Assembly (NCBI GenBank): GCA_011088105.1
Contig: JAALKI010000001.1
Coordinates: 30,353 to 94,352 of the forward strand
Direction of reading: 5' to 3'
From: Nitrospirota bacterium
GTDB lineage: Bacteria; Nitrospirota; Nitrospiria; Nitrospirales; UBA8639
DNA length: 64,000 nucleotides
Within the stretch, counting starts at the first letter, position 1. Each line of letters starts with the position of its first letter. The translations under genes and the position numbers were made by a program. Below are positions 1 through 64,000 of this stretch, piece after piece. Under the pieces are notes generated by a model. It saw only the letters and a program-made list of their open reading frames with translations. It ran no database searches and had not been told where the DNA came from.

Positions 1-1691
1 CATTCAAGATAGCGATTCACAAAGCGTGCGGAGAGATCAAAGCGCCCCCATGCTTTCAAGTCCATAGCCAAAAAGGCCACTTCACTCAACACATCAATCC
101 ATCGTAAGTTTTCATTAAAATCAATGCCATCAAAGACCTGAATACGGTCATCTCTCAGCACCATATTGCCCAGATGAAGATCACCATGACATTCTCGGAT
201 GTGGCCCTCATACTGTCGTCTACGGAAATCTTCTAGACATGCCGCATGAGTTTTCTCCATCCATGCCTTCAGCGCGTTCAGGCTCTCCCTCGATTGACCA
301 TTGAGGAAATTCAAAGGCACCTGATCAAACGTTTCCTTCACAGCCTGATGGATGCGATCCGGACTCCCAAATTCAGAATGTTGGTCCGCCACAGCAATGT
401 GTTCATGAAAATGGGCTAAGTCATCGGCAAGACTGTCAAGGTGGTCTTCCCGTAGGGCAGTGCGTTCCAGCACAGACGGAAGCAATGCGTCATGAGGAAA
501 TTGCTTCATTTTCACAGCATACTCAAAAACCGTCCCGTCATTATTGAAATTAGGCATTGTGGGAGTGCCTGAAATTGGCATAATCTCAAGATAAAGATCG
601 GGAGCAAGGCGCTGATTGAGACGAAGCTCTTCCAGGCAAGCCTTATGACGTTTCTCAACCGTTGAGAAATCCACAAACCCAAGGTTCACAGGTTTTTTAA
701 TCTTGTACGCGACGGTCCCTGTCAACAAAACCCAGGAGATGTGTGTTTCCAAAACATCGACTGGCTGGATAGCATGTGAATAGACCGCAGGATTATGTAA
801 TGCCGCAATGAGCGCTGATGGGGCCCGTTCCCGTTTTCGTTTTAACAATTCCTGCGCTCGCCCGCTGACTTCCTTAACCAAGATGCCCATCTTCGGATGA
901 GACGGTTCCATATCGACAGGCAACCCATGGCTTCGAAGTCGATCACTCGTGATTTGCCCGATGGAAGCCATCACGGTTCGGTGCGCAACCTGCAAAAATT
1001 GTTCAGTCTGCTGATCCTTGTGCACGATTTGCAGAACATGATCAATCTGGACGGCATTCGTAAACAACACGACGTCAATCTCGGAAGCAAGAAAAGCCGC
1101 GATCGCCTTTCGAAGCGGTCCGAGATCATCAGGTAATCCCCAACGGTACACAGGAACTTGCTGAACAATGGCACCACGGTCTCTTAAGGCTTGGAGCAAA
1201 TCAAGGTTTGGCATGCCATATTCCTGTATACCAATCTTCACATCCGCGAATCCTCTAGGACGAAAGGCATCAAGAGTACTCAAAATATCGTGCCAGGTAT
1301 TGGGTTCTGGGACAACAAGGTCCGGCGTTAATCCAAGTTCTTTCACCACCAACGCTGGTTTGGGGCCACGAACCAGTAGAGTCGTACGGGAAAGGGCATC
1401 CGTTATGCCCTCTATGGGAAAATGAGTTTTCCATACATCAACCAACACCCGAATCCCTACACCCGTTAACAAAATCAGCATGTCGACCTGGCCAGCCATC
1501 AACCGCCGCCCAAATTCAAGCGCGTGAGTATTCTCTTCTAAAGGAATCTCCCGCATAGACGCTGCAACGATAGGCTTGCCCCCAAATCGTTCGATGAGCT
1601 TCGCCATTTCCACCGCCATACGACTTTCAAACGCTGCGACAGTAAGGCCTTGAAAGCCTTTTGGCTTTGTTTGCGCAGGAATTGGATTCAT
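1..1691 (-). CDS. HemD-like (uroporphyrinogen-III synthase fold) domain fused to an aminoglycoside-phosphotransferase-like kinase domain; the 3' end runs off the window
   Basis: Absent from the ORF track because there is no stop inside the window. Hand translation of the minus strand from ATG 1691-1689 stays open to position 3 in every block I checked. The N-terminus reads MNPIPAQTKPKGFQGLTVAAFESRMAVEMAKLIERFGGKPIVAASMREIPLEEN (HemD-like). The distal part reads ETHISWVLLTGTVAYKIKKPVNLGFVDFSTVEKRHKACLEELRLNQRLAPDLY ... CHGDLHLGNMVL ... DGIDFNENLRWIDV (APH/kinase catalytic loop). Confidence 0.6.
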   Translation of the reverse strand, partial: MNPIPAQTKPKGFQGLTVAAFESRMAVEMAKLIERFGGKPIVAASMREIPLEENTHALEFGRRLMAGQVDMLILLTGVGIRVLVDVWKTHFPIEGITDALSRTTLLVRGPKPALVVKELGLTPDLVVPEPNTWHDILSTLDAFRPRGFADVKIGIQEYGMPNLDLLQALRDRGAIVQQVPVYRWGLPDDLGPLRKAIAAFLASEIDVVLFTNAVQIDHVLQIVHKDQQTEQFLQVAHRTVMASIGQITSDRLRSHGLPVDMEPSHPKMGILVKEVSGRAQELLKRKRERAPSALIAALHNPAVYSHAIQPVDVLETHISWVLLTGTVAYKIKKPVNLGFVDFSTVEKRHKACLEELRLNQRLAPDLYLEIMPISGTPTMPNFNNDGTVFEYAVKMKQFPHDALLPSVLERTALREDHLDSLADDLAHFHEHIAVADQHSEFGSPDRIHQAVKETFDQVPLNFLNGQSRESLNALKAWMEKTHAACLEDFRRRQYEGHIRECHGDLHLGNMVLRDDRIQVFDGIDFNENLRWIDVLSEVAFLAMDLKAWGRFDLSARFVNRYLE

Positions 1692-1887
1692 AGACTGGTC
1701 ATATCTCACAATGGATCAATCTCTTCTTGACGGTATGGTATCACACCTGTGTGCTTGTCCAAATCACTATTATGAATACGGCCTGTACAAGTGAGGGAAT
1801 AGGGTGAGAAGGGAAAGGAAGAATACCTTGAGCAAGCAAACTCAAAAGATGGCTTATGCCTGAGCACGAATTACGTAGAGCGGGGAT

Positions 1888-2907
1888 TCAGGAAGACGCA
1901 TACGCAATCGACTGGTTGTGCTCACTCATTGGCTGACAATGGATCACGTGTTCATCTGTACGACACAACGCGCCAAAAACGATAAGCCCTGTCTGGGTTT
2001 GATGCAAGTTAGTAACCACAATATCCACATTCTTTCCAAGATAAAATCTAGCTTGATTTACGACAACCATCGTTCCATCGTCGAGATGAGCCACAGCCTG
2101 ATTCTGTAATTGGCCCTCCTTGAACAGATGCACACGAATCAGATCTCCCGGCAAGATGGCTGGTTTGATAAGATAGCACAGTTCACTCACACTAATGACC
2201 TGGATACCTTGTGGTCTGGCCACTTTTCTAAGATTCCAATCATTCGTCACGAGTTTCGCCTGATGAACCTTGGCCAAGTGAATCAATTGCCAGTCAACCG
2301 TTTGGCCTTTTGGCGAACGCTCATCAGGAATCGTTATGGTTACTCCATCAATTCGCTGCAGGCGTTCTAAGACATCTAAGCCTCGTTTTCCTCGAGCACG
2401 TTTGTCAGGTATGGAGGAATCTGCAATCGCTTGAAGTTCTCCTAGGACACAGCGAGGGATCAGAAAGGGCCCTTCGGCAAAACCCGTTGCGCACAACTCA
2501 GCAATACGCCCATCAATCAATGTACTGGTGTCTAACAGTTTAGATCCTATAACCTGCCGTTCACGAGGCTGGAGCTCCTCCACGCCATATTCTCTTCTTT
2601 GCGATATCATCCAAAGCCCAACAACTCCACCACCATACGCAAAGGCTGCAAGCCCTACTCCGACAACCAGAGTCACAGATGAAGAAAATTGATCCAAGAT
2701 CTGCAAAATGACAAGAGAACCTTGGATGCCCAGAAATAGACCGAATGCGGAACCAATTGCCAATCCAATTGGTAAAAGCTTGGAAGGATACTGGATACCC
2801 AAGAGAACATCTTTCATTGAAACAGCTGGTATGCGCGATGGTTTTTTCAAGAATAGTGCCCCAGACCGACTTCCATTCTCTCTCACAGTCTCAGCGTGGT
2901 TGTTCAT
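1888..2907 (-). CDS. PIN/TRAM domain membrane protein (YacL-like)
   Basis: 339 aa. It has N-terminal hydrophobic helices, then a PIN-like segment (LLDTSTLIDGRIAELCATGF, VTNDWNLRKVA) and a C-terminal TRAM-like beta domain. Confidence 0.8.
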   Translation of the reverse strand: MNNHAETVRENGSRSGALFLKKPSRIPAVSMKDVLLGIQYPSKLLPIGLAIGSAFGLFLGIQGSLVILQILDQFSSSVTLVVGVGLAAFAYGGGVVGLWMISQRREYGVEELQPRERQVIGSKLLDTSTLIDGRIAELCATGFAEGPFLIPRCVLGELQAIADSSIPDKRARGKRGLDVLERLQRIDGVTITIPDERSPKGQTVDWQLIHLAKVHQAKLVTNDWNLRKVARPQGIQVISVSELCYLIKPAILPGDLIRVHLFKEGQLQNQAVAHLDDGTMVVVNQARFYLGKNVDIVVTNLHQTQTGLIVFGALCRTDEHVIHCQPMSEHNQSIAYASS

Positions 2908-2968
2908 AAGAAATTATTCCCTAGATTTCTTGGTCCGCCGATACATTGCACTGTACGTATCTTCCAAT

Positions 2969-3217
2969 TCATAATAAGGAGACTTTTTTCGCAGGCCATC
3001 CACTTCGTACTTTCGTTGTCCCCCTTTCTTGTCGATTCACAAGAATTTGTTCGTCAAGGCGTTCTCCACAATTGAGACATCGTTGGAAGTATACCGGCAA
3101 ACCAGGCGTGGCAAATTCACTGCTGTCAACACAATCGACGAAGATCTTCATCATCAATCCCTGACATCTTGGGCAATGAGGCTGCTCTCTGACTTCCTGA
3201 AAAAAAGTCTTGTTCAT
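2969..3217 (-). CDS. small zinc-ribbon-like hypothetical protein
   Basis: 82 aa with CPRC ... CLNC cysteine pairs. It lies 3 nt downstream of the preceding minus-strand ORF, so it is probably co-transcribed. Confidence 0.4.
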   Translation of the reverse strand: MNKTFFQEVREQPHCPRCQGLMMKIFVDCVDSSEFATPGLPVYFQRCLNCGERLDEQILVNRQERGTTKVRSGWPAKKVSLL

Positions 3218-3220
3218 GAA

Positions 3221-3544
3221 TTACGCATCCTTTGTGCCTTTTCTTTTTTCATGACACCACAAAAAGATTCTTCTTTGTCTATTCAAAACTGAGCATCTTG
3301 CTCGTGGGAGAACGTAGGTGTCATTAATGAAAAACTCTTCAAGGCTCCATTTGGAATAAATCTGAAATGATGATCTGTAAAATTTGATAAGGGCTCCCAA
3401 GAAGTTAGGTGCCCCACCCCGACAGACCAGTAACAACACCTCATACACCAGAAATAACCTATAACCATCAGATCTCCTCTCTTTCTTGTCTCTCTGCAGA
3501 AAGGCATGAGCCTCGGCATATGCGTCAAGAAGATTCCCATTCAT
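3221..3544 (-). CDS. hypothetical protein
   Basis: 107-aa ORF in an AT-rich stretch with no recognisable motifs. It is supported only by its tight spacing to the zinc-ribbon ORF. Confidence 0.3.
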   Translation of the reverse strand: MNGNLLDAYAEAHAFLQRDKKERRSDGYRLFLVYEVLLLVCRGGAPNFLGALIKFYRSSFQIYSKWSLEEFFINDTYVLPRARCSVLNRQRRIFLWCHEKRKGTKDA

Positions 3545-3564
3545 CGCTTTTCACAATTTATTTT

Positions 3565-3583
3565 GATAACAAAAATCAATATC
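3565..3583. promoter_or_regulatory. weak Fur/Zur-like box
   Basis: gataacaaaaatcaatatc matches about 15 of 19 positions of GATAATGATAATCATTATC. It lies 21-39 nt upstream of the ATG at 3544. The local context is AT-rich, so a chance match is plausible. Confidence 0.25.
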
Positions 3584-4028
3584 ATAATTATGCTAAAACA
3601 TTAGAGGAAAAGAGAGAATGCCAAATCACCAGAAATTTCATACGCATTGGCCAGAAAATGCTTGAGATTGCCATTCAGGGATTAACAAACGACCGTTACG
3701 TCTGTCTGTATTTCAATGGACTTTCCCTACTTGGAATAGGGGAAGCCTTTCAATCACAGAGATTACTGCGCACGTACTGAACCTATCTTCAGATCACCAT
3801 CACTCTCCCAAAAACCATAAAAAGAGATGATACGCGCATTCTTGCGTATTGTAGATTTCTAAAAGAAAAATGGAGCATTAAAAAGGAGAGGCTAGATTCA
3901 ATCGCTCTATGACGATCATTATTTAATCTTCATTGGTGGCACGATAGGGAACGATATCTCAAAGGCATGTTTCGAACTTGCGATCAGTTCATTTGCCCCA
4001 TTGGCCATGATGATCTTAGTCATACTAA

Positions 4029-4595
4029 TCACGTCAACTGAGAAGGAGACTGGATATTTCTTCGAAATTGCGCCGGAGAATGCCCCATGGCTTTTTTAAA
4101 GAAATGGCTGAAGGCAAATGCATTTTGAAACCCCAATGCTTCAGCAATGTGTGCGAGAGATCGCTCTCCACCCATCAAAAGGCTTTTGGCTTTCTCAAGG
4201 CGAAGCCGTTTAAGATAGCAGGAAAATGGTTCGCCCATTCGCCTTTTGAAGAGTTCAGCTGCATATTTCTCCGAATACACAAGGAATTCGGCAATATCCT
4301 GAAGCGTGACCCGTTGGTCCAAATGGGCAGAGATAAAGAGATGGAGTCTTGGTTGGAAATCATCGGCAGAGCCATTCATCTGGCTCAACTCATCAAATAA
4401 TTCGCAAAACATCTTATATGTCAGGTGTGTGGCTTCGCCCTTTTCTAGAACATCCATGACCCGTTGCAACCATCTAGCAGAGTAGCATCGAAACTCTTGA
4501 ATGAATGGCTCAATCCGTTCTGAGCCAGTAGCTTCTTTTACGGCATCGTCCCCTACCCCACTGCTCATGCCCTTGTTGTATGTTTGACGATTCAT
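4029..4595 (-). CDS. AraC-family transcriptional regulator
   Basis: The C-terminal double HTH reads LQDIAEFLVYSEKYAAELFKRRMGEPFSCYLKRLRLEKAKSLL ... IAEALGFQNAFAFSHFFKKAMGHSPAQFRR. Confidence 0.8.
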   Translation of the reverse strand: MNRQTYNKGMSSGVGDDAVKEATGSERIEPFIQEFRCYSARWLQRVMDVLEKGEATHLTYKMFCELFDELSQMNGSADDFQPRLHLFISAHLDQRVTLQDIAEFLVYSEKYAAELFKRRMGEPFSCYLKRLRLEKAKSLLMGGERSLAHIAEALGFQNAFAFSHFFKKAMGHSPAQFRRNIQSPSQLT

Positions 4596-4814
4596 GGAAC
4601 CTGTCGTTTGAAAAACCCTCTAGTAGTTTCTTTCGTACCGGACAAAGACAATGTCGGTAATGTTATGACGTGGGTCTATTTACAACGGCGGCATTTCCTT
4701 TCAAGACCATTCGAGGTCATTTTGGCAATGAGCAGACCACAAAGACAGCGACAATCCATTGGATCTTATTGATGAAGTATTTGGATGAGAAACAGTCATG
4801 TTTATATCGTTTTT

Positions 4815-4854
4815 TACAAAACAAAAAACCTAAGGCCTGTCTTTATGCCTTAGG
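4815..4854 (-). terminator. Rho-independent terminator
   Basis: The minus-strand RNA forms CCUAAGGC, a 10-nt loop and GCCUUAGG (a perfect 8-bp stem, 4854-4829), followed by UUUUUUGUUUUG. Confidence 0.55.
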
Positions 4855-4917
4855 CACATGGTTCAAGACCTTTAGACCACATTTTTGAACACATGCCAAC
4901 CATATAAAGTAATGATA
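4815..4917 (-). ncRNA. candidate Fur-repressed small RNA (about 100 nt)
   Basis: On the minus strand there is a -35 TTGCAA (4953-4948) and A/T-rich -10 candidates (GATAAT 4932-4927, AATAAT 4929-4924) overlapped by the Fur box. A long imperfect stem follows (4885-4897 pairing with 4853-4866), then an intrinsic terminator. There is no SD-led ORF inside. Confidence 0.35.
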
Positions 4918-4926
4918 ATCATTATT
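4908..4926. promoter_or_regulatory. Fur box (16/19 match to consensus)
   Basis: agtaatgataatcattatt versus GATAATGATAATCATTATC. Positions 3-18 are identical, including the core palindrome AATGATAATCATT. Confidence 0.5.
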
Positions 4927-5154
4927 ATTATCAATAAAAGACATCACTTGCAACTGCACCGCGCTGGATACAAACAACTTAGTCGCGACTCAGACCAAAT
5001 TCATGGTCGAAAAGTATGCTGCACATTCTCACTCTAAGCCTCAAGCCCTCACTTATTGTCTAGCTCTGCCAGGAAAAGGGTTTCATTTTTTTATGATATT
5101 TTCTGATATGATTGTTTGGGTGACCGTTCATACCTTAATGAAGGAGCCAATTCC

Positions 5155-6120
5155 ATGAATGTTCTTGTTACCGGAGGCGCTGGCTATATTGGCGCTCACG
5201 TTGTCCGCGTGCTTGCTCAACACGGCCATACGCCTATTATTCTTGATGATTTGCGTTCCGCATCATACGAACGCATTGGAGATTTTCAACATGAACATGT
5301 CGCGCTTGAAGACACCAGCAAAGTCATGGCTGTCTTTCAAAAGTATCAGCCTGAGGCCATTGTGCACCTTGCAGGTTCTATTAGCGTAAGGGAATCTGTA
5401 CAGACACCTGAAAAATATTGGGCCAACAATCTTGGTGCAGGGATGAGTCTTCTGTTGGCATGTGCACGATTTCCAGTACGGATTTTTCTCTTTTCTTCGA
5501 GTGCGGCAGTCTATGGGAATGCGGTTGAGACACCCATCCGAGAAAATGCTATACTAGAACCTACATCCCCCTATGGCAGCTCTAAGCTAGCATTTGAACA
5601 CACACTACATAGAAGTGCTCAGGCTCTTGGCATGTGTTCCATCGCCCTCCGTTATTTCAATGCCGCAGGTGCCCATACAGCCTGGGGAGTCGGGGAACAG
5701 CATGACTCCGAAGAACATCTCATCCCAAAGGTCATTCGAGCCCTGCTAACCGCACAACCAGTGCAAGTCTATGGCAACGACTACCCTACTCCGGATGGAA
5801 CCTGCATCCGTGATTATATTCACGTTGTGGACCTTGCCGAAGCTCATGTTTTGACGCTAGAGAATGAGTATCTGGGGAATCAACACAACTTCAACGTTGG
5901 TACAGGAGAAGGCTATTCGGTTCTTGAAATTATTTCGGCTATTGCCACACGCTTGTCAGTAACTCCCCAGATTACATTTCTTTCAAGACGCCCAGGAGAC
6001 CCTCCACGCCTCATTGCTGACCCTTCTGCCCTGCTGTCCCATGTAGGATGGAAGCCTGTTCATTCAAGTCTCCAGGAAATTGTTAATTCTGCAGTCGAAT
6101 GGGAACTAGTCAGATGCTAG
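5155..6120 (+). CDS. galE: UDP-glucose 4-epimerase
   Basis: Starts MNVLVTGGAGYIGAHV (Rossmann GxxGxxG) and has the YGSSK catalytic motif. SD AAGGAG at 5141-5146 favours the ATG at 5155 over the TTG at 5116 used by the track. Confidence 0.9.
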   Translation: MNVLVTGGAGYIGAHVVRVLAQHGHTPIILDDLRSASYERIGDFQHEHVALEDTSKVMAVFQKYQPEAIVHLAGSISVRESVQTPEKYWANNLGAGMSLLLACARFPVRIFLFSSSAAVYGNAVETPIRENAILEPTSPYGSSKLAFEHTLHRSAQALGMCSIALRYFNAAGAHTAWGVGEQHDSEEHLIPKVIRALLTAQPVQVYGNDYPTPDGTCIRDYIHVVDLAEAHVLTLENEYLGNQHNFNVGTGEGYSVLEIISAIATRLSVTPQITFLSRRPGDPPRLIADPSALLSHVGWKPVHSSLQEIVNSAVEWELVRC

Positions 6121-6309
6121 ATACGCTGATGTTTCTGGCTAGGACGCGCTATTTCATGCTTTCACCAGGATTTCTGATATAGCCGTGACAATCAAAAGAC
6201 TGGCAAACATCGAAGACCGTGACACGATGTTTACAGATAGATCCCGTTGACGCTCCTTATCTACACCGAATAAGATGAGTATCAAGGCAACCGCCTCCTG
6301 GAACCTCTA

Positions 6310-6960
6310 ATGGCTTGCATGAACTTGTTTACAGCCATTCTTTATAAAAATCCTGTGCCATTGAAAGACCTTGGCTTCAAAAACATGCGTAGGGATATGT
6401 ATCGTATCGCCAGCCTAGTTTGTATCGGCCTTGCTCTCTTAACGTGGGGGTGTGACATTGAACCTTCTCAATCGCCATCACTCTCATCACCTCAAGCGTC
6501 GGCCCAACATCTAGGCCCCCCACAAGTGGGTGCTCCAGCACCGAATTTCACGCTCTTTGATTTAGCAGGCAAGCCTGTATCAATGTCTGATATGAAAGGT
6601 AAAGGGGTGTTGTTAAATTTCTGGGCAACATGGTGTGGCCCTTGCCGAGTAGAAATGCCCGGCATGGAAAATCTATACCAACATTTACAAAGCAAGGGCT
6701 TTGAAATTTTAGCCATTTCGACGGACCCACAAGGCACCACGGTGACCCAACCATTTCAAGAAGCCTATGGCTTAACATTTCCAATTCTTCACGATGCTGA
6801 TTATGAGGTAGGGACAAGCTATGGTGTTCGAACGTTGCCAATGAGCTATCTTGTCGATCGGCACGGCATCATCCGCCATCAGGTTTTTGGCGCACGTGAA
6901 TGGAATAGTGAAAAGGCCCATACATTAATTGAAAAGCTGTTAAGCACCGCTTCATCATGA
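6310..6960 (+). CDS. TlpA/ResA-like thiol:disulfide oxidoreductase (lipoprotein)
   Basis: Carries the WATWCGPC redox motif and the lipobox LALLTWGC. The true start may be the internal ATG at 6385 or 6397. Confidence 0.85.
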   Translation: MACMNLFTAILYKNPVPLKDLGFKNMRRDMYRIASLVCIGLALLTWGCDIEPSQSPSLSSPQASAQHLGPPQVGAPAPNFTLFDLAGKPVSMSDMKGKGVLLNFWATWCGPCRVEMPGMENLYQHLQSKGFEILAISTDPQGTTVTQPFQEAYGLTFPILHDADYEVGTSYGVRTLPMSYLVDRHGIIRHQVFGAREWNSEKAHTLIEKLLSTASS

Positions 6961-7706
6961 TTGATTCATTGAGTCACATCTCAATGTTTGCCGCGTTTAG
7001 CGCAGGGCTGCTTTCGTTTGTGTCCCCTTGTGTGCTTCCCTTGGTTCCTTCTTATATCTCCTATATCACGGGGCTTTCTATCGATGACCTCTCAAATGCA
7101 ACACAACGGCAGCTCTTTCGGAAGTCGATCATTCTCAATTCGCTTCTGTTTATCGCTGGTTTTTCATCTGTCTTTATTGCCTTTGGCGCTTCAGCAAGCC
7201 TCATCGGCAATTTACTGTATGCCTATCAGGATATTCTGCGAAAGATTGGTGGCGTGCTTATTATTATTTTTGGTCTCTACTTATTGGGCATTTTAAAAAT
7301 ACGATTTTTGATGTCTGAACACCGTCTTGTTCAGCTTGACCATAGACCCGTGGGATATCTTGGATCCTTTTTGATTGGAACGGCATTTGCCGCAGGCTGG
7401 ACACCTTGTGTCGGCCCTATTTTAGGGACCATTTTGGCTTATGCGAGCACAACCGAATCAATGTCTGCAGGAGTACTGCTGTTATCGGCCTATTCGGTTG
7501 GACTGGGACTTCCCCTTTTCTTGACAGCGCTGGGAATCGATCGATTCCTGGCATACTTCAAAAAGGCTCATGACTATATGGGAGGCGTCTCGATTGTCAG
7601 CGGAGCATGTTTAGTCGCCGTCGGCATCATGATTTATGGCAATTCTCTGACCTATGCAACCAGTTTTCTTGAACGGCATGGAATCGGCTGGTACATCGGA
7701 CAATAG
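6957..7706 (+). CDS. ccdA: cytochrome c biogenesis protein CcdA (DsbD-family membrane reductant transporter)
   Basis: A polytopic membrane protein with the conserved Cys motifs SPCVLPLVPSY and WTPCVGPIL. Its start overlaps the upstream redoxin gene by ATGA. Confidence 0.9.
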   Translation: MIDSLSHISMFAAFSAGLLSFVSPCVLPLVPSYISYITGLSIDDLSNATQRQLFRKSIILNSLLFIAGFSSVFIAFGASASLIGNLLYAYQDILRKIGGVLIIIFGLYLLGILKIRFLMSEHRLVQLDHRPVGYLGSFLIGTAFAAGWTPCVGPILGTILAYASTTESMSAGVLLLSAYSVGLGLPLFLTALGIDRFLAYFKKAHDYMGGVSIVSGACLVAVGIMIYGNSLTYATSFLERHGIGWYIGQ

Positions 7707-7760
7707 TCCATTCGTTCAGACTGAACTAGAGAAAGCATGCGGCAGACGTAACGTGGAAGA

Positions 7761-8756
7761 TCAACACCACACGCCAGGTTGGCATGTCGCAGTCAGAGCA
7801 GGTACAGAACGGGTGGCAAGAGCATTCGCGCTCACAGGAACGGTTTCACACCATGATCCCAGAGGACAGTTTGTCGTTGTTGGTGTCGAAGAAGCTACGA
7901 CAGATTGACGCAGAGCAAGGAAAGGGCCTTGGAAGACTGGCGAACTATTAAATTGCGGTTGGGTTGTTAATCGAACAGTATGTTCCTGAGAAGGAACGCG
8001 TTTTTGAATAAAGGGATTGTGTTGGACCACAACCATATCCGAATGCTCTTCCTGTATGGCAGCCAATAATTGACGTCCTTCTGCACGACGAGCATGGGAA
8101 GGATACTCTTGGGCAAACGCCACAAGCTGATCTTGCGCCCATTCGGGAAGATCCAACTGGTTGTACGTCACAGCTAATTGATATCGAGCCTCTCCAGCGA
8201 ATTCCAATTCTGGATAGATATGAATGACTTTTTCAAATCGATGTGCAGCTGCTAAATAGGCTTCTTTTCGGTAGTAGAATTTACCAACAAACAGATGATG
8301 TTGCGCCAGAATTTTTTTGCATTCGGTGATTTTCTCTAAGATCTCCTGTTCATAACGATTGCCCGGAAATACGACAAGAAGTTCCTGAAAAGCATCAAGC
8401 GCCTTTCGGGCAGGATCAGGATCCCGATCAATCGTCTTAACCCTCTTGAAATGGCTTAAAGAAAGCTTATATTGCGCATATGGAGCAAGCACATGCGTAT
8501 GATGCAAATCAAGGAAATGTTGATATTCGACAATGGCTTCAGGGTATGCCTCTTTTTCATAAAAAGACTCTGCCCGTTTCATAATCACATTGGGGTCATA
8601 ATTCATTTCAATTTCATCCCCAACGAAAATTTGCTCATCTGTCGAACTCAAAACGCTACCATCGGTTGATGATACATCGGGAGTCGTCGAACATCCCGCC
8701 AAGCCCATGAGGGCCAGCGATACGATAAGGATAAGAAGCGTACGTGAATAAGCCAT
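7761..8756 (-). CDS. bamD: BamD/YfiO-like TPR outer-membrane lipoprotein with a C-terminal extension
   Basis: Signal peptide and lipobox from the ATG at 8756 (MAYSRTLLILIVSLALMGLAGCS). It has TPR-like repeats (YPEAIVEYQHFL, YAQYKLSLSHF, YLAAAHRFEKVI). The last roughly 90 aa are low-complexity and Cys-containing. Confidence 0.7.
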   Translation of the reverse strand: MAYSRTLLILIVSLALMGLAGCSTTPDVSSTDGSVLSSTDEQIFVGDEIEMNYDPNVIMKRAESFYEKEAYPEAIVEYQHFLDLHHTHVLAPYAQYKLSLSHFKRVKTIDRDPDPARKALDAFQELLVVFPGNRYEQEILEKITECKKILAQHHLFVGKFYYRKEAYLAAAHRFEKVIHIYPELEFAGEARYQLAVTYNQLDLPEWAQDQLVAFAQEYPSHARRAEGRQLLAAIQEEHSDMVVVQHNPFIQKRVPSQEHTVRLTTQPQFNSSPVFQGPFLALRQSVVASSTPTTTNCPLGSWCETVPVSANALATRSVPALTATCQPGVWC

Positions 8757-8925
8757 ACATGCCTCAGCCAGACAAACGTGATTCTCAGCAACAATTAGAG
8801 ATAGAATGACGCTAACAAAGAAAGAGAAGGAATGCAAATTTTTTCACAATCAATCATTAAAATTCTTATCTTTGTCAACGTGTCATACAGATCTTCCTCA
8901 AAAAGGCTCCAGCCGTAGCATTGTT

Positions 8926-9927
8926 ATGGGTACGACATACTCCAGCCGAATTATTGGAACCGGATCATACTTGCCCTCGCGAGTAGTCGATAACGCGGAG
9001 TTGGCCTATCGATTCAACCGGACGGCGTCGGAAATGTTCCGCGTCACGGGGATTCATTCCCGTCGGTGGGCAACGCCCGACACTCCTTGCTCACAGTTAG
9101 CCGAGGAGGCCGCAACGCAAGCCATGGTCTCGGCGGGTCTGACCATGACAGACATTGATGCACTCATTGTCTCGACAACATCTCCTGATACGATTTTCCC
9201 ATCCACGGCCTGTCATCTTCAGCATCGATTGAATGCCAAGCGCGTGGCAGCTTTTGATGTCGCCGCTTCCTGTTCCGGTTTTTTATATGGCCTCTCTATG
9301 GCTGATGCTTTTATTCGATCTGGACAATTTCGTCGATGTCTTGTCGTCGCAGCCGAAATAAAATCTCGATACGTCACTACTGATCATGGAGACAGCGCCA
9401 TGCTCTTTGGGGATGGGGCTGGGGCCGTCGTGGTTGCGAGAGATCACCATCAAACAGGGCACCAAGAAGGCATTGTGAAGATCCGACTCCATGCGGATGG
9501 GTTCTATCAAAACTTGATTACCATTCCAGCTGGTGGCTCACGAACCCCTCTTAGCCAGCATTCAATACAAAACCAACAACACACCATTCAGTTGCAAGGC
9601 GGAGCCCTGTTTCGTGTAGCAGTCAAACGTCTGAGTGCTAGCATCCAGGAACTTCTGCAAGAGTCTCATCTCCAAATAAAAGACATTAAGCAGGTGATTA
9701 CGCATCAAGCCAATGGCCGGATGTTGGCTGCTATCGCCAAACGATTAGGCCTTCCTCCAGAGCATATGGTCTCTGTCATTGAACAGTATGGCAATACCTC
9801 GTCTGCGTCTCTTCCGATTGCGCTTGACCATGCCTATCGTCAAGAGGCATTTGGCCCAGGGGATCTCATAGTGCTTGGGACGTTTGGCGGTGGTTTGACA
9901 TGGGGAACTGCGCTCATCCGTTGGTAA
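8926..9927 (+). CDS. fabH: 3-oxoacyl-ACP synthase III
   Basis: Starts MGTTYSSRIIGTGSYLP. The Cys-His-Asn triad contexts are present (AASCSGFLYGL, THQANGRM, GNTSSASLP). The ATG at 8926 is preferred over the track start. Confidence 0.9.
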   Translation: MGTTYSSRIIGTGSYLPSRVVDNAELAYRFNRTASEMFRVTGIHSRRWATPDTPCSQLAEEAATQAMVSAGLTMTDIDALIVSTTSPDTIFPSTACHLQHRLNAKRVAAFDVAASCSGFLYGLSMADAFIRSGQFRRCLVVAAEIKSRYVTTDHGDSAMLFGDGAGAVVVARDHHQTGHQEGIVKIRLHADGFYQNLITIPAGGSRTPLSQHSIQNQQHTIQLQGGALFRVAVKRLSASIQELLQESHLQIKDIKQVITHQANGRMLAAIAKRLGLPPEHMVSVIEQYGNTSSASLPIALDHAYRQEAFGPGDLIVLGTFGGGLTWGTALIRW

Positions 9928-10200
9928 CCCTACCCCACACCGCTTCAGAAACTGGGCAAAAGAGTTGCGAAACGGAATGAAAGAGGCCTCTGAAGACCTT
10001 ATGCCTTACGAGGAATGAGAAGGCCGCTAGCAGATTTTTAACAGGCCTCGAAGAAAGTTTTGGTTGACGAAAGAGAAGAGCATCCTCTATCGTCGGAGCC
10101 TTGGCAACAAGACATTTTTCGATTTTGTCATATGCCCACATGCTTGCGTGGACTCTTGTCATCCAACTACTGTTCCTAGGTTAAGGGAAAGGAGACGTTT

Positions 10201-11136
10201 GTGAAAATATATCTTGGCAATCCACGAGGGTTTTGTGCCGGGGTAGACAGGGCTATTGAAATTGTCCAACTGTCCTTAAAAACATATGGCGCTCCAATTT
10301 ATGTCCGCCATGAAATTGTCCATAGTCGACATGTAGTCAATTCCTTACGAGAACGAGGTGCGGTGTTTGTCGAAGAGCTCGATGAAGTACCTGATGGGTC
10401 CCTCGTGATATTCAGCGCCCACGGCGTTGCTAAAGAAGTATGGGAAGAAGCCAAACGTCGCAACCTCAAAATCATTGACGCCACCTGCCCACTGGTGATT
10501 AAGGTCCATAACGAAGTCAATCGGGACTATACCAATGAATATGAATTAATCCTGATTGGACATGCGGGACATCCAGAGGTCGTGGGAACCTTAGGGCAAA
10601 TTCCGGACAAATTTCACTTAGTCTCTTCCGTAGAAGATGTCGAACGACTGCAGGTAGAACGACCAGACCATTTATCGTACGTCACCCAAACCACACTCAG
10701 TGTTGATGAATGCCGAGATATTGTCGAAGCCCTCAATCAGCGCTTTCCAGGGATTAAAGGCCCTCATCAGGAAGACATTTGCTACGCGACGCAAAACCGA
10801 CAAAACGCCGTCAAAGAATTGGCAAAATCGGTTGATGTCATGCTGGTCATTGGGTCTCCCAATAGTTCAAACTCTAATCGTCTCCGAGAACTGGCCGAAC
10901 GATGCAAAATCCCGTCTTATCTCATCGATTCCTATAAAGATATTTGTCCGGAATGGATCGAGAACATCAATGCTGTCGGGATTACCGCTGGCGCCTCAGC
11001 ACCAGAAGTCTTAGTGACAGAAGTCGTCAGATTTTTGAAAGATTTTGGCGCAGACGATGTTGAGGAATTAACCGTCACCGAAGAAGATGTTGAGTTTCTC
11101 CTACCTCGGGAATTGTTGATGCCTCAACGTAAATAA
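10201..11136 (+). CDS. ispH: 4-hydroxy-3-methylbut-2-enyl diphosphate reductase
   Basis: Contains [19 protein letters not shown] and [10 protein letters not shown] motifs. GTG start with SD AAGGAG 6 nt upstream. Confidence 0.95.
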
Positions 11137-11453
11137 AGGCTACCCTGCTTCCACTCATCGCCTTGGCTCTCATGGTTACCCTAGGGTGCTTGCCCTGAGC
11201 CATTTGAGGTTTTCCTTAGGTCAACCCTGTTACAACCTACACCCTCATAGGTTTCATTCCTAGTTCACCATGTATTCAAGTAAAGAAGGGAGTTCTGAAG
11301 CCTGTATAGAGGCCATGGAACATACTCCGAAAATTTCTCTTACCACAATTTGTTGATGGTCTTTCAATTTTAGACCACTGTATGTAGTATATACAAAACA
11401 TTTCATGAACAGTTAGCAGGCAAGGGCGCATTCTCATCACATATAGGTGAATC

Positions 11454-14400
11454 ATGTATCTTCAATCATTGCGTATGACCGGCTTTAAATCGTTCCCTGA
11501 TGCCATACTTGAATTCCCTAAAGGCATTACCGCCGTTGTCGGGCCGAATGGTTCAGGGAAGAGTAATGTCGTGGACGCGCTGTTATGGGTATTAGGCGAA
11601 CAAAGTACAAAAACCTTGCGAAGTGAGCGCATGGAAGATGTGATTTACAATGGCACTGAAACACAAAAGCCGCTTGGGATGGCTGAAGTCTCACTGGTGG
11701 TCGCCGATGTATCCAGGCAAGAATTGGAAGCGGTGTCGGGCTTAGACGACGAGATTCCTCATTCTAGTGAACTTATGATCACCCGACGGCTCTACCGTGA
11801 TGGAGTGAGTGAATATTTTATCAATAAGATTCCTTGTCGACTCAAGGATATTCGTGGTGTGTTTTTAGAAGCCCGCGCAGGCACCAAAGGCCATACGGTG
11901 ATTGAGCAAGGCAATCTTGCCCAAATTCTATCGGCAACTCCTCAAGAACGACGAGGATTCATTGAAGAAACCGCTGGGATTGGACGATACAAAAAACAAA
12001 AGTCCGAAGCCTTAAACAAACTACGTTCGACTGAACAGAATCTGCTACGTGTCCGGGACATTATTGGTGAAGTGCAACGACAACTTCGATCCTTAGAACG
12101 GCAAGTCCGCCAAGCGGAACAATACCAAGCCTTGCGGCAAGAAGCACGGTCCTTAGAAATCGAGCTATTGACTAATGATTATCAGCTGCTGCTGACCAAT
12201 CACACACAGGCCACTCAAGAACAAAATTCCTGTGAAGAACAAGAAGCCAAGCATATGACTGAAGAAGCCGCCCTGATGGTACGACACGAAGAAGCCAAAG
12301 CGTCATTATCAGAAGAAGGCACCGTGATGAATCGCTTACAAGAAGATCTGCGTCTCATCGAGCAACACATCGGACAAGCCCTCACGAGCACAGAAGTTCG
12401 TCGAAACCAATTACTCATGTTTCAGAACCAACGCCATCATACCCACGAGGAACAATCTCTCCTACGAAAAGCTTCAGTAGATGCAATCCAATCTCTTGCA
12501 AATTTCCAGAACCGCTTATCAGCCATTGACGAGGAAATCACGCAACATACTGAGACTCTCGCGGAGGTCGAAACACAAGAACATGAGCTGTCGGCCAAAC
12601 GGGCCGCCACCCACGAGCAACTGGAACACGTCCGACACCAAACACTCGCAGGTGCCATTGATAAGACAAATGCCGAGAACCAGCTCAGGAACATCCTTGA
12701 CCAACGAGAGATACTCACGAACCGATTAATCGAATTACAGGAAGCCCAACAGGATTACGAGTACCAACAGACACAGACCGAGACACAAGTCACTGTTCAT
12801 CAGGAAAATCGTCAACATATCTCAACAACTCTGGAACATCATCGCCAGTCGCAAAAAGACGTGCAAGAAGAGATTCATTTCCTCCAAACTAGCCTTGAGG
12901 AAATGGATAAACACCTCATGGACCAACAAACCGACCAAGCCGCAGCTATGTCCAGGCAACGGGCGCTTCAAATGGTCTTACAAGAAGAATTTGGGTATGG
13001 ACGAGATGGAGAAGACACCGTTCCAGCCCTCCGTGCTGAATGCCAAGGTATTGTCGAAGCTATTGCCGAACGACTGGAAGTGCCACAAGCCCTTGAAGTC
13101 GCTATTGAAGCCGTCCTTGGAGACTACATACATGCCTGGGTTGTCGAAGAGATTGCTGACGGCAAACAGGCCATTGCCTTTCTGAAGGAACAAGCCCTTG
13201 GACATGGAACATTTGTACCCATCCATTGCGTGGCTGTCACGCGCGGGGGAGACCCCCCTGCCTGGTGGTCCACATGCCAAGGAGAAGATGGTGTATTAGG
13301 AAGGGCATTGGATCTCGTGCGATTTCCTGATGCCCTCAGGCCAGCCTTGTCATGCTTTTTGGATTCTGTCGTCGTCGTACAAACCTTTGAAAACGCGCTC
13401 AGGCTTGTAAACAAGATTGACCGGATGGATGCCGTGACATTCGTCACCGTTGAAGGAGAAATTTTAAAAAGCTCGGGAATCGTAAGTGGCGGATCCCAAA
13501 GTAATACCGTTGGCTTGCTCCAGCGACGACGAGAAATTCGAACCTTAGACATACAGATCGAAACCACAAAACAGACATTGGGAAAAACTCGGCAACAACG
13601 TGATACTCAATGCCAGAACCTCCTTGCCGCCAAGAATCGTCTTGCCAAACTGGATCAATCAATCAAGGAAGCCGAGATGCAATGGCTCGTTGTCGACAAA
13701 GAAACGAGCCAACTGGAAGAGACGTTAGAAGAAATCAAAGGGCATTATCACACGACGGTATCTGAGCTCACCGCAAGTCTCGACACACACACGCAGCTTG
13801 AGACGGCAATTAGCAATGCCGAAGAACAACTCACGACCTTAGAACAGGAACGATTCGCTCGCGAGGAAGAACTCAATCAACTCACTCTCGCCCTTCAAGA
13901 CATTGAATCGCACTATATCTCTTTACAGAACTCAGTGAACAATGCCCGATTGCTCCTCGCGACAACTCATGAACGACGGGAACATCTCCAACACAATCTC
14001 ACCCGACTGACAGGCGAAGAACAAGAACGACAAGGACGATTACGCCGTTTTGAGGTAACGCTCACCGAATTGGCCTCTCAGATCGACACCAATCAACAGG
14101 AACAGACACAAACCGAAGCAGCCCTTCAGATACATACCCAGAAAAGAGACAACGTCCACGAGGAATTGCATACGGCTGAAGAACGGCATGCACAGTGGCT
14201 TCAGTCCACCACGGAATTCGAGCAGGCCTTAGCCGAAATTCGAAAAGCTTTTTCTGCAATTCGTGAGCAACGAGGGCACATAGAAATTCGTCTGGCAGAA
14301 GTCCGGACTCGGATTCATACCGTTGAAGATACTCTCACAGAAACCTACGAATTGAACGTGGAAGACCTGGCGACTCAACTCCCAACCTCTGAAGCACAGA

Positions 14401-15095
14401 CAGCGGATGAACAGCCAGAAGATGAGAGACGCCATCGTCTTCAAGACATTCGACAACGCCTTGAGCGGATGGGAGCTATCAATTTAGTGGCCATTGAAGA
14501 ACACCAAGAGCTTCAAGCACGCTGTACCTTTCTCTCCAAACAAGAAGAAGACCTGTCAGAATCTATCCGATCATTACAAGAAATTATCGAGCGTCTGAAT
14601 CGAAGCACCAATCAAATGTTCGAAGACACCTTTCACGCATTACAAGAAAAATTCAATGAGGTGTTTTCAGCCCTGTTTGCCGGAGGAAAAGCTGAACTCG
14701 TCTTGGTGCACCCTGACGGTCATGAGAATGAAGACTGGGAAGGAGAACCCGGAGTCGATATTGTGGCACAACCACCTGGCAAGCGATTAAAAAACCTTTC
14801 GATGTTATCCGGCGGGGAAAAAACGTTGACGGTTTTAGCATTGATGTTTGCCAGTTTCCTCATTAAGCCCTCCCCATTTTGTATTCTGGACGAGGTGGAT
14901 GCACCGTTGGATGAACTCAATGTGATTCGGTTTGCCAGATTCCTTAGCCAACTGGCAGACCAATCCCAGTTTATTGTGATTACACATAATAAACGAACAA
15001 TGGAAGTGGCTGACTCCCTGTTTGGGGTTACCATGGAAGAACCAGGTATCTCAAAATTTATTTCTGTCCAGCTCTTAGACTTAGAAAAAGTCTAG
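11454..15095 (+). CDS. smc: chromosome segregation protein SMC
   Basis: 1213 aa. It has an N-terminal Walker A (GPNGSGKSN), long coiled coils, a central hinge, and the C-terminal LSGGEKTL signature plus Walker B (FCILDEVDAPLD). Confidence 0.95.
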   Translation: MYLQSLRMTGFKSFPDAILEFPKGITAVVGPNGSGKSNVVDALLWVLGEQSTKTLRSERMEDVIYNGTETQKPLGMAEVSLVVADVSRQELEAVSGLDDEIPHSSELMITRRLYRDGVSEYFINKIPCRLKDIRGVFLEARAGTKGHTVIEQGNLAQILSATPQERRGFIEETAGIGRYKKQKSEALNKLRSTEQNLLRVRDIIGEVQRQLRSLERQVRQAEQYQALRQEARSLEIELLTNDYQLLLTNHTQATQEQNSCEEQEAKHMTEEAALMVRHEEAKASLSEEGTVMNRLQEDLRLIEQHIGQALTSTEVRRNQLLMFQNQRHHTHEEQSLLRKASVDAIQSLANFQNRLSAIDEEITQHTETLAEVETQEHELSAKRAATHEQLEHVRHQTLAGAIDKTNAENQLRNILDQREILTNRLIELQEAQQDYEYQQTQTETQVTVHQENRQHISTTLEHHRQSQKDVQEEIHFLQTSLEEMDKHLMDQQTDQAAAMSRQRALQMVLQEEFGYGRDGEDTVPALRAECQGIVEAIAERLEVPQALEVAIEAVLGDYIHAWVVEEIADGKQAIAFLKEQALGHGTFVPIHCVAVTRGGDPPAWWSTCQGEDGVLGRALDLVRFPDALRPALSCFLDSVVVVQTFENALRLVNKIDRMDAVTFVTVEGEILKSSGIVSGGSQSNTVGLLQRRREIRTLDIQIETTKQTLGKTRQQRDTQCQNLLAAKNRLAKLDQSIKEAEMQWLVVDKETSQLEETLEEIKGHYHTTVSELTASLDTHTQLETAISNAEEQLTTLEQERFAREEELNQLTLALQDIESHYISLQNSVNNARLLLATTHERREHLQHNLTRLTGEEQERQGRLRRFEVTLTELASQIDTNQQEQTQTEAALQIHTQKRDNVHEELHTAEERHAQWLQSTTEFEQALAEIRKAFSAIREQRGHIEIRLAEVRTRIHTVEDTLTETYELNVEDLATQLPTSEAQTADEQPEDERRHRLQDIRQRLERMGAINLVAIEEHQELQARCTFLSKQEEDLSESIRSLQEIIERLNRSTNQMFEDTFHALQEKFNEVFSALFAGGKAELVLVHPDGHENEDWEGEPGVDIVAQPPGKRLKNLSMLSGGEKTLTVLALMFASFLIKPSPFCILDEVDAPLDELNVIRFARFLSQLADQSQFIVITHNKRTMEVADSLFGVTMEEPGISKFISVQLLDLEKV

Positions 15096-15200
15096 AACGT
15101 ACAGACCGCGTGGCTTCCCCTCGTTACTCTTACGCTTATAACCTTCTAGCCAGTTTCCCCCTATTACAACTCTCTATACTCTAAAATTCTAAACAAATTC

Positions 15201-15238
15201 GTGCATTTTCGCTCACATGGCGCTGTGCGTTTTTGATC
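15201..15238 (+). promoter_or_regulatory. two imperfect GTGC-N6-GCAC-like half-palindromes (possible enhancer/UAS)
   Basis: The sites are gtgcattttcgctc (15201-15214) and gtgcgtttttgatc (15225-15238), 24 nt apart and about 95-130 nt upstream of the sigma-54 element. The arrangement resembles the better sites upstream of the SulP gene. Confidence 0.25.
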
Positions 15239-15332
15239 GGCTTTCCGCAAGCTCTCTCTAGTCCACTTTTCTTTTTTATCATAAGTCTCTGTTTTTAAAA
15301 TGAATTTCTTGGTTTTCCGTAGATTCACATTT

Positions 15333-15348
15333 TGGCCTGAAATTTGCT
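15333..15348 (+). promoter_or_regulatory. sigma-54 (-24/-12) promoter
   Basis: TGGCCTGAAATTTGCT versus consensus TGGCACG-N4-TTGCW. The GG and GC are correctly spaced. It lies 53 nt upstream of the ATG at 15401. Confidence 0.5.
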
Positions 15349-15400
15349 TTTTAGTGTAAGCAGGACACAATGTTGAACCTACCCTTAAGGAGACGACATC

Positions 15401-15580
15401 ATGGCTGGATTTAACATCTTATTTCGAAACCTTCATGGAGAGCAGGAAAAGGCAGAGTCTTCACAAAAGACCATCCAGCAAGATTCGGTAAAACGCCATG
15501 ACAACTCCTCACAATCTAGCTCATCAGCAAGCAAAGCTTCTTTCAACCCGATTCGTGGGTTGATCGCAAAGATTTTTTGA
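15401..15580 (+). CDS. small hydrophilic protein (59 aa), hypothetical
   Basis: Below the track size cutoff. SD AAGGAG (15387-15392) lies 8 nt before the ATG. Translation: MAGFNILFRNLHGEQEKAESSQKTIQQDSVKRHDNSSQSSSSASKASFNPIRGLIAKIF. Confidence 0.45.
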   Translation: MAGFNILFRNLHGEQEKAESSQKTIQQDSVKRHDNSSQSSSSASKASFNPIRGLIAKIF

Positions 15581-15720
15581 TTAAGGTTTCTTCTCTTTCG
15601 CAAGTTCTCTTCCCTTTCCATTCACCGGCGTCCTGGCCGGCTGTTCATCTCATAATTTTTTACAATCCTCAAAGAACACCTCAACCATCGCTTCTGAGAC
15701 CGTTCACAGCTCCCTATTGT

Positions 15721-16104
15721 TTACGCAGAGCATTGAAAGGTTTTTTCAAGATCACTCTCTAAGGTGAGCACGATGACCCGTTCACCAATACGAGTGTCAA
15801 TGTCCGTAAAGAGCCCGGTGATGCCCATTCCGGTGATGTCGGTTATTTGACTACGAAGCTTTTCTCCACCTTGAGAAATTAAATTTTGACGCATGCGCTT
15901 CACCATTTCTACCTCTTCAGCACTCTTAGCCAGTTGCCGCTCAGCAGGAGTCAGCACACCCTTAAGCCGTACTAATACGAGATCGCGGATCACAAAAGCC
16001 TTGACATCCATAGGGCCTCGCCCCATAAACTCTTGTTCAAACTTAATCACGGTATTGCGAATAGCTGTTTCGACTTCGCCCTTGGTTTTTTCGTTTTTTG
16101 TCAT
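15721..16104 (-). CDS. DUF2294-family protein
   Basis: From the ATG at 16104: MTKNEKTKGEVETAIRNTVIKFEQEFMGRGPMDVKAFVIRDLVLVRLKGVLTPAERQLAK ... TDIDTRIGERVIVLTLE. This fits my memory of the DUF2294 family pattern. Confidence 0.7.
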   Translation of the reverse strand: MTKNEKTKGEVETAIRNTVIKFEQEFMGRGPMDVKAFVIRDLVLVRLKGVLTPAERQLAKSAEEVEMVKRMRQNLISQGGEKLRSQITDITGMGITGLFTDIDTRIGERVIVLTLESDLEKTFQCSA

Positions 16105-16246
16105 TGTTTGATGTCCTATAAGGTGAATTAGGACCATGACATGATACAAAAGAAAGGTGACAGCGCAAGACATCTTAGGTGGTCATTATTCGATTTATCA
16201 ATGCAATGATTATAATTGGTTCAAAATCGACTGAGTGAAAAAATAG

Positions 16247-19200
16247 ATGACGTTAATAACATCTCCTCCAGCAAGCCACGAACTTTCTTCGGCAGAACGA
16301 GAGCAACTGCGTCAGAAAATTTCCGAGGCCAGTGAACCCATTGCGCCCTTTTGGCCTATGAGAACGATGGTGGCGCAGAATCCTATTCATGAGTTGGAAT
16401 ATCTGCCCTTTGACCAGGCTGTTCGTAAAGGCAAACAGCTTCTTGGTGGAAATGGCTATCTTGCGAATGAAGAGTATCGTCAATTTTATCGAGATGGCCG
16501 CATTACTCCGGAAAGTCTTAAGCGAGCCTTTCAGAGGATTGGACCTCAACAAGAGAGTCAACCCACCATCAAAGTAGGAAATCACCAAATTACAGCCCTA
16601 GATGTCTGGCACTTGCACCTGTTGGTTGGGTTTGAAGAGCTCCAAACACCTTTGCTTGAGTGGGAGTTAAGTGATGTTGGATCAACGAAGCGGTTTCATC
16701 AGCATCTCTCGGAAGAATCCCAAAAACGAATCATTGAACGCACGATTCAAGAGTGCGAACATTGCCGTGAATATCCTGAAAAGGCCTATCTCGCGAACCT
16801 GTGGAAGAGCTTCCTCGAGGTTTTAAGGTTATCTGGCTCTCATTCTTCTTCGGCACCAACACTTGAACACTCCTATTCACAAATATCTGAGCCCATTTCC
16901 TTGCCAGCACAACGGACCATCAGCGATTGGGTAGATTGCTTGGCTGGAAGTGAGTTAGTCGACCAGGTCAATAATCAACTCATTAAATGGGTAGCCGCCT
17001 TTCTTGATGAAGGCTTAGCTGAATGGGAAATGCCTCAACGAAATGAAGGCTTTTACCAAGCATGGAGAAAACTGGCGCAGCAAGACTTTTCAGGTCAGCT
17101 CCTCGGCATCAAGAACTTTGCTCAGAGAGTTCGTACCCTTCCTGAAGATCCAGAAGACGCAATCGGCTTCAGCTTACTCCAACTCGGCGTCCTCCAAGAA
17201 CAATGGGAGAATTACCTTTCTCGGCAGCTATCACTATTACCAGGCTGGACAAGATACATTCGGTGGCTTGGAGAGCATCCTGCGTACCACGCTCAACACA
17301 GGCATCCCATTGACATCACCCAATATCTTGCCGTCCGTCTCTTCTATGAAGTGGAGTTAACCCAAGTCATATGCCAGCAAGAATGGGAAGTTGACGGAAC
17401 GGTTTCTGCGTTGGGTGCTTACTGGATCGACCGTCCCGAAGAATATCACAATCGAATAAGGAATCAGGCCCATTCAGCAAATCCTACCAAACAAGCCATA
17501 TGCCGCAACGCTTGGCGATTATTCCATTTGGCCCAATTTCTTGAATTGTCTCCAACAGAAGTTCATGACCTATCACATGCTGATGCCCAGACATTGTTGC
17601 ATTGGCTAGATGATTTTCCTTCTGACCAGCATAGTCCAGTATGGCTTGAGGCGTATGAAGATACGTTTCGAGAAAAGATACTAAGAAAAATCTCAGCGCA
17701 TCGCGGAACAGTGCCTGCCCTGGATTCACGTCCCCATGCACAACTTGTATTTTGTATTGACGTACGTTCCGAATCATTTCGCCGCCATATTGAAGCCCAA
17801 GGCCCTTATGAAACATTTGGGTTTGCCGGGTTTTTTGGGATTCCTATCAGTCATCAAGCATTTGATAGCCAAGAACGATCTTTCTTATGCCCGGTGTTAC
17901 TGACTCCTAACCACGCAGTAACAGAAACACCTCGATCTGGAGAAGGAAAAGCGTTAGAGAAATATTCATCGGTTACCCGTTGGCACCAACTAGGGCATCA
18001 TCTTTTTCACGACCTGAAGCACCATCCCATTGGATCGATGATGGTCATTGATGTGTTGGGTTTCTTTTTTAGTCTAGGGTTAGTGGGCAAAACCTTGTTC
18101 CAAAAAACATTTCGTGCAATGACTGCTATTATCCAGCGTTGGTTTACGCACAGAGTTCCAACCCAGATCTCAATTTCCACCCCATCTGACCCTCACAATC
18201 CCATGATCGGAGAGGTGAATACTGAAGGGATTCCTGAAGGGCTTTCGCAGGGCTTTTCTCTGACGGAACGGGCGACCTTTATCGAAAATGGATTGCGTGC
18301 CATGGGCCTCACCAACAATTACGCCCGATTAGTCTGTCTCTGCGGCCATGGCAGCGAGACCGACAACAATCCCTATTATGGTGCGCTGGATTGTGGGGCA
18401 TGTGGAGGAGCACCAGGGGACGCGAATGCCCGAGTCTTTGCCGCTATGGCGAACGACCCTGAAGTTCGTTGGATCCTCAAAGACAAAGGATTACCAATTC
18501 CAGACGATACGTGGTTCCTTCCAGGAAAACATAACACGACGACTGATCGGGTCGAGTTTTATGATTTAGAAGAACTGCCGGAAACGCATAAAGACGATTT
18601 GCGTGTGTTAAACAAAGATCTCGAAGACGCTGGTGCAAATCAGGCTCTCGAGCGGTGTCATCGCATCCCCAGTGCGCCAACTGGGATTTCGCCAGAACAG
18701 GCCTTTGCTCATGTAGACGAGCGCAGTTGCGATTGGGCCAATCCTCGACCAGAATGGGGCTTGGCTGGTAATGGCGCATTTCTCATTGGAAGACGGAAAC
18801 TCACCAAAGGATTGGATTTAGATGGTCGTGTCTTTTTGCATTCCTATGACCCTATCGCTGATCCCGATGGTGCTATCCTTGAAAAAATTATGACGGCACC
18901 ATTAATTGTTGGCGAGTGGATTAACACCGGGTATTATTTCTCCGCGGTTGATCCGTGGGCGTATGGCAGTGGGAGTAAGGTACTGCATAATGTGGTGGGT
19001 GGTGTCGGAATGATGTTGGGAAGCCAAAGCGATTTACAAATGGGCTTTCCTCTTCAAACAGTGAATAACGGGAACATTCACTATCACGAACCCATGCGGC
19101 TTCTAGCCATCATTGAACAAGTGCCGAACGTGATCTCGTCCATCATACAAAAGCATGCGATTCTTCAACAGTTGTTGCATAACCAATGGCTCAATCTTGT

Positions 19201-19273
19201 TGCCTTGACTCCTCACACGTTCGAGTTTCATCGATATAATCCCGATGCCACCTGGGAGCTCATTTCGGTTTAG
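16247..19273 (+). CDS. dabA: DabA-like DUF2309 protein (CO2-hydrating subunit of DAB/MpsAB-type systems), orphan copy
   Basis: 1008 aa. It carries the family hallmarks FWPMRTMVAQNPIH, FCIDVRSESFRRH, ETFGFAGFFG and CGHGSETDNNPYYGALDCGACGG. A TATAAT hexamer lies at 16211-16216. Confidence 0.85.
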   Translation: MTLITSPPASHELSSAEREQLRQKISEASEPIAPFWPMRTMVAQNPIHELEYLPFDQAVRKGKQLLGGNGYLANEEYRQFYRDGRITPESLKRAFQRIGPQQESQPTIKVGNHQITALDVWHLHLLVGFEELQTPLLEWELSDVGSTKRFHQHLSEESQKRIIERTIQECEHCREYPEKAYLANLWKSFLEVLRLSGSHSSSAPTLEHSYSQISEPISLPAQRTISDWVDCLAGSELVDQVNNQLIKWVAAFLDEGLAEWEMPQRNEGFYQAWRKLAQQDFSGQLLGIKNFAQRVRTLPEDPEDAIGFSLLQLGVLQEQWENYLSRQLSLLPGWTRYIRWLGEHPAYHAQHRHPIDITQYLAVRLFYEVELTQVICQQEWEVDGTVSALGAYWIDRPEEYHNRIRNQAHSANPTKQAICRNAWRLFHLAQFLELSPTEVHDLSHADAQTLLHWLDDFPSDQHSPVWLEAYEDTFREKILRKISAHRGTVPALDSRPHAQLVFCIDVRSESFRRHIEAQGPYETFGFAGFFGIPISHQAFDSQERSFLCPVLLTPNHAVTETPRSGEGKALEKYSSVTRWHQLGHHLFHDLKHHPIGSMMVIDVLGFFFSLGLVGKTLFQKTFRAMTAIIQRWFTHRVPTQISISTPSDPHNPMIGEVNTEGIPEGLSQGFSLTERATFIENGLRAMGLTNNYARLVCLCGHGSETDNNPYYGALDCGACGGAPGDANARVFAAMANDPEVRWILKDKGLPIPDDTWFLPGKHNTTTDRVEFYDLEELPETHKDDLRVLNKDLEDAGANQALERCHRIPSAPTGISPEQAFAHVDERSCDWANPRPEWGLAGNGAFLIGRRKLTKGLDLDGRVFLHSYDPIADPDGAILEKIMTAPLIVGEWINTGYYFSAVDPWAYGSGSKVLHNVVGGVGMMLGSQSDLQMGFPLQTVNNGNIHYHEPMRLLAIIEQVPNVISSIIQKHAILQQLLHNQWLNLVALTPHTFEFHRYNPDATWELISV

Positions 19274-19299
19274 CTCGTCTCGAAACTGTTCTTGAATCA

Positions 19300-19635
19300 T
19301 TAAGGCTCTGATGATTCATAGTGAGCTTTTCTGAGAACACACGCATCAATCACAAAGATGCTTCCAGAATGACGCTCTAGGAATGGCCTGAGTCCTGATA
19401 GAATGGGCTCAACTTTCTCTTCAGGTACGACGGTCAATACCATTTGCAAGCTACTGGTGTCATTGAACATCAGATGCCCTTCGTGGAATCCACTGTGCCC
19501 TTTTCCTGAGAGATTGCTGAAGATCGTGTAACCACTGGCTTTGATTCGATCGAGTACTTCTGTCACAAAACTCAGGTGTTCTCCCTCAATAATGACCTTG
19601 ATCTCCTTCATCGGGTGAAGTTTGATGGTACTCAT
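19300..19635 (-). CDS. PII-like (GlnB-fold) small signalling protein
   Basis: SD GAGGAGG (19653-19647) precedes the ATG at 19635. The sequence ...MKEIKVIIEGEHLSFVTEVLDRIKASGYTIFSNLSGKGHSG ... QMVLTVVPEEKVEPILSGL ... GSIFVIDACVLR follows the PII beta-alpha-beta pattern. It lies 29 nt downstream of dabA2. Confidence 0.6.
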   Translation of the reverse strand: MSTIKLHPMKEIKVIIEGEHLSFVTEVLDRIKASGYTIFSNLSGKGHSGFHEGHLMFNDTSSLQMVLTVVPEEKVEPILSGLRPFLERHSGSIFVIDACVLRKAHYESSEP

Positions 19636-19664
19636 GATTGACTGGTCCTCCTCAACCTGATGGA

Positions 19665-22600
19665 TTACTGAATAAGTTGCCAATCGTTCCGTGAATCATG
19701 AAAAAAGAATTCCCTGGTGGCCGGATCTAGGGCCACGAGGTTGATCCATTGATTGCCAATGAGTCGTTTAAGAATATCATGCCGAGAAATGATCATGCTA
19801 ATTCGTTCCCGCGGCGCTTCAATAATAACAAATAACCGCATAGGTTCGTGATAGGGCTTTTCCTCATTGAGAACCGTTTGGACTGGCAAGCCAACACAGA
19901 GATCACTTTGGGACCCATACATGACCCCGACTCGGCTGACCACATTGTGATAGACCTTACTTCCGGCACCATACACCGCTGGGTCCACCGTGGAAAAATA
20001 ATGCTCCATGTTAATCCAATTTCCCACGATCATGGGCGCGGTCATAATAATTTCCAAATATTTTCCTGTCTCATCTTGTGAATGATCGTACGAGTGTAAA
20101 AATGTTCGTCCTTCAAGATTAATGCCTTGCGTTAAGAGACGTCGCCCCACAATAAACGCGGTATGTCGAGAAAGACCCCATTCCGGTCGAACTTGAGACC
20201 AGTCTATGCTACGCTGTTTGGTTCGCTTAGAAGCCTCGCCCAAAGACTCGCAGCCATTCTCGTCAGGTAAGCGAGTTAACCGCTCGAAGCTATTGCAACG
20301 CGAGGCTTCCTCCAGATCGTGTTGCAATCTCAGCAAATCTTTGCGATGAGTCGCTGGCACATCCTCCAGATCAAACAATTCGACTTCATCAGTTGTGGTG
20401 TCGTGTTGGCCTGGTAGGAAATGGGTATCAGGAGGGATATGAATCCCTTTTTGCGCTAAAATTTGTCGCACTTCTCCTTTGTTGGCCATAGCAGCAAAGG
20501 CTCGGGCATTTGAAACCCCATGGTTCCCTCCACAGGCCCCACAATCTAAGGCCGATTCATAGGGATTGTTGTCCGAAATACTGCCATGAGCGCACGTCAA
20601 GATGAGTCTGGAAAACGTTTTGGTAAAACCTAATACCCGAAGAGCAGTTTCCACAAAAAGGACTTGCTCGTTGGTGGTGAATCCTGTCTGCGTGATGCGA
20701 TGCATCCGATGAGTAACCGCACGTTCGTGCACATCATATTTGCGTCTCAAATCTTGAATAAATTGCTGATGATCGGATTTCGTCCACTGGAGTTTGCTGT
20801 GTAATTCTTCGTCTGCATCCGGATCAAAGGTCATTTGGTTCAGCGCCTGTTTGCGAAGCCGTTCGACTTGGTCATGCGAAACCGTGTTGCCTCGTCGGCC
20901 GAATTGTTCGATGAGCATGCGATAGATGGTTGCACGGTGCTCTGAGGCAACCATTTCCTCTGCCTCCTGGTTGGTGAGCTTTTCAACGGTCAACGTCGTA
21001 CCAATGGGAATGGCAAAGCGTTCTGTAAACCAAGACTTGATTTGTTTAAACCACAAAGGGCTCAAGGTTTGGCCAAATAGCCTGAATCCGAAAAACCAGC
21101 CAATCGCTTCCACCATGACATAGGGGGTAATCACGTTTTCTTTTAAATCATGAAGCAGCGTGTGCCCAGTTTTGGCTAACTGTTGCCGTTCCAAAAATTG
21201 TTCGGCCGCCTTACCTTGATACGCTCGAGGGATTTCTTTGATAATATGTTTGGGTTTGAGGAGTACCGGACATTGATCGGTCTCTTGCTCGCTTCCAAAC
21301 TCTTGGTAGCAGAGAGGAACGCCAAAAAATCCTGCAAACCCAAAGGTTTCATTGCCTCCCACCTCTTCGAAATGTCTGCGGAACCCTTCTGAACGTACAT
21401 CAATACAGAAAATTCCTTGGACCAAAGGACGTGATTCAGCGGGTTGATCCGCTGACTCATCGATTTTTTCGAGTTTCTCAAGATTCGGAGAAAAACGTGG
21501 GAGGAAACTTTTGATGTAAGTGAGTTCAAATGCTTTCAACCAAATCGGACCATGTTGTGACTCTGGAAATTGTGACACCCATTCCAGCAACCCGTCCACG
21601 GATTCTTGAGGACTTGAGACTAACTCTTTGACAGAGAAGTCAAGGGCTTTGGCGAGGTGCAACAAAATTAAGGCCTTTTGGTGAATGTCCTGTTCTCGGC
21701 GAATTGATTGCCATGTTTCTTTAATGCGCGCTGCGCTTTGCTCCAGTGCGTCAATAGGCAGGGGGTGTTGCACGAATAATGAAAGATCAAGATTCCCAAC
21801 AATTTTTTCCGGTAGGCCGGTAAGCTTCCATTCCTTGAACAGACCGTAACCGGTTACGTGCTGGTTTACGTAGGACAGGATCGAGGCATAAGACCCTTCA
21901 ATACCAAGGTTCTCCTGGCATGCCAATGCAACCAGTTCTTTTTCATAAAACAAGCGAACCGCGAGGTACTTGACCAGGTCGATGTGATAAGCATTCTGCC
22001 ATTCATAATCCGATTGTTCTGATCTCCATTTGATGAACCCGGCCCATCCTGACATCTGAGCCAAATGCAAGGTGAGGTAATCAATCCACAAATCATGGGG
22101 AATGGCCATGGTCTCGAGACTTTCGACGATGGCATCCTCTGGTCGGTTCGGAAGATTTTGAATCTTGGACTGCCAATGTGGAATGCCTAACAAAGAACCA
22201 GACTGATCTTCTTGAGCTAAAATCTTCCATCCACCATAAAACGTTTTGTGTCGAAGCGGCATAGACCATGGGGCATGTCCTTCATCGAGAAAGCCTCCAC
22301 ACCATTTGATGAGCTCGTAGCTGATGTGGTCTTGAATGGTGGTGCCAAGTGTTTGATCGCACCAGGCGGAAAGGGTGTACTCCGAAATAATCTCCTTTTG
22401 CTCAATATTGGCATGATCATTCAAAGAAAACGTGCGTGCTTTGGACGCGAACAGAGCTTGGAGTTTGTCAATCAGCTCCTTTACATCATTGTCGCTCATT
22501 GACTCTCGTACAATAGCTGAAGCCACATCAGGTGCTGTGTAGCCCCTTCCATTGATGAGCATTGTACGCAAGGCTTCGAGATGAGAAATCTTTCGATTGC

Positions 22601-22916
22601 CAATGGCAATGCTTTGGTTTTGCGTCTGATCCCTCAATGCTTCATGAATAGCATCTTGGGAGATACGGCCTTGTTGGTAGTAATTCCGGTATTCTTGATT
22701 GGGTAGATACCCTTTCCCACCAAGAAACCTTGTGCCTTGTTTAATGGCATCACCAAAAGGCAAGTGTTCCAATCCATGAAGGGGATTATGGTGAATAAAG
22801 GTTTGCATGGGCCAAAAGTGAGAAATGGGTTCACTTGCCAGTTTCACAAGCGAGCGAATTTCCATTCGCTGGGCATCTTTTGATTGAACCAATTCTTTGA
22901 GTTCAGCCACGATCAA
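19665..22916 (-). CDS. dabA: DabA-like DUF2309 protein, operon copy
   Basis: 1083 aa with FWPMQTFIHHNPLH, FCIDVRSEGFRRH, ETFGFAGFFG and CAHGSISDNNPYESALDCGACGG. Confidence 0.85.
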   Translation of the reverse strand: MIVAELKELVQSKDAQRMEIRSLVKLASEPISHFWPMQTFIHHNPLHGLEHLPFGDAIKQGTRFLGGKGYLPNQEYRNYYQQGRISQDAIHEALRDQTQNQSIAIGNRKISHLEALRTMLINGRGYTAPDVASAIVRESMSDNDVKELIDKLQALFASKARTFSLNDHANIEQKEIISEYTLSAWCDQTLGTTIQDHISYELIKWCGGFLDEGHAPWSMPLRHKTFYGGWKILAQEDQSGSLLGIPHWQSKIQNLPNRPEDAIVESLETMAIPHDLWIDYLTLHLAQMSGWAGFIKWRSEQSDYEWQNAYHIDLVKYLAVRLFYEKELVALACQENLGIEGSYASILSYVNQHVTGYGLFKEWKLTGLPEKIVGNLDLSLFVQHPLPIDALEQSAARIKETWQSIRREQDIHQKALILLHLAKALDFSVKELVSSPQESVDGLLEWVSQFPESQHGPIWLKAFELTYIKSFLPRFSPNLEKLEKIDESADQPAESRPLVQGIFCIDVRSEGFRRHFEEVGGNETFGFAGFFGVPLCYQEFGSEQETDQCPVLLKPKHIIKEIPRAYQGKAAEQFLERQQLAKTGHTLLHDLKENVITPYVMVEAIGWFFGFRLFGQTLSPLWFKQIKSWFTERFAIPIGTTLTVEKLTNQEAEEMVASEHRATIYRMLIEQFGRRGNTVSHDQVERLRKQALNQMTFDPDADEELHSKLQWTKSDHQQFIQDLRRKYDVHERAVTHRMHRITQTGFTTNEQVLFVETALRVLGFTKTFSRLILTCAHGSISDNNPYESALDCGACGGNHGVSNARAFAAMANKGEVRQILAQKGIHIPPDTHFLPGQHDTTTDEVELFDLEDVPATHRKDLLRLQHDLEEASRCNSFERLTRLPDENGCESLGEASKRTKQRSIDWSQVRPEWGLSRHTAFIVGRRLLTQGINLEGRTFLHSYDHSQDETGKYLEIIMTAPMIVGNWINMEHYFSTVDPAVYGAGSKVYHNVVSRVGVMYGSQSDLCVGLPVQTVLNEEKPYHEPMRLFVIIEAPRERISMIISRHDILKRLIGNQWINLVALDPATREFFFHDSRNDWQLIQ

Positions 22917-22922
22917 TTCTCT

Positions 22923-23999
22923 CTAATACAACAGTCCACTATAACTCGCAGCAGCAATGAGTAGGGAAAGAGCACAGATTTCCCCGACGTTCAAATCTTC
23001 GTAGGGAATATCTGGCCTAGCTTTACCAAAGGCAGTTTGGTGCAGCAAATGTGAAAAATACCAGCCTCCCAACATCCACACATTGAGTATGATGAAGGAA
23101 ATGATGACGAGGGAAACATCCTGATTGTCCGTTGTCGGCATGGTTGTTAAGCCTGTCAATATTGGAATCATGGGAAGCGCCACAGCGATGCTGATCAGAA
23201 TAATGAGTAAAACCCCTAGGCGCGGCATGACCAAGGCTAAGCCTGGGAGGGTTCCTATGGTATGTAATCCAAACTTCTGTTGAATCCAGTGATACGTGAC
23301 AAGGAGACCAGTCATGACCAAGGCAATGGTTAACCCAAATGGTATTAACCATTGGGAAAACGTCGAGAACACCGTGGTGAGTCCCCACAACATGGAGACT
23401 TGAGAGATGATGGCGTAGGTGAGTAATGGCCGAATTTCGATTTGCCCCAGGCATTTAAATGAGGAATACAGCGCACTGCCCAAGGCCAACACCGAAACGG
23501 CGGCTGGCATTCCTTCCGACAGAACAGTTTGAAGCTGCGCGAGTTCAGCCAATCCCAGAGAAAGGAACACCGTTGTCCAGAGACCAGAAAGTGCCCCATG
23601 AGAAGAACTCACGAGAGAGGCAAAAGGTAAATGGAACGGAGGGAGTGGCACAAGAGTGACTCCTAAAACCAGTCCAGCAAACATGGTTAATGAGTTACCC
23701 GAAAAGGAAGAGCCCAGCGCAAGTAAAATCGCGAGAGCGATTTGGGCGAGACTGATCGTTTTAATCGTGGCGGCGCAATGAGACTTAAAGAGAAAGTAGG
23801 CCGCATACCCAAGAATCCCCACAAGAAAATATCTGTTGATGGGGAAGGGAATCAGTAATGTTGCAAGGCCAAGTCCAGACACCACAAGAATGTCTACATG
23901 AGCCGTTGACGAGTGCTTTGAACGGTGTTGGCCAAGAATTACACACACTGCAGAAAGAATAATCGCAAAGGCAAGCATCGCTGTGGCTTCTATATTCAT
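22923..23999 (-). CDS. degenerate NuoN/MrpD-like (antiporter-like) membrane protein
   Basis: 358 aa and highly hydrophobic. LVLGVTLVPLPPFHLPFASLVSSSHGALSGLWTTVFLSLG aligns by eye with the antiporter-family core (AIK..FPFHxWLPDA..APTPVSALL..LLKLG), but the conserved Lys positions are replaced. It lies 29 nt after dabB and 6 nt before dabA2. Confidence 0.5.
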   Translation of the reverse strand: MNIEATAMLAFAIILSAVCVILGQHRSKHSSTAHVDILVVSGLGLATLLIPFPINRYFLVGILGYAAYFLFKSHCAATIKTISLAQIALAILLALGSSFSGNSLTMFAGLVLGVTLVPLPPFHLPFASLVSSSHGALSGLWTTVFLSLGLAELAQLQTVLSEGMPAAVSVLALGSALYSSFKCLGQIEIRPLLTYAIISQVSMLWGLTTVFSTFSQWLIPFGLTIALVMTGLLVTYHWIQQKFGLHTIGTLPGLALVMPRLGVLLIILISIAVALPMIPILTGLTTMPTTDNQDVSLVIISFIILNVWMLGGWYFSHLLHQTAFGKARPDIPYEDLNVGEICALSLLIAAASYSGLLY

Positions 24000-24028
24000 G
24001 ACGGTTTCAATCTAATCCGATTCCACGC

Positions 24029-25744
24029 TTAATACCGGTTTCCAATTTTTTTGGCCCATTGAAACAGTGTGTTTCCCCACCGCATGTAGAGGAGATCCAC
24101 ATACAGCCGGTTGATCAGAAATAAATACATTTTTTGTTTAATGGCTTGACTCCATTCTGCATTCAAGATCTTTTGTCCTTTGGCATCGGTATAGCCATAA
24201 ATCCACCCAAAAAGAATTAAGAGCGTGGCCACCAAAACGAATACATCAAACACCATAGGATTTAGGGCAGCCGCCACAAAAAATGCAGCTGCCACACCAG
24301 GCTCCGGGTATAGGAAATGAGTAAAAAGTTCGCCAGCCCACAAATAGGTAAATCCAATAAGAAATAAGGCGGCAATCATTGCGCTGGCGACTTTCCATGA
24401 AGCCACAGCATGCAGTCGATATAAACTAAAAATCGCTTGGGATGCTGTGACCCAACTAAAAAATAGAAAGATGACGGCTCCATGTGCATCCTCGAGCGGA
24501 ACTTCCAACAAGTCATGTGCGACCATCAAAATAATGAGCGGCATGATTAAAGTCACAAGTAATCCAGTCACCCAAGTTGCTTGGGTAGGCAGTCTGGTGG
24601 GTTCATGACTTGATAAGAAAGGGAATTTGGGTTCGTAGCGGGCGTTATGTATGACATTGCCCGCGCTGAGAAAGAGCGAGGCTTTAAAGAGCCCATGGGC
24701 AATGAGGTGAAAGATGGCAAGGGCAAAGGCACCAAGGCCACATTCCATAATCATATAGCCCATCTGACCCATGGTCGAGTATCCGAGAGTTTTCTTAATA
24801 TCATTTTGCACGAGCATCATGGAGGCCCCTAGCACCACGGTCATCGCACCAATCACAAACACAATATGTAGTGTGTTGGGTGAAAGAGCATAGAGTGGAG
24901 CCAGCCGATTGAGGAGGAATCCTCCAGCATTAATGATCCCCGCATGCATGAGTGCTGATACTGGGGTAGGAGAGTCCATGGTATCCGGCAACCACACATG
25001 AAGAGGAAACTGCGCAGACTTGGCCATGGCCCCGACAAAAATGAGTAACGTGATCACGGATACTGCGCTGACGTCGAGGAGATTTCCTGGTAAGAATGAA
25101 ATGACTTGAGATTGTTCAGAAGCTCGCTGAAAGAGTTCAGCGAATTCAAGCGTACCAAAATATTTGTATGTCAGAAAGATCCCGCAAAGAAAGCTGACAT
25201 CCCCAATACGATGCACGACAAATGTTTTAAATGCATTCTGATAGGCGGGGATATGTGAATAATTAAACGCGAGGATCAGATAGAGGGTCCAACTCAAGAA
25301 TTGCCAAAACACAAACAGCATCAGAAGATTCGGACTTGAGACCAGAGAAAGAATGACAAACGTCATGAGGCCAAGCAAGGCATAAAACCGAGCATAGCCT
25401 GGATCGCCTTGGAGATACCGGACTGAATAGACATGAATGACCGTGCTGACACTGGTGATCAACACCATCATGACAGCAGTAAGCCTATCGACCAACAAAC
25501 CAAATTTTAAAAAGTTAGATCCATGGTCCTGTGTCGGCCAGAGAATGATATGGACAGAATTGCCCTTACTTACGGAGATCAGCATAAAGATAGAAAGAAA
25601 GCATGCGCTGACGGTGCACATAGTTCCAATCGTGGAAACATAATGCCCCATGCGTTTGCCAAACGTGCCAATTATCAATGCTGCCAAAAACGGAAGAAGA
25701 GGAATCAGGATGGCGATGTTCATAGCTGAATTAGTTACATTCAA
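24029..25744 (-). CDS. dabB: DabB-like NuoL/MrpA-family membrane subunit
   Basis: 571 aa. It has GDPGYARFYALLGLMTFVILSLV, WQFLSWTLYLIL and MAKSAQFPLHVWLPDTMDSPTPVSALMHAGIINAGGF. It is the first gene of the operon that ends with dabA2 and the PII-like gene. Confidence 0.8.
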   Translation of the reverse strand: MNVTNSAMNIAILIPLLPFLAALIIGTFGKRMGHYVSTIGTMCTVSACFLSIFMLISVSKGNSVHIILWPTQDHGSNFLKFGLLVDRLTAVMMVLITSVSTVIHVYSVRYLQGDPGYARFYALLGLMTFVILSLVSSPNLLMLFVFWQFLSWTLYLILAFNYSHIPAYQNAFKTFVVHRIGDVSFLCGIFLTYKYFGTLEFAELFQRASEQSQVISFLPGNLLDVSAVSVITLLIFVGAMAKSAQFPLHVWLPDTMDSPTPVSALMHAGIINAGGFLLNRLAPLYALSPNTLHIVFVIGAMTVVLGASMMLVQNDIKKTLGYSTMGQMGYMIMECGLGAFALAIFHLIAHGLFKASLFLSAGNVIHNARYEPKFPFLSSHEPTRLPTQATWVTGLLVTLIMPLIILMVAHDLLEVPLEDAHGAVIFLFFSWVTASQAIFSLYRLHAVASWKVASAMIAALFLIGFTYLWAGELFTHFLYPEPGVAAAFFVAAALNPMVFDVFVLVATLLILFGWIYGYTDAKGQKILNAEWSQAIKQKMYLFLINRLYVDLLYMRWGNTLFQWAKKIGNRY

Positions 25745-25994
25745 TAAAAACGATTTGCAGGAAAAATTTGTTGAGTGATATTCATCAATAATTCCTATTC
25801 TTATGTTATCGACTAATCATTGAAAGTTTGGCAAGCTTTTTTTAGCCCTATACGTAGGGCTTGAGGGGCAAGGCATTTAGTACTATTTGGGTAAGGGGCT
25901 GGGTAGGTAGAAAAGGAAGAAAGGCGAGAAAAAGCTTTCTATCAAAACAGCGCTACGTATTGTTGACTCCCTTCCGCAAAAGGAACAACTCTCT

Positions 25995-27716
25995 TCAAGC
26001 TTCTTTGGGATCAATATCCCTCCCAAGAAACTGTTCCCCAATGTAATCAATGCCTCTCCTCAAGGCCCCGTCAAAATCTTCGGCAATGTTCTCTTCACCA
26101 ATATGCTTGAGCACACTCAACTCGGTCAGCGTACGACGCACAGCGGGATTCATCCCTTTGAGCAACACCATGGTCCCTCGTTTGTGAGCCAAACTCACCA
26201 TGTCCTCCAAGGCAAAGGCTCCGGAGAGATCAATGACCGGCACATACCGTAATGACACAATCAACACCTTGTAATGCACCAGTCGATCAATTTGCCGATA
26301 CATCGTATCGGCAATCCCAAAAAACATTGGCCCCTCAGGTTCCAGGACTGCGATGTACTTTTTTAAATGCTGGGGCACCAACGCTCCAGTCGGTTTCTGA
26401 GACTCTTCAAGTCCCTTGACCTCGGGCTTCCACATTTCGCTCATATCTCGGACAAATAAAAAGAAGGCAATCGCCAAACCCACGCCAACAGCCACGAGGA
26501 GATCTTCCCAGACGGTTAAAAATAGTACTGTCCAAAACGTAATTTTTGAAGGCGTCGGCATTCGGTGCAAAACAGGAAAGACCCGGAAATCAAGAATGTC
26601 ATACCCCACTTTAAAGAGAATACCCGCCAGTGAAGCCATAGGAATATACGAGGCCAATGGGGCGAAACCGAGGACAAGAGCGAGTAACACCAATCCGTGC
26701 ACACATGTCGCCGTGATTGTCTTGGCACCGCATTGAATAGCCACCACACTTCGCATCGTGGCCGTCGCCGTAGTTAAGCCACCGACCAAGCCTGCGGCCA
26801 TGTTGGCCATACCCTGCCCCCAGATTTCTTGATCGCTATTGTGCCGATCATCTGTCATTTGGTCGATCACCACACAGGTCAACAAAGAGTCATATACCGC
26901 CAGCCCCGCCAGTGCGGCGGCTGGGCCAATCATGTCATCAAGCTGTGAAAGGGGGGGGAAGTAAATATCAGGGAGACCTGTTGGCACCTCCGGAATATAG
27001 TCAATAGCCAATCCAAACGCATTCGCGACCCCGGTTCCAACAGCCAGGCCCACCAAGGGACCGGGAAGCCAGATGACTTTGGTAAGTTTTGGCCAAACAA
27101 TAATGGTGCCAAGGGTCAAACAGGAAATCAGCACTGCCTGAGGATTTGCATTCATGGCTGAAAAAGGAATGGCAAGAAGCGCTTCCCGAACAGACGAAAG
27201 CGTTGGGAGACCGACAAATGGATTAAACTCAATGATCATGACGATTGCGCCAATGCCACACATGAAACCTGATATCACAGAATAGGGCGTAAGATAGATA
27301 TACTTCCCTACTCGCATGATGGCGAGGGCGAGCATGAAAACTCCACTGAGAAACACACATCCAAAAGCAAACCCTAAATCCGGCTGTCCGTTCGGGAGCA
27401 TATGTTCATGCATCACAACGGCGAGCTGAACCGTTTTCGGTCCTGTTGGCCCACTGACACCAACATTCGATCCACCGAATAATCCACCAACAATTCCCCC
27501 AGCGATCGCCCCCCACATTCCTGTAATGGCCCCCAAGCCAGAGGCAACACCGAACCCGAGCGCTAATGGCAAGGCAATAAACGCGACGGTGATCCCACCC
27601 ATCGTATCTTGGGCCAAGTTGGTTCCCATGATCCGAATGCTGGGCCAGGGGTTAAAATCTTTTAAGTGGTCTCGTATTTTCGTCTTCTGAATGTCCACTC
27701 CATGTCCTTTCTTCAT
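25995..27716 (-). CDS. SulP-family anion transporter with C-terminal STAS domain (BicA-like candidate)
   Basis: 573 aa. It has the typical SulP N-terminus (GGITVAFIALPLALGFGVASGLG), many TM segments, and a C-terminal STAS-like region (VLIVSLRYVPVIDLSGAFALEDMV). Confidence 0.9.
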   Translation of the reverse strand: MKKGHGVDIQKTKIRDHLKDFNPWPSIRIMGTNLAQDTMGGITVAFIALPLALGFGVASGLGAITGMWGAIAGGIVGGLFGGSNVGVSGPTGPKTVQLAVVMHEHMLPNGQPDLGFAFGCVFLSGVFMLALAIMRVGKYIYLTPYSVISGFMCGIGAIVMIIEFNPFVGLPTLSSVREALLAIPFSAMNANPQAVLISCLTLGTIIVWPKLTKVIWLPGPLVGLAVGTGVANAFGLAIDYIPEVPTGLPDIYFPPLSQLDDMIGPAAALAGLAVYDSLLTCVVIDQMTDDRHNSDQEIWGQGMANMAAGLVGGLTTATATMRSVVAIQCGAKTITATCVHGLVLLALVLGFAPLASYIPMASLAGILFKVGYDILDFRVFPVLHRMPTPSKITFWTVLFLTVWEDLLVAVGVGLAIAFFLFVRDMSEMWKPEVKGLEESQKPTGALVPQHLKKYIAVLEPEGPMFFGIADTMYRQIDRLVHYKVLIVSLRYVPVIDLSGAFALEDMVSLAHKRGTMVLLKGMNPAVRRTLTELSVLKHIGEENIAEDFDGALRRGIDYIGEQFLGRDIDPKEA

Positions 27717-27798
27717 GCCTTTGAAGAAGATATTTCCTCACCAACGCAACGATCCAGCCTTTTTCTGTTCTGTTAGGCAGACGTTCCTTATAAGGCTG

Positions 27799-27814
27799 AG
27801 CAATATTCGTTCCA
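27799..27814 (-). promoter_or_regulatory. sigma-54 (-24/-12) promoter upstream of the SulP gene
   Basis: The minus strand reads TGGAACGAATATTGCT, with GG-N10-GC spacing correct and a TTGCT -12 element. It lies about 85 nt upstream of the ATG at 27716. Confidence 0.45.
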
Positions 27815-27830
27815 TGTTGATGGCGGATTA

Positions 27831-27857
27831 AAAGAAAAAAAGGCGTGAAATGCCTTT
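27831..27857 (-). terminator. weak intrinsic terminator after the CBS gene
   Basis: The minus-strand RNA forms AAAGGC, a 7-nt loop and GCCUUU, followed by UUUUCUUU. The stem is short and AU-rich. Confidence 0.3.
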
Positions 27858-27915
27858 ATAAATGGGCAGGAAGTTCATCCTTACAAGGAAAGTTAAACGG
27901 ATCGGGAAGCATGAG

Positions 27916-27952
27916 GTGCGAATTTGCACAGAGCACAAGTGCAAGATCGCAC
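27916..27952. promoter_or_regulatory. tandem inverted repeats GTGC-N6-GCAC (candidate enhancer-binding-protein sites)
   Basis: The sites are gtgcgaatttgcac (27916-27929) and gtgcaagatcgcac (27939-27952). Their centres are 23 nt apart, and they lie 100-140 nt upstream of the sigma-54 element on the minus strand. Confidence 0.4.
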
Positions 27953-28064
27953 ACTCTATAACATTGTGACCAGACAATCAGGCGAGAGCAGAAATCCTCG
28001 TATCAAGAAAATTCTGCCACGTTGGTCTCGTCAAACAATCACGTTTTTCTGGAACTGCCCTTCA

Positions 28065-28478
28065 TTACTCAAAGAAGTCTGTATAATACCGTATTAAATC
28101 ACTCAAAGCCAAAATTCCAATAATCTTCTCCCCATTTTTTACCACTAAATGGCGGACCCCATTCGCTTTCATAATGTCCTGTGCTTCTCGGGCCGATTGG
28201 TGGTGATCAACAGAAATAGGATCTTTTCTCATGATGGATTCTACCAGAGTGGTCTCTGGATTACGTCCCTTCGCCAATCCCTCTCGTGTCAGTCGTTTTT
28301 CAGAAACAATTCCCACATAGTTGTTACAGTCATCAATAACAAGTAAGGCCCCTACCATGCGTTCGGTCATGACCTCAGCCGCTTGCTGGAGGGTGGCATT
28401 GATGGGAATGGTAAGAGGATCTTCATGCATGTACTCAGCAATGGTCGATGGCTTGGGGGAAGACGTTTGGTCTGACAT
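28065..28478 (-). CDS. CBS-pair domain protein
   Basis: 137 aa with two CBS-like repeats (MTERMVGALLVIDDCNNYVGIVSEKRL and MKANGVRHLVVKNGEKIIGILALSDL). Confidence 0.85.
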   Translation of the reverse strand: MSDQTSSPKPSTIAEYMHEDPLTIPINATLQQAAEVMTERMVGALLVIDDCNNYVGIVSEKRLTREGLAKGRNPETTLVESIMRKDPISVDHHQSAREAQDIMKANGVRHLVVKNGEKIIGILALSDLIRYYTDFFE

Positions 28479-28704
28479 CGTATGACCTCTTGAGGTGAAT
28501 GTTATGCGCTGCCTATCAAAACCGCCATTGTGCTCATGGATGACACGTCACAGCCACCCCTATTATGTACAATGCTTAGAGAATTCTCTGCGTTCAGACA
28601 AAAGTCAGGTTCAACCTGATTATGTGGCAAATTGTACCCTTATCCATGCTAACAGACAAGAAAAATGATTTCCTGACTTGACGTGATTGATTGCTGTGAT
28701 CCTC

Positions 28705-28733
28705 TTGAGGAATTGCAGGAGACCTGGTATAAC
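28705..28733 (+). promoter_or_regulatory. sigma-70-type promoter candidate for the mrp leader
   Basis: TTGAGG (28705-28710), a 17-nt spacer, then TATAAC (28728-28733). Confidence 0.35.
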
Positions 28734-28738
28734 GCCCA

Positions 28739-37024: not shown

Positions 37025-37276
37025 ATGCATGTTGACATTAGATGGTTGTGGGTTGCCATGGTCGGAGGAAGCATCCTTCTGGCATTACCAGGAAATTCTG
37101 CGGTTGCAGGAATCATTAGAGATGTCTTTGGGCACTTCTTTTCAACGTTGATCTTGGCGGTCATTCCTATCGTCGGCTACCGTATCCTGTATAAGCAGAT
37201 TGACGAAAAAATTATCACCTATTTCTTTGCAGCTGCATGGGCGTTTCTCGTGCTGTCGCAATTTGTACGGTCTTAG
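37025..37276 (+). CDS. small membrane protein, hypothetical
   Basis: 83 aa with 2-3 predicted TM helices, no recognisable motif and a weak RBS. Confidence 0.3.
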   Translation: MHVDIRWLWVAMVGGSILLALPGNSAVAGIIRDVFGHFFSTLILAVIPIVGYRILYKQIDEKIITYFFAAAWAFLVLSQFVRS

Positions 37277-37555
37277 CACATAGGCATCGACCTTGTTTCT
37301 ACACCAAACGCGAGAACGCATGCCCTCCATCATATCCTCCCTTTTCATACATTGCGTATTTCAAAAACGAGGCATCACCAGCATTCTCCTGACGTCTTGA
37401 TAAGATTCAGACTCATCGTGTCACCTCTCTCCTCTGCCACAGACACTAAATTTTAGTTGCTCCTCACAACAAAGGGTTGATCTCACTCGGTCAATGCTTA
37501 TCTGTATAACAACGATGGAAAAAGCCACGTTATCTGGATACTGGGAGAAAGCACT

Positions 37556-40159
37556 ATGGACATGAACCGAATGACATTGAAGTTACAGGAAGCGCTACAA
37601 GCCGCTTCCGGGCTAGCCATGAACCGCAATCATCAAGGCATTGATGTCGAACATCTCTTACTAGCACTGCTGGACCAACATGATGGCTCAACGATTCCCA
37701 TCCTTGAGCAAGCAGGACTTTCAGCAAAGGCTGTCCATAACGCTGCTGAAGCGGCTGTCGGGAAGATTCCCCAAGTCCAAGTCACCGGAGGAGGCCCCGG
37801 CCAAATCCACCTCACCTCTCGGATGACCCACGTTCTTTCTCACGCAGAACGGGAAATGCAGGAACTCCATGATGACTATCTCAGCATAGAGCATGTCTTG
37901 CTGGCCATGATTGAAGAAGGCGGCCTCCTGAAAAAACTCGGAATGAGCAGAGAAAAACTCTTGACGGGGCTACAACAAGTCCGTGGCAATCAACGTGTGA
38001 CTAGCCAGGACCCTGAGGGCACCTATCAAGCGTTAGAAAAATATGGCCGAGACCTGACTCGATTGGCCGCGCAGGGAAAATTGGATCCAGTCATTGGACG
38101 GGACGAGGAAATCCGGCGTGTCATTCAAATTCTTTCGCGGCGAACCAAAAATAATCCCGTGTTAATCGGCGAGCCCGGTGTAGGCAAAACAGCCATTGTC
38201 GAAGGATTAGCTCAGCGTGTCGTGAAAGGCGATGTACCTGAAGGCCTGAAGAATAAACGGGTTGTCGTCCTGGACATGGGGGCATTAGTAGCTGGGGCTA
38301 AGTTTCGTGGAGAGTTTGAAGAACGGCTCAAGGCGGTCCTGAAAGAAATTCAATCGTCACAAGGACAAGTGCTGCTGTTCATTGATGAATTACATACCGT
38401 TGTGGGCGCCGGCGCAGCAGAAGGGTCTATGGATGCCGCCAATCTTTTGAAGCCCATGTTAGCAAGAGGAGAGCTTCATCTCATTGGGGCCACGACGCTT
38501 GATGAATATCGCAAATACATTGAAAAAGATGCGGCGTTGGAACGGCGATTCCAACCCGTGATCGTCGATCAACCTTCCGTAGAAAATACCATTTCCATTC
38601 TCCGTGGTTTGAGAGAACGGTATGAAGTGCACCATGGCATTCGGATCAAAGATACAGCACTGGTGGCTGCTGCTCGGCTTTCACATCGGTATATTGGCGA
38701 TCGCTTTCTTCCAGATAAAGCCATTGATCTTGTCGATGAAGCCGCCGCTCGGTTACGCACGGAAATTGATAGCATGCCAGCGGAATTAGACGAGATCTCC
38801 AGGAAAGTGCTCCAGTTGGAAATTGAACGAGAGGCGTTGAAGAAAGAATCCGACCCCGGAAGTCTTGCGAGACTGCAAATCTTAGAACGTGAACTAGAGG
38901 ACAAGCAGTCCGCATTACAAACATTAACCGCACAATGGGAAACAGAAAAATCTTCGGTCGGACGCTTACATGCAATCCGACAACAGATTGATGATGTGAA
39001 GCATCAAATTGAACGATATGAACGGGAATATGACCTCAACCGAGCGGCTGAGCTTCGCTATGGAACCTTGCCTCGCTTGGAGAGAGAATTAGCTGGAGAA
39101 GAAGAACATCTTGGAAACCAAGCCGCAGAAAGCCGCCTGCTCAAAGAAGAAGTTGATGAAGAGGATATTGCTGAGATTGTCAGTCGATGGACAGGGATTC
39201 CAGTGAGTCGCTTGCTACAAGGCGAAATGGAAAAACTCTTAAAACTGGATGAGCTCTTACACAAACGAGTGATAGGACAGGAAGAAGGCGTTAAAGCAGT
39301 GGCTGACGCAGTCTTACGCGCACGGGCAGGGGTTAAAGATCCTCATCGACCCATTGGGTCGTTTCTATTTTTAGGCCCCACTGGAGTCGGAAAAACCGAA
39401 TTGGCGAAAGCATTGGCTGCCACGCTTTTTGATGATGAAGGCAACCTTGTCCGCATCGATATGTCGGAATATATGGAAAAGCATACGGTCGCACGCTTGA
39501 TCGGAGCTCCTCCGGGGTATGTCGGGTATGAAGAAGGTGGTCAACTGACAGAAGCCGTCAGACGTCGACCATTTTCCGTGATTCTACTCGATGAAGTGGA
39601 GAAGGCCCATCATGATGTCTTTAATGTACTACTCCAAGTCTTAGATGATGGACGATTGACGGATTCTCAAGGCCGAACGGTCGATTTCAAAAATACCGTA
39701 TTGATTATGACCTCAAACATTGGCAGTCAGGAAATATTAGAGGCCCAGCAACGAGGCCTTTCTTATGAGGAGTTAACTGTTTTAGTCATGGGAGAAGTGC
39801 GCCATTATTTCCGACCCGAGTTTCTCAACCGCGTCGATGAACATGTAGTCTTTCATGCATTAACCGTATCGGAACTTGAGAGCATTGTGGAAATTCAATT
39901 GGCAAGTCTTCAGAGCCGACTCATGGATCGTCGCATTCGTTTGGACGTCACCAAAACCGCGATCACTGATCTAGCCACACGCGGGTACGATCCAGTGTTT
40001 GGCGCACGCCCATTGAAGCGTCTTATTCAGCAAGATATTGAAACACCCTTGTCCCGTATGTTGATAAAAGGAGAAGTCAAAGATGGGGATCAAGCCATCG
40101 TTGATTGCAAAGACGATCAGCTCATTATTCAGTCTCACCGCGAACGTCTTGAAGACTGA
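37556..40159 (+). CDS. clpB: ATP-dependent disaggregase ClpB
   Basis: 867 aa with two AAA+ modules ([18 protein letters not shown]), a coiled-coil middle domain and a Clp N-domain. Confidence 0.95.
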
Positions 40160-40174
40160 AGGTGAAGGCAGACG

Positions 40175-41416
40175 TTAGGCTGATTTTCTAATAAAGGTCG
40201 GATGGGTGGCCCCATGAATGACATCGGGCGTAATGATGACTTCTTGCACGCCTTTGAGCGCCGGCGTGTCGTACATAAGATCTAACATGACCTCTTCTAA
40301 AAGCGTCCGCAGTGCACGAGCTCCGGTTTTCATTGGCAGCGCTTTTTTAGCAATGGTCTCTACCGCTTCATCGGTGAAGGTCAATTCAACATTATCCAAC
40401 CCAAACAAGGCTCGATATTGTTTCAGAAGCGCGTTTTTCGGTTGAGTCATGATGTGGATTAGATCGTCAACCGTCAAATTCGAAAGTGTGGTGAGAACCG
40501 GAAACCGCCCCACAAACTCGGGGATGAGTCCATATTGCAAGAGATCATCCGGTTGCGCATGTTCCAGGAGTTCTCCTGGGGATGCTGGTGTGGGCACATG
40601 AGTATCGGCGCCAAACCCCAAACGTTTATGACTTATTCGTCGGCCCACAATTTCGTCAAGCCCCACAAATGCGCCTCCACATATAAACAGAATATTCTTC
40701 GTATTGAGACGGATATACTCTTGATCCGGATGTTTCCGTCCCCCTTTAGGAGGAATATTACAGACCGTCCCTTCCACAAGCTTTAGTAATGCCTGTTGAA
40801 CCCCCTCACCCGAAACATCCCGCGTAATGGACGCACTCTCTGATTTTCTGCTGATTTTATCAATTTCATCGATGTAAATAATGCCAATTTCAGCACGAGC
40901 AATATCAAAATCTGCTGCCTGTACGAGTTTCAGCACCACGTTTTCGACATCTTCACCAACGTAGCCGGCTTCGGTCACTGTTGTGGCATCGGCGATCGCA
41001 AAAGGGACATGCAGCAAGCGCGCAAGCGTTTGGGCAATCAAGGTTTTTCCTGTGCCAGTTGGCCCAATCATCATGACATTGCCTTTTTCCAGTTCGACAT
41101 CCTTGAGATCTTTCCCACTGAATACGCGTTTGTAATGATTATGCACTGCAACAGATAAGACTTTTTTGGCTTGGTCTTGTCCAATCACGTATTGATCGAG
41201 GATCGCTTTGATCTCTGGTGGCTCCAAAAGTTGAACGGGAGCAGGCACAGGCGAAGGTGTCGGTGTTGAGGTCTGAGCTTTGGAAAAGAGTGTGACACAT
41301 TGGGTCACACAATCATGGCAAATACACGTGAGTGAAGGCATGTCACACGATTGGCATGCCTGTGGGGCAGGCGCCTGCACCAGAGAAGAGCGGGCTGCTT
41401 CTTGTGTACGTTCCAC
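40175..41416 (-). CDS. clpX: ClpX-like AAA+ unfoldase; the 5' end is apparently frameshifted
   Basis: Contains [47 protein letters not shown] and IIYIDEIDK. The canonical N-terminus [21 protein letters not shown] is encoded in a different frame from the ATG at 41474. No clpP is adjacent. Confidence 0.85.
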
Positions 41417-41582
41417 AAAAAGAACAGATCAGCCCTTTGGAACCGTCTCCTTGTTGTGATTCTCGCGAAGCCATGAGTTCATCATAAACATGGATCGTCA
41501 TGAATTCAAATCACGATGTCGGCATGAATCACTTAACAGGAGTAAATGCTCAACAGACATGGCAAGTTCCCTTTAGGAAGAC

Positions 41583-42032
41583 TTACTGTTTTTGGAGAAA
41601 AAAGAAGACACCATCCCAGACCATCACCATCGGGACCTCTTCTCCCTTCATCAGCATACTTCCAGGCGCTGCCCAACTCCGCTTCCCACATAAGACCTCA
41701 ACGCTAGGAATCGGGCCTTCTGTGTAATCCAACAATTCAGGCGAGGCTCGAAACTCATCATAGAATTTTTCTAAGAGAATGATGCGTTGCCGATATGTCG
41801 GGGATGCGCAGGTTTCTCCATCGAAGGATGCGGTCTGCTTGGTATAATGTGCGACTTTCCCAACCCACGTCTTGGCTTCCTCAGGGCTCATGGCAGAGAT
41901 ACCTGGGATTCTGTAGTCAGTAAGAATCCATGTCCCATAAAAAAATGGGCCAGAATCACTCGACTGGCACCCCGTGATAACAAGTGCCAAGAAAAAGAGC
42001 CCAATGCTGAAACGCGTTAATGCGTGGATCAT
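41583..42032 (-). CDS. hypothetical lipoprotein
   Basis: From the ATG at 42032: MIHALTRFSIGLFFLALVITGCQSS (signal peptide plus lipobox). An AGGTGA SD-like element lies upstream. The start is 11 nt after the end of the lysozyme remnant. Confidence 0.5.
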   Translation of the reverse strand: MIHALTRFSIGLFFLALVITGCQSSDSGPFFYGTWILTDYRIPGISAMSPEEAKTWVGKVAHYTKQTASFDGETCASPTYRQRIILLEKFYDEFRASPELLDYTEGPIPSVEVLCGKRSWAAPGSMLMKGEEVPMVMVWDGVFFFLQKQ

Positions 42033-42042
42033 AACCAAAAAA

Positions 42043-42519
42043 TCACCTATTTTTCTCACCATTCCATAAGACAATTTCTTTTTCCCAACGATTGATCAAT
42101 CCTTGAACTTTTTGGCCACCGGAATAGACCCACCGTCTCAATTGCGTTGGCACACCCTGATAGTGGCCTTGATTCAAGACCTTTAAGAGTGTGCTGTTCG
42201 AAATGCCATACTCCCCATATTGAATGCAAACGAGACAAGTGCATCAAATTGATGTTGTCTAAGATCAATCGTCACGTACTCATTGATGGACTGCTCAAAT
42301 CGCTGAAGATCTTGATCTAACAGATCCATAGCCTGTGACAATGTCACACCATCTGAATAGCAAGTAGGCTGACCAAGAATAGAAATCTTCCCAGAGCTCA
42401 ATTCATCCCGAGTAAGAAGATGTCTAACCCCAATCGTGGGTAATCCAAGCCACATCAGGATGCTCTTGCGACTCAAGTCCTTCCCAGTCTGCAAGCTGTT
42501 TCTTGCCATGTTGCAACAT
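42043..42519 (-). pseudogene. GH24 (phage T4-type) lysozyme remnant with at least two frameshifts
   Basis: Three frames carry consecutive homologous pieces. The first is MLQHGKKQLADWEGLESQEHPDVA, from the ATG at 42519. The second is GLPTIGVRHLL ... QHQFDALVSFAFNMGSMAFR, the track ORF. The third is STLLKVLNQGHYQGVPTQLRRWVYSGGQKVQGLINRWEKEIVLW, ending at 42043. Confidence 0.7.
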
Positions 42520-42633
42520 CTAATGCTTCATCGTCGTTTTCTTTTTACGTGAAGCACTCACGCATGATCTGACGGCTCTTCATCATGACTCCACGATGAA
42601 ACCTGATCTGTCTATTGCCCGACACACAGTATA

Positions 42634-42662
42634 TTGACAACCTTTTGTTCCCTTCCTAGAAT
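42634..42662 (+). promoter_or_regulatory. sigma-70 promoter upstream of potA
   Basis: TTGACA (42634-42639), a 17-nt spacer, then TAGAAT (42657-42662). It lies about 40 nt upstream of the potA ATG. Confidence 0.5.
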
Positions 42663-42700
42663 CCTCTTCCACGCTTGTTGCCTGGTATCTTCGATTGACC

Positions 42701-43807
42701 ATGAACCATACTCTCCCCTCCCATGCCAGCATTGCCCTTGAAAACGTTGTCAAGCAACATGGAGACACACTTGCCGTTAACACCGTATCTTTGGAGATTC
42801 GACCAGGAGAATTTTTTTCTCTCCTTGGCCCCAGTGGCTCGGGGAAAACCACTATCTTACGGCTGATTGCCGGCTTGGATCAACCGGATGAAGGCCGTAT
42901 TGTTATTCAGGGTCATGTCATGCAAGATGTCGCGCCTCAACACCGGCCAGTGAACATTGTGTTTCAACAATATGCCTTGTTTCCCCACATGACGGTTTTT
43001 AAAAATGTAGCGTTTGGTTTAGAAATGCAAAAGGTTTCCCCTCAAGATATAACACAACGCGTGGCGGAAACATTGGATTTGGTTCAATTGTCTGGAAAGC
43101 ACATGCGTGTGCCATCTGAACTGTCTGGAGGAGAACAGCAACGGGTGGCACTCGCACGAGCATTGGTCAATCGGCCCTCGGTGCTATTACTTGATGAACC
43201 GTTGGGTGCCCTTGACCAGCAATTACGGCAAGAAATGCAGAGGGAATTGAAAACGCTTCAAGAACAACTTGGCATCACCTTTTTCTACGTGACACACCAT
43301 CAGGAGGAAGCGCTCACCATGTCCGACCGCATTGCGGTGATGCATAATGGCCAACTGCTGCAAGTCGGAAGTCCGCAGGAACTGTACCAATCTCCAGCCA
43401 CGCCGTTTGTGGCTGAATTTGTGGGGCGGTCAAATCGACTTGATGGAACAGTCGTTTCGATACAGAGCACACACGCCACACTAGAAACGAAACATGTTCC
43501 TCCCATTCACATCCCCAAACCGGAAGAGCCGACGATTCATCATTCTATGACTTTGATTCTTCGTCCCGAATGGATTCACCTGACAAAAAATGACCATGAG
43601 TCAGGATTCGACAACCATTTGCCAGCCTGTATTCGAAATGTGCAATACTTGGGAAACGAGTTCCACTATCGACTAGAAGTAACCCCTGACATCTTCTGGA
43701 CAGCCACCGTCCCGATCCTCGGCCACCAACATGCGCCGTTTCAAACGGGAGAACAGGTCTTTATTGATTGGAAAACTCATGATAGTGTCGTGCTCTCCAC
43801 ATCATAG
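42701..43807 (+). CDS. potA: spermidine/putrescine ABC transporter ATPase
   Basis: Walker A GPSGSGKTT, signature LSGGEQQRVALARAL, Walker B LLLDEP, and a C-terminal TOBE-like domain. Confidence 0.9.
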   Translation: MNHTLPSHASIALENVVKQHGDTLAVNTVSLEIRPGEFFSLLGPSGSGKTTILRLIAGLDQPDEGRIVIQGHVMQDVAPQHRPVNIVFQQYALFPHMTVFKNVAFGLEMQKVSPQDITQRVAETLDLVQLSGKHMRVPSELSGGEQQRVALARALVNRPSVLLLDEPLGALDQQLRQEMQRELKTLQEQLGITFFYVTHHQEEALTMSDRIAVMHNGQLLQVGSPQELYQSPATPFVAEFVGRSNRLDGTVVSIQSTHATLETKHVPPIHIPKPEEPTIHHSMTLILRPEWIHLTKNDHESGFDNHLPACIRNVQYLGNEFHYRLEVTPDIFWTATVPILGHQHAPFQTGEQVFIDWKTHDSVVLSTS

Positions 43808-43845
43808 CTTTATGGCACTATTCATTGCACTGCACCTCATCCCTC

Positions 43846-44748
43846 ATGTCACAACCATTGACAAAGAGCAGCACTATTCCTCCTAAACGCTCTGTGAGTA
43901 AATCATCCTTCTCTCTGTGGTTATCTTGGCCCCTCGTCCCTGCTCTTGTCATGTTCATCGTCTTTTTTGTGATACCGCTTGTGATGATGCTAGGAATTAG
44001 TTTTGCCTCACGGGACACCTATGGCAGAATAGCGTGGCTATGGACATTGTCCAACTATGAACGGGTATTTGACCCATTATACTGGACGCTGTACATGCGA
44101 TCAGCTGTACTGTCCGTCCTCACAACGGGATGCTGTCTCGTCTTAGGATTTCCTCTGGCCTACGCCATCGCTCGTGCCCCTGCTCACTTTCAGCGTGTCT
44201 TGTTGGTTTTGGTCATGATTCCGTTTTGGACTAGTTTCCTCGTTCGGACCTATGCCTGGATATTTATCCTCAGAACAGAAGGCTTGTTCAATACCATCCT
44301 CATCAAATGGGGCATCCTCACTCAGCCACTTGAAATTCTCTACACCAATAGCGCTGTACTGCTGGGGCTTGTATACGGCTATTTACCCTTCATGGTTCTT
44401 CCTTTGTATGTGGTGATTGAACGAATTTCTCCTGTACTTGAAGAAGCCGCGTATGACCTCTATGCCGGAAAATGGATGATGTTTCGACGCATTATTCTTC
44501 CTTTGGCCAAGCCAGGGATCATCGGAGGCTGTCTCTTGGTTTTTGTTCCTTCCCTTGGAGCATTTATCACCCCTTATTTATTGGGCGGTGGAAAAACCAT
44601 GATGCTGGGGACGCTGATTCAACATGAATTTTTGGTAATTCGTGACTGGCCTTTTGGATCAGCCTTGTCTTTTATCCTCATGGCCATCGTACTGGTCGTG
44701 TTAGCTGGACTCGTAAAGCGAACCAGCGGAATAGCGCCCGTCGCGTGA
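43846..44748 (+). CDS. potB: polyamine ABC transporter permease
   Basis: Six-TM permease with an EAA-type loop (LEEAAYDLYAGKWMMFRRIILPLAKPG). The start could be the TTG at 43825. Confidence 0.85.
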   Translation: MSQPLTKSSTIPPKRSVSKSSFSLWLSWPLVPALVMFIVFFVIPLVMMLGISFASRDTYGRIAWLWTLSNYERVFDPLYWTLYMRSAVLSVLTTGCCLVLGFPLAYAIARAPAHFQRVLLVLVMIPFWTSFLVRTYAWIFILRTEGLFNTILIKWGILTQPLEILYTNSAVLLGLVYGYLPFMVLPLYVVIERISPVLEEAAYDLYAGKWMMFRRIILPLAKPGIIGGCLLVFVPSLGAFITPYLLGGGKTMMLGTLIQHEFLVIRDWPFGSALSFILMAIVLVVLAGLVKRTSGIAPVA

Positions 44749-45509
44749 AAACGCCTCCTCTCTTCTATGGGCTGAGTGTCAGTGGGCTGATCTTTCTCTA
44801 TGCACCCATTCTGCTTCTTATCATCTTTTCATTTAATGCCGCTCGATTTTCTCCTATATGGGAAGGATGGACACTGCATTGGTATGGCCAGTTAGTCACT
44901 GATCGCGCACTGTGGGCTGCCACGCAAAACAGTCTTCTTGTCGGGGTGAGTTCCACCCTTATTGCACTTGGGTTCGGTGTTGGTGCCGCTTTTGTCCTGG
45001 AGCGTGAACGGTATACAGGCACACGTGTGGTAGATGGAATCGTCATGCTCCCACTTGTCATTCCCGAAATCATGATGGGCGTGGCATTGTTGTTATTTTT
45101 CGTTCTCACAGACATGCCATTAGGACTGCTCACGATCACCATTGGACATGGCATCTTTTCGCTTCCGCTTGTCATCGTCATTGTTCGCGCCAGGCTACAA
45201 AAGCTCGACCCTCAACTAATCGAAGCCGCTCATGACCTAGGAGCCAATCCCTGGCAAGCTTTTCGGCTCGTCACATTCCCTCTGCTGTGGCCTGCCATCA
45301 TCAGTGCGGCACTGATGGCCTTTACCGTATCGTTAGATGACTTTGTGATCACCTTCTTTATCACAGGCCCAGGGGCAACGACCTTACCATTATATGTTTT
45401 CTCCATGATCCGCACGGGTATTTCTCCTGCCATTCATGCCTTGTCGACCCTTCTTGTCGTAACATCCATGATCCTCATAAGCCTCTCATTCGTCTTGCAA
45501 CGAAAATAG
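44745..45509 (+). CDS. potC: polyamine ABC transporter permease
   Basis: Contains the loop LIEAAHDLGANPWQAFRLVTFPLLWPA. Its start overlaps potB. Confidence 0.9.
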   Translation: MKTPPLFYGLSVSGLIFLYAPILLLIIFSFNAARFSPIWEGWTLHWYGQLVTDRALWAATQNSLLVGVSSTLIALGFGVGAAFVLERERYTGTRVVDGIVMLPLVIPEIMMGVALLLFFVLTDMPLGLLTITIGHGIFSLPLVIVIVRARLQKLDPQLIEAAHDLGANPWQAFRLVTFPLLWPAIISAALMAFTVSLDDFVITFFITGPGATTLPLYVFSMIRTGISPAIHALSTLLVVTSMILISLSFVLQRK

Positions 45510-45521
45510 AGAACGGCCAAG

Positions 45522-46595
45522 ATGAAGACGGCTCTAAAACGCTATAGAGTCTTGCTACTGATGCTCTTTTTTTTCGGATGCCAACCTGCATCTGAAGAAA
45601 GCGGAACCATGCCATCACCTAAGCCAGACTCTTCCCTAGAGTTATCCTACTTTACATGGTCGGACTACGTTGACCAAGAACTGCTCAATGGTTTTGAGAA
45701 AAAAACGGGGATCTCCATCATCGTGGGAACCTTTAGCAGCAATGAAGAGCTTTTAGCGAAAGTGCAAAGTGGCGTGGTTGGATATGATGTCATTGCCCCT
45801 TCCGACTACATGGCTACCCTTATGGCTCGGCAAGGATTGTTGGCAACCCTAGATCTGTCACGAATTCCCAATGTTCAACATGTCATTGATTCTCTCAAGC
45901 ACTTACCGTTTGATCCTCACAATCAGTTTGTTATCCCCTATCTTTGGGGAACGGTTGGTATTGGGTATGACTCGACCATCATTCAAACGCCACCAACTAG
46001 TTGGGAAATTCTATGGGACCCACAGTACAAAGGGAAAATCAGCATGTTGAATGATCAACGTGAGGTATTTGGCGTCGCTTTACGAACCATGGGGTATTCG
46101 TTGAACGCCACCGCTTCTGCCCTCATTGAGCAAGCGAAACAGAAGCTCATTCTCCAAAAATCTTTGGTGAAGGCGTACACGAGCGAATCATTTGATCAAA
46201 TGCTGATCGCTGGCGATGTCGTACTGGCCCATGGGTGGGGTGGGCCCATTGCACGGGCAATGCGGGAAAAGCCTTCTATTCAGTATGTGGTTCCTCAGGA
46301 AGGTGGAACCATTTGGACAGATTGCTTGGCTGTGTTGCAATCATCACCACATAAAGAATTAGCCATGACGTTTATTAATTATCTGTTGGATGTTGATGTG
46401 GCCACGGCCACGTCCAACCGGTTGCTCTTTGCCTCAGCCAACCAAATGGTTAAAGAACGCGTTAAAGCTGAAGTCCGAGAAAATTCGGCCGTGTATCCAT
46501 CGGAAGCTACCGTGCAACGTATGGAATGGATGACTGATCCCGGTGAAGCAATCCGTGACTATGATCGTGCTTGGACAGAGTTAAAAGTGCATTAA
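45522..46595 (+). CDS. potD: polyamine-binding periplasmic lipoprotein
   Basis: Lipobox LFFFGCQ. PotD/PotF-like motifs are present (YFTWSDYV, YDVIAPSDYM, IPYLWGTVGIGY). Confidence 0.9.
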   Translation: MKTALKRYRVLLLMLFFFGCQPASEESGTMPSPKPDSSLELSYFTWSDYVDQELLNGFEKKTGISIIVGTFSSNEELLAKVQSGVVGYDVIAPSDYMATLMARQGLLATLDLSRIPNVQHVIDSLKHLPFDPHNQFVIPYLWGTVGIGYDSTIIQTPPTSWEILWDPQYKGKISMLNDQREVFGVALRTMGYSLNATASALIEQAKQKLILQKSLVKAYTSESFDQMLIAGDVVLAHGWGGPIARAMREKPSIQYVVPQEGGTIWTDCLAVLQSSPHKELAMTFINYLLDVDVATATSNRLLFASANQMVKERVKAEVRENSAVYPSEATVQRMEWMTDPGEAIRDYDRAWTELKVH

Positions 46596-47116
46596 GTCAT
46601 CGTCCTAACAACGCAGACGTGACCCTATGTCTACATACTCTCCTGTCACTGACTGATCCCTCCGCTATCGTAGACAAGCCATCGTTTCAGTGTCCGTTCT
46701 TTCCTTCGCAACGTTCTTCGTCACACTTCATTCATGAATTGGCTTTGCTTTCGCAATGAGCATGAGTTTCAAGAATCCCTCATGCCTATCACCTTCTACA
46801 GAAACATTGATGTTACACATGATCTGATGCGAAGCAATTTTTAGATATTTTAGTCTAGGTATTTATATCTTCAATCTGTCAAGACACGTAGAGTGACCAC
46901 TCACTCATAACACAAAGAACGGAGGAGGAGAACGGACAGACTTACCCAAGAAACCGCTCCTGAATATTGCACGACATCCGTTGACCACCAAATCATATGG
47001 AGTAAATGCCGTTCATAGCCTCACAGGACAATACTCAAGGAATACCGATTACCTTGACCCATGAAAGGTGAACCCACTACACTGAAGTATTGTTCACGTT
47101 TGAAAGTGAGGCAGCC

Positions 47117-47917
47117 ATGAATTGCAGTCGTTTATTAGTATGGATATGGTGTTTGGCATGGGGATTCATGCCTGTACCAGATGGGAATGCAGCGAGTATT
47201 TCGACTTCACAGGCTTATATCATGCCCGTGCAAGTTCCCTACTTTCCCCCTCCCAAAGCAGAGTTTCCTGACATTCCATCAGCAACACCCGCACCGAAAG
47301 AGCTAACACAAAAAGATCTTGATCGTGCAGAAGCTCTGTTACCTCTTTTAGAGGGCCGTCAAGAATATTATGCAATGGGAGAATTCAACCATTTAGGGAA
47401 ACCGGTTGTACCTATTCTGGTGAAAGGCTTGACCATGGCAAGCCCAAGAATTCGATACAATACTATTGAAACATTATCAATGATCAAAGATCCCGACGCC
47501 ATTCCTCATTTGCTAGAAACGGGCAAAGACGTTAATGAAATGACTCGCATTCGTACGCATGCCTTGAGAGTAGCCGTAGAGATTGATCCACAACAAGTGA
47601 TTGCAACATTTAAGCAGTTAACCAACGATCCTGAAGAAACCATTCGCCGAACAGTGGCGGTCCAGTCTCGCTCGGTCCAACACCTCGACGTCTTGTACCT
47701 TTTGACAGACTTACTCGCTGACTCAGAACGATTTGTGGCAACTGAAGCACTCCACTCATTTTGGCGATTGACTCGCTACAGTGGACCACCACGCAATTGG
47801 GAAGGTTCTAACCAAAAACAACGCCAACAATGGGCCAAAGAATGGCGTGCGTGGCTGAATGAACATGCGGATCATTTTCGTGAGCCAGGTCAACCTGCTC
47901 ACCCACAAGCCAAATAG
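47117..47917 (+). CDS. secreted HEAT-repeat protein
   Basis: Signal-like N-terminus MNCSRLLVWIWCLAWGFMPVPDGNA. It has repeated xxxPxIRxxxxxxL / DPDAIPHL-type HEAT-like units. Confidence 0.6.
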   Translation: MNCSRLLVWIWCLAWGFMPVPDGNAASISTSQAYIMPVQVPYFPPPKAEFPDIPSATPAPKELTQKDLDRAEALLPLLEGRQEYYAMGEFNHLGKPVVPILVKGLTMASPRIRYNTIETLSMIKDPDAIPHLLETGKDVNEMTRIRTHALRVAVEIDPQQVIATFKQLTNDPEETIRRTVAVQSRSVQHLDVLYLLTDLLADSERFVATEALHSFWRLTRYSGPPRNWEGSNQKQRQQWAKEWRAWLNEHADHFREPGQPAHPQAK

Positions 47918-47931
47918 GAGGAAAGCTTCTT

Positions 47932-48462
47932 ATGGGAGCGCTGACCATTGCAAAACTTGGGAATCCCATACTCAGAAAAGCAGCTGAGGTTGTGGACCCC
48001 GACAGAATTCTTAGTCGAACGTTTCAACAATTTATCGATGATATGTTTGACACCATGCGCCAAAACGATGGGATTGGGCTTGCAGCTCCACAAGTTTCTC
48101 GCTCAGAGCAACTTGTTGTGATGGAATGTCAGGGCAATGAAGGATTTGTACAAACCGTCCTCATTAACCCCAAAATCGTCTTTTATGGCCCTCAGCAAGT
48201 AGAAATGTGGGAAGGGTGTTTGAGTGTCGATGGATTACGCGGAAAAGTGACTCGACCATCGATGATCCGTGTGCAAGCCTTAGATCGTGACGGCGTGGAT
48301 CAAGATTTTGAGGCTGATGGTCTGTACGGAGTCTGCATTCAACATGAAATGGATCATTTGATTGGCAAGGTCTTTCTTGATCGCATGACAGATATGTCTA
48401 CACTCACCCAACTGGAAGAATTCACGGCATACTGGCAAAAAGAACCGACCACCGTTATTTAA
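47932..48462 (+). CDS. def: peptide deformylase
   Basis: Motifs GIGLAAPQV, EGCLSV and QHEMDHL. SD AGGAGG lies upstream. Confidence 0.95.
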   Translation: MGALTIAKLGNPILRKAAEVVDPDRILSRTFQQFIDDMFDTMRQNDGIGLAAPQVSRSEQLVVMECQGNEGFVQTVLINPKIVFYGPQQVEMWEGCLSVDGLRGKVTRPSMIRVQALDRDGVDQDFEADGLYGVCIQHEMDHLIGKVFLDRMTDMSTLTQLEEFTAYWQKEPTTVI

Positions 48463-48481
48463 TCGTCATAAAGCCCTTCAG

Positions 48482-50206
48482 GTGAAAACACTTCTTCGTA
48501 TTCTTGGATATCTTCGTGTCTATCGACTTCTTCTAGTCTTCACGTTTATATGTGCTGCCCTCACCACGGCGTTGGACCTTTTTCCACCATGGCTCATCAA
48601 AGTCATCATTGATGATGTGATTCAAGCGAACCAGCCACATCTTCTCTCGTGGATTTTAGGTGCCCTTGTCCTCTCGTATGGATTGAAAAACCTATTTAAT
48701 TCCCTTCGGATCCGTTTCAACAATCGATTAGAACAACAAGTCGTCTTTGATCTTCGACACGAGGTCTTTCAGGCACTTCAGCGATTGTCTATCCGGTATT
48801 ACGAAAATCGTTCGACGGGTGAGATCATGTCACGTGTGACCAATGACACTGAAAACGTTCAACGGATTTTCATTGATGGACTAGAAGGCATGCTGACCGC
48901 ATCGCTGACTCTCATTGGCATTACGATCATGCTTTTCGCGATCAATTGGAAACTTGCCCTTTTGGCGCTAATTCCTATTCCCATTTTAGCTCTGTCTGCC
49001 ATAGGATTTTCGAAACGGGTTCATGGGTACTACCATGAAATCAGAAAAAAGTCTGCCGACCTCAATGGCTATCTGCAAGATGTCTTATCGGGCATTCGCG
49101 AAACCATGGGATTTAATCGACAAGACTACGAACGCGAGCGGTTTAATACCTTCAGTCAATCATTGAATGCCAGTAATTTAAAAGCGATGTATCTCTGGTC
49201 ACTCTATTCTCCAACCATGATTTTCGTAGGCAGTCTGGGAACAGTATTAATTCTCTGGTATGGAACGGGAGAAGTCACACGAGGGGTATTGACCGTGGGT
49301 GAGCTCGTCATGTTTATCTCGTACCTGACATTATTTTACGTGCCGGTCAATCAAATTCATTCTGTCAATCATATGCTACAACATGCCCTCGCCTCGAGCG
49401 AACGAATTTTTGAAGTCTTGGATACGCCACCGGAAGTAGAAGACCGCCCAAGCAAACACTGCCTACCGCCCCGCCTGATAGGTATGGTTCAATTTGACCA
49501 AGTAGCATTCGCTTACCAAGATGATGTGCCCGTCTTGCGTGACGTCTCGCTTACTGTCGAAGCAGGCGAGCAAGTAGCCTTTGTCGGACCCAGTGGGGCA
49601 GGAAAAAGCACACTTTTAAAGCTGCTTAACCGTTTTTATGATGTAAACGGTGGAAGGATTACCATCGATAACTATGATATCCGCGATCTCCCATTAGCCT
49701 ACCTTCGTGATCATATTGGATTAGTTCAACAGGAACCCTTTTTATTTAATGGTACTGTCCTTGAAAATATTGCTTATGGCAATTTGGGTGTGCCGCAAGA
49801 AGATATTGAACGGGTCGCTCATGCCGCTCAAGCACATGATTTTGTCATGGATTTGCCAGAGCAATACACGACATGGATCGGGGAACGGGGAGTAAAACTC
49901 TCGGTCGGCCAAAAGCAACGAATTTCGATAGCCCGCGTATTGCTCAAAAACCCACCTATCGTCATTTTTGATGAAGCCACTTCCAACATTGACACGGAAA
50001 CCGAAGTATATATTCGGGAAGCTTTAGAATACTTAACGCGAGACCGGACAACATTTATTATCGCTCACCGGCTCTCTACACTTCAGCATGTCGATCGCAT
50101 TGTCGTCATCAACCATGGCCGCATCGTAGAAGTCGGCAACCACGACACCCTCTTAGCCCAAGAGGGGCTCTATACCACCTTGTACGAATCACAATTTCCT
50201 GTATAA
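48482..50206 (+). CDS. ABC exporter, fused TMD-NBD (MsbA-like)
   Basis: Six-TM N-terminal half. Walker A GPSGAGKST, signature LSVGQKQRISIARVL, Walker B IVIFDEATS. Confidence 0.9.
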   Translation: MKTLLRILGYLRVYRLLLVFTFICAALTTALDLFPPWLIKVIIDDVIQANQPHLLSWILGALVLSYGLKNLFNSLRIRFNNRLEQQVVFDLRHEVFQALQRLSIRYYENRSTGEIMSRVTNDTENVQRIFIDGLEGMLTASLTLIGITIMLFAINWKLALLALIPIPILALSAIGFSKRVHGYYHEIRKKSADLNGYLQDVLSGIRETMGFNRQDYERERFNTFSQSLNASNLKAMYLWSLYSPTMIFVGSLGTVLILWYGTGEVTRGVLTVGELVMFISYLTLFYVPVNQIHSVNHMLQHALASSERIFEVLDTPPEVEDRPSKHCLPPRLIGMVQFDQVAFAYQDDVPVLRDVSLTVEAGEQVAFVGPSGAGKSTLLKLLNRFYDVNGGRITIDNYDIRDLPLAYLRDHIGLVQQEPFLFNGTVLENIAYGNLGVPQEDIERVAHAAQAHDFVMDLPEQYTTWIGERGVKLSVGQKQRISIARVLLKNPPIVIFDEATSNIDTETEVYIREALEYLTRDRTTFIIAHRLSTLQHVDRIVVINHGRIVEVGNHDTLLAQEGLYTTLYESQFPV

Positions 50207-50277
50207 GAAAACTTTGCCTTCGATTGATCAACATCTGGCTATTGTTCAAAAGAGACACACACGACAAAGCTACCCTC

Positions 50278-51891
50278 CTATACCGTGGGGGTATGATAAA
50301 AGAGCTTGACAAACTCTTGTCGTACTGATTGTGTCACTTGCTGATAACGTGTCAACAATGCAGCCCCGGCGTCATGGGAGGACGTCGTTTGGTACCCAAG
50401 ACGAATGGCACATTTTCCAATTTCTTCCTGATCAATAGGAAGAGAATGGGTTTGTAGCTCATAGACCATCTGCAATTTGTGCTCAACATTTCTCAAAAAC
50501 ACATAAGCCTGACTCAGTTTCTCCACCGCAGCCTGATCAAGCAGTTGCGCATGCCTAAGTTTTTTGAGCGCTGTCAGGCTATTCCGATCAAGGATACGGG
50601 GTTGCCTGCGCCCGTGCAGCAATTGTAACCCCTGCACAATAAATTCAATTTCTCGAATGCCGCCTGTGCCTAACTTCACATTGCGTATGGTCTCTTCACG
50701 ACGAACCATCTTGGCATGGATTTGGGATTTCAACGATCGTATTGTCTGAAACACCGCTTGCTCGGAATGATCACCATCACCCAAGATAAACGGTCGAATC
50801 CGTCGGAGTAATGCCTGCCCCACAGAGACAGTCCCGGCAATAGGACGAGCTTTGAGAAACGCCAGTCGTTCCCAATCTCGACCTCGCGTTTGGTAATATT
50901 GCACGGCAGTATCTATTGAATGGACCAAAGGGCCCACGGTCCCTTCAGGACGAAGGCGGAGATCAACCCGAAACAATGCACCTTCTTGCGTCGCAACCGA
51001 CAAGACCTGCGTTAACTTCCTGGCAAGCGTTTCAAAGTACATTTCATTGGGCACAATCTTTTGTCCAGGAGAGCCTTGTGTCTCACCGTCACTCGACGCA
51101 TAGGCATAAATAAGATCGACATCCGAACTATAATTTAATTCTCGTCCGCCAAGCTTTCCCATTCCCAAGACCACAAAGCCTGTTTCCAGAAACTGGCCAT
51201 GTCGATTGCGATGCATAGGCACTCCATACTCCGTTTTCATTTCGTCATCCACAATCTCGTATGCGGTTTGAATGATCAACGTGGCTAAATCCGAAAGGGC
51301 GGTGACGGTTTCCGGAACAGTTGATCGTTGTGAGAGATCTTGCACCCCGATTCGAAGAAGCTCACGACGATTAAAACGACGCAGGGCATCCAGTTTCAAC
51401 TCAGCTGTAGCAAAGGGCGCAAGAGAAGCTTGTAGCTCTTTCTCACGTGTGGGCCGTGACACTCGGTTCGTCAACACTTGCTCCTCACCTAACCAATAAA
51501 TGAGCAATGGGGTTCGATGCAGTGTCTGCGCCATGGCCGGACTATTTCCAAAAATGGTACAGAGAAGATGCAACAAATGAGGAGCTTGTGCGAGATACGT
51601 GAAAAGCTGAACACGGCGGACACCAGATTCTAAATAGCGGTCCCATTCATTCAAGGCTTGGTCAGGATCAGCGGTTGCAGACACAGCCGTTAGCAACTCG
51701 TATAGAATAGCGGCTAGGCCTTGTCGGGCTTGAGGGTCCCCCGCCATCGCTTGCAAGTTGGCATCTGCCTTGGAAGGGTCTTGAAACCCATAAGGCGTCA
51801 GCAGGTTCACAGCATCGGCAGCATCCAAACCTGCTGATAGAAGAATTGGGGTAGGATCCGGTCTTTGGTGTTTGGTTTTCCAAACGTTCAT
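50278..51891 (-). CDS. glnE: half-size GlnE-like nucleotidyltransferase (single NT domain)
   Basis: 537 aa with one polymerase-beta-type NT motif GMGKLGGRELNYSSDVDLIYAY, followed by a GlnE-type helical domain (FRVDLRLRPEG). Confidence 0.8.
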   Translation of the reverse strand: MNVWKTKHQRPDPTPILLSAGLDAADAVNLLTPYGFQDPSKADANLQAMAGDPQARQGLAAILYELLTAVSATADPDQALNEWDRYLESGVRRVQLFTYLAQAPHLLHLLCTIFGNSPAMAQTLHRTPLLIYWLGEEQVLTNRVSRPTREKELQASLAPFATAELKLDALRRFNRRELLRIGVQDLSQRSTVPETVTALSDLATLIIQTAYEIVDDEMKTEYGVPMHRNRHGQFLETGFVVLGMGKLGGRELNYSSDVDLIYAYASSDGETQGSPGQKIVPNEMYFETLARKLTQVLSVATQEGALFRVDLRLRPEGTVGPLVHSIDTAVQYYQTRGRDWERLAFLKARPIAGTVSVGQALLRRIRPFILGDGDHSEQAVFQTIRSLKSQIHAKMVRREETIRNVKLGTGGIREIEFIVQGLQLLHGRRQPRILDRNSLTALKKLRHAQLLDQAAVEKLSQAYVFLRNVEHKLQMVYELQTHSLPIDQEEIGKCAIRLGYQTTSSHDAGAALLTRYQQVTQSVRQEFVKLFYHTPTV

Positions 51892-51961
51892 GATACACCG
51901 TGATTATACGGTCATCATCAAGGCCTTACAACGAAGAAATTTTTCAGTATACTGAGCAGTC

Positions 51962-54316
51962 ATGGATACATCGATTCAGATTCAAGCCTTGCAAGATGCC
52001 TGCCCGGACATTGATGCCCTCATGATTCAGGACTTCGTGCGCCGAATGGACCCAGAGTACTTTGATCAATTTTCGCTGCCTCAGATTACGGAGCATCTTC
52101 ATCTGATCCAACAGGTATCGCCTCAACACCCGGTTGCAACACATCTTCACAATGTTTCCCCTCTAGCCTATCGTCTCACTCTTGTAGGCTATGACTATTT
52201 CTCGGAATTTGCCACGGTCTGTGGTGTCCTCTCTGCATTTGGACTCGATGTCCACGAAGCCACGATCTTTACCTACCTTGACCAACCAACAGAGTCCCCT
52301 GTTCGCTCAAAAGCCAAGCTTCAACGGTTCCGGAAACAACCATGGCCACCAGGTCGTTCTATTCGTCCAACCGGATTATCGCGCAAGAAAGTAGTGGATG
52401 TCTTTCATCTTCGAGTCTTACCAGGATTTTCTCTGAAACAACAAGAACAACGTCGACTTATTGAAGTACTCAACCACATGATTGGCCTACTGGATGCCAA
52501 CCGGGTGCAAGAGGCCCGGAACCAAGTAAATCGCCATCTTATGGAAACGCTTGGGCGGCTCAAGATGCATTTTTCCGAATTTCTTCATCCTGTCCAAATC
52601 AATTTTCATAATGAGTCTTCTGCCAAAGAAACACTCATGGACATCCTGTCTACCGATTCCCCAGCCTTTCTTTATGCCTTTGCCAATGCGCTCACCATGC
52701 GTGGGATTTATATTGTCAAAGCCAAGATCGAGGTAGAGGATGGTCGAGTACGGAACCGATTTTTCATTCGCGGTCGGCATGGGCAAAAGCTGGAACATCG
52801 TGCTGAGCAACAAGAACTCAAGTCTGCGGCTGCGTTGATCAAAGAATTTACGCATTTCTTGACTTGGGCACCTGACCCTGGCAAAGCCATGAAGCATTTT
52901 GATCAGTTTTTGGATCAACTGATGGATAACCAATCCCAGCGCTCAGCTTTATCGCTTCTCAAGCAGAAACCTCTCATGGCTCACTTGGCTCAAATGTTCG
53001 GCACCAGTGACTTCTTGTGGGAAGATTTCCTACGCCGGCAACATGCGAACCTTCTTCCCTTAATGACAAGCTACAAAACGAAATCGATTGTTCGTTCTCA
53101 AACAGAATTAGCCAAAGACCTCAAAAACGCAATTGGTCGCAGCAAGACCCCACAAATACGCAAAGAACAGTTGAATCAATTCAAAGACCAAGAATTGTTT
53201 CGGATTGACATGAAGCATCTGCTGCATAGTACACCCATTCCTGATTTCTCGCGTGCATTGAGCAATTTAGCCGAAGTCATTCTGCAACAAGCCTGGGTTG
53301 AGGCCCAAGCTGTTCTCGACCAGCTTCATCAAAGACCCCAGCAACCCAATGGGCAGCCCTATCCCTTTTCGATTTGTGGGTTAGGTAAATTAGGTGGAGG
53401 GGAACTCGGATATGCGTCAGACATTGAAGTCTTATTTGTCTATGGGATGCATGCACCGATGCATGGGAAAAAGTACAAAGATCCCGGCGAGTATTTTGAA
53501 CGATTAGCACAAGAAATTCTTCGTTGGATTGAAGCCAAGCAAGAAGGCATTTTCCATATCGATACACGTTTGCGCCCGCATGGAGAGAAAGGCTTACTCG
53601 CTAACTCACTCGACGAGGTGCAACGGTACTACCATCCTCAAGGAGCCGCTGCGCCTTTCGAGCGCCAAGCTTTAATCAAGCTACGCCATGTAGCAGGTGA
53701 CCCCACCCTTGGGCGTCAGATCGAAGCGCATCGCGACCAATTTGTCTACAGCCAAGAGGCTTGGCCGCTGGATGTCGCGCTCCATCTCCGGGAACGACAG
53801 ACAAAAGAATTGGTTCCTCCAGATGGCATTCATGTCAAGTACAGTCCTGGGGCCCTCATCGATATTGAATATGCCATCCAATACCTTCAGATACAGCATG
53901 GCCATGCCCAAAAGGCTCTCCGAACCCCAAACACGCTTCAGGCACTCCACGAATTAAGCACAATGGGAATTTTTTCAAAAAAAGAGAGCGAAACCCTTCC
54001 CGATGACTATTTGTTTTTTCGACAACTCGTTGATGGCCTTCGAATTGTGCGAGGGAATACAAAGGATCTCGTCCTCCCCGCCTCAACATCGGACGCCATG
54101 ATTTTTCTAGCCAGACGGTTAGGCTTTATCACGGAAAACTGGAAAGCTGGAGCCAATCAACTCTGGAAAGAGATTACACGACGCATGACCAGAACCCGGA
54201 AGATGTTTAACAGCCATTTTGGCCATTTCTCGAAAAATCTGAAAGAACCCCAGCCGATTCAAAAAAGTCGTTCAGCACAATTACAACCTAGGAGAAGAGC
54301 ACGGCGTACTGATTAG
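51962..54316 (+). CDS. ACT-ACT-GlnE-like nucleotidyltransferase (second half-GlnE with an N-terminal sensor extension)
   Basis: 784 aa. The NT motif is GLGKLGGGELGYASDIEVLFVYG plus HIDTRLRPHGEKG. The N-terminal roughly 300 aa contain two ACT-like units (RLTLVGYDYFSEFATVCGVLSAFGLDVHEATIFT and ILSTDSPAFLYAFANALTMRGIYIVKAKIEVEDGRVRNRFFI). Confidence 0.7.
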   Translation: MDTSIQIQALQDACPDIDALMIQDFVRRMDPEYFDQFSLPQITEHLHLIQQVSPQHPVATHLHNVSPLAYRLTLVGYDYFSEFATVCGVLSAFGLDVHEATIFTYLDQPTESPVRSKAKLQRFRKQPWPPGRSIRPTGLSRKKVVDVFHLRVLPGFSLKQQEQRRLIEVLNHMIGLLDANRVQEARNQVNRHLMETLGRLKMHFSEFLHPVQINFHNESSAKETLMDILSTDSPAFLYAFANALTMRGIYIVKAKIEVEDGRVRNRFFIRGRHGQKLEHRAEQQELKSAAALIKEFTHFLTWAPDPGKAMKHFDQFLDQLMDNQSQRSALSLLKQKPLMAHLAQMFGTSDFLWEDFLRRQHANLLPLMTSYKTKSIVRSQTELAKDLKNAIGRSKTPQIRKEQLNQFKDQELFRIDMKHLLHSTPIPDFSRALSNLAEVILQQAWVEAQAVLDQLHQRPQQPNGQPYPFSICGLGKLGGGELGYASDIEVLFVYGMHAPMHGKKYKDPGEYFERLAQEILRWIEAKQEGIFHIDTRLRPHGEKGLLANSLDEVQRYYHPQGAAAPFERQALIKLRHVAGDPTLGRQIEAHRDQFVYSQEAWPLDVALHLRERQTKELVPPDGIHVKYSPGALIDIEYAIQYLQIQHGHAQKALRTPNTLQALHELSTMGIFSKKESETLPDDYLFFRQLVDGLRIVRGNTKDLVLPASTSDAMIFLARRLGFITENWKAGANQLWKEITRRMTRTRKMFNSHFGHFSKNLKEPQPIQKSRSAQLQPRRRARRTD

Positions 54317-54444
54317 CCCTCTGAACAACGGAAACCACCCCTGGAGGAGGAGCTGAACCGTCATAGAAAAGGAAATATGGGCATGACCATGATGGGAAAA
54401 AGTGGGTAGGACTCGGTGGCGCATTCGGCGCCACTGGCCGTTTT

Positions 54445-54759
54445 GTGATCGTCCAATGGGCCATCGACCGATGGGGAAATAGTTTTCCCTATGGAACACT
54501 GTTTGTAAACGTGGCAGGCTCCTTTCTCTTAGGGTTCTTATTTATTCTCTCTCTCAATCGAATTTCTCTTTCTCCAAGAGTCTTTGCCTTCCTCGGTGCG
54601 GGGTTCTGTGGAGCGTTCACCACCGTCTCAACCTTTTCAGTCGAAACACTCCATTTATCTCAAAGTGGGTTTTTAGGGGTGGGCATCACCAATATCATCT
54701 TAAACACCGGGCTCTCCCTTTTGGCTGCTTTTCTTGGAATGATCGTCGCAAAATCTTAG
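54445..54759 (+). CDS. crcB: fluoride channel CrcB/FluC; the N-terminus is apparently frameshifted
   Basis: Contains FPYGTLFVNVAGSFLLGFL and GFCGAFTTVSTFS. The in-frame upstream codons WVGLGGAFGATGRF have no start codon. An out-of-frame ATG at 54377 (MGMTMMGK) would join through an A5 run at 54397-54401. Confidence 0.8.
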   Translation: MIVQWAIDRWGNSFPYGTLFVNVAGSFLLGFLFILSLNRISLSPRVFAFLGAGFCGAFTTVSTFSVETLHLSQSGFLGVGITNIILNTGLSLLAAFLGMIVAKS

Positions 54760-54894
54760 TTCTCCTATTGAATGCCACTCCTCATATCATGCGTGAGTTC
54801 ATGTGGGCTGTTCCTTTGGTGAATCCCCCTTCGCATCCACCCAACGTCAGGATTTCAGCCCGTATGAACACTCCTTATACTCTCGACATGCTTT

Positions 54895-55692
54895 TCAAGA
54901 AGCCTGTTTAGCCGGACGATGAGTGAGATAAATAGCCAAACCTGTAAAAAACATTCCCCCAACAAGGTTCCCCAAGGTGACAGGAATCTGATTCCACATC
55001 CACCATTGGCCAATCGTCACGTTGGCCCCCATCAATATCCCAGAAGGAATCACAAACATATTGACCACCGTATGCTCAAAACCTTGAGAGAAAAAGAGCA
55101 TCACGGGTCCCCAAATCGCCAACATCTTCCCAACGACAGATGTCGACGCCAGAGCCATCACGACAGCAAGACTCACCATCCAATTACACAAAATTGCTTT
55201 CACAAATACCGTAATCATTCCAGCACCACCATGAGCGGCATACCCAATTGTTTTCGCCTCAGCAACTTTGACGAGCTTTTGACCAACGGGCAAAGGATCA
55301 AAGGAGCCCATCATTGTCAGTGAGATGGACAATAGAATGGCATACCCGACACTGCCTAAGAGATTGCCTAGAAAGACCCATCCCCAATTGACGATCACCT
55401 GCCCCCAATCAGCTGCATTGTCGGCCGTGGCACATGGTAAGAGGGCAAAGCTCCCTGTAATCAGCTCCGTCCCCAGCAAGATCACAAGACAGAGCCCAAA
55501 CGGGAAAATGAGTGCGCCCACAATTGGGAAACCGGTCTGAACTGCAGCGGTGACAGCCATACTCGTCGCAACAGCAAGAAAGGCTCCTGCCAATGCGCCA
55601 CGTAAGAGAAGCGAAGATGGGGGTAATTTGGCTTTCATCGCACCGACTGCAGCCATGTTGGTTGCTATATCAGCTGGTTTTACATAGTCCAT
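54895..55692 (-). CDS. formate/nitrite transporter (FNT) family channel
   Basis: 265 aa with LRGALAGAFLAVATSMAV, GTELITGSF and FSQGFEHTVVNMF. It lies downstream of cynS on the same strand. Confidence 0.9.
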   Translation of the reverse strand: MDYVKPADIATNMAAVGAMKAKLPPSSLLLRGALAGAFLAVATSMAVTAAVQTGFPIVGALIFPFGLCLVILLGTELITGSFALLPCATADNAADWGQVIVNWGWVFLGNLLGSVGYAILLSISLTMMGSFDPLPVGQKLVKVAEAKTIGYAAHGGAGMITVFVKAILCNWMVSLAVVMALASTSVVGKMLAIWGPVMLFFSQGFEHTVVNMFVIPSGILMGANVTIGQWWMWNQIPVTLGNLVGGMFFTGLAIYLTHRPAKQAS

Positions 55693-55844
55693 GTCTTCCT
55701 CCCACTAAGGTGGCCATTATCGTTGCCTGCTCACATTCCTCATGCCCCCTTCATGGCTCTATTTCAAGAGCACACACCACTCTCCTCCTCATGATTAGGA
55801 ATACATGAATGCTTGCTGGCAATATTGACGATCATGGAGGATGT

Positions 55845-55875
55845 GAGCGCTCCTACACCATTTCCCGGAGCGCTC
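55845..55875 (-). other. GC-rich 9-bp stem-loop between cynS and the FNT gene
   Basis: gagcgctcc (55845-55853) and ggagcgctc (55867-55875) are perfectly complementary with a 13-nt loop. No U-tract follows on the minus strand. Confidence 0.5.
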
Positions 55876-55910
55876 TTTGGGCCCCCCATAACTGCCTCGT
55901 CACATATTGA

Positions 55911-56363
55911 TTATTTCGTTTGTTCAATATGCGCCAGGAATTTTCCATTCCAGGTTATGACGACTCGGTCTTCCCCCGCACTCCCTTTAATCTTATCAAC
56001 GGTGAGCTTGAAGTCGATCGCAGACATGATGCCGTCTCCAAACTTTTCATTCATGACCTCTAAGATTGAATCTCCGTAATGGCAACACACTTCGGTCATA
56101 CGATAGATGTGTGGCTCCTGAATCACAGCTGGATCATAAGACCGCATCGGACATTTTCGCATTTCCTGGAGCAGGTCCTCTGTTAACCCAGGCACAAGCT
56201 TGACCAGTTTAGCCTCGGTATTATTCTTAAGTTGCGCTTGGCGACGAAACAACTGTGCAACGTACACATTACAAAGACCGAGGGCATCGGCTAATTCATC
56301 GTATGTTTTCCCCGTAGCAGCTCGAGCAGCCAGTAGTCTTTCGACGGTTTCTTTTTTCCCCAT
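55911..56363 (-). CDS. cynS: cyanase (cyanate hydratase)
   Basis: MGKKETVERLLAARAATGKTYDELADALGLCNVYVAQLFRRQAQL ... GDGIMSAIDFKLTVDKIKG ... RVVITWNGKFL. SD AAGGAGG precedes the ATG at 56363. Confidence 0.95.
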   Translation of the reverse strand: MGKKETVERLLAARAATGKTYDELADALGLCNVYVAQLFRRQAQLKNNTEAKLVKLVPGLTEDLLQEMRKCPMRSYDPAVIQEPHIYRMTEVCCHYGDSILEVMNEKFGDGIMSAIDFKLTVDKIKGSAGEDRVVITWNGKFLAHIEQTK

Positions 56364-56574
56364 GACTGAACCCTCCTTAGAAAATTTTTCGTTCATATGA
56401 AACAGGATGTGTAAGCGAGCATCGTTACATTTTTGAAGGAGAATCTTTATCAGCTATGATAAAAGCCATTCCTTTGCATCCTGAACATTAGAAAGATCGA
56501 GTCGTTACGTCTTGGAACACCTTTTATGGGGAGATGTTCCCTGTTCGTGATGGCCACCACGTGCTTCAAGTTAA

Positions 56575-56590
56575 AGCAATAGTAATGCCA
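56575..56590 (-). promoter_or_regulatory. sigma-54 (-24/-12) promoter upstream of cynS
   Basis: The minus strand reads TGGCATTACTATTGCT, an excellent fit to TGGCACG-N4-TTGCW. It lies about 210 nt upstream of the cynS ATG and 145 nt downstream of the EBP stop codon. Confidence 0.55.
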
Positions 56591-56734
56591 CGTGATGAAA
56601 ATTGACTGAATAAAGAAAAATGGCTTGATTTACTAGAACGTTAAGGAAGGTTTTTCTAAGGCAAAAGAAAAATCATTTATTCATATAACGTGATATTTCG
56701 TATTTTTCCATGAAGAATCGTATCATTCTATTGC

Positions 56735-59164
56735 TTACATGCTGTGGGGTGATAATCTTGATGTCGTATGCTGAGAAGTCTTGATCCCTAATTTTTGCAT
56801 CCGCGAACGTAATGTATTGGGATTGAGCCCTAAACGGACGGCTGCACCTCTCGGCCCGGCGATAATATTATTGGTCTCTTCCAAAATCTGAAGTATATGA
56901 ATTCGTTCCATTTCCTGGATTGTATATGAAACAACTGTAGGCCCTTGAGCCATACGACGTAGATCCGGGATATCTCTGATTTTGAGGATTGGGCTCCTTG
57001 CCAAAATTGCTGCCCGTTCAATGATATTCATGAGTTCTCGGACATTCCCTGGCCAGGAATAGGCCATCAAACGTGCCATCGATTCTGGAGAGATTCCTTT
57101 TATGGGTTTACCCAATTTCTTGGAAAACATATCGCAAAAATATTTGACCAACAAAGGAATATCACCTATCCGATTGCGGAGAGGGGGAAGGGTAACGGGA
57201 AAGATGTTCAGACGATAAAACAAGTCGGATCGGAAGGTCCCTGCTTGAACCATCTCAGCGAGGTTCTGGTTCGTAGCAGTAATAACTCGAACATCAACAT
57301 GCATGGTTTGGCAGCTCCCCACGCGTTCGAACGCCTGCTCTTGGAGAACTCGCAGGAGTTTCGCTTGGATCTCCAACGATAGCTCGCCGACTTCATCGAG
57401 AAATAAGGTTCCTCCAGTGGCAGCTTCGAACCGCCCCACCCTATCTTTTACAGCCCCTGTGAACGCACCTTTGACATGCCCAAAGAATTCGCTTTCATAC
57501 AGTTCTTTAGGAATCGATGCACAACTGACACAGATCATCGGTCGGTCTTTACGTCGACTTTGCTTGTGAATCTCTCTCGCGATAAGCTCTTTCCCTGTCC
57601 CCGATTCACCAAAAATGAGCACACTCGCATCAGTCTGGGCAACTTGGCTAATTTGTTCCTCGATGGCACGTAAGGTCACGTTTTGTCCAATTAAGTCACC
57701 AAAAGACTGAGAGTCCAATACCTTTTCTTTCAAATAACGATTCTCCGCCTGCAAGCGATTCTTCATTACGAGGAGTTCTTCCGCTTGCTTTCTTGCACTA
57801 ATATCAAAAACAAATCCTTCGTAAAACAATAACGTTCCATGAACATCGTGGACGGCTCGCGCATTTTCGGAAGTCCAAATCACGCTGCCATCTTTTCGAT
57901 ACACCTGTGACTCAAAGTTGGTGACAATTCCCTGCTCTTCCAGACAGCGAATGAAATCTCTTCGGCGTTGTGGATCGACGTATAATTGTGTTCCTGCGTT
58001 CGTCACTACCTGCATCAATTCCATTGGAGACAGATACCCATAAAGCTGAGCCAGCGCAGGATTAGCATTCATAAAGCGCCCTGTTGGCGTCGTTTGAAAA
58101 ATTCCCTCAACAGCTTGCTCAAATATCTCACGATATTTTCTCTCGGACTGTTGAAGTGCATGCTCTGCTTGCTTGCGCTCAAAATAGGCCCGTAACATTT
58201 CCCCAACTGAATTAATGAGATGTCTTTCCTCAATGCAAAAAGGTCCTTCTTCGACATTTGGTTTTTCTACCAAGTAACAGACCTCTAATACTCCGCGTTT
58301 TTCATTACTGGTGGAGAACGTTGCGGATAGGACCCATGGCGTCAAGGAAAAATTCGAGGTCGCCACCTCTATCTCATCAAACGCAAATCTAGCTGCAGCA
58401 ACCTCAGAATGTTGCCACGCCAGAGGAAGAAGGGAAATGATTTTACGCACGACTTCTGTTGTCATGGCTTGTGGATTTTGTAGAATTCGTGCGGTCTCGT
58501 GAAGAGCCATGAGTTCCTTCACGCGTTTATCAAGGTGGAGCATCAAGCGACGATTCTCTTCCTCTGCTTGCTTCCGCTCGCTAATATCCACAAATGTCAC
58601 GACGGCTCCCGTGATAGCATTTTCACCAGTACATATTGGGAAAGAGCGGTATTCGGCACAAAAACTCGATCCATCGGCACGCCAGAGTACTTCTTCTTCC
58701 ATCCGAACTCCCATACCTTGACGGAAGGCCTTGAAAATTTGGCATTCTTCCTCAGGGTAAGAAGTCCCATCCGACCGCGTATGGTGAATCAGCGCATGCA
58801 TGTTTTTCCCAATTACTTCATTACTGTTCTGATAGCCCAAAAGCCGAACACAGGCTGGATTGCAAAAGGTACAACATCCATTCAGCCCAATACCGTAAAT
58901 CCCTTCCCCGGCACAGTTGAGCAAAAGCTCAATTTGTTCTTGACCTTGGCGCAGGACATGCTCCACCTGCTTGTGTTCAATTTCTATGCTCTCGAGTTCT
59001 CGCACCCGGGCACGAAGGGTTTGAATCTCTTGACTAGCGGTTGTGGGTTGTATGCGAGAAGAGTTCATGCGGACACCCATTCTGTTTGTAGGACAATGAT
59101 GAAGGATCCTCATGCGAGAGAGGACGCGCGTATAGAGATGTGCGCTGTTCGTAAGCCGAGGCAA
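56735..59164 (-). CDS. sigma-54-dependent transcriptional activator with PAS-type sensor domains
   Basis: The AAA+ core has GESGTGKELIAREIH, ESEFFGHVKGAFTGA and GTLFLDEVGEL. The C-terminal Fis-type HTH reads AAVRLGLNPNTLRSRMQKLGI. The N-terminal half has two PAS-like segments. The start is probably an internal Met (M18, M29 or M33). Confidence 0.9.
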   Translation of the reverse strand: MPRLTNSAHLYTRVLSRMRILHHCPTNRMGVRMNSSRIQPTTASQEIQTLRARVRELESIEIEHKQVEHVLRQGQEQIELLLNCAGEGIYGIGLNGCCTFCNPACVRLLGYQNSNEVIGKNMHALIHHTRSDGTSYPEEECQIFKAFRQGMGVRMEEEVLWRADGSSFCAEYRSFPICTGENAITGAVVTFVDISERKQAEEENRRLMLHLDKRVKELMALHETARILQNPQAMTTEVVRKIISLLPLAWQHSEVAAARFAFDEIEVATSNFSLTPWVLSATFSTSNEKRGVLEVCYLVEKPNVEEGPFCIEERHLINSVGEMLRAYFERKQAEHALQQSERKYREIFEQAVEGIFQTTPTGRFMNANPALAQLYGYLSPMELMQVVTNAGTQLYVDPQRRRDFIRCLEEQGIVTNFESQVYRKDGSVIWTSENARAVHDVHGTLLFYEGFVFDISARKQAEELLVMKNRLQAENRYLKEKVLDSQSFGDLIGQNVTLRAIEEQISQVAQTDASVLIFGESGTGKELIAREIHKQSRRKDRPMICVSCASIPKELYESEFFGHVKGAFTGAVKDRVGRFEAATGGTLFLDEVGELSLEIQAKLLRVLQEQAFERVGSCQTMHVDVRVITATNQNLAEMVQAGTFRSDLFYRLNIFPVTLPPLRNRIGDIPLLVKYFCDMFSKKLGKPIKGISPESMARLMAYSWPGNVRELMNIIERAAILARSPILKIRDIPDLRRMAQGPTVVSYTIQEMERIHILQILEETNNIIAGPRGAAVRLGLNPNTLRSRMQKLGIKTSQHTTSRLSPHSM

Positions 59165-59396
59165 AAAAGACGTTAGGGCGAGATTTATGCTGTCTTATGC
59201 ACATGCAATCCAAGAGGTCTGTGCGACCAAAACGGCCTTGATGCATGAAAAAATGAACAGACCATGTGCATTATGATATAAACGCACCTTCGTTCGTCAA
59301 CATGTGTGGCAAGATTACGCCATTACGTTTTGCAAAGACACAAGGCTCATCAGTGATGAGTCTCTCATTACCCAGCGTCATCTAACCGCTAGTTAT

Positions 59397-61646
59397 CTAT
59401 GGGCTTACACCCATGTTCTTATCAATGCGGCGCACTTGCAGATACGCCTCATATCGCTGTTTGATTTCTCGGACGTACTTGACCGGCTCAGCTCCCCGGC
59501 AATAGCCATGGCGAGCTTGACGAGCATAGGTGCGACGGGAAAGTAATTGAATCGCTTGTTCGACGTGGCCAAACCAACGATTTGGATTCAAATCAAGCTT
59601 CCGGGCCAAACGCCGGGCATCCATCACATGCCCATAGCCTGCATTATACGCAGCTAATGTGAACCACATCCGATCTTCTACTGGTAACTCTGGTTCAAAT
59701 CGATCACGGACCCAATCAAGATATTTCACCCCAACCTGAATACCTTCTTCCGGCGAACGAATATCGGAAAAGCCTAAACTTTTTGCCGTTCGAGGCAGTA
59801 CCTGTAATAAGCCAATCGCACCGGCCCACGACCGGGCGTCTGGATCAAATCGGCTTTCCTGATACATTTGTGCCATGATTAGTCGCCAATCAAACCCATA
59901 ATCTCCCGCGTATTGCTGAACGACACCATCATACGCAGAAAGCGTGCCCGTATGGCTTACGCGAGACTCGACATGTGTCCGGATCGTCCGTGTGTTCTTG
60001 AAATACTTTTTCAGGGTGATGTTGTAAAACAACCCACGGTATTCTTTCTTGACATACTGGTTTATTGCTTTCCGTAACGCAGGGTTGGTGGCACGCACAG
60101 CCCAGCCATGCGGTTCAGGGTCGGTCACGGGAAATACAGCGCGAATATCCTCACGCCACGTCAATTCAATATCGAGAAGGTGACTATCCGCGACGGTCAG
60201 GTCGTACATACCTGTGGCAACCTTGTCAATAATCTCTTCTGTTTCAAACTCCTCCGGCGCGGCCTCTAATATCAGTGAAATGCCCTGTTCTTTTAGTGAC
60301 GCCAAAGTCTGCCAATATGAGCTGCTCCTGCGAACCACAATCGTTCGGCCTGCAAGATCTTCAGGATGCGCAAGGCGGTCTTCAGGTTCATCAGCGCGAC
60401 CAACAACAATTTCAGATGCTTTGAAATATGGGTGAGAAAACACAATCCCCTGGGCTTCACGCTCAGAAGAAATGGTCATCGAAGCCGCAATGACATCACC
60501 TTTACCTGCAAGTAACCATGGAATAAGATCTTCTCGACTGGGCGGCACCACCATTTCTACCCGTAGCTTATGACGTTTGGCAAAATGCCGGGCAAGTTCA
60601 TACTCAAAACCTAGGAGTTCGCCACGCCACAGAAAGTAGGTTGCGGGATTATTACGAGTCAACACTCGCAACACACCATGTTGTTGAATGCCTGCAAGAT
60701 CATCATTCGATAAAGTTGGACGAGAATGTGCGAGTTTGGCATCAGTGAGAAACGCATTCAAGGCAGCAAGGAAAGCGCTTGCATCAGGACGAACTCCCCA
60801 AGCCACGGGGCGATCCCTGGTCACATTCAGGGCTATCCGTACGTCAGACCGGTACGTCAGGACTGCAGGCATGAGATTGCTATCAGCAATGGTGATATCA
60901 AAATCACCTTGCGCCACGCGATCCAGAATTTGTTCCGTATCCAGATTCTCCGGCGCTTCTTGAACCTGAATATCTGGATATTTTTCTCGGAGCGCGACGG
61001 CGGTTTCCCAAAATGCAGAAGAGGGGCGAACGACAATTGTTCGCCCCTTCAAATCATCAACGGTGTGAATCGTATCATCATCTTGTCGGACAACCAATTG
61101 CTCCTGGACAATCTCAACAGGCACAGAAAAGGCGATCTGTTCTTTCCGTATCGAGGTCACCGTGAAGTTCCCGGCAATCACATCCCCTTGACCTTTTAAT
61201 AAAGCAGGAATCAAGTCTTCGTGACGCTCCACAGGCACACGAACCAACGTGAGTCTTAATGATTCGGCTAAGCGCTCCAGTAATGTTTCCTCAAAATCCT
61301 GTGGAAATCCTTGGCGAGGAAGATATTCTATTTGAGCAGAAGGCGGATTCAACACACGAAGGTAGCCATGTTGCCTGAGATCAGCAAGATCGCCGGTTTC
61401 CAAATAGGTTGAGGTTGAAGCCACAACCGTCGATGCTTCCGGAAGTTCTGGCTCCCCCTCTTTTGCGTCACAGCTAGCAAATAGCAAACCAGCCATCAAG
61501 ACCAGAAACATATGCAGACAGGCACTGAACCAGGTAGAGGAGAAGCATGGTCGTATCTGATAAGAACAAGGCATGCGCATGAGTGTACAGCGAAGACCAG
61601 TAGAAAGGGAACGATTCCCCTCTAAGAGTCTGGTAAAAATAGGCAA
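59397..61646 (-). CDS. MltF-like lytic transglycosylase with two tandem solute-binding (SBP type 3) domains
   Basis: Lipobox LLFASC. It has two periplasmic-binding-protein-like modules (LRVLNPPS... and LRVLTRNNPATYF...). The C-terminal SLT domain reads MAQMYQESRFDPDARSWAGAIGLLQVLPRTA. Confidence 0.85.
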   Translation of the reverse strand: MPIFTRLLEGNRSLSTGLRCTLMRMPCSYQIRPCFSSTWFSACLHMFLVLMAGLLFASCDAKEGEPELPEASTVVASTSTYLETGDLADLRQHGYLRVLNPPSAQIEYLPRQGFPQDFEETLLERLAESLRLTLVRVPVERHEDLIPALLKGQGDVIAGNFTVTSIRKEQIAFSVPVEIVQEQLVVRQDDDTIHTVDDLKGRTIVVRPSSAFWETAVALREKYPDIQVQEAPENLDTEQILDRVAQGDFDITIADSNLMPAVLTYRSDVRIALNVTRDRPVAWGVRPDASAFLAALNAFLTDAKLAHSRPTLSNDDLAGIQQHGVLRVLTRNNPATYFLWRGELLGFEYELARHFAKRHKLRVEMVVPPSREDLIPWLLAGKGDVIAASMTISSEREAQGIVFSHPYFKASEIVVGRADEPEDRLAHPEDLAGRTIVVRRSSSYWQTLASLKEQGISLILEAAPEEFETEEIIDKVATGMYDLTVADSHLLDIELTWREDIRAVFPVTDPEPHGWAVRATNPALRKAINQYVKKEYRGLFYNITLKKYFKNTRTIRTHVESRVSHTGTLSAYDGVVQQYAGDYGFDWRLIMAQMYQESRFDPDARSWAGAIGLLQVLPRTAKSLGFSDIRSPEEGIQVGVKYLDWVRDRFEPELPVEDRMWFTLAAYNAGYGHVMDARRLARKLDLNPNRWFGHVEQAIQLLSRRTYARQARHGYCRGAEPVKYVREIKQRYEAYLQVRRIDKNMGVSP

Positions 61647-61720
61647 TCAAGAAACAATCATTGCAGCACAAACGTCTCTGCCAGCGCTTACTCTATTCGA
61701 CTGCCGTTTCTTCATAAAGT

Positions 61721-62071
61721 ATGCTAGAATCTTTTTTGACAGTGAGTCTCCCCATGAACCAAGAGATAGAACTTCGTGTCAGCTATCGCTATACCCAAGA
61801 GCACCCTTGGGTGATTCAGGGCATCACGGGCTTTCTGTCAGCCTATTTTATGGCCAAGCCCGATTTTCGGCTACAACGGCATAAGGAAGATTTAGCAACG
61901 GGCATGCACGTATGGGTTTGCGAAACGCCACCCAACATGAATGTGTTGTTCCTCTTGAGACGACTGCAAACCGACATCCCGCCCTGCCACGTCTCACAGG
62001 TTCCAACTGACCCCGAACTGCCACCACAATATTTGATTGACTGCTTACCACCAGAATCTTCCACAGCTTAG
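61721..62071 (+). CDS. hypothetical protein
   Basis: 116-aa ORF with no motif recognised. Its coding status is uncertain. Confidence 0.25.
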   Translation: MLESFLTVSLPMNQEIELRVSYRYTQEHPWVIQGITGFLSAYFMAKPDFRLQRHKEDLATGMHVWVCETPPNMNVLFLLRRLQTDIPPCHVSQVPTDPELPPQYLIDCLPPESSTA

Positions 62072-62292
62072 ACCACAACACAGCATAGTCGCACCCTGTT
62101 CTCCATCAAGATTATGATATAATGGCAAAAGTTCCCCAATGCGCATCTTCAGCACTTCTTGACGAACGAACCCTCGTATAACGAATGACTTTTTTCGTAC
62201 GATGAATCTGAAACCGGAAATAGGACAATGCCCCTTGCCTTTTTCATTGTCACCTTCGCTACACGCATTACCCCAGAGGTACTTTAAGCCAC

Positions 62293-63462
62293 ATGCCTGA
62301 CAAATTTCAGCATGCCCTCGAACAGCTTGAGCTGCAGTCTTTGCATCGTCAACTTCGAGTCGTTGACTCCACCTCAACGGACAGGACTTTCATCCAAGGC
62401 CAATCGGTTCTCCTCATGGCATCAAATAATTATTTGGGCCTGGCTACCCACCCAACAGTCAAGAACGCCGCGATTGCCGCGATTGCTGAATGGGGGGTTG
62501 GATCTGGAGCGTCTCGTCTCATTTCAGGGTCCACCGCCCCTCACCATTCCTTAGAAGATTGCCTGGCAAGCTTCAAGTGTACCGAAGCAGCCTTAACCTT
62601 TGGATCCGGGTATATGGCAAATATTGGGCTGCTTCCATCTCTCATGAAGGGAAATGGACTCATTCTGGCTGATCGGCTCTGCCATGCAAGTTTGATTGAT
62701 GGCTGTCGATTGGCCAAGACCGACTTTCGCGTATTTCGCCACAATGACTTGGCACACCTGCAACAATTACTGGCGACACGCAAACGAGCACAACCGATCC
62801 TTATTGTGACGGAAGGTGTGTTCAGTATGGACGGCGATCTTGCGCCGCTCGATGAGATCCACCAACTCACACAAGACTATGAAGCTGACTTGTTGATCGA
62901 CGATGCCCATGGCACAGGAGTCATGGGTCCGAATGGGCGAGGCACACTCGAACACTTTGGGCTTGCCCCAGAGTCGGCCTATCAGATGGGTACGTTGAGC
63001 AAAGCCATTGGCACGAGTGGAGGATATATTGTGGGAAGCCAATCGTTGAAAGAATTTCTCATCAATACTGCTCGATCACTTATGTATACAACCGCCCCGC
63101 CACCAGCCATCGCGGCCGCAGCAACCGCCGCGTTAACCATTATTCAGCAGGAACCTGAACGACGGACTCGATTATGGCAAAACCGCGAACGGCTATTTAC
63201 CGGATTAACCTCTATGGGCTACACATTCACGGACACACAGAGTCCGATTTTACCCGTCTTGATGAAGAACGCACAGCAGGCGATGGAGATGAGCGACTCG
63301 CTCTTTAAATTGGGTGTTTACGTCCCGGCCATTCGCCCCCCGACTGTTCCCAAAGAAAGCTGTCGACTTCGATTAACGGTGACGTCGGAAACGACCTTAT
63401 CTCAAACTGAGAACGTTCTCACGGCCTTTCGTACAGCTGGAAAAGCGTTACACCTGATATAG
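62293..63462 (+). CDS. bioF: 8-amino-7-oxononanoate synthase (alpha-oxoamine synthase family)
   Basis: Contains SNNYLGLATHP, GSGASRLISGS, DDAHGTG and the PLP-lysine context GTLSKAIGTSGGY. Confidence 0.85.
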   Translation: MPDKFQHALEQLELQSLHRQLRVVDSTSTDRTFIQGQSVLLMASNNYLGLATHPTVKNAAIAAIAEWGVGSGASRLISGSTAPHHSLEDCLASFKCTEAALTFGSGYMANIGLLPSLMKGNGLILADRLCHASLIDGCRLAKTDFRVFRHNDLAHLQQLLATRKRAQPILIVTEGVFSMDGDLAPLDEIHQLTQDYEADLLIDDAHGTGVMGPNGRGTLEHFGLAPESAYQMGTLSKAIGTSGGYIVGSQSLKEFLINTARSLMYTTAPPPAIAAAATAALTIIQQEPERRTRLWQNRERLFTGLTSMGYTFTDTQSPILPVLMKNAQQAMEMSDSLFKLGVYVPAIRPPTVPKESCRLRLTVTSETTLSQTENVLTAFRTAGKALHLI

Positions 63463-63471
63463 AAGGCAGGA

Positions 63472-63990
63472 CTATACTGGATCCATAACCTGTTCCAGAT
63501 AATCAGCAATCTTATCTAGAGCTTTCGCACTGAGCTTTTGTCCATACCATCGAGGCATCACTCGATCTGGATACCCAGGGACAACATAGGCTCCAGGATT
63601 CAGGACCGATTCAAGAATGTATTCACGTTCAGTTGTTGCCTGGCCTTGATAATTCGCATCGGCTAACCGTTCATGAGCAGTAGAACCAAGAACTAAGATG
63701 GGGCCTTGACGTCCTTGAGCCCCTGGAATCCCAGGAATAGTGTGGCACACCGGACATCCTGCTTGAACAAACAGTTTCTCGACTGGTTCATCCCCCGTCG
63801 CCAATGGAACATGTTCTAGAGAAATGGCCTTCTTTTCTAAAGGGCGGCTCATGGTAGACTGTTGCACTTCAGGAGCATTCATCTGGCTCAACACACTGCC
63901 TAATACGGTGGCAAGCCCCCCACAGCCAACAATGAGAACGATCACCATCGTATCACGATCAAGCATCGTTCTTTCCCATTTCCTTCTCAA
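63472..63990 (-). CDS. membrane-anchored monohaem c-type cytochrome
   Basis: It has an N-terminal TM helix, the haem-binding motif CPVCH, and a distal Met context RVMPRWY. The start may be the ATG at 63966. Confidence 0.7.
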   Translation of the reverse strand: MRRKWERTMLDRDTMVIVLIVGCGGLATVLGSVLSQMNAPEVQQSTMSRPLEKKAISLEHVPLATGDEPVEKLFVQAGCPVCHTIPGIPGAQGRQGPILVLGSTAHERLADANYQGQATTEREYILESVLNPGAYVVPGYPDRVMPRWYGQKLSAKALDKIADYLEQVMDPV

Positions 63991-64000
63991 TGCAATGCGC

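Follow-up and report, generated by a model that had tools for sequence, protein, structure and literature searches.

A candidate Fur-controlled leader RNA ahead of an araC-type gene carries a structured module found across Nitrospiraceae

Iron-regulated small RNAs of the RyhB, PrrF, NrrF, FsrA and IsaR1 type have a Fur box over the promoter, a short non-coding transcript ending at an intrinsic terminator, and a link to the iron regulon. In attenuators, riboswitch platforms, BglG-LicT RAT elements and ANTAR targets, a promoter is followed by a structured RNA containing an intrinsic terminator and then by a gene, and cis-regulatory RNAs are usually recognised by a motif that recurs upstream of genes with related functions. 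Small RNAs derived from 3' UTRs (CpxQ, SdhX) originate at operon ends, and leader-derived ones (SreA/SreB, rnTrpL) from terminated leaders. Nitrospiraceae are nitrite oxidisers and complete ammonia oxidisers of soils, oceans and wastewater plants, and with their haem and Fe-S enzymes they are heavily iron-dependent; we found no description in the literature of post-transcriptional iron control in this family, nor of small RNAs in Nitrospira, which is not proof of absence.

The locus analysed here combines, as predictions, the features of the first two groups. It lies in a 64,000-nt stretch of DNA from a Nitrospirota bacterium (the window), within a 520-bp spacer between a minus-strand araC gene and a divergent plus-strand gene for an NAD-dependent epimerase (listed as 5116-6120; its true start is likely the ATG at 5156, behind AAGGAG). 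An initial annotation of the window had proposed an iron-responsive small RNA or else an attenuated leader through which Fur would control the araC gene. The latter fits the comparative data best, and we give roughly even credence to the view that the RNA is a Fur-repressed, terminator-containing leader whose terminated product is a small RNA, possibly also trans-acting. Positions 4960-4029 can accordingly be annotated as one predicted Fur-controlled unit (promoter, structured RNA, small ORF and araC), with the following features:

4948-4953, minus strand: -35 hexamer TTGCAA, from the promoter scan, identical in the syntenic contig L079.
4908-4934, no strand assigned: Fur-box array of three overlapping 19-mers, each matching at 16-17 of 19 positions, within TTGATAATAATAATGATTATCATTACT.
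4817-4917, minus strand: predicted non-coding RNA of ~100 nt (terminated leader or small RNA), its 5' end placed from the -10 hexamer and its 3' end from the U-run, supported by folds.
4854-4896, minus strand: lineage-specific hairpin (stem 1) of 11 bp with one bulge, arms 4896-4885 and 4866-4854.
4816-4882, minus strand: copy of a conserved Nitrospiraceae RNA module, 67 nt, with a distal GGNC-NAAG motif, hairpin P1 and terminator P2 with a conserved base.
4817-4854, minus strand: intrinsic terminator with a 9-bp stem and a 10-nt loop, followed by UUUUUUGUUUUG.
4676-4759, minus strand: unannotated small zinc-ribbon ORF (ZnR2) of 27 codons, MDCRCLCGLLIAKMTSNGLERKCRRCK, ending at an in-frame TAG.
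4029-4595, minus strand: AraC-type regulator of 188 aa, with a short N-terminal domain and HTH_18 (Pfam, E=4.5e-21).

The Fur box that the initial annotation had placed at 4908-4926 is borne out: AGTAATGATAATCATTATT matches the consensus at 16/19 positions, and two further overlapping matches lie one hexamer over, at 4914-4932 (16/19 on the plus strand and 17/19 on the minus strand, GATAATAATAATGATTATC). The window contains three Fur matches with at most 3 mismatches, against 0.02 +/- 0.14 expected from 100 shuffles, and the whole genome (2.6 Mb, 48% G+C) has only four sites of this quality, two of which are this spot. The repression geometry described earlier, with a -35 hexamer and an A/T-rich -10 overlapped by the box, is also real and is conserved in L079. 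On the minus strand, TTGCAA (4953-4948) and AATAAT (4929-4924) are separated by 18 nt and form the only promoter-like site between 4424 and 5262; promoters were scored solely against the sigma-70 consensus, and start sites are predicted from them. The predicted Fur-box array overlies both this -10 and the predicted start near 4917. The genome encodes a Fur homologue (C40:90832-91215) with 43% identity to an E. coli Fur sequence, as well as a weaker homologue on contig C53, and the same type of box precedes zinc-ribbon operons and short-RNA genes in other Nitrospiraceae.

Two further Fur-like sites were observed in this genome. One, GATAACAAAAATCAATATC at 3565-3583 of the window, matches the consensus at 15/19 positions and lies 21-39 nt upstream of a 107-aa ORF (3544-3221, minus strand), which is followed by an 82-aa CPRC...CLNC protein; neither ORF has a Pfam or NCBIfam family, and the pair is missing at the corresponding place in L079. 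The other, at C12:33156-33174, is a 16/19 Fur/PerR-type box located 80 nt upstream of a 202-aa ORF. ORFs near it, judged by eye from their translations, resemble a ferritin-like protein, cytochrome c peroxidase and a PerR-like regulator of the Fur family, and by this sequence context the box may be a site of an oxidative-stress and iron-storage regulon.

The predicted RNA folds into two adjoining hairpins. The first had been described as a 13-bp bulged stem and folds instead as the shorter stem 1, which encloses the small P1 hairpin of the family, GGU/ACC (4871-4869 with 4861-4859). In the second, described earlier as a perfect 8-bp hairpin before a U-run, CCUAAGGC (4854-4847) pairs with GCCUUAGG (4836-4829) and a closing G-U pair brings the stem to its full length; the hairpin (4854-4829, -13.8 kcal/mol) directly follows stem 1 and precedes the U-run at 4828-4817. 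A simple terminator scanner missed it solely through its loop limit of 8 nt. The 17-codon ORF reported inside the RNA exists (MVGMCSKMWSKGLEPCA) and is not conserved in L079. The 16-17-codon peptides inside the RNA were rejected as genes, the L079 frames being just 3-5 codons long. The proposed non-coding nature of the stretch is supported. A plus-strand ORF of 72 aa (4670-4888) was likewise rejected, as it has no family and is antisense to the conserved zinc-ribbon ORF.

L079, an ENA metagenome contig and the sole syntenic contig compared, has the gene order DsbD_TM, thioredoxin-like, epimerase, spacer, araC and HemD-APH fusion, and its AraC protein is 63% identical to that of the window. Conservation in relatives, proposed as a check in the initial annotation, is found here for part of the structure. 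The -35 hexamer and a 29-nt block with the Fur boxes are invariant between the two, and the terminator is kept with a compensatory U-A/C-G change (CCUAAGG/CCUUAGG to CCCAAGG/CCUUGGG), whereas stem 1 is not kept, the L079 RNA folding otherwise, and the remaining spacer has diverged. The HemD-like/APH-kinase fusion at 3-1709 of the window (minus strand) is conserved at 6328-8567 of L079, where it has an additional AAA_33 match and spans at least 816 residues. Other sources of comparison were less informative. The exact match to the window AraC, in assembly GCA_012271395.1, is 100% identical over 2,092 nt and so adds no comparative information; the AraC protein searched against wider genome contigs gave only distant HTH matches from unrelated phyla; and the reference genomes include no other species from the genus of the window's genome.

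These data bear on the simplest objection, that an A/T-rich spacer resembles a Fur box and a hairpin by chance. Taken as a whole, the RNA folds just slightly more stably than shuffled sequences (z = -1.3 to -1.8), as chance would allow, and our case therefore rests on conservation and not on energy. Against chance stand the excess of Fur matches over shuffles, the conservation of box, -35 and terminator in L079, and a covariance model E-value of about 1e-11 for the window copy of the module described below; conservation data contradict this explanation, and we regard it as scarcely credible.

The AraC-type regulator reported downstream of the RNA is confirmed, and between it and the terminator lies the small zinc-ribbon (ZnR) ORF, which had been overlooked. 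In L079 the ZnR ORF encodes 73 aa, starts 12 nt past the U-run and overlaps the araC start by 8 nt, so that it must be transcribed through the terminator; substitutions between the window and L079 are mostly synonymous or conservative. In the window the in-frame TAG falls directly after the last cysteine pair, where L079 has CGA, and the conserved C-terminal part (...THV..P) lies past it. The frame beyond the TAG runs to a TGA (4594-4592) overlapping the araC ATG (ATGA), and the same TAG base is present in a second assembly (L034). The TAG could be a recent nonsense mutation, a site of stop-codon read-through or the mark of a decaying gene, and part of the unit may thus be decaying. The overlap of ZnR with araC in the window frame, in L079 and also in genome G008 indicates that the two form one unit. 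A sigma-70 consensus scan of the minus strand detected no promoter-like site between the terminator and araC, and ZnR and araC therefore seem dependent on the Fur-box promoter and on read-through.

We identified ZnR homologues in 107/115 Nitrospiraceae genomes with a profile built from three sequences. The family is unannotated, comprises proteins of 50-80 aa with the pattern CxCxCGxL[IL]AK...[IL]KC[KR]RCK, and has no Pfam or NCBIfam model. Its gene is usually the first of a Fur-box operon, located ~60-110 nt past the Fur-box matches in eight genomes (G125, G126, G128, G010, G023, G116, G017 and G124). The window's own genome has this canonical operon on another contig (C19:24951-28253), with a Fur-like box at about C19:24831-24860. 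In both spacing (C-x-C/CxxC ... KC-x-RC-K) and basic character, ZnR resembles phage Mu Com (Zn_ribbon_Com, PF10122), a zinc-ribbon protein that binds RNA and activates translation. Unlike Com, it stays below the Pfam cut-off: two homologues match PF10122 at E=0.025 and 0.12 (12-14 bits against a cut-off of 22.9), and the window and L079 proteins do not match it. A search of PDB profiles returned an unrelated best match at E=0.37. The likeness to Com is thus just a lead.

The 3' part of the predicted RNA belongs to a family-wide module, which the initial annotation had overlooked; elsewhere it closes or interrupts transcripts of iron operons and stands ahead of tonB- and fecI-type genes. Searches (blastn) with the window region against 40 and then 115 relatives returned Fur-box matches only, the RNA being too diverged; the module emerged once the upstream regions of araC homologues from other genera (35-47% identical) were aligned. 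Its layout is ...GGCC[A/C]GAG, small hairpin P1, CCAGAGCCCAAG, a variable upper stem and loop, CUUGGGCU[C/U] and a U-run. The terminator base GAGCCCAAG/CUUGGGCUC is near-invariant, with an almost invariant lower stem (GAGCCCA/UGGGCUC) and an upper stem that covaries freely. Covariance model R1 detects the module in 91/115 Nitrospiraceae genomes, from 11/13 genera, and scores the window copy, the sole one in its genome, at 52.2 bits (E=6e-11 to 7e-12). Small genomes mostly have one copy, a few have two, and large genomes have up to 8. With 52 bits, against 60-78 for the best-scoring copies, the window module ranks with the most divergent of the full-length copies, and conserved motifs are altered in it.

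Both hairpins of the module are supported by covariation. In a MAFFT alignment of 22 copies (A2), analysed with RNAalifold and pair counting, P1 and P2 have 88% of cells paired and 9 pairs with changes on both sides, a score reached by 0/500 shuffles. In a further alignment of 75 copies (A5), 94.8% of cells are paired and 11/16 pairs have compensatory changes, and controls with slid partners collapse in both A2 and A5. The alignment that was fitted to the covariance model is biased towards it; the MAFFT alignment agrees with the model. No Rfam family matches in 17 related module loci, and the module is apparently an undescribed RNA motif of Nitrospiraceae. Three other interpretations of the conserved sequence were considered and rejected. 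A DNA operator formed by the GAGCCCAAG...CUUGGGCUC inverted repeat does not agree with a spacer of 10-22 nt, a covarying upper stem and a T-run that always follows, and inspection of A2 revealed neither conserved CsrA-type GGA motifs nor a conserved ANTAR dual-hexaloop signature.

In about 80 copies surveyed, every context is same-strand and linked to iron genes. In the commonest setting, the module lies 15-60 nt past the stop codon of an Aq_1264_TM gene (PF27139), which closes a Fur-box operon of ZnR, a porin-like protein, a lipoprotein, FMN_bind and Aq_1264_TM; an ApbE gene is found near this operon, and MacAB-like and TonB-ExbBD genes are found downstream. On the same strand, the operon-end module precedes either araC or a gene for a ~586-aa haem-motif (di-haem-like) protein, in the latter case with a second module and araC beyond. 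AraC homologues (35-63% identity) are encoded past the module in at least 18 loci. No same-strand gene follows it within 700 nt in about half of the small-genome loci, where the module acts only as a 3' end. In the window, in L079 and in G083 (genus g10), the order is Fur-box promoter, RNA of ~95-100 nt, optional ZnR and araC. Elsewhere the module has no ORF upstream and is preceded by a Fur-box promoter of its own (TTGAC[A/G], ~17 nt, ATGATAATAATTCTCACTATCA), giving a predicted RNA of ~170 nt. Eight such loci (L134, L138, L142, L047, L153-L155 and L158) have a conserved 5' domain that includes CCUCCUCC or CCCUCAUUC, and in genera g7 and g11 a TonB_C-domain gene begins 90-140 nt past the RNA, with no second box or promoter seen. 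Genus g4 has an own-promoter module, a fecI-like ECF sigma gene, fecR, another module and an STN-Plug receptor gene (fecA-like). In several large genomes (genus g11: L145-L151, L156 and L157), a stop-ridden stretch resembling the 3' end of Aq_1264_TM lies just upstream of a well-conserved module, with an intact Aq_1264_TM ~660 nt upstream of the module; by its sequence, the stretch looks like a decayed remnant.

Additional structures were observed around some of these loci. Further conserved hairpins lie between the terminator and tonB in the g7 and g11 loci with ~170-nt RNAs. In genus g3, which has small genomes, the module is followed by a further pair of conserved hairpins, GGAGUGGG..CCCGCUCC and CCGGGAGGC-(CUCCUCCUGA)-GCCUCCCGG, the latter then followed by a C-run; they lie between module and araC in nine loci (L082, L083, L087-L090, L104, L105 and L111) and may be a second structured leader element ahead of araC. 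Among the reference genomes, that of G007 (genus g8), in 20 contigs, totals 16 Mb, which is several times as large as the genomes of its relatives, and is reported as 98% complete with 1% contamination.

The comparison across genomes also allows the window copy to be weighed as a functionless relic of rearrangement, in which a duplicate of the operon's Fur promoter was fused to the operon's own ordinary terminator through loss of the structural genes, the RNA being a by-product and the terminator insulating araC. Such an origin would suit the presence of the canonical operon elsewhere in the genome with no module after its Aq_1264_TM gene, the divergence of the window copy and the in-frame stop of the neighbouring ZnR ORF. 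It is at odds with the order promoter, module, ZnR and araC being kept in L079 at 63% protein identity, with box and stem constrained and flanks diverged, and with a similar order of promoter, module and araC in G083, from a different genus. Furthermore, a near-invariant lower stem across 11 genera is unexpected for a plain terminator. We consider the relic explanation unlikely.

More weight is due to the initial proposal of a stand-alone, trans-acting Fur-repressed small RNA, an analogue of RyhB, PrrF, FsrA or IsaR1 that would be the promoter's only product and save iron by pairing with mRNAs; in that case an unrecognised promoter of their own would serve ZnR and araC, and elsewhere the RNA would have its own Fur promoter or derive from the 3' UTR of the Aq_1264_TM operon. 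The architecture, a Fur box leading to a strong terminator, fits such an RNA, and the primary sequence of the module is conserved well past the needs of termination. Moreover, the module is single-copy in most small genomes, is retained after the decayed Aq_1264_TM remnant in several genomes, and has own-promoter versions in the window, in L079 and in genera g4, g7, g10 and g11, and the C/U-rich CCUCCUCC stretch of the ~170-nt versions could mask ribosome-binding sites.

Comparison with the known small RNAs gives a different picture. No family reaches its cut-off in the Rfam search that had been suggested: at permissive thresholds PrrF comes closest, with 19.3 bits where its gathering score is 90, and the other iron-related families (RyhB, NrrF, FsrA and others) do not match. 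The PrrF score stems from the terminator and from the opening ~34 positions of the model, which contain UUGAC and a Fur-box-like stretch and are presumably PrrF's own promoter region; the score therefore reflects a shared architecture, not homology. Hfq (PF17209) is absent from 21/21 Nitrospirales genomes, namely the window's and those of 20 relatives, and is found in 5/14 controls including E. coli and B. subtilis; tblastn of the window's genome with an E. coli Hfq sequence returned nothing. Riboregulation in the sampled Nitrospirales must thus use other chaperones or none. Target prediction, also suggested earlier, was done as a crude, non-comparative RNAduplex scan of 3,739 start regions, and its best value of -39.6 is within the range of five shuffled controls (-37.9 to -43.1). 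In addition, the altered motifs of the window copy, the start of the L079 ORF 12 nt past the terminator and the position of tonB after the long versions, with no visible promoter, all argue against a stand-alone RNA, which we judge possible rather than probable. Unlike the RyhB and PrrF type, the window RNA precedes same-strand genes that apparently have no promoter of their own, and its 3' module also ends protein-coding operons.

The reading as a Fur-controlled leader draws on a different set of likenesses. A promoter precedes the module and a same-strand gene follows it, the sigma-70 scan detecting no further promoter in the interval and the tonB loci being alike, and the motif recurs beside araC, tonB, fecI/fecR, the fecA-like receptor gene and the FMN_bind/Aq_1264_TM operon. 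As in terminator-containing leaders, one conserved motif thus recurs ahead of functionally related genes, and primary sequence is conserved around the 5' half of the terminator. The module differs from attenuators and riboswitches in having no conserved antiterminator alternative and no evident ligand pocket, from ANTAR targets in its unconserved P1 loop and missing hexaloop signature, and from terminator-containing leaders in general in that it also sits directly after stop codons. Inspection of A2 and of the folds revealed no conserved alternative pairing that would remove the terminator; an upstream copy of the 5' half of the stem could pair with the 3' half, but the U-run would even then be preceded by a hairpin. 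A trans factor would therefore be needed for any control of read-through, and the near-invariant lower stem and flanks suggest one that is shared. Against the leader stand the apparent strength of the terminator, given which the downstream genes might instead use a promoter unseen by a sigma-70 scan, the small-genome loci in which the module has no same-strand gene after it, the divergence of the window copy and the premature TAG in the window's ZnR ORF. By analogy with small RNAs derived from 3' UTRs and leaders, in which one module comes from an operon end or from a terminated leader, the module could have both cis and trans outputs.

From these features we infer Fur binding, the start site, the efficiency of termination, and read-through and its control, as follows. 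With sufficient iron, Fur would occupy the box array (4934-4908) and block the sigma-70-type promoter TTGCAA-18-AATAAT. When iron is low, transcription would start near 4917 and most transcripts would stop at the strong terminator (4854-4817), giving the ~100-nt RNA, while the read-through fraction would serve as mRNA of the ZnR ORF (4759-4676) and araC (4595-4029). With most transcripts stopping and the remainder forming the ZnR/araC mRNA, the RNA would be a Fur-controlled, terminator-containing leader, that is, an attenuator; the terminated RNA may additionally act in trans.

A bolder proposal, distinctly unlikely on present evidence, is that the module (the distal GGCC-NGAG motif, P1 and the GAGCCCAAG/CUUGGGCUC base) is the RNA target of ZnR, which would provide RNA-level control of iron genes under Fur, through protein-dependent antitermination or translational activation at araC, tonB and fecI-type genes, with the terminated leaders possibly also serving as small RNAs. 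The analysis flags a widespread, unannotated family of small zinc-ribbon genes at the head of a Fur-box operon, and a covarying module without an Rfam entry, found behind Fur boxes and ahead of tonB, fecI and araC, which is a testable handle on iron regulation in an Hfq-less lineage. If ZnR does bind the module, these Hfq-less nitrifiers would have a second, RNA-level layer of iron control under Fur.

Follow-up and report, generated by a model that had tools for sequence, protein, structure and literature searches.

The open reading frame of 358 codons located between dabB and dabA (ORF358) very likely codes for DabC in a long form; DabC proteins are the third membrane subunits in DAB1-type (three-subunit DAC) vectorial carbonic-anhydrase complexes. 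The gene lies on the minus strand of a stretch of 64,000 nucleotides from a Nitrospirota bacterium, a marine Nitrospirales MAG (GenBank assembly GCA_011088105.1, contig JAALKI010000001.1, positions 30,353 to 94,352), which is referred to as the window in the following. The new part is the long-form architecture, which is a variant of the known DabC and not a new system, and the current model of DAB function is unchanged by it. The long form was not found described in the papers searched, which exclude Schmid et al. (2021) and the final version of Desmarais (2019).

The initial annotation had regarded the locus as a three-subunit DAB variant and had stated that the described DAB/Mps systems are two-component. 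This statement is wrong. DAB1 has been described as a three-gene cluster with a half-length protein encoded between DabA1 and DabB1 (Desmarais et al. 2018, bioRxiv 10.1101/476713) and as a three-subunit complex or DAC encoded by hneap_0907, 0908, and 0909 (Lo et al. 2026, PMC13144422), and DAB1 of T. albus has been solved as a DabA–DabB–DabC heterotrimer (Phillips et al. 2026, bioRxiv 10.64898/2026.05.01.722082). In the solved complex DabC is NuoM-like, its proton-transfer positions are occupied by hydrophobic residues and no water chain was seen in it, and DabC is essential where this was tested, that is in the T. albus and H. neapolitanus work (Phillips et al. 2026). The T. albus DabC is listed as "fused" in Table S6 of the same study and described as part of a heterotrimer in its text. 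Because ORF358 appears to be the DabC of such a DAB1-type system, the claim of a new three-component architecture fails, whereas the accompanying functional reading, a probably non-pumping structural subunit, is supported by our analysis.

Organization of the DAB operon

On the minus strand the genes follow each other in the order SulP/STAS, dabB, ORF358, dabA, and P-II (Table 1). The spacer from the end of dabB to ORF358 is 29 nt long and the spacer from ORF358 to dabA 6 nt; these distances, the length of the reading frame and the peptide strings had all been given exactly in the initial annotation. The product of ORF358 is 100% identical to GKS05_08210. The operonic dabA starts with a TTG codon and a GTG is found two codons downstream. 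Among the PDB sequences its product matches DabA2 (9rd0) with an E value of 4e-109, and its top plasmid match is the DabA of the N. hamburgensis DAB1 system.

Table 1. Features of the DAB locus and of its surroundings (positions in the window)
Feature	Position	Strand	Support
MpsC-family gene	15721–16173	-	PF10057 (E 2e-31)
Second DabA paralogue, 1008 aa	16247–19273	+	PF10070 (5e-267)
P-II-type regulator, operon end	19300–19683	-	PF00543 (7e-22); PDB 5d4l/5d4n (E 1e-32)
DabA, 1083 aa, long DabA1-type, cytosolic beta-carbonic-anhydrase-like subunit	19665–22916	-	PF10070 (8e-264)
ORF358, very likely long-form DabC, 358 aa, ATG start, 12 predicted TM helices	22923–23999	-	ORF, homology, model, synteny, dN/dS
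ORF358, DabC core, residues 105–342, equivalent to NuoM TM7–TM14	22974–23687	-	hhalign vs short DabC
ORF358, G283-L284, NuoM TM12 "GE" position, Glu replaced by Leu	23148–23153	-	
ORF358, FLSLG, residues 145–149, TM8	23553–23567	-	NuoM TM8 Lys position is S147; E152 about one turn later
ORF358, TM7-like broken-helix motif TLVPLPPFHLPF, residues 115–126	23622–23657	-	PxxPxH kept; NuoM TM7 Lys is L116 or gap
ORF358, N-terminal extension, residues 1–104, four TM helices, about NuoM TM3–TM6; absent from canonical 253-aa DabC	23688–23999	-	
DabB, NuoL-like proton-conducting subunit, 571 aa	24029–25744	-	PF00361 (5e-58), PF00662 (2e-16), TIGR01974 NDH_I_L (1.8e-109)
SulP/STAS anion transporter, directly upstream of dabB	25995–27716	-	PF00916 (4e-67), PF01740
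CBS-pair protein	28065–28478	-	
Mrp/Mbh-like cation antiporter cluster	28989–36615	+	

The P-II reading frame as listed comprises 127 aa, starts with TTG and overlaps the end of dabA. Because its relatives have a length of 108–111 aa, translation probably starts at M17 (position 19635), giving a protein of 111 aa. The two PDB entries matched by this protein, 5d4l and 5d4n, are presumably the bicarbonate-responsive carboxysome-associated CPII protein of Thiomonas. Upstream of dabB the SulP/STAS gene, a possible member of the operon, codes for a possible bicarbonate transporter. A SulP gene next to the DAB1 locus is also seen repeatedly in Nitrospira, Nitrospina, and Gammaproteobacteria and suggests an island for the combined uptake of CO2 and bicarbonate. 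Upstream of the SulP/STAS gene there is a gene for a CBS-pair protein.

Relationship to the short and fused DabC proteins

An exhaustive search of 1.8 billion representatives with the ORF358 family profile gave 363 hits. Among these are proteins of 850–877 aa (E values from 1.3e-27 to 1e-13), in which DabB makes up the N-terminal 560 residues and the remaining C-terminal part of approximately 270 residues matches ORF358 from about residue 105 onward. These DabB::DabC fusions, for example P0167 and P0192, are followed by dabA and match the entries for Aquificae which Phillips et al. (2026) list as "fused" in their Table S6. In the fusions the short core is joined directly to the C-terminus of DabB, whereas ORF358 is a separate protein with extra N-terminal helices.

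The family profile also matched a stand-alone protein of 253 aa, P0251, with an E value of 4e-7. The locus of this family in a gammaproteobacterial MAG (L062) reads dabB(559)–X(253)–dabA(1043)–P-II(108), the numbers being the lengths in amino acids. P0251 is in turn 40% identical (E 3e-28) to WP_011504819, a hypothetical protein of 253 aa encoded between dabB and a DUF2309 gene on plasmid 1 of N. hamburgensis X14, and this operon (Nham_4323) is listed as DabC-positive in Table S6 of Phillips et al. (2026). In a profile–profile comparison with hhalign the ORF358 family aligned to the short DabC proteins (including the DabC of N. hamburgensis) with a probability of 95.4% and an E value of 1.9e-8, residues 105–342 of ORF358 covering residues 2–232 and the alignment extending over the whole of the short protein. 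The ORF358 family HMM alone did not match the N. hamburgensis DabC significantly (score -2.8), and the link between the two proteins needs either the intermediate P0251 or the profile–profile comparison. The relationship of ORF358 to DabC is remote but consistent. The profile of the short DabC proteins found no match in the PDB sequence set, in which DAB2 (9rd0) is the only DAB entry.

ORF358 resembles DabC (Hneap_0908, T. albus) in several features. Both are encoded between dabB and a long (>1000 aa) dabA, in the proteobacterial loci read here a P-II gene follows dabA as it does in our operon, and both resemble NuoM but are hydrophobic where protons would be transferred. They also have the tryptophan residues W205, W308, and W313 (ORF358 numbering) in common, which are specific to the DabC-like group. 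The two differ in size: DabC has about 253 aa and, inferred from the alignment, about 8 TM helices, which is about half of NuoM, whereas the 358 aa of ORF358 form 12 TM helices. DabC has been reported to match no Pfam family, whereas about half of the ORF358 family have weak hits to PF00361. Finally, the published DabC list contains mostly Proteobacteria and Aquificae and the long form is found in marine nitrite oxidizers.

Kinship with NuoM and loss of the charged axis

Searched as a single sequence ORF358 has no significant match in Pfam, NCBIfam, or the PDB sequences; a match to DUF334 (E 0.016) and one to QmcA (E 1.4) were treated as noise. The homology to the NuoL/M/N core emerges only with profiles or with the structure. 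As the searches with the single sequence came back empty, it was therefore non-trivial that the initial annotation recognized the antiporter core in the letters of PPFHLPFASLVSSSHGALSGLW (residues 120–141). This recognition is borne out by profile comparisons and by the predicted structure. The family profile found the plant Nad4 among the PDB sequences (E 0.0018), the PLxPFH motif being aligned to the TM7 motif VPMVPVH, and 13 of the 26 aligned family members reached PF00361 (best E 1.1e-6); ORF358 itself stays below the Pfam gathering threshold of this model. With hhalign the family aligned to NuoM proteins, the members of this alignment being confirmed as TIGR01972, with a probability of 99.1% and an E value of 5.4e-19 over 329 columns, and residues 11–350 of ORF358 were paired with residues 90–467 of NuoM. 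An AF2 model of ORF358 (pLDDT 81.8, pTM 0.84) was compared with the PDB by Foldseek. The top hits were all NuoM, ND4, or NdhD (E 3.6e-7, TMq 0.62–0.75), and NuoL, NuoN, and MrpD ranked after them.

The model has 12 TM helices, the helices of the N-terminal extension comprising residues 3–23, 30–49, 54–72, and 77–99. ORF358 has the PF00361 fold of two inverted five-helix repeats with broken TM7 and TM12, as do NuoM, ND4, NdhD, and MrpD: there is a broken helix at residues 117–123 and a break at residues 282–293. Of the scaffold of these subunits it has kept PxxPxH, G149, Y178, Q186, M258-P259 (MP(R)), P276, G283, D335, and E340. It differs from them in being shorter and without TM1–2, in its context, which is a DAB operon and not complex I or Mrp, and in the missing TM5 Glu, TM7 Lys, TM8 Lys, TM11 His, and TM12 Glu.

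In an alignment of 150 representatives to the ORF358 family profile the true NuoM proteins have Lys in TM7 and TM8 and Glu in TM12, apart from a few with Ile or Met at the TM7 position and two with Leu or Phe at the TM12 position. The corresponding residues of ORF358 are L116 (or a gap), S147, and L284, and all DabC-like sequences, long, short, or fused, are hydrophobic or small there. The initial annotation had already noted the loss of the TM7 and TM8 lysines from the strings GVTLVP (residues 113–118) and FLSLG, and the profile alignments agree with it. With hhalign the segment carrying the TM5 Glu of NuoM falls into an 11-residue gap in ORF358 and the TM11 His is aligned to Ile. Of the charged residues which form the central axis of the pumping subunits (TM5 Glu, TM7 Lys, TM8 Lys/His, TM12 Lys/Glu) ORF358 has none of the four. 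Because the canonical proton-transfer residues are absent, ORF358 is probably a structural, non-pumping third antiporter-like membrane subunit. In TM8 the membrane-embedded residue E152 is E or Q throughout the Nitrospirales/Nitrospinota clade; most other DabC-like clusters have Gly at this position, as does true NuoM. The position of the NuoM TM10 His is Q or H in the clade of ORF358.

Long-form architecture, distribution, and constraint

A protein search found 284 relatives of ORF358, which have 358 aa in marine Nitrospirales and 412–414 aa in Nitrospira and Nitrospinota. The model of the 414-aa orthologue from Nitrospira (P0075; pLDDT 89.3, pTM 0.91) has 14 TM helices with a broken TM7 and covers NuoM almost completely (TMq 0.71–0.81, TMt 0.62–0.74, compared with a TMt of about 0.5 for ORF358). 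Relative to the short DabC, ORF358 has four extra helices, corresponding approximately to NuoM TM3–6 without the TM5 Glu segment, and the 414-aa form has six (TM1–6). The DabC family thus forms a series with 14 TM helices, 12 TM helices, 8 TM helices, and 8 TM helices fused to DabB.

The dab operons were surveyed for the insert with one genome per GTDB species. We found 57 loci, all from Nitrospirales/Nitrospira or Nitrospinota except for one 3-kb contig binned as Chlamydiae, and wherever the flanks are present the gene lies between dabB and dabA. Nearly all loci that reach past dabA have a P-II gene after it. More distant long forms of 422–459 aa occur in another Nitrospira, in a Melainabacteria MAG and in a metagenome, and they too are found in the order dabB–X–dabA–P-II. 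In two Nitrospirales genomes (L009, 7775–8001, and L010, 7741–8001) the spacer between dabB and dabC is 225–260 nt long instead of 29 nt; the longer spacer might represent what is left of the two N-terminal helices which the 358-aa form has lost in comparison with the 412–414-aa forms.

The orthologues of 15 species are all exactly 358 codons long and free of internal stops. The pairwise dN/dS values of these orthologues (Nei–Gojobori) have a median of 0.19, with 0.23 for residues 1–104 and 0.18 for the rest, and 50 columns are invariant among the 26 aligned relatives. ORF358 including its extra N-terminal helices is under purifying selection. The term degenerate, which the initial annotation had used, is therefore appropriate for the lost catalytic residues only; the gene is not decaying.

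Possible role of ORF358 and alternative explanations

With a SulP gene ahead, the operon dabB–dabC–dabA–P-II would give rise to a DabA–DabB–DabC heterotrimer, in which the NuoL-like DabB would conduct protons and DabA would hydrate CO2 to bicarbonate in the cytoplasm. By analogy with what was reported for T. albus and H. neapolitanus, ORF358 would pack laterally on DabB as NuoM does on NuoL, and it would contact DabA via the highly conserved cytoplasmic C-terminal loop H320–E340 (HQTAFGKARPDIPYEDL). Its role may be to stabilize or assemble the complex or to couple the proton flow through DabB allosterically to the buried carbonic-anhydrase site of DabA. ORF358 itself would move no ions, since TM5 Glu, TM7 Lys, TM8 Lys, and TM12 Glu are all missing. 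The docking, the essentiality, and the absence of ion conduction are thus what we infer for ORF358 from the DabC proteins of T. albus and H. neapolitanus.

We consider it improbable that ORF358 is still an ion-conducting half or full channel providing a second proton or sodium path via E152, H123, Q199, and H320. The full antiporter scaffold is retained from TM4 to TM14 with both broken helices, and with E or Q at position 152 and Q or H at the TM10 position throughout the clade some interaction with ions or water is therefore possible. On the other hand, throughout the whole DabC superfamily the four canonical charged residues have given way to hydrophobic or small ones or to a deletion, true NuoM and most other DabC-like clusters have Gly in place of E152, and no water chain was seen in the solved DabC. 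The idea that ORF358 is a functionless, decaying relic of a duplicated antiporter gene deserves hardly any credence, even though the catalytic residues are lost and ORF358 evolves somewhat faster than its neighbors, with 70–77% identity compared with 76–86% for DabB and DabA of the same loci. The exact conservation of the length in 15 species without internal stops, the invariant columns, and the essentiality of DabC where tested all argue against it, and by the dN/dS of about 0.19 together with the presence of the gene in every locus surveyed a pseudogene is effectively refuted.

A further explanation starts from the second DabA paralogue in the window. This gene converges on the DAB operon, its product is 38% identical to the operonic DabA and contains the catalytic-looking motifs CIDVRSE and LDCGACGG, and it comes without a DabB or DabC of its own. 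The long form might dock this DabB-less DabA in a DabA–DabB–DabC–DabA' assembly, the extra N-terminal helices of ORF358 replacing the role of DabB. In favor of such an assembly the lone dabA adjoins the operon, and the arrangement recurs in several Nitrospirales and Nitrospinales loci; near the DAB locus a second DabA is intact in L005, L016, L023, L032, L033, and L051. We regard the assembly as very improbable, as many long-form loci have no second DabA nearby or only split or short reading frames of it (L019, L021, L024–L027, L029, L052) and as the long forms from other lineages show a single DabA in the stretch read. ORF358 as the DabC of a DabA–DabB–DabC heterotrimer remains our preferred explanation.

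As to the evolution of the family, the origin of DabC from a full NuoM/MrpD-like subunit is supported. It is conceivable, although rather unlikely as a whole, that the long form with 12–14 TM helices (Nitrospirota, Nitrospinota, Melainabacteria) is the ancestral DabC, that DAB1 began as a full antiporter pair similar to NuoL–NuoM or MrpA–MrpD which captured a carbonic anhydrase, that the short DabC of Proteobacteria and Aquificae is a later reduction, and that the N-terminal helices and E152-type polar residues give the long form a role which the short DabC lacks, for example docking of the neighboring DabB-less DabA or a coupling with the Mrp-like cluster next to it.

As vectorial carbonic anhydrases, DAB complexes drive CO2 uptake in many chemoautotrophs and in some pathogens. 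The common view of marine nitrite oxidizers is that they use the reverse TCA cycle and have no carboxysomes. They carry DAB1-type operons, and their DabC has kept the complete or nearly complete antiporter fold. Because there is no Pfam or NCBIfam model for DabC, the protein is labeled hypothetical in genomes or misannotated as NuoM, and the alignments obtained here are a basis for building a DabC family model. Besides annotation, the long form is useful for understanding the evolutionary origin of DabC and for structure–function studies, since the natural series of 14, 12, and 8 TM helices and fused forms allows one to dissect which helices DabC needs.

Further genes near the DAB locus

MpsC (PF10057) is the third gene of the mpsABC operon of S. 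aureus and is likewise found beside DabA and DabB homologues. An identity of ORF358 with MpsC was rejected: ORF358 has no PF10057 hit, MpsC is a small protein family unrelated to it, and the window contains its own MpsC homologue, divergent from the lone dabA. In about 13 related loci a MpsC homologue is encoded within a few kb of DAB1, and this is also the case in a distant Nitrospira (L068).

On plasmid 1 of N. hamburgensis X14 (L066; NC_007959, 263298–275780) the unit dabB–dabC–dabA(–P-II) is tandemly duplicated, and both copies encode the identical DabC, WP_011504819.

About 1.3 kb from the SulP–DAB operon there is a Mrp/Mbh-like cation antiporter cluster with genes for MnhE, MrpF, MnhG, MbhD/E, MnhB, a NuoK-like protein, and three full antiporter-like subunits of 488, 705, and 501 aa. 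L005, L016, and the Nitrospina-like contig L004 show the same linkage of a Mrp-like cluster to the DAB locus.
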